From Auanema rhodensis (lineage: Eukaryota; Animalia; Nematoda): DNA of 64,000 nt. The stretch is from positions 8,494,001 through 8,558,000 of the forward strand of contig OZ059898.1 of NCBI GenBank assembly GCA_964057225.1, written 5' to 3'. A program made the translations under genes and the position numbers. Under the pieces are notes generated by a model. It did not search any database. It saw only the letters and a program-made list of their open reading frames with translations, and was not told the origin of the DNA. Shown here one piece after another: positions 1 through 64,000 of this stretch. Numbering within the stretch: the stretch's first letter is position 1; every line of letters begins with the position of its first letter.

Positions 1-459
1 TATAAACCGTAAAAGCTTTAAACTGGAAAAAACTGTGATTTTGTTTTGTTCTTCTAAGAAATTTTTGAAAAGAAAAAAATACATAAAGGTGTTCCCTTTT
101 AGTCGCCTGAAGGTTAGTCGGAGTTGCTTTTAGTATCAAGATTACAAAGATGGTATTGGATGTCCTCCAGATTTTTACATCCTTCCTTCTCTTTTTTAGA
201 ATGTTCATTTGCGCCGACTGCGATTATAAGTAAACAATGCTATGAGCAACTCATATAAAACAAGAAAAAACGAAAGAAAAATATAATACATAGATTGAGA
301 GAATATAAGAAAAGAAAAAAGAAAGAAAGAGAGAGAAAGAGCTCCATTTCACACTAGCTGAAGCTCTTCGTTATTCATTAGTTTAGCTGATTCCATTAGC
401 CACCCACACCTCCCCCCCCCGGTTTGCTATCCACTGGCCACTCGCAGACAATATCAACC

Positions 460-1935
460 ATGCAAATCCAGTTTGGGTTTTCACAAATTTTTAGTTCGTT
501 TAGTAGAAATATTGTCTCAATTTCCGCAAAACACACTTTCTCACGTTACAATAAATAAATTGAAAAACTTTATTTGAACCCATCTGAAAGAAATAGCCAA
601 CATCTTAGTAAATAAAGGAACAACTGAATAAGTTGAGCAATAATTTGGTTTTAATACAAAGTAGATTTTTTAATTTTTTATAACAAAGTTTCAAAAAAAA
701 GTTTAATTTCAATGATTTCAGTTACGTCTGGTTTCTTGCTTTACCCGCAGTGGTCTTATCTCAATGTACAAACTGTAACTATGGTGAGTTAAACAAATAT
801 TCTTAAAATCTTCAAATATAAAAAAGAAAATTTTAAGTTAAAACTTGAGTTAAACCTCCTATACTAGTATTTAGTTTGATATACATATAAGCACATAGTA
901 AATACGTAATTATATATTTCTTTTATTTTTATACAAAAAAATAATATTATAATATTAATAATAAAATAAAGAAATATAAATATTACGTATTAATAAAAAT
1001 AAAATAAATATATGTATATATCGATATATGTATGTTTATACATGTACACAGTATTATGCACAATAATCTGAATAGATTCACGTTATTCCTTCATATTTAA
1101 GTTTCGTTTTCATCGAAATCTTTTAATTTTTCATTCAAATTCATATCTTATACTTGAATATTCACTAACTCACTTACCTTTTCTGTTATTTCACTTAGTC
1201 ATTTCCTATGTCTTGTTAACATACTAATCAAACCAATACCCAGATTCATTGCCCAGTTATCGACGACGATTGGTACGGCGACAAGCATCAGACTATTCAC
1301 CAAATGAATTTGTATCTGCAAATCTTAATGAAGATGATGATACCAGTGAATTGGAGCCACCTATTTTGCCCAGCTATCAAGAAGGAATTCCTGGCTATCT
1401 TCCAGATTATGAAGGAGATCGCTATACTAACCCGAAACGTGTTGAACAAACAAAATCGTTGAATCGTCTATTCTTTGAAGCTTTACGTGCACTAGAATCT
1501 CGTAATCTCTTGCCATTGTCATCTCTCTTGCCCCTATCTTCGAGTTTTGATGATCCATCATCTCTTTCGGTATCACCGAGCGATGAACTTACCAACTCAC
1601 TACCATCGCCAGAAAAAAAGCAAACTCTGATGGATCGCGAAACACGTCGAGCAGATGGTGAATCAACAGCCGATGACATAAGAACTCTTCTGTCATCTGA
1701 CGACCAGTCGATCGTGATTTCACGAGATGAAGCTGGAGCCAATCCGGAAGATGTCATTGAGCTGAACAACAATTCAAATTTGATTACAGTTGAATTTGCA
1801 CCAAATGCTGACGGAGAATTAGATGAAGAATATATAAATAAAGCAAGTAGAGCAATTTATAATGTTTTGAAAACCAATCCCCTGTTTGATGATAAGAATG
1901 TTGAAATTACATTTGAAAAGGCTGATGATGAATAA
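460..1935 (+). CDS. Secreted protein, isoform A (shared exons 460-470 and 722-783, terminal exon 1244-1935)
   Basis: ATGCAAATCCA|gtttgg...tttcag|T TAC GTC TGG... gives MQIHYVWFLALPAVVLSQCTNCNY (signal peptide-like). The phase-1 donor G|gtgagt joins cccag|AT TCA TTG CCC in frame with ORF 1249-1935. Acidic/Ser-rich, with an RRRLVRR basic site. Confidence 0.75.
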
Positions 1936-2151
1936 AGTTTGTCATCATTATCATCAACTTCAGTCATATAAATTATTTTTTCTTTTATCATTTTTCTTAA
2001 AATCACCAGCCATTTCATTTAATTCTTTCGTGAAACAATCTTCTTGTCAAATTTTTTAATTTATTTTTTCAGTTCAATTGTCTGTACATAGCTGAAAAAC
2101 AATTATTTCATTTTAAATTTATCTTATTTGTAAAATTCATACTGTATTAAC

Positions 2152-2192
<41 letters not shown>

Positions 2193-3035
2193 TATATATA
2201 TATGTATAAATTACTTGTAATATTATAATTAAACCTTCCTTAATTATATAATATATCTATTAAATGACATATTTTAACTCTTTTGTTTTTATTTTAATTA
2301 ATATTCATTATAACTTAATATATACACAACAATAATATACACTATCACATAATAATAAAATCCTCACTAAACTATATTAACCAAAAAAATTTGCCAAAAA
2401 ACTTTATGCTTTCTTACCCAAGCAATCCTACTTCAGGAACCAACCAGTATGCTTCTTCCTCCTCCTCTTCCCAAGCTTATCAATCTCAAGATGGAAATAT
2501 GAACGAACCAGGCTATTTACCCGATTATCAAGGAGACAAGTACACTGATCCTCAACGTATTAAAGATACTCAAGCTCTTAATAAAGCTTTCTTCGATTCC
2601 ATTGGTGGTGCTCCACCAGCTCCACCTCTTACTCCAGCTCAACAGGGCATGGACGGAGGAAATGGAGGAAACGTTGGTCAATCTTACAATCCAACTCCTG
2701 TAAATACAGGATACACCAACACCAACACCAACACCAACAACAACTATAATGCAAACTTTGGATACAGTCAGCCAAATACTGGATATAATACAGCTTCAAA
2801 TACGAACAACGCTTACCCGTATCAAGCTAACCCCCAGCAGCCACAGTACGACTATACATCACAAAATCAGAACCAATTACTGAGCTCCGGTAGCTATCAA
2901 CAACAACAACAACAGCCACAGCTTCAGCAACAACAGTATAATAGTCAATACTGCTGTAACACCTACGGACGCAGACGTCGTTCAGCCCCACTATTCGAAT
3001 TCATGAAGCGTCATCCAACCATCTACAGTTTCTAA
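460..3035 (+). CDS. Secreted Q/N-rich protein, isoform B (shared exons plus terminal exon 2437-3035)
   Basis: The same phase-1 donor joins cttcag|GA ACC AAC CAG in frame with ORF 2391-3035 (GTNQYASS...). Q/N/Y-rich, with CC and RRRRS near the C-terminus. Confidence 0.75.
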
Positions 3036-4623
3036 ATAGATTCTTCTCATACCTTTGCTTTTAAAACAGCGATGATTCCCATATGGTAAACGAAAATACA
3101 AGCAATTTTCATAATTTTATGGTAATGAGCAGCATTTTATAATCGCTTTATTATGTATTATGAATATTGCTTTGAAGCCATTTGTGTACATAACAATCTT
3201 CATATATTTCAGATATACATAAATCCCAACCCCCTTTCTCTTAAAATGTTTGAAAACCTTTCTTTCTTCTTCAGCTGCTTCATCCTGCCTTTTAACCGTT
3301 CAAATCCCTTTTTTTTTGTATTTTAAAATTATCTTTTCTCTTTTTCATCCCCCAATCTCTGCTATATCCCCCCTATCAAACGTGTCTTTAATCATTATCT
3401 TCATCATGTATTCGATTAATCTATAAACAAGCTATTATCATATCGGAAAAACTTCATATTGTCCATTTACAAGAACAGACACAGAAGATAAAACAGCATT
3501 TTTCCAACAAATGAAAAGCCAAAAACTTTAATTTTTTGAAATTACATTCAGATTATTGAACATATTTCTTTTTTTCTCAATTATTTCTTTCTAAAAATAT
3601 TGAAATGAAATCAATGAGTGCTTGAAACTATATTATATACTAGATTATATGAATCAAAATAATTTCGTTTTTCACTCAATTAATTAATAAAAAATAAATA
3701 AAAATTTGAATTTAGGTTCAACATCAACATACACGAATAAACGTGTTTATGATCCATCTAACGGTAATCAAGTAAGCAGCAACTATGTCAGTTCTTATGT
3801 TAGTCCCGTACTGTATGACCCTACAGCTACGAATACAAACTTTAACAACAACAACTACAACAACATGCAAATGATGTCAACAACAACAGCACCCAAGCGT
3901 TTATATGACAACTATAACCCAACAAACACAAATTATAATTATAATAATAATTATAATACAGGTTATAACAACAATGGATATAGTTCGAGCAATACTAACC
4001 AAGTTCCATACCAAAGTACAAATAATTATTTATTCGATTACTGGAACACCAACGGAGCCTCTATGACTAGTAACAATCTGAATCAACTCATTGTTAATCC
4101 CAATCGGGTACTGTACGACGCTATCTCAGCTACAAGTACTCAGAACCCAAACTACTCCGGATCAAATAGTTACAACAACAACTACATGTACAGCAATAGC
4201 AATAACAACAATGGCTACTCCTCCACAGGATATTACTCATCAACAACACCAAGTCCTTACAACACTGTTAGCAGTACCAGCAGTTACAGTAACGTTAATT
4301 CCAATTACAATTCTGGAGCTTCAAACTATAACAATAACCCTCAGTACAACAACAATAATGGTATCTATTCCAACACTGCTTATGGAAGTAGCTCATGCTG
4401 CTCAGCAACGTCAAACAGTTGCTGCTATCAACTTAACAGTAATGGAAATTCAGCAAGCACTGTCTTCTATGACCCTGGAATGAGATCTTCTTCCGCTTCT
4501 GGCAGCACCAACAATTATTACTACGCTCCATACAGAACATCGTCCACCTCGAGCCTATCTCAACCAAACAGCAATGTACCTATCACTTATAGCTACTCTT
4601 CCACTTATGGAAAGAAGAAATAA
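460..4623 (+). CDS. Secreted N/Y/S-rich protein, isoform C (shared exons plus terminal exon 3716-4623)
   Basis: The same donor joins tttag|GT TCA ACA TCA in frame with ORF 3706-4623 (GSTSTYTNKR...). Repeated YD motifs, two CC pairs, ends YGKKK. Confidence 0.75.
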
Positions 4624-5190
4624 GCTATTTCGCAGGAAATATCATTGAATGCTTTATCAGTTGTATAGTTAATCATGCAAATCGTATCAGAATCTCAAAA
4701 GAACCTATGTCATTGCCGAGATTTTTTATTTTCTTGTATAGTTTTTTTCATATGAAATGAATATTTACATTCCTATTTTTTTCATAATTTAGATGAGAAT
4801 CAATTGAAAATCCCGAAACATATGCAAGAGCATTCAATTAAACGAATCCTGCCATAGAAAAACAACCAAAACTGACGTCTTAATTGAAAACGAGATTAGA
4901 AAGAACGAGTACTCTTTCAAATACTGATTAATGCTTGGATTACGATAAATATCATCACAAACCATTTTCAAATGTTTTCAAGATAATACATCAAAGCTTA
5001 ATATCAAATTTCTTAGTACAAAATTTGATATTGGTTTTCGATATAAAATTGATTTGTATCAAATAAAAAAAGTTGTTCTTTAATCTTATATTTCTCACTA
5101 TACATCCTCAACAAATTAAAAGCTATACACATTTAAAGAATAATAAACAAAGAAAAAACAATAAACAAGAAAAACCTAAGAAGTTATTTC

Positions 5191-5780
5191 TCAGTCCCAT
5201 CTATTTCGATTAATTAATGATGCTAAACTATCTTCAACAGTAGAATTTTTGTGCAATAGGCTACCAACGTTGGCTTGTCTCCGAACAGCATTTTTAGATC
5301 CAACTACTCTTTTCTCCTGAAGAAAGTACATGAAATATTTCAAGAACTAAAAGGAGAAAAATGATACTTTTCCAGGCATTCTTCTAGCTTCTTTTTCCTT
5401 TGCGTCGTTTATTCTAAGATCTTCTAATCCAGCTACATTCATCTGATCGAAATAATCTTGTTCAACATTCTAAAATTAATACAACTTAAATAGGTGAAAG
5501 GTTACTGGCAAAAATACCTCAGTAATGTATGGCTTAGTTAACAGTTTCATAACCTCATATTCTCTGTGTAACCTCTGTCTCATGGTAATAACTTTATCCG
5601 GATAAATGGGATAATCAGGTCTTCCTGTTCTATAAAAATTGTTCTTTAATTTTGTAAATTACTGAATAAAACATACACTTTCTGTTGAGGAAGCAAAGGA
5701 CCTCGGTAACCAATTTCAAAAACTTTTCGGTTCCAATGACGTCTGTTCAGATTGCCTCTTAACGCTCTACTTAAAAACAT
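5191..5780 (-). CDS. MRPL57: Mitochondrial ribosomal protein mL63 (MRP63/MRPL57)-like, 4 exons
   Basis: Spliced translation MFLSRALRG...RLHREYEVMKLLTKPYITE|VEQ...STVEDSLASLINRNRWD* matches the remembered MRP63 pattern (MFLT start, RL..E.E....L..PY.T..QE, C-terminal W). Confidence 0.7.
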
Positions 5781-6636
5781 CTTGAGCCAACTATTCTAAC
5801 AAAACTAAAAAATAAAGCATTAAGTAAAAATCTTTTAGAAGTGAACTTAAAACAAAAACGAAACTGTAATATTAACATTAGAAATACAATATTATACAGA
5901 AGTTTATAATCACTAATTAATTTTGCAATACTGTTTATGCACTGATTTCATTAAATTTGTTAAACGGTTAATCTATGCACAAAAGGAAAAAAAGTTATTC
6001 TAAAATACTATTAAAATATAAAATATATATAAGTATAGTCTACGCCAATAATTGATTGACGCAAATTCGGTGTAACCTCGGCTGTTCTAATTATTTGAAG
6101 AATTTTCAGACACCAAAGCTTTCGGATTATCTTAAACCACGAAATATCAGCATAGCTTACCTTTTTATTAAGTTATACTGACATTTCTGATGATGAACAA
6201 AGGACTCCTTTGAGGTTTGCAAAGTTAAAAATTTGGTAAATCATCTGATTTTCGTTATCTATTCTACTAGGTGTATCGTGTCCGAATATAGAAAACTATT
6301 CAATTTCTCAAAATTAAAAAATTGTAAAAAGATGAAAAGTGATATAATATATTTTTACTCTTTTATACAATAACGGCAAAATAATGAACAAATCCACCAA
6401 TATCCCCATAGATATGATCCTCACAGTCTTTCCTACATATCACAACTTTGACTGGTAAAGTTGGGTACAAATGAATAAATTAATGTGGAAATTTTATAAA
6501 TACATTGGAAACGACTTGAAAAGGATGACTAAATAAATAAATTAAAACAAAATGCAATTGGAAAAAATATAAATGACATAGAAATCACTTAGCACAACCA
6601 ATGGAATATTTGTATTCAAATATGAATGAAAGTATT

Positions 6637-8999
6637 TTACTGACTACGCCCATAAGGACCTGCAGATCCTATTCGAGGAGCGATAGATTTAAGCTCAAGT
6701 ATGAGAAGACGAAGACCTTGTCCCCAAGAAACAATTTCCTAAAGAAGCATTTCAAAAAAGCAGCATTACAATTGCATACCTGAGGAAACTGTTGCTGTAA
6801 CTGGTCGAAATACGTAGCAGAATCATCGTAAAGTTGGCGATCAATAGCTGAAAAATGATATATTATTGCTTTAATGTTAATATAAATTATTTATACCATC
6901 TACTACAAAGTTTAATTTCTTCAAGCATCCTTCAGAAATTCTATTCTGTTGAATCATATCTTGTAAAACTCGGAGACGTAATTGAACTCCTTCACATTTT
7001 ACCTTAAATGAAAGCATATTAATAGAAAAATTGAAACAGCAAGACAGTATATTCACAGTTTAGTATGAGATATTCAATTCGCAGTTAGTCATTACTTTTT
7101 TAGAATATTTGTTCTTCAAATAGAATTTGCAATGTAATTTACCTCAGGAAGTCTCATACTAGCTTTTGTTAAAAACATAATTAATTGTGGTCCACTTAAA
7201 GAAACGTCTCCTGCAGCTTTCACTGGCATACTGAAATTAGTCAATAGATATGTTTTATAAAGGAATATATCCCTAGGCGGTCACCTTCTTACCCTAATGT
7301 CCAATTTAGGTCTTTCAGTATTTGGCTGCATGTTTAACATTTTTTGTCTAATTTTCCCAAGCTTTAGTCAAGTCAAGTCAATCAAGATGTTAAATATTAA
7401 TTTAACAAACACTGTGTATACAGACAATGTCTATGTAATGTTATCACATATTCGTTGAAACGAGCATCATGACTTTGGTAATTTCATATGCCAATGGAGC
7501 ATAAATTGTTGTAACTCTGTCTTTACTTTATCGGGAATAAATGAAACAAAATTCAACATTGTACAGATTTTAATTATGCTACTTAGCAATGTTTGAAAGT
7601 TTTATTTAATCCGAATTTAACATGGGGAGGGGACTAGGACTCTTGAACACACGACACATGATCCCTACCGAAAGTTATCAAATTGTTGAGCAAAGCTTCG
7701 ATTGCCATCATCCACTGTATTTGGAGGCGAAAAAACCAAATTACCAGTTGTGGGCTGAATTGAAATTTTAAGATATAAATCGTTAGAGATAGATAAATTA
7801 CCTGTTGAGAAGGATAGGTTTGATGAGAATTGATTGGTTGGGATGTAACTGGGGCAGGCATTGATTGAGGAGCACCTTAAGAAACAATTAACACTCTTGA
7901 GTTGAGTAAAATAACACCAAATTTGGAAGACGCGAGTGAATTAATGTATTTACCGTGAGGTACGTTATAAACTTGAGGCTGTTGATGAGGCTGTTGATGG
8001 GCTTGTTGATGGGCTTGCTGGTATTGCTGTTGGTTTTGGAAAGTTGCGTATGAAGGATTACTAGGTTGCTGGCTTGGTTGTGTCATCTGCAGTATATACA
8101 CCTATTAGTTTGCTCACTAATATAACATTAACAATAATGAATTAATCTAATATAGCAGTTGTTAATTGTAAAGAATAATAAGGATTAACTAAATTCATCA
8201 TAATAGGAGAAATAAGCTTATATAAATGTAGATGAAGCTTACATAATGAAATATATATTGCGAAACAAAGTATAATAAAAAGTATAAAATAAATATAATC
8301 AGAAATGGAGAAATAATGCTAACAACTTAGTAAAGTAAATAATGATATTAAAACGAACCGTGTTTGATGGAGCAGAAGGATTATTAACTACATGTTGAGG
8401 AGCGCTTCCATATTGCGATGGTGGAGGCACAGAGCTAGGTTGATACTGAAAAGAACATAAATAGATCGACTAGACAAGATATGAATATAAAGATAATGTA
8501 TTTTAAATGCAGAAATCTATATCACATGCCAAATAATCTCAGGAAAGAATGTGTGATACGTACGTGATTAGAGTAATTCTGGGGAGCATTTCCCGGGGGG
8601 GCAGCTTGATTAAAATGCATTGAATGCTGAGGTTGCGCTTGTGGGTAACCTGCGCCAGCAGCAGCATAAGGATCACTATGGCCAGCATAAGGAGCTGCAT
8701 GAGGCACGGCACCATAAGCATTATTGGTTCCCTGCAAATAACGAATTTAGTAAGTAAAAAATTAGGACTGTTGGAAAATAAAGAATTACTTACCTGACAT
8801 GATGGATCAACCGGACGTCGTCGTAGTTGCGCTAAACGATTATTAGGTTGGGCAGTCGTATTAGTTGGCATCGGTGGTGGATCATTCCATCCTAAACAAA
8901 ATGGTTGCATAAAATACACGTACATATTAGAACAATACCTGCAGGTAAGCTTGAAGGTAGAGTGGATTGAAATGACTCGTACTTATATTCAAGATCCAT
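6637..8999 (-). CDS. SRA1: SRA1 (steroid receptor RNA activator protein)/Sec31 C-terminal-like protein with long P/Q/Y-rich linker
   Basis: N-terminal GWNDPP motif. C-terminal helical domain ...VQLRLRVLQDMIQQNRISEGCLKKLNFVVDAIDRQLYDDSATYFDQLQQQFPQEIVSWGQGLRLLILEL. Canonical GT-AG introns; ATG preceded by tttag. Confidence 0.7.
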
Positions 9000-10127
9000 T
9001 ATACCCTAAATAACAAAAATAATATAATAAACATATGGTTATAACGCTTCTAATATTTTTAGCATATAATAGCTAATAAAAAAGATAAGATATTAGTCAG
9101 CATGAAATATCACAAACAAGAGAAGCCAAAATACAATTCTACGCAGGATATCGTGTTTGAGAGCAGTTTGCGTATCTTTAATAATACAGTAGGATAAATA
9201 TCAATAAAATATTTTAGATATCTCGTTTATTAAATTGAAATCCTGTTTTTTACCATTATTTCAAAAGAATAAAAGTTATTAATGAAATAATTATATTTTT
9301 TTGCTTAAGTAATCAGCGTATAGTTATAATTATTTAGTTTTGTTACTATTTCTTATTAAAATGAAGTGATGTATACAATTTCTCTGTGATTCTTCGACAC
9401 TTTCTTAAGATTATGAAAAATATTGAGAAATATGCTAGGTTTATCAGATAAAAATTTGAAAACCTTTTATTGAGACAAAAATAATTTTTAAGTGTTTATC
9501 ATTGTTCTATTAGTGATTGTTATTAATACAAATATTAAGTTTACAAGCTTGGAAGTGCTATATCTTTCAAATTGACCTTTCCAAACGTATTAAAGGTTGA
9601 ATAATTTGACTTCTTCTTGTACATGAAAAACATTCATGCAAAATTTGTAAATATAAAGATTGTCGGCGCATTGTACAAACGTTACTATCATATTTTAAAT
9701 ATATTATTATAATTGAACTAATTACGTTGGAATATAATTATTATTGTAATTTTTTTTTCTGGAAATAACTATAAGTAACTTTTTAAAAATATTATATTTT
9801 AAAAAACAATCATTTTATTATAATTTTCTTTACAGATGAATGAATTATTCATTCTTACTATATTAAAAATTTCTTTTCGCTCAAAGAAATGCTTCTATTA
9901 TACAATCAACCGTTCACTTCTACTATTTTATCAGAAATGAAGAAGTTATATGAAATCAAAAAGAAAAGAAAGAAAAATGTAATCAGAATCTGATATTAGT
10001 ATCTTGTCTGCTACCTTCTATCTTCTAACAATATTAAATATTCTATTGATACGATTTTATTGTGAAAATTAATATTTTAAAAAGAAATAAGAGAATATAA
10101 TATTCATTTATGAGAACAATATTAAAA

Positions 10128-11029
10128 TTATGATAAATTATCTATACCATTTTTAATATTCCGTAATTTTATAATGATATTATTTGATATCGACAGATTT
10201 TTTCGCCTATTTCTATCGATCGTTTTTGCCGATATTTTCAAATCAACTACACTTGGAAACAGTGGAGCTGATGCAACATGAAGGATTTCCGACCAGCAGC
10301 TCAATGCGTTCACCAATTCCATGAATCTACGACTCTAAATTAGATTATGTACTAGAAATCAAAACGAATGGAATGTCCTTTTTGTGAAATATTGTAGCTA
10401 CATTTACAGCTGATAAGCTAATAACAAAGATCAAGCTTAAACTGAAAGGGAACTTAATATGAAAACTCTGAGAAATCACATACATCATCTCGATCCTCTT
10501 CCGTTAAAGTTGTATAAATGCTGTCCATTATGGTTTTTATTTCAAGCATTTTTCCATCTAATGCTGATTCCATCATATTAACTTTTTGATCATCAGAAAG
10601 AGCATCCAAAATTCGTAATAGAGAAAGAGGTGGCATATACTTGCCAACAAGATACAAATGTCCAGCATCCTTTAAAATTATAAAATCAAAGTTTTAAGTT
10701 CACTTTTCAATATTTCATGTCAATTATAAGATAAATTATAACCTCGTTATCCATTTCAGATAGTCTTGTAAATAAAATATCAGATATTGAATTGAAATCC
10801 CATAGCTTTAGCGCTCGTCGTGCTTCTGCTACATCTGATGTAGTCGGTCGCAAGAGGAATATAACAGTTGATATAGGAGATGAGATGATACAGTTATCTA
10901 AAAGCTAAAATAATTATTAATTTTCATTATGATAGAAAATATCTGACTTGGTGTTGTTACAGGAAAAGATGCTGATGAAGAATTAAGGAAAGCAATGCAT
11001 ATAATAACTACTAGAGTGACAAACGACAT
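10128..11029 (-). CDS. Unknown secreted, probably alpha-helical protein (4 exons)
   Basis: Signal peptide MSFVTLVVIICIAFLNSSSA. Exons join in frame through ORFs 10454-10657 and 10128-10322. No family recognised. Confidence 0.6.
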
Positions 11030-11665
11030 TAGGCCGCACAGCAGCCTGAACATTCAACCTGTTCAGAAGTCATGAAAACTATAATTTACATAATCGTTTG
11101 GTGAAAAATTGTGTCATGTACTTATTGAAAAATAGTTGATATAATTCCTGAAAGGAAAATATGGAGAGGAAAAGCGCAAACGATAGAGTTATAGTTAGGC
11201 ACAGAGGCAAAGAACGAGAGAGAAACAGATAGAAAGAAACAGATAGAGAGAAACAGGGAAGGGAAGGAGCGGAGGTAAAATGAATATACTATGGCTCGTA
11301 CAATGAAAAAAAACATAGATCAGCGAGAATTCAGCATTATCGAAAAAAAAAAGAAATAAAAATGAGATTCCAACATAAAATACAAATAAAAATGAACTTG
11401 ATATGAAAATGCTATATATCTCCCTGAGATCAACTAAAGAAAAATAGATTAAATATTTTAGTAATTTCATTAATTATAATATTATAAAATACAAAGTGAA
11501 AGCTGGAATGAAAGAAAAAAAATAATAAAAATTTTCGATTAATTGAATGATAAAGTATACGAAAATTGTTTAAAAAATACATGAATCTAATTATGGAAAA
11601 TATTAAAAAGTACATAATTATATATAAAAATATATAAAATTCATGTAATATAAGAACAAAATGTA

Positions 11666-12707
11666 TCAAACTGAGGTAAAAATAAATTTTCTATTAAGTA
11701 TAACACGATTAAGATGAGTAAGAATAGGCAAAGATTTACGAAAATGTAACTTCGATGCATAATCTCCCAAATAATCGTAAAATTCTTCTTCGCTACAATA
11801 ATAAAGAGTTTGAGCTAATTGAACATCTTCTAACTATAAATATATAAAAATATATATATAAATAAAAAATAAAATAACATACTTTCTTTTCATCTTTTTT
11901 CCATTTCAGTACTTGCTTCTGCTTCGCCAATGTCAACGTATCAAAACTCATAGCTAATAAATCAAATTTATTTAATAAATAAATTTGTAAATGTCTTATA
12001 ATCTAAAAAAATAAAATAAAAATATAATTTACTCCCGGTGCTCTGAATCCACCAGGTCAGAACTAATAAATACTATTCACCTCATTCACGACTTCAACCT
12101 CAACTTTTCCTCGTACATATGCTTTTGGCACATTCTGAATATCTGTTGCTGTCAGCCGTACAAGAGATGGTACAGCTACTGTATCAGATATGTTACGACG
12201 ACGTATTTTGGTAGTTACAGGTCGTAAACGAGTGTCCATTCGTTTATCAGCTAGTGGAGTTGTTGCACGGGTGGCACTTGGAACTATCTGATCCTGACTT
12301 AGTCGGCCTTCATCCGTTTGATAAGGCGAATTGTTAATTGAGATCAGAAAATAGTTAAGAAATGAAAAAAAAACATTCAAAAAATAAAGATATTTACTTG
12401 AGCCGAACTTTGAATCAGCTTTACCAAGCTATCCATGTGTAATTTTTCTTGTTCTTCTAATTCACTTCGTATTTGATTTTGATGCTCAGCAGCTTTAATC
12501 AAGCTTGCAATATTATTCATCCGCTCATCCAAAGGTTCAAATACTTAAAATTTCAAATAATTATCTTTGAAATTATGAAGAGATATCACCGTCACGAATA
12601 AAGCCAGGATCCATCATATGTGGTCCATGAACAACAACTCTTTTAAAATTATCAAAATATAATGTTAAGGATCCATAAATTGATCGAAGACCATCACAAG
12701 GGTCCAT
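11666..12707 (-). CDS. Unknown protein, tentative multi-exon gene
   Basis: ATG after tttaaag. MDPCDGLRSIYG...FIRD|VFEPLDERMNNIASLIKAAEHQ...SSAQ, then ORF 12063-12380, then ...KQKQVLKWKKDEKK|LEDVQLAQTLYYCSEEEFYDYLG. Phases are consistent, but the exon-3 acceptor and the 3' end are uncertain. Confidence 0.45.
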
Positions 12708-13164
12708 TTTATTACTTTAAAATAAAAATTAAATATAAAAGAGAACAGTATAAATATTATTTGTATGATATTCATGAGAAATTATAACATTTTCCTTATT
12801 TACTATAAAAAAGAAAGAAAAAAATAACTGAGACAATGGATGAAGAACAACGTACATGATAATACATTGAAATAGTAGTAATTGAAGCAAATTCATGAGA
12901 TTAATGACATAAATTTTGAAAAGACATTTAGATATGTTCATTGGCAATAATAATAAAATCTAAATTTAACAACTAAAAACTTAAAAATTAAATTAATTCG
13001 AAGAAAAGTTAATATGGAAGTTTGATTATCATCAGTAATATAAGAGAAAAAAAGTTTCTCATCTTTTAATAATGAAAAATGCGATAAACTAATCAATTTA
13101 AGGTTCTAGAGATAGAAAAACGACTGTTTAATCGATATTAATACATAGTTATCTATAATCATCC

Positions 13165-16100
13165 TTAAATGGCCGATGACTCAAAGTACGAAGTTCGAGT
13201 GGGTAAAGTTTCTGTACGAGTTGTGGTGTAGGTTGGTCCTTCAACCCATCTCGTTCTTACATTACCACCTCCATCTCCTCCTACGCTTCCTGATCCCACT
13301 CCGCCATCAAATCCTGCACCTCCGCTAGGTGCTCTGAATCCACCAGCTCTACCTCCTACATCGGGGGCTCCGAATCCTCCCGTTGAACCGGCAGCCATAT
13401 TGGCGGCACCAGCACCTCCACCGCCTCCTGAACCGAAGATGGAACCTGTTCGCCCTCCTGCTGCTCCAGCTTCATTAGAAAATATATCACCTGTTGGTGC
13501 TGGAGTGGTAAAACGACTAAGTCCTGGCTGCTCCTATAGTTGAAGTAATTAAAATAAATTTAAAAATAAGGAAATACTTGATATAGTTGATTCATTTTCA
13601 TTTCATCTCGTAAGTACGATGGTCCATCATCCGAAAAACCCCCAGATTGCAGAGGAACTGTTTCATTTCTAAAATATACATAAAAATTATAATATAATAT
13701 AATTTTTAATTATACAATGAATCGCCTCCGAGTCGGATTTTAGGTGGTAATGGGCTAGCTTCTTGATCAATTCCCAAGCCTTCTTTCTCTTCCAAACGAT
13801 CGAGATAATCTCTCTGTTTTCTCTTACGAGCACTCCACAATATACAGAAGATGATGACAAACAACATTACAATAGCAAATATGGAAAGAAGAGCTGTCAT
13901 CCATTTCAGAGCATATTCCAAGTTACGATCTGAATCAAGAGTTAACACAAAAGGAAAAGAAAGAAATATACCTCGACACCATGCCCACCATCCTCTAGAC
14001 CATGTTCCATTACGACAAGTTCTTTCAATATCTCCGTGAATATAATATTTTGGTTTACATGAGAATGTTACTACATCACCATCAAGATAGTTAGCAGAAA
14101 CAGGAGTTTTAATAACTCCTTCTTGTTTTAATAGCGGACCACATGATACAACTAAAATAATTATATTACTAATATAATATAATTAGTATAATTAGTATAG
14201 TTAATATATATAAAATAAACTTACGTTGTTTAGTTCCTGATTTTTGAAGATTAAAGAAATTCTTTTGATTTCTTAATGTTGTAATTCCTACTTCACGACG
14301 TCCAGTCATTATATAATCATATTCACATTGAGGTGTTCCTTGACATGTACTTACAACCTATAATCATATTGAATATGAAATATTATTTTAATATTTGTTA
14401 TAATATACTTGATCCATTGTAAATATACGAGAAGCATTCATATCTAAGATATCTGGTGGCCAATAAACAGGTAAATAATCAGATGATGCAAATAGTAATG
14501 GATTGTATATAGGCTTGAAACTATCTGAGAACAAAACAGCTCCAATTTTATCATTTTTTCCATCAACCATCCCTTCAAAATTTATTTTTTTATTTTTTAT
14601 AATTTGTTTTACTCACATGATTTTCCAAATTGTTCATAAATCATTTGAGTTGTACTATGACTATGAGTATCACCCTGAACTCGTACAACTTGACCGCCTG
14701 GTGTAGTTAGATCATCATTTGGATCTCCATTATATGTTCCCATTAATCCTAATGTTGTATAGCATCGTCTGGATTGATCATCCGTTGGACTGTTCAATAT
14801 GGAATTCATTGTTTGTCCCTGCTAAAACTCAAAAAATTATTGGCAAAGTTGTAAAATATATGTTATTTCTTATATGATTTGACTATATGTATATATTCAA
14901 TTCCTTAAAAACATTTTTTTAATAACAACATACTCTGCAAGTTGTATTGTAGTTTGGTGGCAAGGTAACCATCACATCAAGCATGCCAAATGATTCTTGT
15001 ACTCGAACTCCTAAACCAGATTTGAGCATAACAACAAGTTCCGATTGGTTCATATTTTGAAGAGGATTACGAATTTCCAAGTCTGAAAAATTAAAATATG
15101 AAGAATAAAGAAAATTTGTAAGATTCACTTCTGAATACTTGATGTTTCCAATGAGGAACATCAAAGAATCTTCTAGCTCCATCAATGTAGACGTCCGTTC
15201 TATATCTCCAACGTCTCATAGGTTTTCTAGCAAAAATCTGAAGAATTTCAATAATTTTTATGTAATTTTAGCTAAAATTACAAACCTGAACTAAAGAACC
15301 GTCACCTTCTTTTATAGCTACTCCAGTAATAACTGTAGCATTTACATGAGCATGCCCTGGATATTTGAATAATTATTTTTAATATTATAGTTAAAACATA
15401 CATAAAGTATCATCAGGTTGCTCAAGACGAACTTGAATCATAAGCTTATGTCTAGGATCTTCGCTCATAACTAAAACATAATATCCTTTTCCAGGGAATG
15501 TATATTTAATGCCATCAAAGGTAACAACATGTGGTTCTCCATAAATATATCTGAAATATTTTTTAAGTTTATAATTAAGTTTTAATTTGAATTTACCCTG
15601 CAGCTGGAGCTTTATATTGTTGACATCCATTGGTTTGACGTCTCCAATAATAAAATTCACAATGTTGAGCATAACTTAAAAATAATAATTAATATAATTA
15701 TATAATATATAATATCATACTCGCAACATGTTCTATATGGTAATAAATCCAATTGATAGTTTGACATAGTTGGAATGAATGGAGGTTGCTTATATGGTGG
15801 AGCACCAACTTTGTGTGCTCGTGCTGGAGTACCAGGTTGGAAAAATCTGAAATATGCTTGTTAGAGTTGGAAATAAATAAAATTCAATCATACCGAGTAT
15901 AATCACCATCAGGTTCCCAATCATCTGTAAACATGAGAAATCCATCATAATCATAACAGCATTGCTGAGCAGCTCCAATAGAACTTGTTTGCTGAGATTG
16001 AATACAATGTTGAGCTCCTTTATTAAATGGACATGAAGTATCACCATCTTTATCACAATCCATAATTGGCATAAATCTTCCAAGATCAAGCATAGCCTTA

Positions 16101-19100
16101 ATACGTTCAGTTAGGCTGTATAGAATATAAAACTTGAGTTGAAACCTGTGAAAGTTTGCATGGGCATGGTAAATCACGAGTGAGATCCATCTGGAAGTTA
16201 CGACGTTTTCCATCATACTCAAACCATTCAATACACATATCGATAGCCCAGTTATTACCGTAATGACGTTGCCAGTCAGGTAAGTAATACCTAAATTGAA
16301 GTTTTCTAATTAAAAAAAAGAAAAAGAATAGAAAACCATGGAAAAGGTGTAGGTCGACTCCATAATACACCTTCTTCTTGATCAGATAATGCTACTTGTA
16401 CAAAACCAAAGTGGAACTTTTTCCAAGCATTCTATAATAAATAATTAAATTTTAAAGTTTATTTAATATAATATATTATACTTTAAGCATATTTTGGCGT
16501 TGTAATTGAGCAGGTTTGAATGTATATGAACCACTATTTGATATTCCTTTTGCTATTGAATCAACTTTTACATAATGAGATCTAAAATGTTTATATATAT
16601 ATTATATAAATTTTGTTTTTAATTTAAAATTTACCTATCAGCATCTTCCCAATATCCTATTAAATTAATATCTACTCGAGCTCCATTACTCCATGTCAAG
16701 TTCAAAGCTTGCCATCCCATTTGTAATTCATCTGCATACGGTAAGTACCTATGAAATATTTGAAATATTTGAAGTAAAATTAAAAAATAAAAGAATATTT
16801 TGATTAAAATTAAAAATAATTTTATAAAATTTTAAATAAAAACACAAACCATTTATTATGTACATCATTAACGTCATTCTTTAGTGCTACAGCTGGTGGA
16901 AAACGATCAGGAACAACTAAATTATTATTTAAAATTTAATTATTAAAATTTATTTATTACCTATATAGAATTTTCCGAAAAATGGAAAACTGTTACCACC
17001 ATCTCGACTCATTCGAACTTGAACCATTCCGGTTTTATGGAACATTGGCATGATACATCTAGCACGAACACGACTAATACGTTTACAATCAACTTGCCAA
17101 TTTTCAAAATTAACCTGAAAGAATTCCAAATAAATAAGTATAATATACTTTATTTATTATTTGTTTATATATATATATATTGTTTTTTTAAATTATAGTT
17201 TAATTAGAAACCAACTTTAATATTATCTTTTTCTCGAAGGCATGGCCCTGATACATTAATAGCTACACCTCCCATCATTGGACCCCAAGGAGGAGCGGTA
17301 ATCATTCCACCTAAATAGATAAATTGTACATCAAATTCTAATATTATTATAAAAATTATATGTATAATATACCATTAGAAGCATTTGTACAGCCAGCTGG
17401 TACAATAACCTCATCAATTCGATGAATCCAACGTCCTGGTGTTAAAACATTTGAGAAATATCCTAATTTCCATGAACGTCCGTGTCCAGAATACGGTAAT
17501 GGGTACCAACCGGTACCGTTACCACCATTGAATCCAACCATGGCAGCCTGTTTTCCTCCAAATCCATTCAAACCTCCAGCTTCATTACTTGTTGTCCAGT
17601 TCAACCGAGCATAATTAAATATAGCAAATGTACTGCAAAATTATAATTAATGATATATCATCATATAGTTAACTTTTACCGAATTTCATCACTTGCAATA
17701 ACCAATTGGAATGTATTTTGCCAATCTTTTACATGTTCAAATTGTGAGACATCTAAGGCACGTGGGGCTCCTCCATAAGCCATCTAAAATTGGTCCGAAG
17801 TTATGAAAATCCAAAAATATTTGAAACATACACGATACCAAGTTACAATGAAAGCATGCTCAGCTCTCCATCCATTTGCACCCGTATATCCTTCCTAAAA
17901 TAATGAAAAATATTAATTTTAATGTTAATTAAAAGATAAAATATATTTTATTTTCATTAAAATATCAACTAACTTGAACATCTCGGGTAATATTATCCAG
18001 TAAAAGTGGATCAACAACCATTCCAGGTTGTGATACACGTGTTGGCATTTGCCTTTTCTTACGAAATATTGTATTTGAAAACTAAATTCAAATAATTATT
18101 ATATTATTAATTTTAAAAATAAATGTTACTTGTTGTTGTTGTTGTTGTTGATTGAAGAATTGTTGAGTATTGGCTAATGGATTTATATTCTGTGATGTTG
18201 CTGGCATGTATGGTGATTGTGGATTCTGATAGTTTGGAGCACCATAGTTATTATTTCCAGAACCACCATAGATGTCATCATCATCAAGCTATAAAATAAT
18301 AATTTATAATAAATAATTATTATATTTATTTATAATTAAATCTATTTAATGTAAAATAGAGTGTATGAGGTCAAATTTAATGTTAAGATTGCCCTATAAG
18401 GATGATTGTTAACAAGCAGTTCTCATTCCCTTCATCTTAAAGTTTATATGAGATCATTCAACAAGTTTTTACAGAGACACATAAAGATAATGAAGTTGGT
18501 TTGATAGATAACATGCTTAATGCTTTCGGCAGCCTGCTGCTCACTATGCTTCTTCAGGTCGCTCATAAGATAAGAAATATAGAAGTTAAATAGACAATGA
18601 TTACATAGTAAAGAGTATTATAATATAATGATAAAAATATTATAAATATGTGACCCAATTATATTAATCATTATTTTTATTTATTTATAATAAATAATAA
18701 TATTATTATTATTATAAATATATTTAAATATAAAAATTAAAACATACACGTGGTCGATGAACACTACGATAGAATACATTACTGATTTTAGTATTTCCAA
18801 TCCATTGAAACATAGTATCAGCATAATATGGAGCAATAAAACTGTGATCCTAAATTATTTTTAATTATATTTTTAATTTTAAACTTTAAAAAGATATTAC
18901 TCTTTGTTTAGGCCAAGCTGGATTAGGGAATGTCCATGGTGGAGCAGTATATGGTGGTTGTCCAAATGAAACCATTCCCATTGGATAAATAAAAGTATAA
19001 TTAAATCTAAAATAATTTTTTAAAAATTTATAATTTATATAAATAATATTATAATTTAATCTTTTAAATTAATTTATATTTTATATATACACAAAATAAT

Positions 19101-20044
19101 ATTAATAACATTTTTTGAATAATAAATATATAAATTCTTATTAATATTATAATTATAATATACTTTTGAAATATATTTTAAAATATTAATTTTAATAATT
19201 TTTCATTAAAAAATTCTTTTTTTTTTTAATATTTTAAGTACTTTTTCACATTTACCTTCATACATACATATGTGTATCTAATTGTATGTTATACTCATAT
19301 TATACTAATCAAAAGTTTGTGTCAATAGTCCGTTTCAATACAAAAAAAAAACTTTTTCATTTGAAATTAACAATTAATTTATAAAAAATATAAGTTTTAA
19401 ATATACCGATAGCCAAAGAATGGACAATCAAATCCAAGATTTGCTTGAGTTTCACGACCAGATTGACCCATAAGTTGATCATCAAGAGCATAGGTTCCAA
19501 AAGGATAGAGGATATTAACCCAACCTGAATTGTTTGAAATTCAACTTATTTATTTATTTTTATTGAAAATTATCTAATAAAAATTAATATTTTACCTTCT
19601 TCTATACGAACGTCATAATCAGCTCTTCCCAGATTATCTAAGTAAGTTTGATACGATTGTCGTGAAATTTGACGTTTTTTTCTTTAAAAAAACGTTATAT
19701 TGATTAAAAATATCAGTTTATATACCTTATATGTTCTGGAAATTTATGATCATCTTTAGCTGATTCACTTATGATTTTTGATATTTCCTCCTTTGTTGGT
19801 AACCTACTCTTTGGAGGTTTTTCATGACACATATGATGTTGTTCATTGTGTTGTATCTATATTATATATATATTTAAGGAAATATATTAATAAAAATAAT
19901 TAAAAATACCTTTTCTTCATAGCTTTTTGCTATTTTTGGTAAATTTAAAACAGAATGTAATGATACATTATCAGATGATTTTGTTATTACTAAACAATAA
20001 GATACATATATTATAGAGGCGCAAGCCAGTAGCCTGCGCCACAT
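13165..20044 (-). CDS. Mesh/SUSD2/MUC4-type type-I membrane protein (signal peptide, NIDO, IPT-like, AMOP, VWD, Sushi, TM, Gly-rich tail)
   Basis: Signal [21 protein letters not shown] ([33 protein letters not shown]). AMOP ([17 protein letters not shown]). VWD ([18 protein letters not shown]). Sushi (SCGPL...WSRGW). TM segment in ORF 13706-13948. Confidence 0.9.
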
Positions 20045-21967
20045 TGCTTTGGTGTTTCCCTGTTAGAGATACTGTGGAGGGAAAAGAAAAGGTGTTGTTT
20101 GAGAAATAAACTGAAAAATGAATTGATTGTAATAAAAGTATTCTTTTCTGTATAAAATAGTTAAAAGTACATAGATGTTTGACGTATAGTTAGTAAGTTT
20201 ATAGTGATTCCAAAGGTTGTATGCACAGAATTGAGAGAGAGAGGGATGAAGATAGAAAGAGAGAGAGAGAAAGAGGGAGATAGAGAGATAAAGAAAGAGA
20301 GATGAATGAGATACAAAGTAGTTACATTCTCATTGTGATAAGAATTGAAAGAAAACTATTATTATTAAGGGATTTTTTTTTCTCACTTTGATCGAAAAGA
20401 TTTTTTAATCAATTGCTTTGATGAATCAAAAATAAAATAATTTATATAATTATGTGTGGGCGTTTGAATAATGAATTTACGATGATATGATGAGCACATG
20501 AGTAGATAACTAGTTAATCATTAACTATATAACTACTGTAATATTTTTAATTTAAAGAATTTCATAAATAATTTGACGAAAATAATGAAATGAATATGAA
20601 ATGAATATAATATAGTATATCTAGTTAGCATCAAAAAAATAATTGTTTGAAAATAAAAAGCTGGAATGAAATATACAGAAGAGTTGCATGTTGGTAGCAT
20701 TGTAAGTGTAATCTCGTCAAGTTGGAAGCCAAATAAGAACGTTGTAAGAAGCACATACGAATGAAGAACCATGAATAATAGCTTGTGATAAGCGAAGAAT
20801 GAGGAGAAGCATAGGAAGAGGAAGGAGAAGCCTATGAAGAGGTAATGTGTGTTATCATGTTAGAAAAGGTTGAGCAGTGGCATCAGAGCACTCTTAGACA
20901 TTTGGCTGACCGTAAAGGAATACTAGATATGATGATATGGTGATGGAGAAATAGAGTGTAAGAAAGATTAAAAAAGAAATAAAGAAGCAGATAGATAAGT
21001 ATATAGAGAGAAGAAAAGAAAGAAAGAAAAAGAGAGAGAGGGAGAGAGAGAGAGAGAGAGAATGGAATGAACTAGCAATGAGTACATGAGAAGTAATAAT
21101 GAAGAAATTGATTAAAGAAATTAGATTAGTATCAATTTTTGATAAGAAGTATCATATTTACACCGAAATAAACATGTAACTTTATAGCTAAAAATGATAT
21201 TTTGATCTAAATATTAAAAAGAAAATATTAAAAAAAAAGGAAATATTTGATTCTATATAGACAAAGATAATTAAAGATTATATGATAATACAATATATAA
21301 ATATAGAATTTCTTATCTTTATGAACTTTTTTTTAAAAATATTAAATACATAAGTACATATACATACATATATATCTTAAGATTTGTATTTCTTATATAT
21401 TATTTATAAAAATAATTTTTGTAATTTCAACGAAGAAAAAGAAAACATTTATTTAATTTTCACAAACATATTAACAGCTCGTGATATAATACGATATGAC
21501 ATTATTAAAATTATATGGCAAAGTATTTTTTTTATTTTAAATCGGCAAGCTCTAATATCAAATTATTATTTTTTATATATTAAAGAAAAAAGAAAACATA
21601 TAATATACATACATATATAGAATTTTAAGTTAAAGCTTCTTATTATAAAAAAAAAGAAAAAAAAAGAATTTATAGTTTTTCATTTAAAAAAAAAATTAAA
21701 TGACCCATAAAAGGAAAAAGAGAATCGAAACAACTTTACTACTATATCATATATACATATATGATATAGTTAAAGGAAGATCTGATGAAGATTTATTAAA
21801 TATAGTTAAAGCAATCAATTTATTTTGAGAAATTATAATGAAAGTTGAAAGAAATTATTTTCCATACACCTATTGTAGGTTAATTATTTATATTTTGTTT
21901 TTCTGAAATACAATTATGTATATGTTATCAGATTAATAAAATATTATAATATATATGTATATCTTCA

Positions 21968-36645
<14,678 letters not shown>

Positions 36646-38474
36646 TCTGTCGGCACGTAATGCACGACGTCGAAGACGACGACAACAGCAATGACGACGC
36701 TTTTCTGAGATAAAATAAAGTAATAATGACTTAAAATCAAAATAAATAAGACAATGGGACAATAAGATGATATAGGAGAAGAACAACAGCTTCAAAGACC
36801 AAAAGGGTTTGAGCAAAACGAGAGATAGGGTCAGATAGAAAGAAAGAGAGAATGATAGTGAGATTATGAATCATCATGTAAATGAACTAAGAAAATGTAA
36901 ATTGAAGGTAATATCAATCTTTTTTTTATTAATTACATCAAGTTTAATAAAAATTTCAAGAGAAGATGAAATAATTATTATAATTAAAAAATGAAATGAT
37001 AATAAACTATTTATTTTTAGATCTTATATTAAACACATAAAGTTTGAAAAAGTCAGTTAAATGGGGGGACGGATTGACGAGATAAATAGGCGAATAACTA
37101 ATGAATGAATCAATACTAATGAGAGACATTTATGGGTTCGTTAAGCTGCAAACTGCCGGTGATTATTCTTCTCATCTTTTTCTTTTATCTCATATTCATC
37201 TTCAATTTTGGGTCTTTTTTGATTTTTTTTTGTTTGAATATATCTTGAGTTCAAGTTCAAGAATTTAAATGGAAATATAGAACTTGGATTGCATAAGAAT
37301 ATACAGATGTGTGAAATGAATTTCATTCTTCTTAGCAATGAGTTGATGAATTTGGATGGGAAAAGATTTGATATTGAAGCACAAACAACAATTTATCCGG
37401 AAGACTTTCCTTGATTGCTCATTTCTTTTATTACTAAGAATTTGGAAAGAATATGAATTTTTGAATGAAATCATTATATTAAAAGGAATAGTATAGAGGA
37501 GAAATAACTGTTGAATTGTGAACTCATCATAAGAATTTGAAGAAATGATATCAAGAGGTTCAGGAAGAAAAAAGTTTATTGGAATAAATGAATGTTATAT
37601 ATAATATGAATATGAATATGTTTCAATTTTCAACTATGAAAGTGCATTCGTTGAACATAAGAGGGTAGAAGAAAGAATCATGAAGTTAGAAGAGATTATG
37701 AGAAGAGAAAAAGAAAGAAAGATAATCTAAGAGAGAGAGAGAGAGAAAGAAAAAGAGAGGGAGAAAAGATGAGATAGGGAAAATATAATGAAAAAATAGA
37801 GAGTATTGGAATAACATATACTACATATCTATGTAATTTAGTACATAATGGAATCAAAGGTGAAATAAAAATTTAAAAATCAGAAAAAAAATAATTTTTT
37901 TTTGTGAATATGGCTCAAGGAAATATTTTTAAAGAAAATAAACAAATAAAGTTAAACTTTCATTATATATTATCTAAAAAAATAAAGAAAGAAAACTTAG
38001 TTTAGAAAAAATTGAAAAGTTGGACAAGTTTATGGCAAAATACTTTGATAATTAGGTTGGTGAGAACAGAACGAGTAGGACTGAAAGTTGAGAAACATAG
38101 AAGCAAAGTTTCATGTTCAATGAACACCTGCTATCATCCATATTGGATACAACAGAAAAATAAAGAGAGCGATAAGGAGTACGAGGGAAGGTGATTGAAG
38201 CTGAACGAACATGTTATCGGAAATGGTTAATTGAAATTCAGCGGTCGACATATGGCGAGAGTTGTCTCTCTTCAAAAAATCTTTTCGAATGTTGCATGTG
38301 TTCATCATGGACATATGAAATAACGATGAAGGTAGTTGATGCAAGTCAAGGCCAGTAATGTCAATTTTGCTATGTTTCATGGAAAAACGCTTATTATGGA
38401 AGCATAGGGAATGAACTACAATGGAAAAAAAGATATGTATATTTAGAAATGAAATAAAAAAATGAAGAAAAGAG

Positions 38475-38602
<128 letters not shown>

Positions 38603-41600
38603 GTTAAAGAAAGAAGGGGATAAAGAGAGAGAGAGAACATAGGAAAGATGATTCAAAAAGATAGAAACGACAAAAAGTGAGGAAATAGAAGAGAGAGAGA
38701 TCAAGTTGAAGCCATAAAAGAGGTTAAAGACAATGTATGCTATGAGCTATTAACTAAATGAGAAAAGGTCGGTGGCAATATATATTCAACTAAGCAAATA
38801 GAAACAGCTTGATGATTTATATAATTGAATTTTATATATCATTTAGATAATATTAGGCTATTCTTGACAGACATGTATGTATATTGATAAAGGTCATTCA
38901 ATTTTGACATCATTGACTAGATGTATGTATTCATGTTTACGATTATAATCTATTAAAGATTTAATAATATATCTCAAGCTTTCAAGTTGGAGATCCATAC
39001 ACATATATATCTATATATATGTATGTATGAGCATAAACTACTAATCCAAAATAGCAGCTTCAAACGAAGTTAGAATACTCTGAAGACAACTATTCAAAAT
39101 GTCTTCAAAGTCACAAGAAAGTTCATTAAAAACTAATAGAGCGATAGAGCCGTGAGAACATGCAATGAAGCTGTGCAAGCCTGAGGGCACAATGAGACAA
39201 TTTCAATTATTAACCATTTTATTTATCTTATTCTGTATTTGATGTCAAGAGAATTATCCTAGAAGATTAACTTATGCATAAGTTCCACTACGAGAGATTT
39301 GTTTCGCAATTTTAGCACTAACTAAAGTACTTTTTTCAAAATACACTCTATGGATTAGAGTTGTAGATAAAAGAGAAAATGTTTGTTTAATCATTGTTTT
39401 ATAGGAAGAAGAAGTTAAGGCAGCTACAAGATTGAAGGCAGGGATGAAATGGTTTGCAGGACCGGAACATGCAATGATGTCGTCAGTCTTCGATTCTGAG
39501 GATGACTTGAACGGATAAAAGAGAAATGGAGGAAGAAATAAAGAGAGAAAAGGGTAGAGAGAGGAAATAAGGGATAATGAGACATGAACAAGGAGTGATA
39601 GAAAGAGAGAAAGAGCATGTATTTGAAAAGTATATGAGGAAGAGAGATGGAGAGCGAAAGAGAGAAAGATATATAAAAAGGAGAAGAGAGAGAGGGAATA
39701 GAAAAGGGAGAGAGACAGGACGAAAATGAAAATGAAAGACGTTGTGCACAACCGTTCAACGAAGAATTATTCCAAATAAATAAGAATATTCTACGTGAAG
39801 CTCACGTCTAAGAGTACATTCAGCATTTCAATGGTAATGCCACTTGTAGTTTTATACTAAGAAAACTAAAATATATAAGAGGCTAAAATTCGGTAGTTTG
39901 AATGACCACTTTGGCAGTTTCAAGAAGAGTTGCTAGCTGCTTCATTTTTGGAGGATTGCTACTAGTACTGCTATTTGGGTTCAGCTTTTCAAATGTCGGA
40001 GTGGTTAACTGGCAAAAGCATTGTGTTGCTGATTGTGCCTAATGATTCATGGAAACCTGGTCCAATAAGAGAATATGCTTCATCTAGCTGTTTTACGTCA
40101 TCTAGTACTTCATGTTTCACACACTTGGCATCATGAAAGCAATCCGATATGATGAATTGAGTTCTGAAATTCTACTCAATGACATTCAGGTAATGATGAA
40201 CTTCTCTCATCATTATTTTATATATTTTACATTATTAGGTTGAAAAGATGTATAACGATATCATGAGCTTTTAGTTATAAACTAAATTTATATGTTTCCT
40301 TCGAAATTGTAATTCATACATGAGATATGAATAACACTTATTTTACTAATTCATTCAACTTAAATTAAATATAATTTTTGAAAAAAAAAAGAAAAAAGGT
40401 TTGGTTATTCTATCCATAAAATATCTTCATATTAAGTTTTTTTACTCTTCGTCTCTTATTTTTCCACTAAAAGAAATAGAGGAAAAGGAACAAATTTTGT
40501 AAACAAAACAAGGCAACCAATGAAGGAAATGATACATGTGAGAGTGCTTGTGAATGTCAAAACATATTCGCAGCTTTTTTGTGCTTTTGAAAATCAGTCT
40601 CAGCTGGTTGAAATGGAAAAAAACTCTTTCTAAACTGCTTAGCCAATATCTTTTAACAAAACCTACAAATGTAAATGAATATGATCTAATATAGACCAGA
40701 GAAAGTAAATTTTGCTTGCAAATTGAAGAACAAAGAGACCATAGAAGGAATTTGTTTTTGTTTCCTGTAATTATGAGAAAAATAAATAAAATGAGGAAAA
40801 GATAATATAGTAGATATTAGTTAAATAATTAAAATTAAAGAGATGATGTAAAAGTTTGTTATTAATTTTAAAGAAAAGTATTGCTAGAATATTATATTTA
40901 AAATAAAAGATATCATTATCTATGTATTCATGCATACTAATAAACTGTAAGATCACTTCAAGTTCTTTCTTGCTTTTACAATTAAAACAAAGCTAAGAAT
41001 TCAGACGGTAATTAATTAAAAACACAAACAATTTGAAGATAATAATGCAAAACGAAGTCTTCTTCCCAACTTTATGGGAAATGAGAGTATTGAGTATGGT
41101 CATGATAATAATAATGATGATGGCGAACTGAAGATTGAAATTTTCTATTACTATTCATGACACTTGATGCAGGTGTCAAACAAGGATGTACAAGTTGAAG
41201 TTGATGAGATGATGAAAAGCATAATACAGATACTGAACAACAACGACGACATCTTAACGATTTCAGTCAATTACAACATTCAGAATAACTCTGAAAACGA
41301 CATTGTTGGATACGAATGAGACAAGCAGAGAGAGAAACAGAGTTTATATTCTGATTCCTGGAATACGAATGAAGTTGACTTAAGAGAAACTGTCAGGATA
41401 GAGAGATAGAAAAATGATATTGAAAGAGAATAAAAGCTGTGATTTTCTAATAGACGACAAAGTGGGAGCAGCAGATGAGCCCACTACAGCATGTTCAGGC
41501 TATTTCCAGCCACTTATGGCAACAGCCAAGAAAAACAGCAAACAATGACATGCCTATTCATGGACGACGTTTTGTTTTTCATCTTATACTCTTAACAATC

Positions 41601-44600
41601 TCAGGGGGCTATTTTGTTTATTTTGTGTTTAAGATTTTTCTTCTGTTTGAATCAGTAGCTGTTGTTCTGTTTGCTAGTGAAATCAACAAGTTTCAAAGTA
41701 ACAACACAAAAAAAAGAAAAGCAGAGTATGATGTGTGACGTGTTGAAATGACGATACTACATCAATGTAGATTTACCTTTTAATTTGAAGAAACGTCTTG
41801 ATGATTGACAGAGAACCTTGATATGGAAAGAATATACGATTTGGTAGTTATGTCAATGAGAATCAGTAAGACAAAAATTAAAAAAAACAGCTGCATATTT
41901 GTCATTTTAAAGCTAAAGGATGAAAAAAAAATTATCGGAAATTATGAGATTCAACTCCAAGTTGACTTTTAAGAATTTCGAATATAGAAATACGAGAATA
42001 TTGGTCGAGCATTTGAATAATATTTTTGAAGTCAAGATAAGAAGAATAAGATGAAGAAGACTTAGACGATGAAAAAGGGAAAGACAAGAGTTTGAAACAC
42101 ATTCCAAAGATTTGAGTAGTTGTGAATGCAGGCCATAGTGAAGAAAAGATTAAGAAGCGTCAGTAAAGGACATCTTCTTTAGTATCAAAGATAAAATCGA
42201 AGATGGAGGTCCTCTGTTGACTCATTTGCATCAAAAGCCATCCCAGAATGGCTACTGATGAGGAATCTATCGACAACGGAAATGACAAGAAAACAGATTA
42301 AGAAAAGCATTGAAACACATGCATACATGTGTTTAGATGTATTCATACATCTCGGAAATATCTATTTTGCTAAAACAATGATTGAAACAAATCCAGAGAA
42401 CTTTGGTTATTTCATCAAACTATTCTTTCTACGAGGATTAGAATAGGATCAATCACTTTTAGTTTTAACAATGAGCCTCACAAGGAATTTTTTTCTTTTC
42501 TTTGTTTCATTTTTTCTTCGTTTTTTTTTCTGTTATACTTAATATTGCTAAAGCTTGTACTGATTTAAAAGAGAGATAAGGTACCGAAACTAAGTAAATG
42601 TCACTGAGCCAGATGATTAAAAAACCCAAAGTTCAATATTGATGTTAAACATCCTTTTCGAGAAAAATATTTCAACTGAAAAGCTTTATGGATTATATAT
42701 ATATGTGCGAGAGCTCCAAGTAAGATGGGATAACGCCTGAGGCTACGGCAAAGAGGTAGGGTGTGGACGCAAAAAACTTCGAAAGTTTAATAAAGCTTTT
42801 ATTAATGTAAAAACGTTCATTTCAATAATAACTTAGCATATAGCATCAAGAAATAAGTAAAATCAGAATTTAGTTGACAGAGGTTCTTTTTAATAATTTT
42901 TGCCAAAATATCTTTTTTTCAAAGTTTTATAGCGTTTACTTAGTTACCGATGATCATTTCCCTTACGGTTACTTTTATTTTTCGTTTTTCGTGTCCTGTA
43001 ACTCTCCCTTTTTTCATACTTTTTCTCCTTTTTTTTCCTCTTATCTTGCATTGAAAGTCTATTTTTCAAGTTGAAGCTCTACGAGACTAGTTCACGCCTC
43101 CTTGTCTTCATATATAACTCTATATATCTCTCTCTCCCTCTTCATTGCCATTTTATCTTTTTTCTTTTCTCTCTCTATTCATCAGAGTTTCTCTCTCTCG
43201 CACTCGTATTCTTCTCTATACTATCCTTATTCGCCGATGATGTCTTTGAAATTTCGATACTTCTTCATGAAAAAATGGCTTTTTAAAAACTTTTCAGCAT
43301 ACTGACCATTTGAAATTCAAGTTGAACATGTAAAAACTCAAGAGTATATTAGTTAACAATTCATGTTTTTCTTATATAATAGGTGTCAAAAGGTGACTAT
43401 TTTGAACTTTTAGCAATATTCAATCATGACTATGACGATATAATCTAGACCAAATACTCCGAATAGAAAGCAATACAAGAAAAACGTACCAAGTAGGCAA
43501 AAAAATAAAATCATTAACTATTAAATATATACAAAATTAAAAACAAAGATAAATGAGAAAGAAAAGGTCATTCATACTGATTCAAGGAATGTTTTCAACC
43601 ATTTGATAACTTGAAAAATAGGAGCTTTCGAAGAAAAAAACTTTAAAAGACTCTGATAATGATTTTGATTTTTGAAAGAGATGAGACTCAAAAAGAGAAA
43701 TCATGTAACAATTGGCAATAAATTCAAAGAAAGATTAGAAGATGTTCCATAAAGGTAGTGATTAATTTGTAATGAAAAGAAAACGAAAATGAAAGCTGAA
43801 ACAGTGTTATACAAGGATTCAAATCCAAAAATAGCAAATGCTGATGTTTGATCTTACTTTAAGGATTATGCCAAATTTATTAAAATAGAGAAATATATAA
43901 TAGTATGAAAGGAGGGAGGAAATGAGAGGTTGCAAAGGAGAGGATATCGAGAGAAATGGAGAAATGAGGGGACGTGAGGATAAGAAGACTGGAAACAGTG
44001 AAGACAATCGAAGTTCGAGTTTTGTTTTCATTTGTTGCCAAATCGAAAATCGTCCGGGCCAATTCCCCTCTGACCGTGATGGGGTCGACGTCGTGACTGG
44101 AGCAGGAGGAGTGAGGAAGACAAGAAAAGTCAGAAAGCTAAGGCGAATACAAATATATGTATATGTATGAGATACACACAAACGACATACACATACATCA
44201 ACTGAACCAAGATGGAATGTGAAGAAATAATGATGATGACATGAAGTGTATAATCATTTTGAAACACATTTTTCACCGAAGTAACGGTGTAGAAAAGGTT
44301 AACATCTCAAATAATGGAAATTGAAGATGAAAAGTAATTTTGATATCAGACTGTTCGCTATTTTTAAATTTTTAATAATAAATATCTAATATACTAGTAA
44401 TTTCATTCATAGCCTCAGCCGTTAAGCTTACTTCCGTTTTTCTCAGTTAAGATGTATGCAATTCAATCTTTATTCTTGGTTAATTGAAAAGAAAAAGAAA
44501 AACTGATGTCAAACAAAAGGAATAAATCGAATTATGAGAGATAGCTGGCGAATAACAAACCTTTTTTCTTTTTTTTTTCATAACTTGTTTCCTTAATTCA

Positions 44601-45617
44601 GCTTTATAATATATTGGCCATTCTGAAGCTATTAGTTTATATATGGAATGAGCGGTTGAACGAAAATCTAACTTAGCACACAATTAATTTTTCCTAATCT
44701 TGCAATTTCATGATTTCCAGTATGAAACCAAATGTGCTTTATTCATTATTCATTTTACAATTACTACTTGTATAACCAATTCTGTACTGCCTATGGGCAA
44801 CTGTTCCTAATTTGACACATGTTATGATCTATCCAGACGATTGAAATGCTGCCAATCCTTAGAATTGGCTGCACTTCCGCCCTGGGGACCAATTGTCGCC
44901 GTTTGTCGCACTTTTTGTTCGACAATCCATCACTGTCTCCATCTTCATCATTACATCCAATAATTTTTAAAGAGATCTACCCATTGTAAATGTAGTAACA
45001 CGGAGGAGTTTACTTCATTCAGTGGTTACGCAATATGTTATGAGTTTTTGGCCGCATCAACTTAAGTATAAAAGCAACTGTTCGGTGAGTTCATATTAAA
45101 AAAACTTATAAATAAGTTTATATATATATATATATATATAGCTATTAAGAGTACGATTTATTAATTGTTCACGAGGTGGCCTCCACAACACCGCAATCAC
45201 AGAACATTTTGACAAAATGTTAAAAAGTTATTACAAATTCTTTTTTTAAATGTTCTAAAAGCTTTGAAATAAAAAATTATCTAGTACAGTCAAAAGACTA
45301 TGCATCCCGTAAGTTAAAAGCTTATCGTTATAATACAAACTCGAAGCACACTCTGAAGCCTGGATAAGAAATAATAATCAGTAAGGCAAGCAAGCTTTAG
45401 AGAGGTTAGAGTAAATCATCTCATATAATTCAAGCTCATTTGATGAGATGGTTAGTTGAGAATTCAAATTAAAATATTTACAATATTATAAAACATAAAT
45501 TGATGCCTATACAACCTAGAAGCCACTCAGCAATTAAAAGAAACTTGCTTAAAATCTCTAAGCGATTTGACCTGACTTGAAAGCAATACAGAAGTAGTAC
45601 ATAGCGAAGAACTCATT

Positions 45618-48153
45618 TTAGAAACAATCGTCATACGGATCTCCTCCATGCTTCGCCATGGGCGAATTGTTTTGACGGGGATTGGGTTGTCTGAAAAGAA
45701 TCGAATAATTATTAATAGATCTATGTTGATACATCACACAATGAATTTGAATACAAATTAAAAAATGAAGTGAAGGGGTTGCGCTGTGTTTAGTGAAAAA
45801 CAAGCAAACTCTTATAATAAGCTTAGGACTGTAGTAAACTCCAGCCACTTACCGGTCTGTGTCTCCCTATTTCTGTATAATTTATTGTTGTTATTAATTT
45901 ACAATTATTCTCGTTTTCGTAGAAAATGCAAAAAAAGAAACATACATTTTTGTTGGAATAGGTATAGCCGTCCTACGTGGAAGCCTTGAAGGACCGGGAA
46001 TACGAGAGTTTGGAGTTGATGAAGGAATACTTTTATTAAGAACTGCTATGTCAACGGATTTACTACTAGCTAGAGATCCCGCCGAAGAATGAGGGCTCAT
46101 CTAAAAAAAGATTATATGTTGTTCAAAACTTTTTTCTTACATGAGAAATATTCGGATCACCTTGCCATGAGTATTTCCTTTCGCTGTTAAGATTTTTCAC
46201 AGCTTGTCGAAGAGCTAGAATCAAATATATTTATAAAAGCTCATATATTGGGACTTTTACCGTCTTCTTGTTGTTGAGCTAGAGATGTAACATGTTGCAA
46301 ATCTCTATTTAACTCTTCCCGAAGAATTGGCGAAGCTCTTGAAACTGGGCGTGAGCTATTTGCCTGCAAATTAATAAATGAATTACATTTTAACAATAAT
46401 TGTACAGACGTCTAATGAATTCCTACTGGAATTTCTTTCATTAGGGGATATTTGAACATTATTAGGTGAAATACTAAGCGTATTAGATTTCTGAAAAAAA
46501 AAACATATAAATGTGATAAAGTGAATCAAGTCGTTCAAAATAAATATTAACAAAAGCCAAAAATATAACATAGCATTAGTGTTAATTATATAGTAATTAG
46601 TTAAGTTAATCACCATAACCCGAGGATTGCGAGGTAAGCGAAGATCTGACGGAGTAGGTTTTAGTAAAGCCGAATAATGACTTCGTGATAAAGCCTGCTC
46701 CCCAAGCGATCGACGTAAAGTACCATTACGTGATGAGAGTGGTGTTGATATTAATTTCTATATTATTAATATATTAGTAAAAACGTTGTTAGAACTTTGT
46801 TAACAGAAATATTTTATAATACTTACAACTTCCTCCGATTTTCTTGTGTTAATTGGTTCAGCTTTTGCAATTGATGTAATTGGACGTGGGCTGACGGATG
46901 AAGATCTGAATGAAAAAAATTCCAATATATAATGCATACTTATAAAGCTCAGCTACCTAGCTTGACGGGCTACTGTAGGTTTTAGATTTGATATAGGGTT
47001 GGGAATTTCTTCTTCATCAACCTTTATTAAAGACTGAGTCATTCCTGTTCTAACACACGACTGCCCTGAAGAAAATTATGAAATATTGCTTGTGCATATA
47101 TTGGTTGATAATAAAATTATGTTTCAATGATGAACAGATGTGGTTCTCATGCTACACCAAAACGACAAAAATCAACAAAACAACATCAAAAATACCCGAA
47201 CTCATGAATCCCCTTCATTATAAGAAAAGGTAAAAACTAACCATTTTCATTTCTGCCTGCTATAATGGATTCAATACTGCTAAATGAAGCTGTCAGAGAA
47301 ATGGCTTCAATAGCTTCGTCAGAGAAATCGTCTTCGGCATCATAAAACACCTCATCCTCATTCTCACAGGCAATTGCTAGATTTTCTAGCATAGAGGTGC
47401 AATCGTTGCTTGATATAGGAGATAACATTGAAATAAGCATCTGCCGTTTTCTCTCCTTCCCCTTTTCAACAAGAGTGGACTTAGGAGTTGAAGAAAAGGG
47501 GAACGCAACTTGGGGCTCTACAGTGTCCATAGAAGGTGACACTTGCGACGTAGGCAAAGAGAATAAAACATTCTTGTTGGAGCTAACATTTTTTGAAAAT
47601 CCAGCTATAGAGCTATTCTCAGTTTCAATGGAAACGCCTAATCCTGAGGATATATCTCTTGAAAATGATGATTCATCACAAGCAGATGAACCTGATGGGC
47701 TCTCCTCTTTTACAGAAGCTAACGATGACATACGCTCCAAAGTAGCTGAAAAGAAATAAACTAGCTACACATCACAACACAACAAAAATCCAATGGTATG
47801 TTAGATAATATCTCAAGTTCGGGTTAATTATGATGTGATGTTAAAAAATAAGTAAAAACAACACAATAAGTGCAAAGAAAAGCAAACAAAATAATCATGC
47901 AAAATTAAAGACTACATGCCTACCCACCTCTCTTTTTCGTATATTTTGCTATTTTCTTCGATAAAGTTGCCGCACTATCAGATAATTTAACATCTCCCAG
48001 ATATTCTTTAATATCAAACGGTTTGGATGATTGGACAGCAACCTTAAAAAACAAATCAATAACACTCTAATTGTTATAATGGCTTACATCTTTAACACTT
48101 GGAGTTAGCCAACAATCTTCATCATCGTCAAAATCAAGTCCAAACGATGTCAT
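45618..48153 (-). CDS. Ser-rich disordered protein, SLAIN-like microtubule plus-end tracker
   Basis: Starts MTSFGLDFDDDEDCWL. Contains DLQHVTSLAQQQED|ALRQ across a junction and clustered SRIP/SRLP/TAIP motifs. Ends GDPYDDCF*. Exons mostly join with GT-AG. Confidence 0.6.
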
Positions 48154-48618
48154 TTATTAAATGTTAATCACAAATATTAAAACAAAACTATGGATAAAAT
48201 CAGGAATTTGTGTTTAGTAATTTAGCAAGGCGCTGTGCAAATGCGTGAAGAAGACACGCGCCCAACTGCACACTTTTTGCGCCTTCCTAAACCTTGTATG
48301 ATGAATCAACTAACTCTTTAAGTATCATTTGTTCTATTTTCTTCCTTATCTTCATTAATTACAATGTCTGAAAAATATTTTCGATATTTAATGATAAGGG
48401 AAAAGCTTATCATTGTTTGTATATTTCAACATGTACATGGATGCACATGAAATGCGCCAGTGAAAGAGAAAATTCATGAAAATAACAAATTTGAAACAGC
48501 AATCGTTTCTAACGTATTCATATCATATATATTGTAGAAAGAACTATATCGAAGAAAATTGTTGGATTCCTGTTACATAACTAAATTGTGTTATATTAAT
48601 CTCATATCAACTTTTAAG

Positions 48619-49937
48619 ATGCCTGACTATGAACGTTATGACAGCGTGCTACTGTCGTTAGCTCAGCAAATGCCTGGAGGGGTGCCAGAATTTTTTGATG
48701 TGCTATTCAACTTCCTTTCTAGGTAACGCTTGTACCAAAAAGATAGAAAACCTGTTTGCAATCTTTAGGAAAACCGACTTTTATACTGGAGCTGGCATTG
48801 ACGAGGCCAAATCCATGGTCATGAAATACTTTGATAAGCATGGAGCTGAAGCTAAAAAATTAGCCGAAGAAAAGAAGAGAGCGAAAGAAGAGCAAGAGGA
48901 AAAATTGCGTCAAAAACGTTTGGCTGAGAAGGAAAAGGAGAAAGAAATGTTTAAGGTTTACATTTTTCTAGATGATTTTAATCCAATTAATCTTAGTTTG
49001 ATGAGTCCAAAGTGGTGGAAATTACTGATGAAGAGTTCGAGGCTTTAAATAAGAAAAAGTAATTTAAAATATGAGCTACTATTGACTATAAAATATGCCT
49101 AGGCAACAAGAGGAAAAGATGGAAACAGCTCCCGCTACCTCTTCAACCGCTGAAAAGGAGAATACAGAAGACAAAGAAAATGGAGAAACAGAAAATAAGG
49201 GCATAAAGCCTAATTCCGGAAATGGAGGAGATATGGAAAACTACCAGTGGACACAGAATTTAGAAGAACTTGAAGTAAATTTTTATTTCTTTTTTGAACT
49301 GTAACTCTACATTTTCCAGATAAAAGTTCCGTTCAAAGTTAATTTTCCCTTAAAGTCCAAGGATATTGATATTAGAATCCAGAAAACTCATCTATATGTA
49401 GGACTTAAAGGACATCCACCTGTTATTAATGGTGATCTCAAAGCTGCTGTATGTTTTGTCATATATTTAATTGTTAAAGCTAATTTCTAGGTGAAAGTTG
49501 AAACATCTACTTGGGTATTGGATAACAAGAAGGCTGTAGTTTTAACTTTAGAAAAAGTTTGTAACCTAATTTCATAACCGTAATTTATCACAATGCAGGT
49601 TAAAAATATGGAGTGGTGGTCAAACGTTATTGTTGGCGATCCGGAAATTGATACCAAGAGCGTGCAGCCTGAAAATTCCAAGCTATCCGATTTGGATGGA
49701 GAAACCAGAGCAATGGTAGTTTTTTCATATGAATTCGCATGGAATAGCGCTGTTTTAGGTTGAAAAGATGATGTATGATCAAAGACAAAAGGAGCTTGGC
49801 CTACCCACAAGTGAAGAAAAAAAGAAACAAGATATTCTTCAAAAGTAATTTATTTTTTATTTTTTCTGATCTTATATTTATGTAGATTCATGGCTCAACA
49901 TCCCGAAATGGATTTCTCCCAAGCTAAGATGAATTAA
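48619..49937 (+). CDS. nud-1: Nuclear distribution protein NudC
   Basis: [28 protein letters not shown]|KTDFYTG; [16 protein letters not shown] (CS domain); [16 protein letters not shown]|[11 protein letters not shown]; [14 protein letters not shown]. Confidence 0.95.
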
Positions 49938-50288
49938 TCCAGTGATTTCAAAACTTTGTTCCGTTCAAAATCATCTCTTAAAGTTGTTATTTTTTATGTT
50001 TTCAAATAAAATATTTTACACGTATATTGTAGCTCTTTATACCAAGTATACATTAAAGTATCTGATCTAGATATCATCTCATCATTTGGCGCGTAGTGTC
50101 CAATACGTGATAAACAGCCGACGTACTTTGTACCGTGATTTTTAAAGTCATTGGTTCGGCGCTGTTTCTTAGAATCAGTTCCCACTGCCACTGCGCTTAT
50201 CCTTATTCTTATTCTCTTTTCCGTTACCTCTCATTTGTTATTCACTATTTTAATATCTATTTCTTTCAGGTTCTTGTTCCAGCTCGAA

Positions 50289-51793
50289 ATGTCCAAGTCT
50301 GGTAAGATTGATCCGAAAAATATTCCTTTTTGATAACCGTTTGTTTCAGGTGTATTTATTGTTGGAGCTAAGCGTACTGCTTTTGGAACTTTTGGTGGTA
50401 AATTGAAGAATCACTCTGCTACTGACCTTGGTGTTCTCGCCACAACTGCTGCTCTTAATCACGCAGGAGTTAAGCCCGAGAAAGTTGATCATGTGATATT
50501 TGGTTGGTATTTATCAAATTTTATTTTTTTGATATTGTTTACTTGAAGGTAATGTTGTTGCTTCCTCTAAGGACGGAATTTACCTTACCCGTCACATTGG
50601 ATTGAAGTCTGGGGTTCCACAGAATGTTGGCGCTTTAACAGTTAATAGACTTTGCGGATCCGGATTCCAAGCTGTTGTTAATGCTGCACAGGTCTTTCAG
50701 TTTAATTATAAATAAAAAATTTTGTTTTGCAGCAAATCAAGCTTGGCGAGTCTTCTCTTGTAGTTGCTGGAGGATCTGAAAATATGTCTCAAGTACCTTT
50801 TGCCGTGAGAAATATTCGATTTGGAACTGGACTTGGCCAAAAATACGAGGTATTCTATTATCTATTAAATGCGATTTCCTTATAAAATTTATAGTTCGAA
50901 GATATGCTGTGGGAGTCTTTATCTGATCCATATGCTAAATTGGCTATGGGACAAACTGCCGAAAAGCTTGGAGCTCAATATAAGATTACCAGAGCTGATG
51001 CTGATGAATTTGCTCTTCGCTCTCAAACACTTTGGAAGAAGTCTAATGAAGCTGGAATCTACAAAAATGAAATTTCTCCAATTACTTTAAAGGGAAGAAA
51101 GGGAGAAGAGACTTTCGATGTTAGTAACTGTTCGTAGTACAAGTTGCAACATTTTTTGATTGTAGGTAGATGAGCACCCTAGACCAACCACTGCAGAGTC
51201 ATTGGCAAAGCTCAGACCAGTTTTCCAAAAAGACGGACTTATTAATGCTGGAAATGCATCTGTTGGTTTTATTCACTATCTTAATAAATATTTTTTTATT
51301 ATTTCAGGGTATATCCGATGGAGCTGCTGCTCTAGTGGTCGCCGGAGAACAAGCTTGTTCCCAAAACGGATTGAAGCCACTCGCACGTGTTGTTGGATAC
51401 GCTGCTGTGGGATGTGACCCAACTATTATGGGAATTGGACCAGCACCAGCAATTCGTCAAGTTCTTCAACAAACTGGTGTTAAGTTGGAAGATATTGATA
51501 TCATTGAGGTATCAAATTCCGAAATAAATATGAATCTATTTATTTGCTTCAAGGTCAACGAGGCTTTCGCCCCACAAGTTCTTGCTGTTCAACGTGATCT
51601 TGGTTTCCCTCTTGAAAAAGTCAACGTTAATGGAGGAGCCATCGCTTTGGGACATCCTCTTGGTGCATCAGGTGCCAGAATCAGTGTTCACATTGTTCAT
51701 GAGCTCAAGAGACGCAACGTTAGATACGGAATCGGATCTGCTTGCATTGGAGGAGGACAAGGAATTGCTATTCTTTTCGAAAATGTCAACTAA
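50289..51793 (+). CDS. acaa-2: 3-ketoacyl-CoA thiolase, mitochondrial (ACAA2)
   Basis: [16 protein letters not shown]; [10 protein letters not shown]; NEAFA; [17 protein letters not shown]; ACIGGGQG. Confidence 0.95.
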
Positions 51794-51882
51794 ATTTTAT
51801 TGTAAATATTATAGTATGTTGGCTTGTACTAAAACTTCATTTCCAAAACTTAAAATAAAATATATACAGAGATCTTCAAAAA

Positions 51883-55777
<3,895 letters not shown>

Positions 55778-55969
55778 CTTCAAGAATTAAACAGTTTACG
55801 TTCAATCCATAATTGAATTTAAAACACTAATCGAAATCGAAATAAAGATTCTCAAAGTAAAAATTAAATATTTATTAAGGCACTTCTAACAAAACAATGT
55901 ACAATAACAATAATTCTACGGAACACGTGACCGATATAGCAACAACTATACAATAATCTAATGACCAAA

Positions 55970-58900
55970 CTATGCAATTGTATACACTTTTGGCTTGACC
56001 AAATATCTAAATGAGCGTTTAGCCAAGGAACCTCGTGAAAATTTATGTCTGGAATAAGAAATGTTAGTTCACTATTAAAATTTAAAAGAAAACCTCAATC
56101 TCTTTGTATAACTTTTTCCAACAACGCTCTCTACTTCATTTCTATATCGCATTGCTACCTCAACTACATTTATAGGATCATCAGATATATTTGTTTGAAG
56201 AGTGAGATCAGTGCTAAATAATAACGAATAAAAAAATTATACATCAATATAATATCTAACCTTTTAGCACACTTATCTCTTAAACGATAATTTTCTTTTT
56301 CGAAGTCTTTCAATGATATAGTATTTACCTTATCACCGAAGAAGAACATTCTGAAAAAACAGAACAATTAAAACAATTTATCCAAAATTACAAACCTATC
56401 AGATGTTAAACCCCAAAGACGTAAAAGACCGTTTCTGGCAGCCATATCAATAGCAACTTCGATTGATTCTCCACTACCTAAATGATAATATCAAGTTATT
56501 TGATTGCGAATATATAAATCAACTCACTTTCCCCAACAATTTCGTTTTTGTCTTGGAAGATACCAACAACATACACAGGTTGGGCCGAATTTACACCTGC
56601 TGACCTAAGAATTCTTGGCTCAATCTAAAAATCTTCTTATCATTAATAATTTGAAGTGAATATCCATACTTCGACAGATCCATCAGATTTGAGCAAATCT
56701 GTCAAAACAGATAAAGGATTAGTTAATGGATAAACGTCAGCAAAATCAACATCCAGTAGTTGGGGAATAACGAAATTGAATACAATTTGTTGAACCTTTT
56801 CTTCACTCAATGTACCACAAAGGGCCCGGAAAGAAGATGCAATCGATACAATTGATGGTGGATGTTCTCCAGTCCTAACAAGGACATCAATGCCTTTAAT
56901 TTTTTACATAAAAAAAAAATTCTATAAGAAAAAAATTTACCCAGATGGCGAGCAATATCAGCAAGAATATCATCAGCCGTCAAATCAGAACAAACAGCTT
57001 CGATAACTTCTTCTGGAGCATTAGGTAATTGGGAACGAAGATAACCTTTTAAAACTTTAGATATATTCGTTACTCCTTAAATAAAAACAATAAGACCAAG
57101 TTCTACACAATTTTAACGACGAACCCGTATTTGACAGTTCTACATTACTCTCTAAGCTATGAGTTTCATCGTTATTGGGAGAATATGCTTGGGACTCAAC
57201 ATCTTTACGAGATGAAAAAGATTCCGTGGTTAAAGCCTAAACATTATTTGTCGGTACTAGAAGGATTTGGCATTCTGCCAACCTGAACAAGTATGTCAGC
57301 TGGTATCTCTGGAACACCTATCCTATGGCCAAAAGCATATAGTTCAGAGGAGTAGTTCCTGGAAGAAAGATGTTTAAGCAAATTCTCCACATACTCTACG
57401 TTAAAAATCTTTACTGATTTGGGTGTGCACGTAAGATTTATATATGGAAACTATAAAAATTATATTTATCGGAATAAAAAGAATAGAAAATCTGTAGAAA
57501 AATACCACATTGTTGAACACTATGCTTTAAGATTCCCGAACATCGGCTACCTAAACACCGTATAAACAAAATGGCACTCCTAATTGTTAAAGAGAAAACA
57601 TATACATTAACATTTAAACGGATGTAAAGCTACTCTAACAACAATCTAGGTCGTGTTTCACACTTAATTACAATTATAGAAATCTCTACATGCGGAACAC
57701 TCCAAATTTAGTCTCAGGAATGGGCTTCTGTAAAGTGGCACGCAAAGCCAGACCAACAACCTTGCGAGTATCCTTAGGATCAATGACTCCATCATCCCAA
57801 AGACGAGCAGAAGCAAAGTATGGATGTCCTTCGGCTTCAAACTTTTGCTCGACTGGACGACGAAGAGCTACATCTTCTGCCTAAACAAACGGATTTTGAG
57901 GCAGAACTGTCATTATGTCCTAACCTCGGTCCATTCTTTGCCTTCTCTCTTTCTCTTATCCTTCTGTACTGTCGCAAGAACATTAGCAGCTTGCTCTCCA
58001 CCCATAACAGAAATACGAGAATTTGGCCACATGAAGAGGAACCGTGGACTATAACAGAAAGAGTGAAAACTTGTTTATAAAGGAATGGATACCTATAACC
58101 ACGACCACACATTCCATAATTCCCTGCTCCATAAGATCCGCCAATAAGAACGGTAATCTTAGGAACAGAAGCACAAGCAACAGCAGTTACAAGCTTTGCT
58201 CCGTTCTTAGCAATACCTCCAGCCTCAGCATCACGACCAACCTAATAATTTCTATTACACTATGCGCAGAGACAAAACCTTCTACCATAAAACCAGTAAT
58301 GTTTTGAAGGAATAAAAGAGGTATTTTTCTTTGACAACATAGTTCAATAAAGTGTGCACCCTTTACAGCAGATTCAGAAAACAGAACACCATTATTAGCC
58401 AAAATACCCACTTTTTGACCATAAACAGTAGCAAAACCTATGAACAAACAATAATAAGCAAATTACGATATCTACGCACCAGTAACTAAAGTTTCTCCAT
58501 AACGCTCTTTGAATTCGTCAAAACGGGAACCATCTACAACCCTAGCGATGACCTCTTTAACATCGAAAGTTTTCTTCAAATTAGCTCCTACGATTCCGTA
58601 GAGTTCTTTTGCTGGGTACAACGGTTCATCAGCTAAACATCGTACTTCACATGAATGCTTTAGTGTGAAAAGCAAACCATTAACGTTGAAAGTTCCAGAG
58701 CCTAGCTCATCAGGGAACCCAGCGACGGCGTTGCGAGCAAGAGAAAGAGCATGATCATCATTCAAAGCATAATAATCAGTAACTCCAGATTCCGAACAAT
58801 GTAGATCGGCTCCGCCGAGAGCTTCAGCAGAAATCTAAAAAAAAAATCTAGTTCTATTTCCCCGATAATCCTCACTTCCTCTCCAGTGGCAGCCTTTACA

Positions 58901-60022
58901 AGTGGAGGACCTCCTAAGAATACTGTTCCATTTCCCTTTACTATAATGGCCTGATCTGACATTGCAGGCACATAGGCTCCACCAGCTGTACAACTTCCCA
59001 TAACGACAGCTAGTTGCGGAATTCCCATAGCACTCATAGTGGCCTATCAGTATCAAAAAATCACCTGACACAGCCGTAAACGAAATACCTGATTATAGAA
59101 AATGCGTCCAAAGTGTTGGCTATCAGCGAAGATATCAGCCTGGCGAGGAAGGTTAGCTCCTCCGGAATCAACAAGATAAATGCATGGTAAACCGTTTTCT
59201 CTTTAAAAAAAAGACAATTAAACAAAAATTTAAAAAAAAAACCTGGCAATTTCCTGAGCTCTCAAATGCTTCTTGACAGTAATTGGATAATACGTTCCTC
59301 CTTTGACAGTTGCATCATTAGCAACAATTACACAAAGTTTACCAGCAACAGAACCAATACCAGTTACAATGCCTCCAGCGGGAACTTCTTCTTTGTCATA
59401 GCAATTGTAACCAGCCAATTGACTAAGTTCAAGAAAAGCACTACCAGGATCGACAAGAGCATTAATTCTTTCTCGAGCAAGTAACTTATTACGACTTTTA
59501 TGAAGTTTAACAGCTTTTTCGCCTCCGCCTTGATTAATCTTATCAATTTTGGCTTTGAGATCGTTAACAATTTCATTCATCTGCTGTGAATTTTGGGAGA
59601 AATCCTCAGAGGAGGTATCGATGGCGGAATTAATTGGTTTCCAAATTGTTGCATAAGGATTTGTTGAACAATGATGGTCACGAACAGTGATGCTAAAATA
59701 AGGGAGCCATGAGCTCAGCTCAAAACACCCATGAATATTTTGGTGACACACGCCAAATCAAGTAAAGATATTATAATTAAACTATACCAATTAGGATATG
59801 CAGATCTGTGAATCAATGGATCGGCTCCAAGTATTTGACGCCTGTGATATAAATCTTTCAAATAAGTCCTCTCCCATCTAGCCCGTAGAAACCGTACTAT
59901 AAGCATATGCATGAAAAATTTTAATTAAAATGTTGCAAGCAAACTATAAAATTAGAGAGCGACTCACATGATTGATGGTTTGTTGAGCGTGGTCCCAACC
60001 GTTGAGCAAGGCACCCAAGCAT
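55970..60022 (-). CDS. mrpl-44: Mitochondrial ribosomal protein L44 (leader exons 60022-59968 and 59896-59788, body from 57358)
   Basis: RSAYPN TG|...ttccag|G AAC TAC gives [17 protein letters not shown]. Also [27 protein letters not shown] and [16 protein letters not shown] (RNase III-like plus dsRBD pattern of MRPL44). Confidence 0.9.
57686..60022 (-). CDS. MCCC2: Methylcrotonoyl-CoA carboxylase beta chain (same leader exons, body from 59692)
   Basis: [11 protein letters not shown]; [27 protein letters not shown]; [10 protein letters not shown]; [13 protein letters not shown]; [11 protein letters not shown]; [12 protein letters not shown]; ends FGVFRM*. Confidence 0.95.
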
Positions 60023-60198
60023 ATTTAAACTAGAACAAAATTATTCAACCAATCGATAATTTTATTTTTTAATGCATAAATAACTGTTTAAATAAAACAA
60101 AATATTTTGATTATATTATTTGAAAGAGGTAGTGCTCCAATATATTAACTACCGTAATATTACTCGCGGTGGGACCAATTTTTCGACCTCGACCGAGT

Positions 60199-60207
60199 CG
60201 CGGGAAA
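60199..60207. promoter_or_regulatory. E2F/DREAM-type site (TTTCCCGCG on - strand) in the divergent promoter of cyclin A and mrpl-44/MCCC2
   Basis: Exact match to the E2F consensus TTTSSCGC in a CpG-containing patch. A CHR-like TTTGAAA lies near 60119. Upstream of a cyclin A gene. Confidence 0.5.
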
Positions 60208-60663
60208 TCATAATTTTTGGACGGCGTCTTCACGCTTATCGGTTACACTCACGTTATTATTGTCTCTTTTACATTTGGGGTTGGTTGTTTTTATGTCTCA
60301 TTTATGATGCACATGTGTTAGTTCGAAAACTTAAGTTTAATTTAAAAACTTTTTTTGTTGCTCATGTTTTTTTCATAAGTCTTAACAGTGTATTGAGAGT
60401 GACAGGTTTGTGAGTGTGACTATCATAATGGATTTCATCAAGTTGCTTGGTGATTTCGTATCGAGGATTTCTTCCTAGTATAAGGATATTAATGATCCAA
60501 ATTATATTTAGTAATAAAGTTCAAATATTTATAATTTCGTTTCAGTGTATGCAATAAATTTTCTCGACTAACCCAGATCTTTCTTCAATTAAATCTTTCT
60601 TTTGATTTTAGTAGGGTATGTCTATTTACCATATATTTTATAATATAATAATATAGTAGAGAA

Positions 60664-62312
60664 ATGTCTAATACTTATGGAGCCAAAGGCTTGACACTAC
60701 GTTGTAACGCTCAAAGACTTGTTCGTCAAGTAGCTAAGAGCGACCTTCACTCGGAGAATAATTTAAAAACTGCTGTACTTGCACCTGTAAGCATTGCTTT
60801 TCATAAATTGGCATATTACTTGTTTTGTAGCCCCAAAGATCTGCGGCTATTTCTACCAAGACTGGGCCGCCAAATGCATTTACAGTTTACCGCGACTCTC
60901 CTTCCCCAGTTCGTGAACAGGAGAATAATATTATTTATCAAATCGAAAGAAAGTTACGAGAGGAAAAGGTTTGTTGGTGTTTATCGTGCTTTTAGAATCA
61001 TTACTTGTAGACCAAAGAAGTTTTGAAAAATTCACCCAAGGATAAAAGAAAACCTCTAACAATTCTCAAAGAGAACAATTATGAGTTAGACGATGTGAGT
61101 TTTATTACGATGTAACATAATTTCATTTTTCATTTAGGAAGTATTTACTGCATGTAACTCGGGTGCAACATCCACCAGGCAGGAACTGTCAAATTTTAAT
61201 CTTAACGATGATGACAAAGCCTCGCAATCTTCATATCAAAGTGCTCAAGAATACGAAGTAGATAGAAGCGAATATGAATCGGCTATTAGTCAAGAAAGTG
61301 CAGAGGATCTTTTGTTTTCAGCACCTGAATTCTCTCACGACATTTATTTGTTCGTTGTTTGAAGCCGACTTAATCTATATGTTACCTGTTACAGATACAT
61401 GAGAGACAGAGAAACAAAAATTCGGGCGAAACCAAACTTTATTTCAAAACAACCAGAAATAAACAATGAAATGAGGTATATCCTTATTGATTGGTTGAGT
61501 GAAGTAGCTGCTGAGTATAGCTTACATCAGGTTATTCAGTTTCTAGAAATCTTTTTTCTATTATAGTAATTTCCAGGAAACTCTTCACTTAGCTTCATCT
61601 CTGGTAGATCGTACCTTGTCCCGTTTCAAAGTTGAAAAGCAACGATTGCAATTAGTAGGAGCTACTGCCATGATGATCGCAGCGTTAGATGCTCTATTAG
61701 ATTTTATTAATATGCTTAACATTTTAGTAAATACGAAGAAATATATCCACCACAGTTGAAAGACTTTGTTTATTTGACTGAAGATTGCTTCACAGGAAAA
61801 CAGGCATGTTTATTTGTTTATACATGTTTATAAAAAAAAACTTACAGTTTCTGATGATGGAAAGAGCTATTCTTAATGAGCTTAGATTCGATGTTTGTGC
61901 CCCAACAGCACAATGGTTTGGATCACGGTTCGCCAACATTCAGAAAGCTAATAAACGAACAACCCACGCCATGCAATATCTTCTGGATTTATCCCTTTTA
62001 GAACCTACTTTTGTTTCCTTTAGGCCTTCGTATATTGCAGCTGCTAGTCTTTGCTACGCTAACATTCTCACAGGTTTGTTCTGAGTGCTAATCTGGGATA
62101 CTTATTGTTTTCTAGGACCAATACCCTGGAGTTCGAAACTCGAGGAGACTACCGGTATTATGGCTTGTAATTTGGATAACATTCTTCATCTCTTGCATAA
62201 GATGTTTGTTGATGTGCCTAACCGTAGACACCGGTCTGTGTATAATCGATACTGTGAGAGTGACAAAAGCGAAGTAGCTATCATTGAGGCTCCAACTACT
62301 TTACGATTTTAG
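60664..62312 (+). CDS. cya-1: Cyclin A
   Basis: MRYILIDWL; [12 protein letters not shown]; [13 protein letters not shown]|KYEEIYPP; [10 protein letters not shown]; D-box-like RKPL in the N-terminus. Confidence 0.92.
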
Positions 62313-62912
62313 AATTTTTCTTTGTCATCATTCTCATCCTTACTAACCAATTTTCTGAATCTCTAAAATTGCTCAAATGGGCAACTGACTCTTGGCTTGG
62401 CATACAAAGCTTCTCATCTATGCTCATTTTTATTGTACAAAATTTTTAATTCATTTTTTCTTTCAAGTTCTGAATGAATGAGTAGCTTCTACGCCCAAAA
62501 GATTTTTATTTTGTTGCGCTAATTTATTACTGATTATTTTTATTTATATGAATAGGTTTTGCTTGTAGCCTACCATTACCTAATTGTCCAAGTGACATAC
62601 TGATTTAGAGCCATATATTTATGTACTCCCCGATCTGCATGTACCATACTTAGTATAATCTAACTTAGGGAAATCTTAATTGTCTTGCATAAATTTGTGC
62701 TCTCTTATGTTTAGCTTACTTGATACATATTCCATATTAGCTTTAAATGATAAACCTTAAAAAAATAAGTAGTCCTCCTTTTATTCAAATACATGTACAA
62801 ACATAACATTCAATAAACAGATATGGAATGGCGATCACAAAGCAAATATTCGTTCTTACAATGGTTTATCGATAGTTCAGAACAACGAGAAAGAGCTAGC
62901 AAAATTCAATTT

Positions 62913-64000
62913 CTAATAATTATGTGAATAACCAGACTGTTGTGGATATCCTGACTGTGGGTATGGCTGCTGTGGATATGGCTGTTGGGGATATTGCTGT
63001 TGTGGTGGGTATCCCTGCTGTTGTGGTGGGTATCCCTGTTGCTGTGGTGGGTACCCCTGTGGGTAAGATTGTTGTGGATAACCGTTATGATCAGGATATT
63101 GCTGCATTGGATACTCTTGTGGATATTGACCTGAAGAAAAAGTATTTTACGTAGTACGGATCTTTTGTATTACCTTGGCCCTGATAACCTTCTTCATACT
63201 TGTTTTCTTCTCGAGGAAGAATACAATCAAAAACTGAACGGCACATACAATAAGCAACAGCGCAGCAGCAACAACAGCCAATCAGGATAAGGAGTAGAAT
63301 TCTGAAAATGAAAAGAATTACAAATACCTCAAGCTGTAAAATATCAAGCTGTATAAGCATATTAGTAGCATATTAGGGAAACAAGGACACAAATTATGTT
63401 TGAACGGAAAATAAAAAGTTGAGTAGCGCCGAGATGAAGAAACCGATCAAACTCATAGATCCGTGCTTCAACTTACATAAAATAGTGGTTAAGAAGAACA
63501 GTCTGAAGAACTTTTTCTTTGAATTGTAATCGACCATTATCGATGTCGACATTTTTGAAGAATATTTTCACATAAATGAACAAGTCACATACCAACAGTT
63601 GAACATATATAGTTGCACACGTATTAAAAAAAGGTTAGAGCTTACGCGAAGAGGATTCCAGTAAGTGAAAATTTAGAATTCGATGCTTGACTATCACCAC
63701 TTTTAACATTTTGTTGCACTTGAGCTGGACAACAGTCAGATCCACAACATACTTCAACGTCTTTTTTGCATCCCCAAATAATAGTTTTAGGTCTACTTCC
63801 ATCTTGGAATTGAATCTTGAAAAAAAATCTCTTTTTGAACATTTGAGAATTAACTTACGTTTCCGATAGCTTGAGCTGTGGAAGGAGTAGTCGAGGGAGC
63901 AACAGTAGTTGTGGTACTAGCGTCGTCTTGAGCTTGAGTTACTGGGGCAACAGTAGTTGTAGTTGTAGTGGTGGTGTTAGCTTCCAGAGCAGCAACCTGA
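62913..64000 (-). CDS. CX-module single-pass membrane protein with Thr-rich stretch and Q/Y/P-repeat tail (5' end outside window)
   Basis: GN|[29 protein letters not shown] resembles the nematode CX module. [20 protein letters not shown]. Tail with GYPPQQQ repeats. Confidence 0.75.

Follow-up and report, generated by a model that had tools for sequence, protein, structure and literature searches.

The locus at positions 722–4736 of the window (the whole 64 000-nucleotide stretch of Auanema rhodensis DNA analysed) is very probably part of a single protein-coding gene whose transcripts end in one of three alternative last exons, A, B and C, and whose products would be secreted and, we favour, contribute to the extracellular matrix or cuticle lining. 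The initial annotation had proposed one promoter and a shared leader feeding three mutually exclusive, stop-terminated endings, and the RNA contigs agree with this arrangement, indirectly in the case of C. All features described below lie on the forward strand; a caret marks an exon border or a cleavage position.

The shared 5' end

The RNA data were assembled spliced contigs from four runs of a single study; such contigs lose rare forms and show neither true transcript ends nor true levels. Exon 2 (722–783, 62 nt), over which contig pieces were found in the three runs with listed rows, extends upstream into a further exon in all four runs. The loose contig end before 722 maps to one genome location only (8493749–8493778 of the contig, outside the window), into which the contigs go straight from 722. 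Exon 1 lies 223 nt upstream of the window. By contig mapping it reads ATG ATA TCT AC^gt. In the genome sequence its mapped end abuts gtgagt, CATATAAATAG lies upstream of that end and a TATA box is found ahead of the exon, approximately 350 nt upstream of the window. The earlier placement of the initiator ATG and left boundary at 460 was therefore abandoned: RNA depth is zero over bins 1–582 in all four runs (389–582 included), and this, together with the mapped exon 1, led us to reject the ATG at 460 as a first exon spliced via the GT at 471. Positions 460–721, read earlier as the first coding stretch, are the 3' part of intron 1, which starts upstream of the window and is 943 nt long overall.

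Exon 2 is bounded by the acceptor tttcag at 716–721 (AG 720–721) and the donor GT at 784–785 (context ...AAC TAT G^gtgagt), ending at 783 in phase 1. Exons 1 and 2 together read MISTYVWFLALPAVVLS^QCTNCNY; exon 2 thus completes a putative signal peptide and adds seven predicted mature residues. By eye the leader is hydrophobic, with V-L-S before the Q, and the N-termini of relatives are similar.

Three alternative endings

Each ending is an open frame closed by a TAA stop (A, 1933–1935; B, 3033–3035; C, 4621–4623) and entered through an AG acceptor in the phase of the donor at 783, as had been read from the sequence earlier. The acceptors are cccag^AT TCA TTG CCC at 1244 (joining as D-SLP), cttcag^GA ACC AAC CAG at 2437 (G-TNQ) and atttag^GT TCA ACA TCA at 3716 (G-STS). 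No signal peptide was found within frames A, B and C, which reach only 6, 40 and 9 codons, respectively, upstream of their acceptors. Exon A (1244–2094) codes over 1244–1935 for 229 amino acids plus the split codon and is acidic (pI 4.3, D/E/S/L-rich), with a 3' UTR to at least 2094. Exon B (2437–3628; coding 2437–3035) is Q/N/Y-rich (Q 15%, N 13%, Y 10%) and ends CC..GRRRRS..., with a 3' UTR to at least 3628, reaching 3669 at low depth. Exon C (3716–4736; coding 3716–4623) is N/S/Y/T-rich (N 23%, S 20%, Y 13%), contains SCCS..S..CCYQ and ends in YGKKK, with a 3' UTR to at least 4736. These residue counts bear out the acidic, Q/N-rich and N/Y/S-rich characters first assigned to A, B and C. With a separate stop and 3' UTR for every ending, we describe them as alternative last exons. 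AATGAA hexamers occur in the B 3' UTR at 3510 and 3604, and a sequence scan found no canonical AATAAA near the contig ends of A and C.

Among the three junctions predicted at the outset, 783>1244 and 783>2437 (both GT..AG) are listed in all four runs, while 783>3716 is missing from the joint table, in which one row was dropped at skipped repeats, and is supported by indirect means only. The A contigs start at 1244 and end at 2007 up to 2094, and the B contig runs unbroken from 2437 to 3522–3628. The C contigs start at 3716, end at 4714 up to 4736 and carry 28 extra 5' letters in all four runs. These letters, which are not classed as lying only partly on the locus, parallel those of the B contigs and equal the k-1 overlap expected if ...ATG^G is the point at which B and C diverge. 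All depth bins outside 722–783 were fully accounted for, and those over 722–783 balance to one extra 31-mer (754–784) only with the C leader on 755–782, the residual depth ratio for this 31-mer being 2.86–2.88 against 2.875 expected. Contig geometry and depth balance hence point indirectly to the junction of leader and C, 783>3716.

In none of the four runs does a contig connect A with B or B with C; A and B each stop short of the next acceptor. The contigs, which cannot show poly(A) sites, stop at or before 2094 (A), 3669 (B) and 4736 (C) and never enter the next exon. B or C transcripts starting from leaders of their own, the outcome singled out in advance as contrary to a shared leader, were likewise absent from the contigs, for which no loose end is reported at 2437 or 3716. 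The splice sites are beyond chance, given that RNA contigs use them and that the phase-1 donor and three phase-1 acceptors recur in C. briggsae and a further, Caenorhabditis-like contig.

A conserved, nematode-restricted block

A conserved block, PGYLPDYxGDxYTxPxR...LN..FF, is common to exons A and B; sequence comparison found no copy of it in exon C. In A it lies at 1390–1491 (PGYLPDYEGDRYTNPKRVEQTKSLNRLFFEALRA) and is a diverged copy of that in B (BLASTP of A against B, 18/34 identical, 30/34 positive, E 4e-13). The block in B (2508–2654, PGYLPDYQGDKYTDPQRIKDTQALNKAFFDSIGGAPPAPPLTPAQQGM) defines the family: it is matched by 20 nematode proteins (E 1e-33 to 1e-8), and B fits the pattern PGYLPDYxGDxYTxPxRIxxTQxLNxxFFxSIGG, its matches being 67–89% identical over the block (E down to 1e-33). 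A profile search with the block among 1.84 billion proteins gave 56 representative clusters, nematode-only and all uncharacterised, and family members are present in the parasites Necator, Ancylostoma, Haemonchus, Strongyloides and Ditylenchus. The block is much better conserved than the tails. A word-based protein search with A and C returned no match, not even to A and C themselves, and their orthologues were located only via synteny, after B had given matches.

No match was found for A, B or C in Pfam (E<=1), for B in the PDB by sequence (E<=1) or in the ESM Atlas, or in the literature for six locus tags and the motif strings, including any peptidomics paper with the motif. Some UniRef relatives are labelled 'Zasp-like motif', a membership that no Pfam match here backs. 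An AlphaFold2 model of exon A from a five-sequence alignment is mostly of low confidence (mean pLDDT 51) but has a helix in the block at 63–85 (pLDDT about 80) and, weakly, a C-terminal beta-beta-alpha-beta unit.

Conservation of the locus

The initial annotation had called for a search for conserved exon order in other nematodes, and the order leader-A-B-C is indeed kept in Caenorhabditis and Pristionchus. C. briggsae and L012, a further, Caenorhabditis-like contig, match Auanema in order and phases: both have the same exon 2 ending ...AAC/AAT TAT G^gt, and in both the phase-1 donor recurs with three phase-1 acceptors (G^AT, G^GT, and G^GC or G^GT). In Pristionchus a leader, an A-like ORF, a B block and a C-like tail follow in the same order. 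Orthologues of exon A were identified in C. briggsae, L012, C. bovis and Pristionchus, and C-type exons are kept in C. briggsae, L012, Pristionchus, Necator, Heligmosomoides and Nippostrongylus.

The corresponding loci of C. briggsae (L3Y34_001203 / L5515_004060, older id CBG18114), C. nigoni (B9Z55_009997) and Necator americanus (RB195_008327) are annotated as single genes with several isoforms. As in Auanema, their leader consists of a signal peptide and a CxxC stub ending ...NY G^gt, and the A-B-C order and phases are the same. These annotations attach C after the first 83 codons of B via an internal donor, with no direct joint of leader to C, whereas the Auanema RNA has the long form of B behind the leader, C directly behind the leader (as deduced above) and no C behind the first part of B. 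In Auanema, the initial 240 nt of exon B are a phase 1-1 unit. At the homologous B site Caenorhabditis has G^gtcagt, the donor joining the first part of B to C; sequence comparison places a weak phase-1 donor candidate in Auanema at 2670–2685 (GTTG^gtcaat, cut between 2676 and 2677), which is unused in the contigs, the B contig being unbroken and the C contig having a single predecessor. Two-block proteins of Strongyloides and Parastrongyloides (e.g. SRAE_2000214300) and Haemonchus placei P0001 have the block too, together with a putative signal peptide, spacers of low complexity and, ahead of the first block, a dibasic site, but carry both block copies in series in one compact reading frame rather than as alternative exons.

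Several gene models of relatives differ in their boundaries: those of C. bovis and Heterorhabditis fuse A and B into one protein, and the A-only and B-only models of C. briggsae begin at spurious ATGs, that of the B-only model preceding the acceptor. A C. elegans orthologue among ZC21.x, guessed from the C. briggsae neighbour (ZC21_8-family), was dropped, there being no sequence link and only unrelated expression tables.

Alternative gene architectures

The annotations of relatives raise the question of whether the leader is spliced to A and B only, with C as a rule added to the first part of B via 2676/2677 and the joint of leader to C a minor form or an assembly artefact. A C-type tail does follow the B block in the C. 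briggsae 371-aa model and in P0010, P0026, P0034, P0053 and P0066 (annotations of other nematodes, including Pristionchus and Necator), the 240-nt unit has a GT at the homologous place and 783>3716 is not among the listed joints. We nevertheless consider this arrangement improbable in Auanema, as in all four runs the B contig passes through 2676 without a break, the C contig does not begin at a merge point but has its 28 upstream letters, bin 2523–2716 holds no extra depth whereas the bins over 722–783 need the C leader to balance, and the local donor gtcaat is weaker than the gtcagt of Caenorhabditis.

Three separate genes, with B and C under their own promoters or as trans-spliced operon genes and the shared-leader contigs as chimeras, would accord with the trans-splicing habit of nematodes, with the operon-like spacing between the B 3' UTR and the C acceptor (<100 nt) and with an in-frame ATG 11 codons upstream of the B acceptor. 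This reading is nonetheless highly improbable: a check for downstream genes of an operon found no usable start at B or C, frames that also have no signal peptide of their own, and the contigs carry the cis leader, its letters beginning exactly at GT..AG borders in all four runs. A spliced-leader form would add a second predecessor to B or C and remove the 28–29 leader letters from their contigs, RNA depth is zero at 971–1164 and 2135–2328, and the phase match is conserved across genera.

Proposed gene model

In the single-gene model that we prefer, transcription would start behind the TATA box, with exon 1 supplying the 5' UTR and ATG ATA TCT AC, and the phase-1 donor at 783 would be spliced to one of the phase-1 acceptors at 1244, 2437 and 3716. 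Each transcript would end in A, B or C, the choice of a downstream ending removing those upstream as intron. That choice is presumably made by competition between an acceptor with its cleavage/polyadenylation site and transcription onward to the next acceptor. All three products would enter the secretory pathway with only the short CxxC N-terminus in common. A and B would each carry one copy of the nematode-specific block of 35–50 residues, followed by an acidic (A) or Q/N/Y-rich (B) tail. C would be the N/S/Y-rich, CC-containing tail that follows the B block in other nematodes, reached here by skipping the 240-nt phase 1-1 unit.

More speculatively, and with rather less than even expectation of being right, the signal peptide and seven-residue CxxC stub may form a reusable handle for secretion and cross-linking (or a pro-peptide handle), through which one promoter co-delivers three extracellular materials; in this lineage, decay of the internal donor of B would have freed C from a block that is elsewhere obligatory and would now always be skipped for C. 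If true, an ancient nematode gene has been rewired, with duplicated blocks in series in clade IV and as alternative exons in clade V.

Possible function and significance

Judged from composition and motifs, the products are best viewed as putative cross-linked, convertase-processed material of the extracellular matrix or cuticle lining. This preference follows from the predicted secretion, the strong low complexity, the many tyrosines, the CxxC/CC pairs at both ends and the dibasic sites (RRR/RR in A, RRRR in B, KR in C). The part in cuticle or apical extracellular matrix that the initial annotation suggested would be in keeping with the composition. The secreted, intrinsically disordered cuticle proteins of C. 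elegans, i.e. the APPG, IDPA, IDPB and IDPC families (PMC9629831), likewise combine a signal peptide, strong low complexity, Q/N/Y/S/G-rich composition and cysteine motifs, a likeness that we take as functional analogy only, claiming no membership.

Our second choice, possible though doubtful, is that the same architecture serves precursors of processed secreted peptides, from which convertases would release the conserved block as the active part. In its favour, the block of the Strongyloides proteins, like that of A-type exons, is immediately preceded by an R-x-K/R-R^Q site (FKR^Q in Strongyloides, HKR^Q and YKR^Q in Caenorhabditis, RRLVRR^Q in Auanema). In B, a short peptide at the C-terminus follows an RRRR site, and the G-K/R-K/R with which C-type tails finish is reminiscent of an amidation signal. 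Conservation of the block far exceeds that of the tails. Against it, long stretches of low complexity make up most of each product, which is not typical of peptide precursors, no dibasic site flanks the B block in Auanema and the motif was not found in the peptidomics literature searched. Nor do dibasic sites discriminate between a peptide and a matrix role, since cuticle collagens also require dibasic cleavage (PMC10538796).

The splicing principle itself is textbook, ordinary alternative splicing, and the layout is old in nematodes. The value of the locus lies in annotation, with a correct model for a gene often misannotated automatically, and in a clean example of duplicated protein modules becoming alternative endings. 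It also highlights a small, strongly conserved, nematode-restricted family of secreted proteins, uncharacterised and present in important parasites.

Comparison with the calcitonin/CGRP gene

Alternative last exons are also used by the calcitonin/CGRP gene (CALCA), the mechanism of which is the competition proposed above. As in CALCA, one promoter and common 5' exons would provide a signal peptide and a short N-terminus, to which terminal exons with their own stops and 3' ends are joined to yield different secreted products. Unlike CALCA, the Auanema gene has three endings rather than two, a shared mature part of 7 residues and, as products, long low-complexity proteins instead of small hormones.

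Splicing of one leader to alternative last exons

At this locus one leader is joined to three endings, two seen directly and one indirectly, with separate stops and separate 3′ UTR contigs. Three long open frames lie on the plus strand, each behind an AG acceptor in the phase matching a phase-1 donor at 783, the end of the shared exon (...CAA TGT ACA AAC TGT AAC TAT G|gtgagt). Ending A is entered at 1244 (G|AT TCA TTG CCC, read as D-SLP; stop 1935), B at 2437 (G|GA ACC AAC CAG, G-TNQ; stop 3035) and C at 3716 (G|GT TCA ACA TCA, G-STS; stop 4623). The frames reach 6, 40 and 9 codons 5′ of their respective acceptors, and a reading of the sequence found a signal peptide of its own in none of them. 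This layout is as the initial annotation had described it, and the splice model proposed there is right except for its 5′ exon.

Assembled contigs from four runs of one study, labelled ‘RNA?’, were mapped on positions 1–5800; their depths are unsuitable for ranking the A, B and C isoforms. The runs behave as RNA, with zero depth in intergenic and intronic bins and with three CT..AC introns of 47–51 nt (joints 5315/5367, 5469/5518 and 5629/5677) spliced out of a small, well-covered neighbouring gene on the minus strand (5094–5800, ATG at 5780). The product of this gene begins MFLSRALRGNLNRRHWNRK... and may resemble a small mitochondrial ribosomal protein. The contigs delimit a 62-nt exon at 722–783, and the predicted junctions 783>1244 and 783>2437 are both present in all four runs (GT..AG joints 782>1243 and 782>2436 before adding one to the cut). 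A contigs span 1243–2007 up to 1243–2094; B contigs are unbroken from 2436 to 3522–3628, with an extra low-depth piece to 3669; C contigs span 3715–4714 up to 3715–4736. None of the contigs in the four runs crosses from A to B, or from B to C.

The remaining predicted junction, 783>3716, is missing from the joint table for these contigs, a table that lost one joint row at skipped repeats; contig geometry and depth balance indicate that it is very probably used. Exactly 28 letters precede 3715 in each C contig, the number that also precedes 2436 in each B contig, compared with 29 in A contigs. These lengths are expected of a k = 31 de Bruijn graph if the branch to A follows ...ATG and those to B (G|GAAC) and C (G|GTTC) come one letter further on. 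The C contigs were not counted as ‘only partly on it’, so their 28 letters lie within 1–5800. The listed pieces account exactly for the depth in all bins that cover A, B, C or the neighbouring gene, and the two bins over 722–783 balance only with the C leader on 755–782. The remainder is then a single 31-letter contig (754–784) with a depth close to or above that of B plus C, for which the 6, 6, 6 and 7 mapped contigs per run leave room for exactly one. The residual ratio is 2.86–2.88 with the C leader (2.875 expected), whereas without it the ratio is 3.00–3.05 and fits no such contig.

The acceptors depart to differing degrees from the nematode UUUUCAG consensus (A, ATACCCAG; B, TACTTCAG; C, GAATTTAG), that of C lying directly 3′ of an A/T-rich run. 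The ending would be chosen by competition, in which use of an acceptor together with 3′ end formation is set against reading on to the next acceptor. Three overlapping AATAAA hexamers occur at 3686–3702, in the most distal part of the B 3′ UTR and 13–30 nt before the C acceptor (3714–3716), so that any distal poly(A) site of B would fall almost on the C splice site. The introns also hold simple sequence (2148–2217, 298–344 and 411–422), namely (TA)n between A and B, a GA-rich stretch and a run of about 11 C in intron 1; some of these tracts were skipped as repeats in contig mapping.

The 5′ end

The left boundary had initially been placed at 460, but the contigs of the four runs show no RNA at 460–721, and exon 1 maps upstream of the window. 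Contigs run up to 115 letters 5′ of 722, reading ...GATACATTTCGAATTCAGTATGATATCTAC, a string with one genomic occurrence (G000:C6:8493749-8493778 in A. rhodensis contig coordinates, 223 nt before the window). There it is followed by gtgagt, so that exon 1 supplies ATG ATA TCT AC; the site lies about 100 nt downstream of CATATAAATAG, and the longest contig would extend to a point 7 nt behind the TATA box. Intron 1 spans 943 nt. Together the two exons read M-I-S-T-Y-V-W-F-L-A-L-P-A-V-V-L-S-Q-C-T-N-C-N-Y, a putative signal peptide, judged by eye, with a short n-region, then a hydrophobic core, and with V-L-S preceding Q.

A nematode block family

Exon B matched 20 nematode proteins through a conserved block, PGYLPDYxGDxYTxPxRIxxTQALNKxFFDSIGGxP, of which A holds a second copy (18/34 identical and 30/34 positive against B, E 4e-13); between C and B no similarity was detected. 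No further copies of A, B or C were found in the A. rhodensis genome. Pfam gave no match for any of the three, the PDB and ESM Atlas none for B, and a word-based protein search was blank for A and for C. A profile of 24 block copies retrieved only 56 proteins from 1.84 billion representatives (42 at E ≤ 1e-10). Named members come from Caenorhabditis, Pristionchus, Mesorhabditis, Heterorhabditis, Haemonchus, Trichostrongylus, Heligmosomoides, Nippostrongylus, Necator, Ancylostoma, Oesophagostomum, Strongyloides, Parastrongyloides, Steinernema, Ditylenchus and Syphacia. Their labels are nearly all uninformative or automatic, none is characterised, and we found no searchable paper with the block motif or six of the family's locus tags. 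The block reads DY-RGD-KY, with an RGD tripeptide, in Strongyloides, Steinernema and others (P0002–P0006, P0018–P0020, P0027 and P0028; clade IV and other relatives); clade V has QGD or EGD at this place. In Ditylenchus dipsaci the block lies in models of 451–454 amino acids (P0048/P0069; UniRef label ‘Cystatin domain-containing’), which may reflect a genuine fusion or the merging of gene models.

Properties of the products

The composition first described for the three endings agrees with the sequence: A is acidic (pI 4.3), B is Q/N/Y-rich and C contains 23% N, 20% S and 13% Y; tyrosines number 8 in A, 19 in B and 40 in C. Predicted to be secreted, the products are of strongly low complexity; a CxxC lies at their N-terminus, and B and C carry CC motifs close to the C-terminus. 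An AlphaFold2 model of A (mean pLDDT 51) is mostly low-confidence or disordered, with the block as a helix. These features would fit cross-linked apical matrix or cuticle material, as the initial annotation suggested, and secreted disordered cuticle proteins offer a comparison (PMC9629831). They allow a processed peptide precursor equally well. The products contain dibasic sites, including R-x-K/R-R|Q before the block, which is conserved in A-type exons and Strongyloides; collagens processed by convertases provide the comparison for such sites (PMC10538796).

Comparison with other nematodes

The leader–A–B–C order and phase are kept in C. briggsae (locus L007), where a TATA box precedes an exon 1 with 14 nt of coding sequence, exon 2 ends ...TGC ACT ACC TGC AAT ACC AAC CCG AAC TAT G|gtgagt, and A (G|AT, stop 7777), B (G|GT, stop 8540) and C (G|GC, stop 10204) follow; the organisation is identical in a second Caenorhabditis-like contig (L012). 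In C. bovis the leader, A and B are present. Pristionchus has a leader, an A-like frame, a B block and a C-like tail; in P. fissidentatus the A-like frame (BTSY01000003.1, 8206–8901; block GPLPSFVGDRYTDPSR) is unannotated and separates the leader from the B-block exon. Alignment of A-type exons covers the block and a C-terminal ...ATRAI..L...DP.YI... segment, that of C-type exons SCCS..S..CCYQ and the YG[RK]K(K) end.

Public annotation already has the locus as one gene with several products. The C. briggsae/nigoni gene L3Y34_001203 (CBG18114) has products of 233 aa (leader plus A), 371 aa (leader, the beginning of B, then C) and 179 aa (only B); Necator RB195_008327 has forms of 430, 263 and 243 aa, the 263-aa form ending CCASTYRRRRS..., much like A. 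rhodensis B. Other models fuse A-type and B-type endings by splicing around the stop of A and using sequence 5′ of the B acceptor (C. bovis P0007, CADEPM010000003.1, 6001–8599; Heterorhabditis P0021), probably a mis-merge of alternative last exons. The B-only model of C. briggsae (L007 8001–8540) and the A-only P0074 (CBG18114, 205 aa) start at an intronic ATG just 5′ of the acceptor (MLFSG|TSS... and MNS|DNSHH...), probably an artefact of requiring a start codon.

In Caenorhabditis and Pristionchus, C is joined to the first part of B via an internal phase-1 donor (G|gtcagt; G|gtaccg), whereas in A. rhodensis the leader itself is spliced to C, so that in effect the block cassette is left out. 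In C. briggsae this first part of B makes up a phase 1-1 unit of 249 nt (83 codons); its A. rhodensis homologue has 240 nt, the same phase and a donor (G|gtcaat) that shows no sign of use in the contigs. In Strongyloides a single compact gene carries the two blocks one after the other. The finding is real, and what is new in it is an uncharacterised nematode-only family, its frequent mis-annotation and, at this locus, a variant whose C ending circumvents the conserved block; alternative last exons that share a signal peptide are a well-known type of system, and the locus itself is old and partly annotated in other nematodes.

What the first reader, a model, noticed from the sequence alone, without database searches (positions are those of the whole stretch)
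55970..60022. One mitochondrial leader, two unrelated proteins: MCCC2 and MRPL44 share their first two exons, with MCCC2 nested in an MRPL44 intron
Seen in sequence: exons 60022-59968 and 59896-59788 encode an Arg-rich presequence-like N-terminus ([54 protein letters not shown]) ending TG|gtatag. The proximal acceptor ttttag|C (59692) makes Cys and enters MCCC2. The distal acceptor ttccag|G (57358) makes Trp and enters MRPL44 ([11 protein letters not shown]). Neither body has an in-frame ATG at its 5' edge; the only nearby ATGs hit a stop. Inference: leucine catabolism and mitoribosome supply are coupled through competing 3' splice site/poly(A) choice. The leader resembles the MRPL44 N-terminus, so MCCC2 probably inserted into the intron and captured the presequence. 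From memory, C. elegans has a similar shared locus (F02A9.4), so this may be conserved rather than new; I could not verify this.
Basis: partly seen in the sequence, partly recalled or inferred. Interest (0 to 1): 0.85.

Follow-up and report, generated by a model that had tools for sequence, protein, structure and literature searches.

The report
Shared leader for MCCC2 and mL44
In this nematode, two coding exons at the 5' end are spliced either to a leucine-breakdown enzyme gene (MCCC2) or, skipping that whole gene, to a mitochondrial ribosomal protein gene (mL44/MRPL44); the layout is real, but it is old and the C. elegans reference genome already annotates it.

Summary
On the minus strand, exons 60022-59968 and 59896-59788 encode a 54-residue N-terminus that ends TG|gt.

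- **MCCC2 route:** assembled RNA contigs from four runs of one study join 59788 to 59692. This gives a 607-aa MCCC2.
- **mL44 route:** the join 59788>57358 gives a 392-aa mL44. That row was not displayed, but four things support it: the contig breaks, a depth residual, the lack of any other start codon, and mL44 homology that runs across the junction.

The leader is the native mL44 N-terminus. Its second half aligns to residues 40-67 of human mL44.

The C. elegans reference has two products starting at the same base, 608 aa MCCC2 and 394 aa mL44, with the same intron positions. Same-species pairs with identical leaders also occur in Haemonchus, Parascaris, Ascaris and environmental transcripts.

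I found no paper that discusses it.

Additional findings:
- Many genomes mis-annotate the locus as a fusion of about 940 aa.
- The Steinernema and Ditylenchus MCCC2 N-termini are degenerate copies of the leader, which suggests the shared layout was later resolved by duplication.
- The non-coding stretch between the MCCC2 stop and the mL44 acceptor is conserved.

The same scan noted other shared-leader loci in this genome.

The parts
59968..60022 (-). Leader exon 1, coding part (ATG at 60022; 18 codons plus 1 nt; donor T|gtgagt)
   Evidence: Joint 59896/59968 is seen in all 4 runs. The X1 and X2 contigs reach 60031, 2 nt past ttctag|TTTAAATATG, a possible trans-splice acceptor that is not shown.
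59788..59896 (-). Leader exon 2 (109 nt; carries the conserved mL44 motif W-E-R[10 protein letters not shown] ... Y-P-N; ends TG|gtatag and is the donor shared by both products)
   Evidence: The same motif heads nematode mL44 proteins and aligns to human mL44 residues 40-67.
59693..59787 (-). Proximal intron (95 nt) between the leader and the MCCC2 body; contains no in-frame ATG
   Evidence: Joint 59692/59788 is in 4 of 4 runs. Frame analysis.
57686..59692 (-). MCCC2 body. Nine exons: 59692-59243, 59200-59088, 59042-58876, 58834-58678, 58632-58478, 58435-58284, 58239-58093, 58048-57924, 57879-57686 (TAG stop at 57688-57686).
   Evidence: All eight internal joints are seen in the RNA contigs. 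Pfam Carboxyl_trans hits. 92.4% aa identity to Auanema sp. JU1783 MCCC2 and 80.6% to C. elegans.
57359..57685 (-). MCCC2 3'UTR and the stretch ahead of the distal acceptor. No canonical AATAAA; variant hexamers GATAAA at 57470, TATAAA at 57442 and AGTAAA at 57415. It is part of the 2,429-nt intron of the mL44 mRNA.
   Evidence: It is 66% identical to Auanema JU1783 (76% over the first 100 nt), against about 47% for introns. RNA contigs run colinearly through it.
55970..57358 (-). mL44 (MRPL44) body. Nine exons: 57358-57283, 57236-57125, 57075-56941, 56893-56670, 56624-56526, 56475-56396, 56350-56261, 56213-56094, 56048-55970 (stop).
   Evidence: Five internal joints are listed, and contig lengths account for the others. 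Pfam RM44_endonuclease and DSRM_MRPL44 hits. Orthologues.
55871..55969 (-). mL44 3'UTR with AATAAA at 55876-55871; the RNA contigs end at 55875-55880

Best explanation
This is one transcription unit with one start codon. It lies in a rhabditid nematode whose closest database relative is Auanema sp. JU1783. The two 5' coding exons encode the native N-terminus of mitoribosomal protein mL44. This consists of a presequence of about 20 residues plus about 34 residues of the mature protein. The donor at 59788 has two possible partners.

1. The proximal acceptor at 59692, 95 nt away. This yields an mRNA for the MCCC2 precursor (607 aa), which must end at a poly(A) site inside the 327 nt after its stop codon.
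2. The distal acceptor at 57358. This removes the whole nine-exon MCCC2 block as a 2,429-nt intron and yields the mL44 precursor (392 aa).

The balance between the two products is therefore set by competition between the two 3' splice sites, together with cleavage and polyadenylation after MCCC2.

Shown: both acceptors, the proximal joint in RNA, the reading frames, homology, and the same architecture in C. elegans.

Inferred: the distal joint in this species; the position of the MCCC2 poly(A) site; and complete removal of the leader from MCCC2 at a conserved R-x-H-H-C site at the start of its body, which would be the remnant of its own former presequence end. By contrast, mL44 would keep leader residues from about 21 to 54.
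For: RNA contigs join 59788 to 59692 in 4 runs, and the MCCC2 contig stops 30 letters (28 in X4) into leader exon 2, the overlap length expected at a branch in an assembly built from 31-letter words (31 is the index word size stated). The mL44 contig stops at the shared G at 57359. In X1 and X2 an unlisted record of about 30+30 letters, at depth 75-83 and 51-56, is needed in exactly the leader-exon-2 bin and the mL44-exon-3 bin. Leader contig depth is roughly the sum of the two bodies in X1 and X2 (a weak measure). No in-frame ATG is available for either body. The motif Y-P-N-W-N-Y..E.Y-A-F-G-H-R spans the distal junction and is conserved in nematode and human mL44. C. elegans has two products from one start, 608 aa Carboxyl_trans and 394 aa mL44, with identical intron positions and phases, and an RNA contig encodes the exact 608-aa protein. 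Leaders are 100% identical within a species, and the proteins diverge at the junction residue, in Haemonchus, Ascaris and a pair of environmental transcripts, with 57 of 58 positions identical in Parascaris. The same layout is present in Auanema JU1783 DNA.
Against: The distal joint row was not displayed for this species. In run X4 a single 3,121-nt contig runs colinearly from MCCC2 through its 3'UTR into spliced mL44 exons, and no junction contig is needed by the depth tables there. Contigs cannot give 5' ends, 3' ends or isoform ratios. All four runs come from one study and are RNA only by inference, because their contigs are spliced. The processing sites are inferred from alignment and from my recollection of the human transit peptides.
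Confidence: 0.9

Rival explanations
1. A true bifunctional fusion protein of about 940 aa (leader, MCCC2, mL44 body), as annotated in many nematode genomes. It would be made by splicing from the cryptic donor AT|GTAG, formed by the last Met codon plus the stop codon, to the acceptor at 57358. That splice is in frame.
For: Models of 931-961 aa (1,012 and 1,024 aa in two further models) that carry both Pfam domain sets exist for Necator, Ancylostoma, Haemonchus, Cylicocyclus, three Caenorhabditis species, Toxocara, Anisakis, Panagrellus and Mesorhabditis belari. In Haemonchus and Panagrellus the model joins ...F-R-M directly to the first mL44-body residues (N-Y-A-S-E... and D-Y-P-S-E...). The phases match.
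Against: The RNA contigs keep the TAG stop and run colinearly past it. The bins around 57686 balance exactly, with no spare depth for such a junction contig. The C. elegans reference lists 608 aa and 394 aa as the longest products. Haemonchus also has a separate 394-aa mL44 with the leader. GTAGAG is a poor donor.
Confidence: 0.04
2. Two independent genes. MCCC2 would be nested in an mL44 intron with its own trans-spliced 5' end at 59692 and translation starting at Met92, and the leader-to-MCCC2 joint would be a by-product.
For: Nested genes and SL trans-splicing are common in nematodes. Contigs cannot exclude minor SL-spliced forms.
Against: Only the leader joint is seen at 59692, in 4 runs. 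Residues 55-91 are conserved coding sequence. A Met92 start would lack any presequence. The C. elegans, Auanema, Nippostrongylus, Pristionchus and Parascaris MCCC2 proteins all begin with the leader.
Confidence: 0.03
3. An operon-type arrangement. mL44 would be a downstream cistron, released by 3' end formation of MCCC2 and SL2 trans-splicing at 57358.
For: The candidate poly(A) hexamer GATAAA at 57470 lies about 110 nt upstream of the acceptor, which is an operon-like spacing. Colinear RNA covers the gap.
Against: The mL44 body has no start codon. Its conserved N-terminus is encoded upstream of MCCC2. The depth residual matches a leader junction.
Confidence: 0.02

Closest known systems
C. elegans chromosome III locus F02A9.4 (MCCC2 608 aa and mL44/mrpl-44 394 aa)
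   Same: It has one start codon and two shared coding exons with the same intron positions and phases. The proximal acceptor gives Cys and leads into MCCC2, and the distal acceptor gives Trp and leads into mL44. MCCC2 lies inside the mL44 span.
   Different: It is a different species: 80.6% aa identity for MCCC2, and 46-55% for the mL44 tblastn segments. The non-coding gap is 389 nt against 327 nt here. The arrangement is present in the annotation, but I found no paper that discusses it; papers call the locus either 'CoA carboxylase' (PMC3096668) or mrpl-44 / F02A9.4 (PMC8282665).
Grass sdh2/rps14 gene (rps14 inside an sdh2 intron, sharing the sdh2 presequence by alternative splicing; reviewed in PMC1543663)
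   Same: Two unrelated mitochondrial proteins come from one transcript. The nested gene borrows the host gene's targeting exon through alternative splicing.
   Different: There the guest gene is a recent transfer from the organelle and the host is a respiratory enzyme. Here the guest is an old nuclear enzyme gene that gave up its own presequence, the host is the ribosomal protein, and the leader also contains mature host sequence.
Cholinergic locus unc-17/cha-1 (from my own knowledge) and nematode operons
   Same: A gene nested in the first intron of another on the same strand, with a common 5' exon and a choice of 3' splice site and poly(A) site.
   Different: In the cholinergic locus the shared exon is non-coding and each gene has its own ATG. 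Operon cistrons have their own start codons and are SL2 trans-spliced. Here the shared exons are coding and neither body has its own start codon.

Membership tests
MCCC2 (3-methylcrotonyl-CoA carboxylase beta subunit) | Carboxyl transferase domain (PF01039) along the body | tested here: met
   Three exon translations hit PF01039 at 64-78 bits against a cutoff of 22.3.
MCCC2 (3-methylcrotonyl-CoA carboxylase beta subunit) | Full-length orthology to proteins named MCCC2 | tested here: met
   92.4% identity to Auanema JU1783 and 80.6% to the C. elegans 608-aa protein over 607 aligned residues.
mL44 (MRPL44) | mL44 RNase III-like endonuclease domain (PF22935) | tested here: met
   Exon 57075-56941 scores 42.3 bits against a cutoff of 27.
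mL44 (MRPL44) | mL44 dsRNA-binding domain (PF22892) | tested here: inconclusive
   A single 33-aa exon scores 20.9 bits, below the cutoff of 27. The whole spliced protein could not be submitted by reference. Orthologues carry the domain.
mL44 (MRPL44) | Homology to mL44 chains of solved mitoribosomes, including the N-terminal segment | tested here: met
   Tested through an orthologue. S. carpocapsae mL44 residues 31-303 align to human mL44 residues 40-311 at E = 3e-28. The window shares the leader motif.
F02A9.4-type shared-leader locus | Both products start at one ATG and share the donor of exon 2 | tested here: met
   The proximal joint is seen in RNA. The distal joint rests on contig breaks, the depth residual, homology and the absence of another ATG.
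F02A9.4-type shared-leader locus | Same intron positions and phases as C. elegans | tested here: met
   exon 1 ends after codon position 1, exon 2 ends TG|gt, and the distal acceptor supplies the G of the Trp codon.
F02A9.4-type shared-leader locus | Separate poly(A) sites for the two mRNAs | not testable with these tools
   Only assembled contigs were available, and they cannot show 3' ends.
Nematode operon | The downstream cistron has its own start codon at an SL2 acceptor | tested here: not met
   There is no in-frame ATG between the upstream stop and mL44 exon 3.

The most novel reading that the evidence does not exclude
The same 54-residue N-terminus is processed in two ways. It is removed completely from MCCC2 at the conserved R-x-H-H-C site, whereas mL44 loses only about 20 residues. 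The conserved non-coding stretch between the MCCC2 stop and the mL44 acceptor regulates the choice between splicing and polyadenylation, so the ratio of a catabolic enzyme to a mitoribosomal protein can be tuned. This ancestral rhabditid arrangement was later resolved more than once by duplication of the leader: in tandem in Steinernema and dispersed in Ditylenchus.
Probability: 0.3. Interest if true: 0.5.

Novelty: already known. Interest (0 to 1): 0.3.

Why it matters
- **Gene structure.** This is a clean animal example of two unrelated mitochondrial proteins drawing on one coding leader, and it has been held for a very long time across Rhabditida.
- **Annotation.** More than ten nematode genomes carry a false fusion protein of about 940 aa at this locus, and the Auanema JU1783 gene set lacks mL44 altogether.
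- **C. elegans genetics.** RNAi clones, tags or deletions assigned to 'F02A9.4', 'mrpl-44' or the CoA carboxylase may affect both products. One paper lists 'mrpl-44' among its clones that activate the mitochondrial unfolded protein response and names 'F02A9.4' in the same context (PMC8282665), which may reflect this.
- **Evolution.** The relic leader copies in Steinernema and Ditylenchus give a worked example of how such sharing gets resolved.

Tried and rejected
- **Spliced proteins as queries.** The full-length spliced proteins have no reference and were not typed in. Searches therefore used single-exon translations and database orthologues. The exact-sequence look-up of this species' own mL44 protein was left out for the same reason.
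- **Read evidence.** Only contigs were available, so starts, ends and ratios could not be read.
- **RNA families.** An Rfam scan of 55800-60300 found nothing.
- **Literature.** Searches for F02A9.4, mrpl-44, mccc-2 and MRPL44+MCCC2 found no description of the arrangement.
- **Relic leaders.** Relic-leader tests were not significant for Bursaphelenchus, Strongyloides, Parastrongyloides, Mesorhabditis spiculigera, Aphelenchoides, Meloidogyne and Plectus. They were borderline for Rhabditophanes and D. destructor.
- **Outgroup.** The Plectus locus could not be fetched because the protein is known from UniRef only, so the state outside Rhabditida is open.
- **Rivals.** The fusion, independent-gene and operon readings were considered and rejected, as given under the rival explanations.
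- **Not available.** TargetP and MitoFates could not be run.

Full report
**The observation**

On the minus strand, the ATG at 60022 opens a 55-nt coding exon with donor T|gtgagt. A 109-nt exon follows at 59896-59788 and ends TG|gtatag. Together they encode 54 residues plus two bases. The first 26 residues carry five Arg and no acidic residue. Leader plus nine exons gives a 607-aa protein with its stop at 57686. Leader plus nine other exons gives a 392-aa protein with its stop at 55970. Exon translations hit Pfam Carboxyl_trans, and the mL44 endonuclease and dsRNA-binding domains. Read colinearly, neither body has an in-frame ATG after the last upstream stop. The first in-frame Met of the MCCC2 body is residue 92.

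**RNA evidence in this species**

Four runs of one study hold 64% of the sampled words of the stretch, roughly its exonic share by my exon coordinates (about 68%). Their contigs are spliced, so they are RNA. All four show the joints 59896/59968 and 59692/59788 and the internal introns of both bodies.

- The 2,046-nt MCCC2 contig ends 30 letters into leader exon 2.
- The mL44 contig ends at 57359, the one G that both possible upstream contexts share.
- These are the overlaps expected at branch points in an assembly built from 31-letter words (31 is the index word size given; that the contigs were built with it is my assumption).

The row for 57358/59788 was not displayed. I therefore balanced the depth tables against the listed contigs. 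Control bins balance to zero. In X1 and X2, the bin holding mL44 exon 3 and the bin holding leader exon 2 each need about 30 more letters, at depth 75-83 and 51-56. That is close to the mL44 contig depth (70.5 and 57.3). This is what a 60-letter junction contig would give. The bins around the MCCC2 stop leave no room for a fusion junction.

Two caveats apply:
- In X4 one 3,121-nt contig runs colinearly from MCCC2 through its 3'UTR into spliced mL44 exons, and no junction contig is required there.
- Contigs cannot show ends or ratios.

**What the leader is**

A search with one mL44 exon returned full-length nematode mL44 proteins. Their N-termini carry R[15 protein letters not shown]...R-S-x-Y-P-N-W-N-Y..E.Y-A-F-x-H-R, so the motif spans the distal junction. 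S. carpocapsae mL44 residues 31-303 align to human mL44 residues 40-311. Deposited mature human chains begin about residue 31. The leader is therefore a presequence of about 20 residues plus about 34 residues of mature mL44. Non-nematode MCCC2 proteins have short, unrelated presequences.

**Conservation**

The same leader heads annotated MCCC2 in C. elegans (608 aa), C. brenneri, Auanema JU1783, Nippostrongylus, Pristionchus, Diploscapter, Parascaris, Panagrolaimus JU765 and Gnathostoma.

In the C. elegans reference, next to a Notch-family gene, two products start at the same base: 608 aa Carboxyl_trans and 394 aa mL44. The former lies inside the latter's span. Intron positions and phases are identical to those in the window. 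An RNA contig encodes the exact 608-aa protein.

Within single species the two proteins have identical leaders and diverge at the junction residue. This holds for Haemonchus (54/54), Parascaris (57/58), Ascaris (56/56) and a pair of environmental transcript-length contigs (40/40).

The window's MCCC2 is 92.4% identical to that of Auanema sp. JU1783. That species' locus is colinear with the window, but its mL44 body is unannotated.

**Mechanism**

One promoter and one ATG serve both proteins. The donor at 59788 pairs with one of two acceptors:
- the near acceptor, which then requires 3' end formation inside the 327 nt after the MCCC2 stop; or
- the far acceptor, which removes the whole MCCC2 block as a 2,429-nt intron.

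The 327-nt gap is 66% identical to JU1783, and 76% over its first 100 nt. Introns are about 47% identical and exons about 79%. This suggests constrained signals, among them a conserved GATAAA at 57470.

I infer that MCCC2 loses the whole leader at the conserved R-x-H-H-C site at the start of its body. That motif also sits at the end of the presequence in nematodes whose MCCC2 has its own N-terminus. From memory, it lies near the position of the human cleavage site.

**Rival readings**

Many genomes predict a fusion of about 940 aa. These models splice from AT|GTAG at the Met-stop to the mL44 acceptor. The RNA contigs here keep the stop, and C. elegans annotates no such product. The independent-gene and operon readings fail because neither body has a start codon and because the leader is conserved on both proteins.

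**Evolution**

In S. carpocapsae the two genes lie in tandem, each with its own N-terminus. The Steinernema and D. dipsaci MCCC2 N-termini are significantly similar to the mL44 leader (z = 10.7 and 5.3; 0 of 2,000 and 0 of 3,000 shuffles reach the score). Most other lineages with separate genes show nothing. This fits a resolution of the shared state by duplication of the leader. The Plectus model suggests adjacency without a shared leader, but its DNA could not be examined.

**Verdict**

It is, however, an orthologue of an arrangement already in the C. elegans annotation. I found no paper that discusses it. The nearest published analogue is the grass sdh2/rps14 gene (PMC1543663). Earlier notes of this scan report other shared-leader loci in the same genome; I did not test them.

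Noticed in passing
window 57282-57879 and run X4: In X4 a single 3,121-nt contig covers MCCC2, its 3'UTR, the unspliced 57358 acceptor and then the spliced mL44 exons. This is either a pre-mRNA intermediate or a long MCCC2 isoform that ends at the mL44 poly(A) site. X4 also lists an odd joint 59993>59788 with one letter between the two sides.
   Followed up: partly
window 60023-60031: The leader contigs of X1 and X2 stop at 60031, two bases past ttctag|TTTAAATATG. This is consistent with an SL trans-splice acceptor at 60030/60029, but no SL letters were reported.
   Followed up: no
window 55600-55880: The next gene on the same strand starts at ATG 55777, right after an AG and about 95 nt after the mL44 AATAAA (55876-55871). 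That is operon-like spacing. Its product is acidic with repeated D-[DE]-L-P-P-T-P-P-P motifs, and RNA contigs cover it.
   Followed up: no
window 57359-57685 vs L005 8356-8661: The non-coding gap between the MCCC2 stop and the mL44 acceptor is conserved with Auanema JU1783 (66% overall, 76% over the first 100 nt), against about 47% for introns. Rfam has no match.
   Followed up: partly
L005 8662-10033 (Auanema sp. JU1783): The mL44 body is present and colinear but has no gene model in that assembly. The shared leader probably hid it from the predictor.
   Followed up: yes
P0057-P0061, P0068, P0071, P0074, P0079, P0084, P0086, P0130: Models of roughly 930-1,020 aa, many named 'Large ribosomal subunit protein mL44', are MCCC2-mL44 fusions. 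In the two I inspected (Haemonchus, Panagrellus) the splice bridges from the cryptic GT at the Met-stop codon pair. They are probably annotation artefacts.
   Followed up: partly
L003 6659-10861 (S. carpocapsae); P0085, P0087, P0097: Steinernema has tandem MCCC2 and mL44 genes with separate N-termini. The MCCC2 N-termini of Steinernema and D. dipsaci are degenerate copies of the mL44 leader (shuffle tests z = 10.7, 3.6 and 5.3).
   Followed up: yes
same genome, other windows: Earlier notes of this scan report two further shared-leader loci in this genome: uL14m with a DUF5522 protein, and XPR1 nested in a methyltransferase gene. The layout may be a recurrent nematode habit.
   Followed up: no
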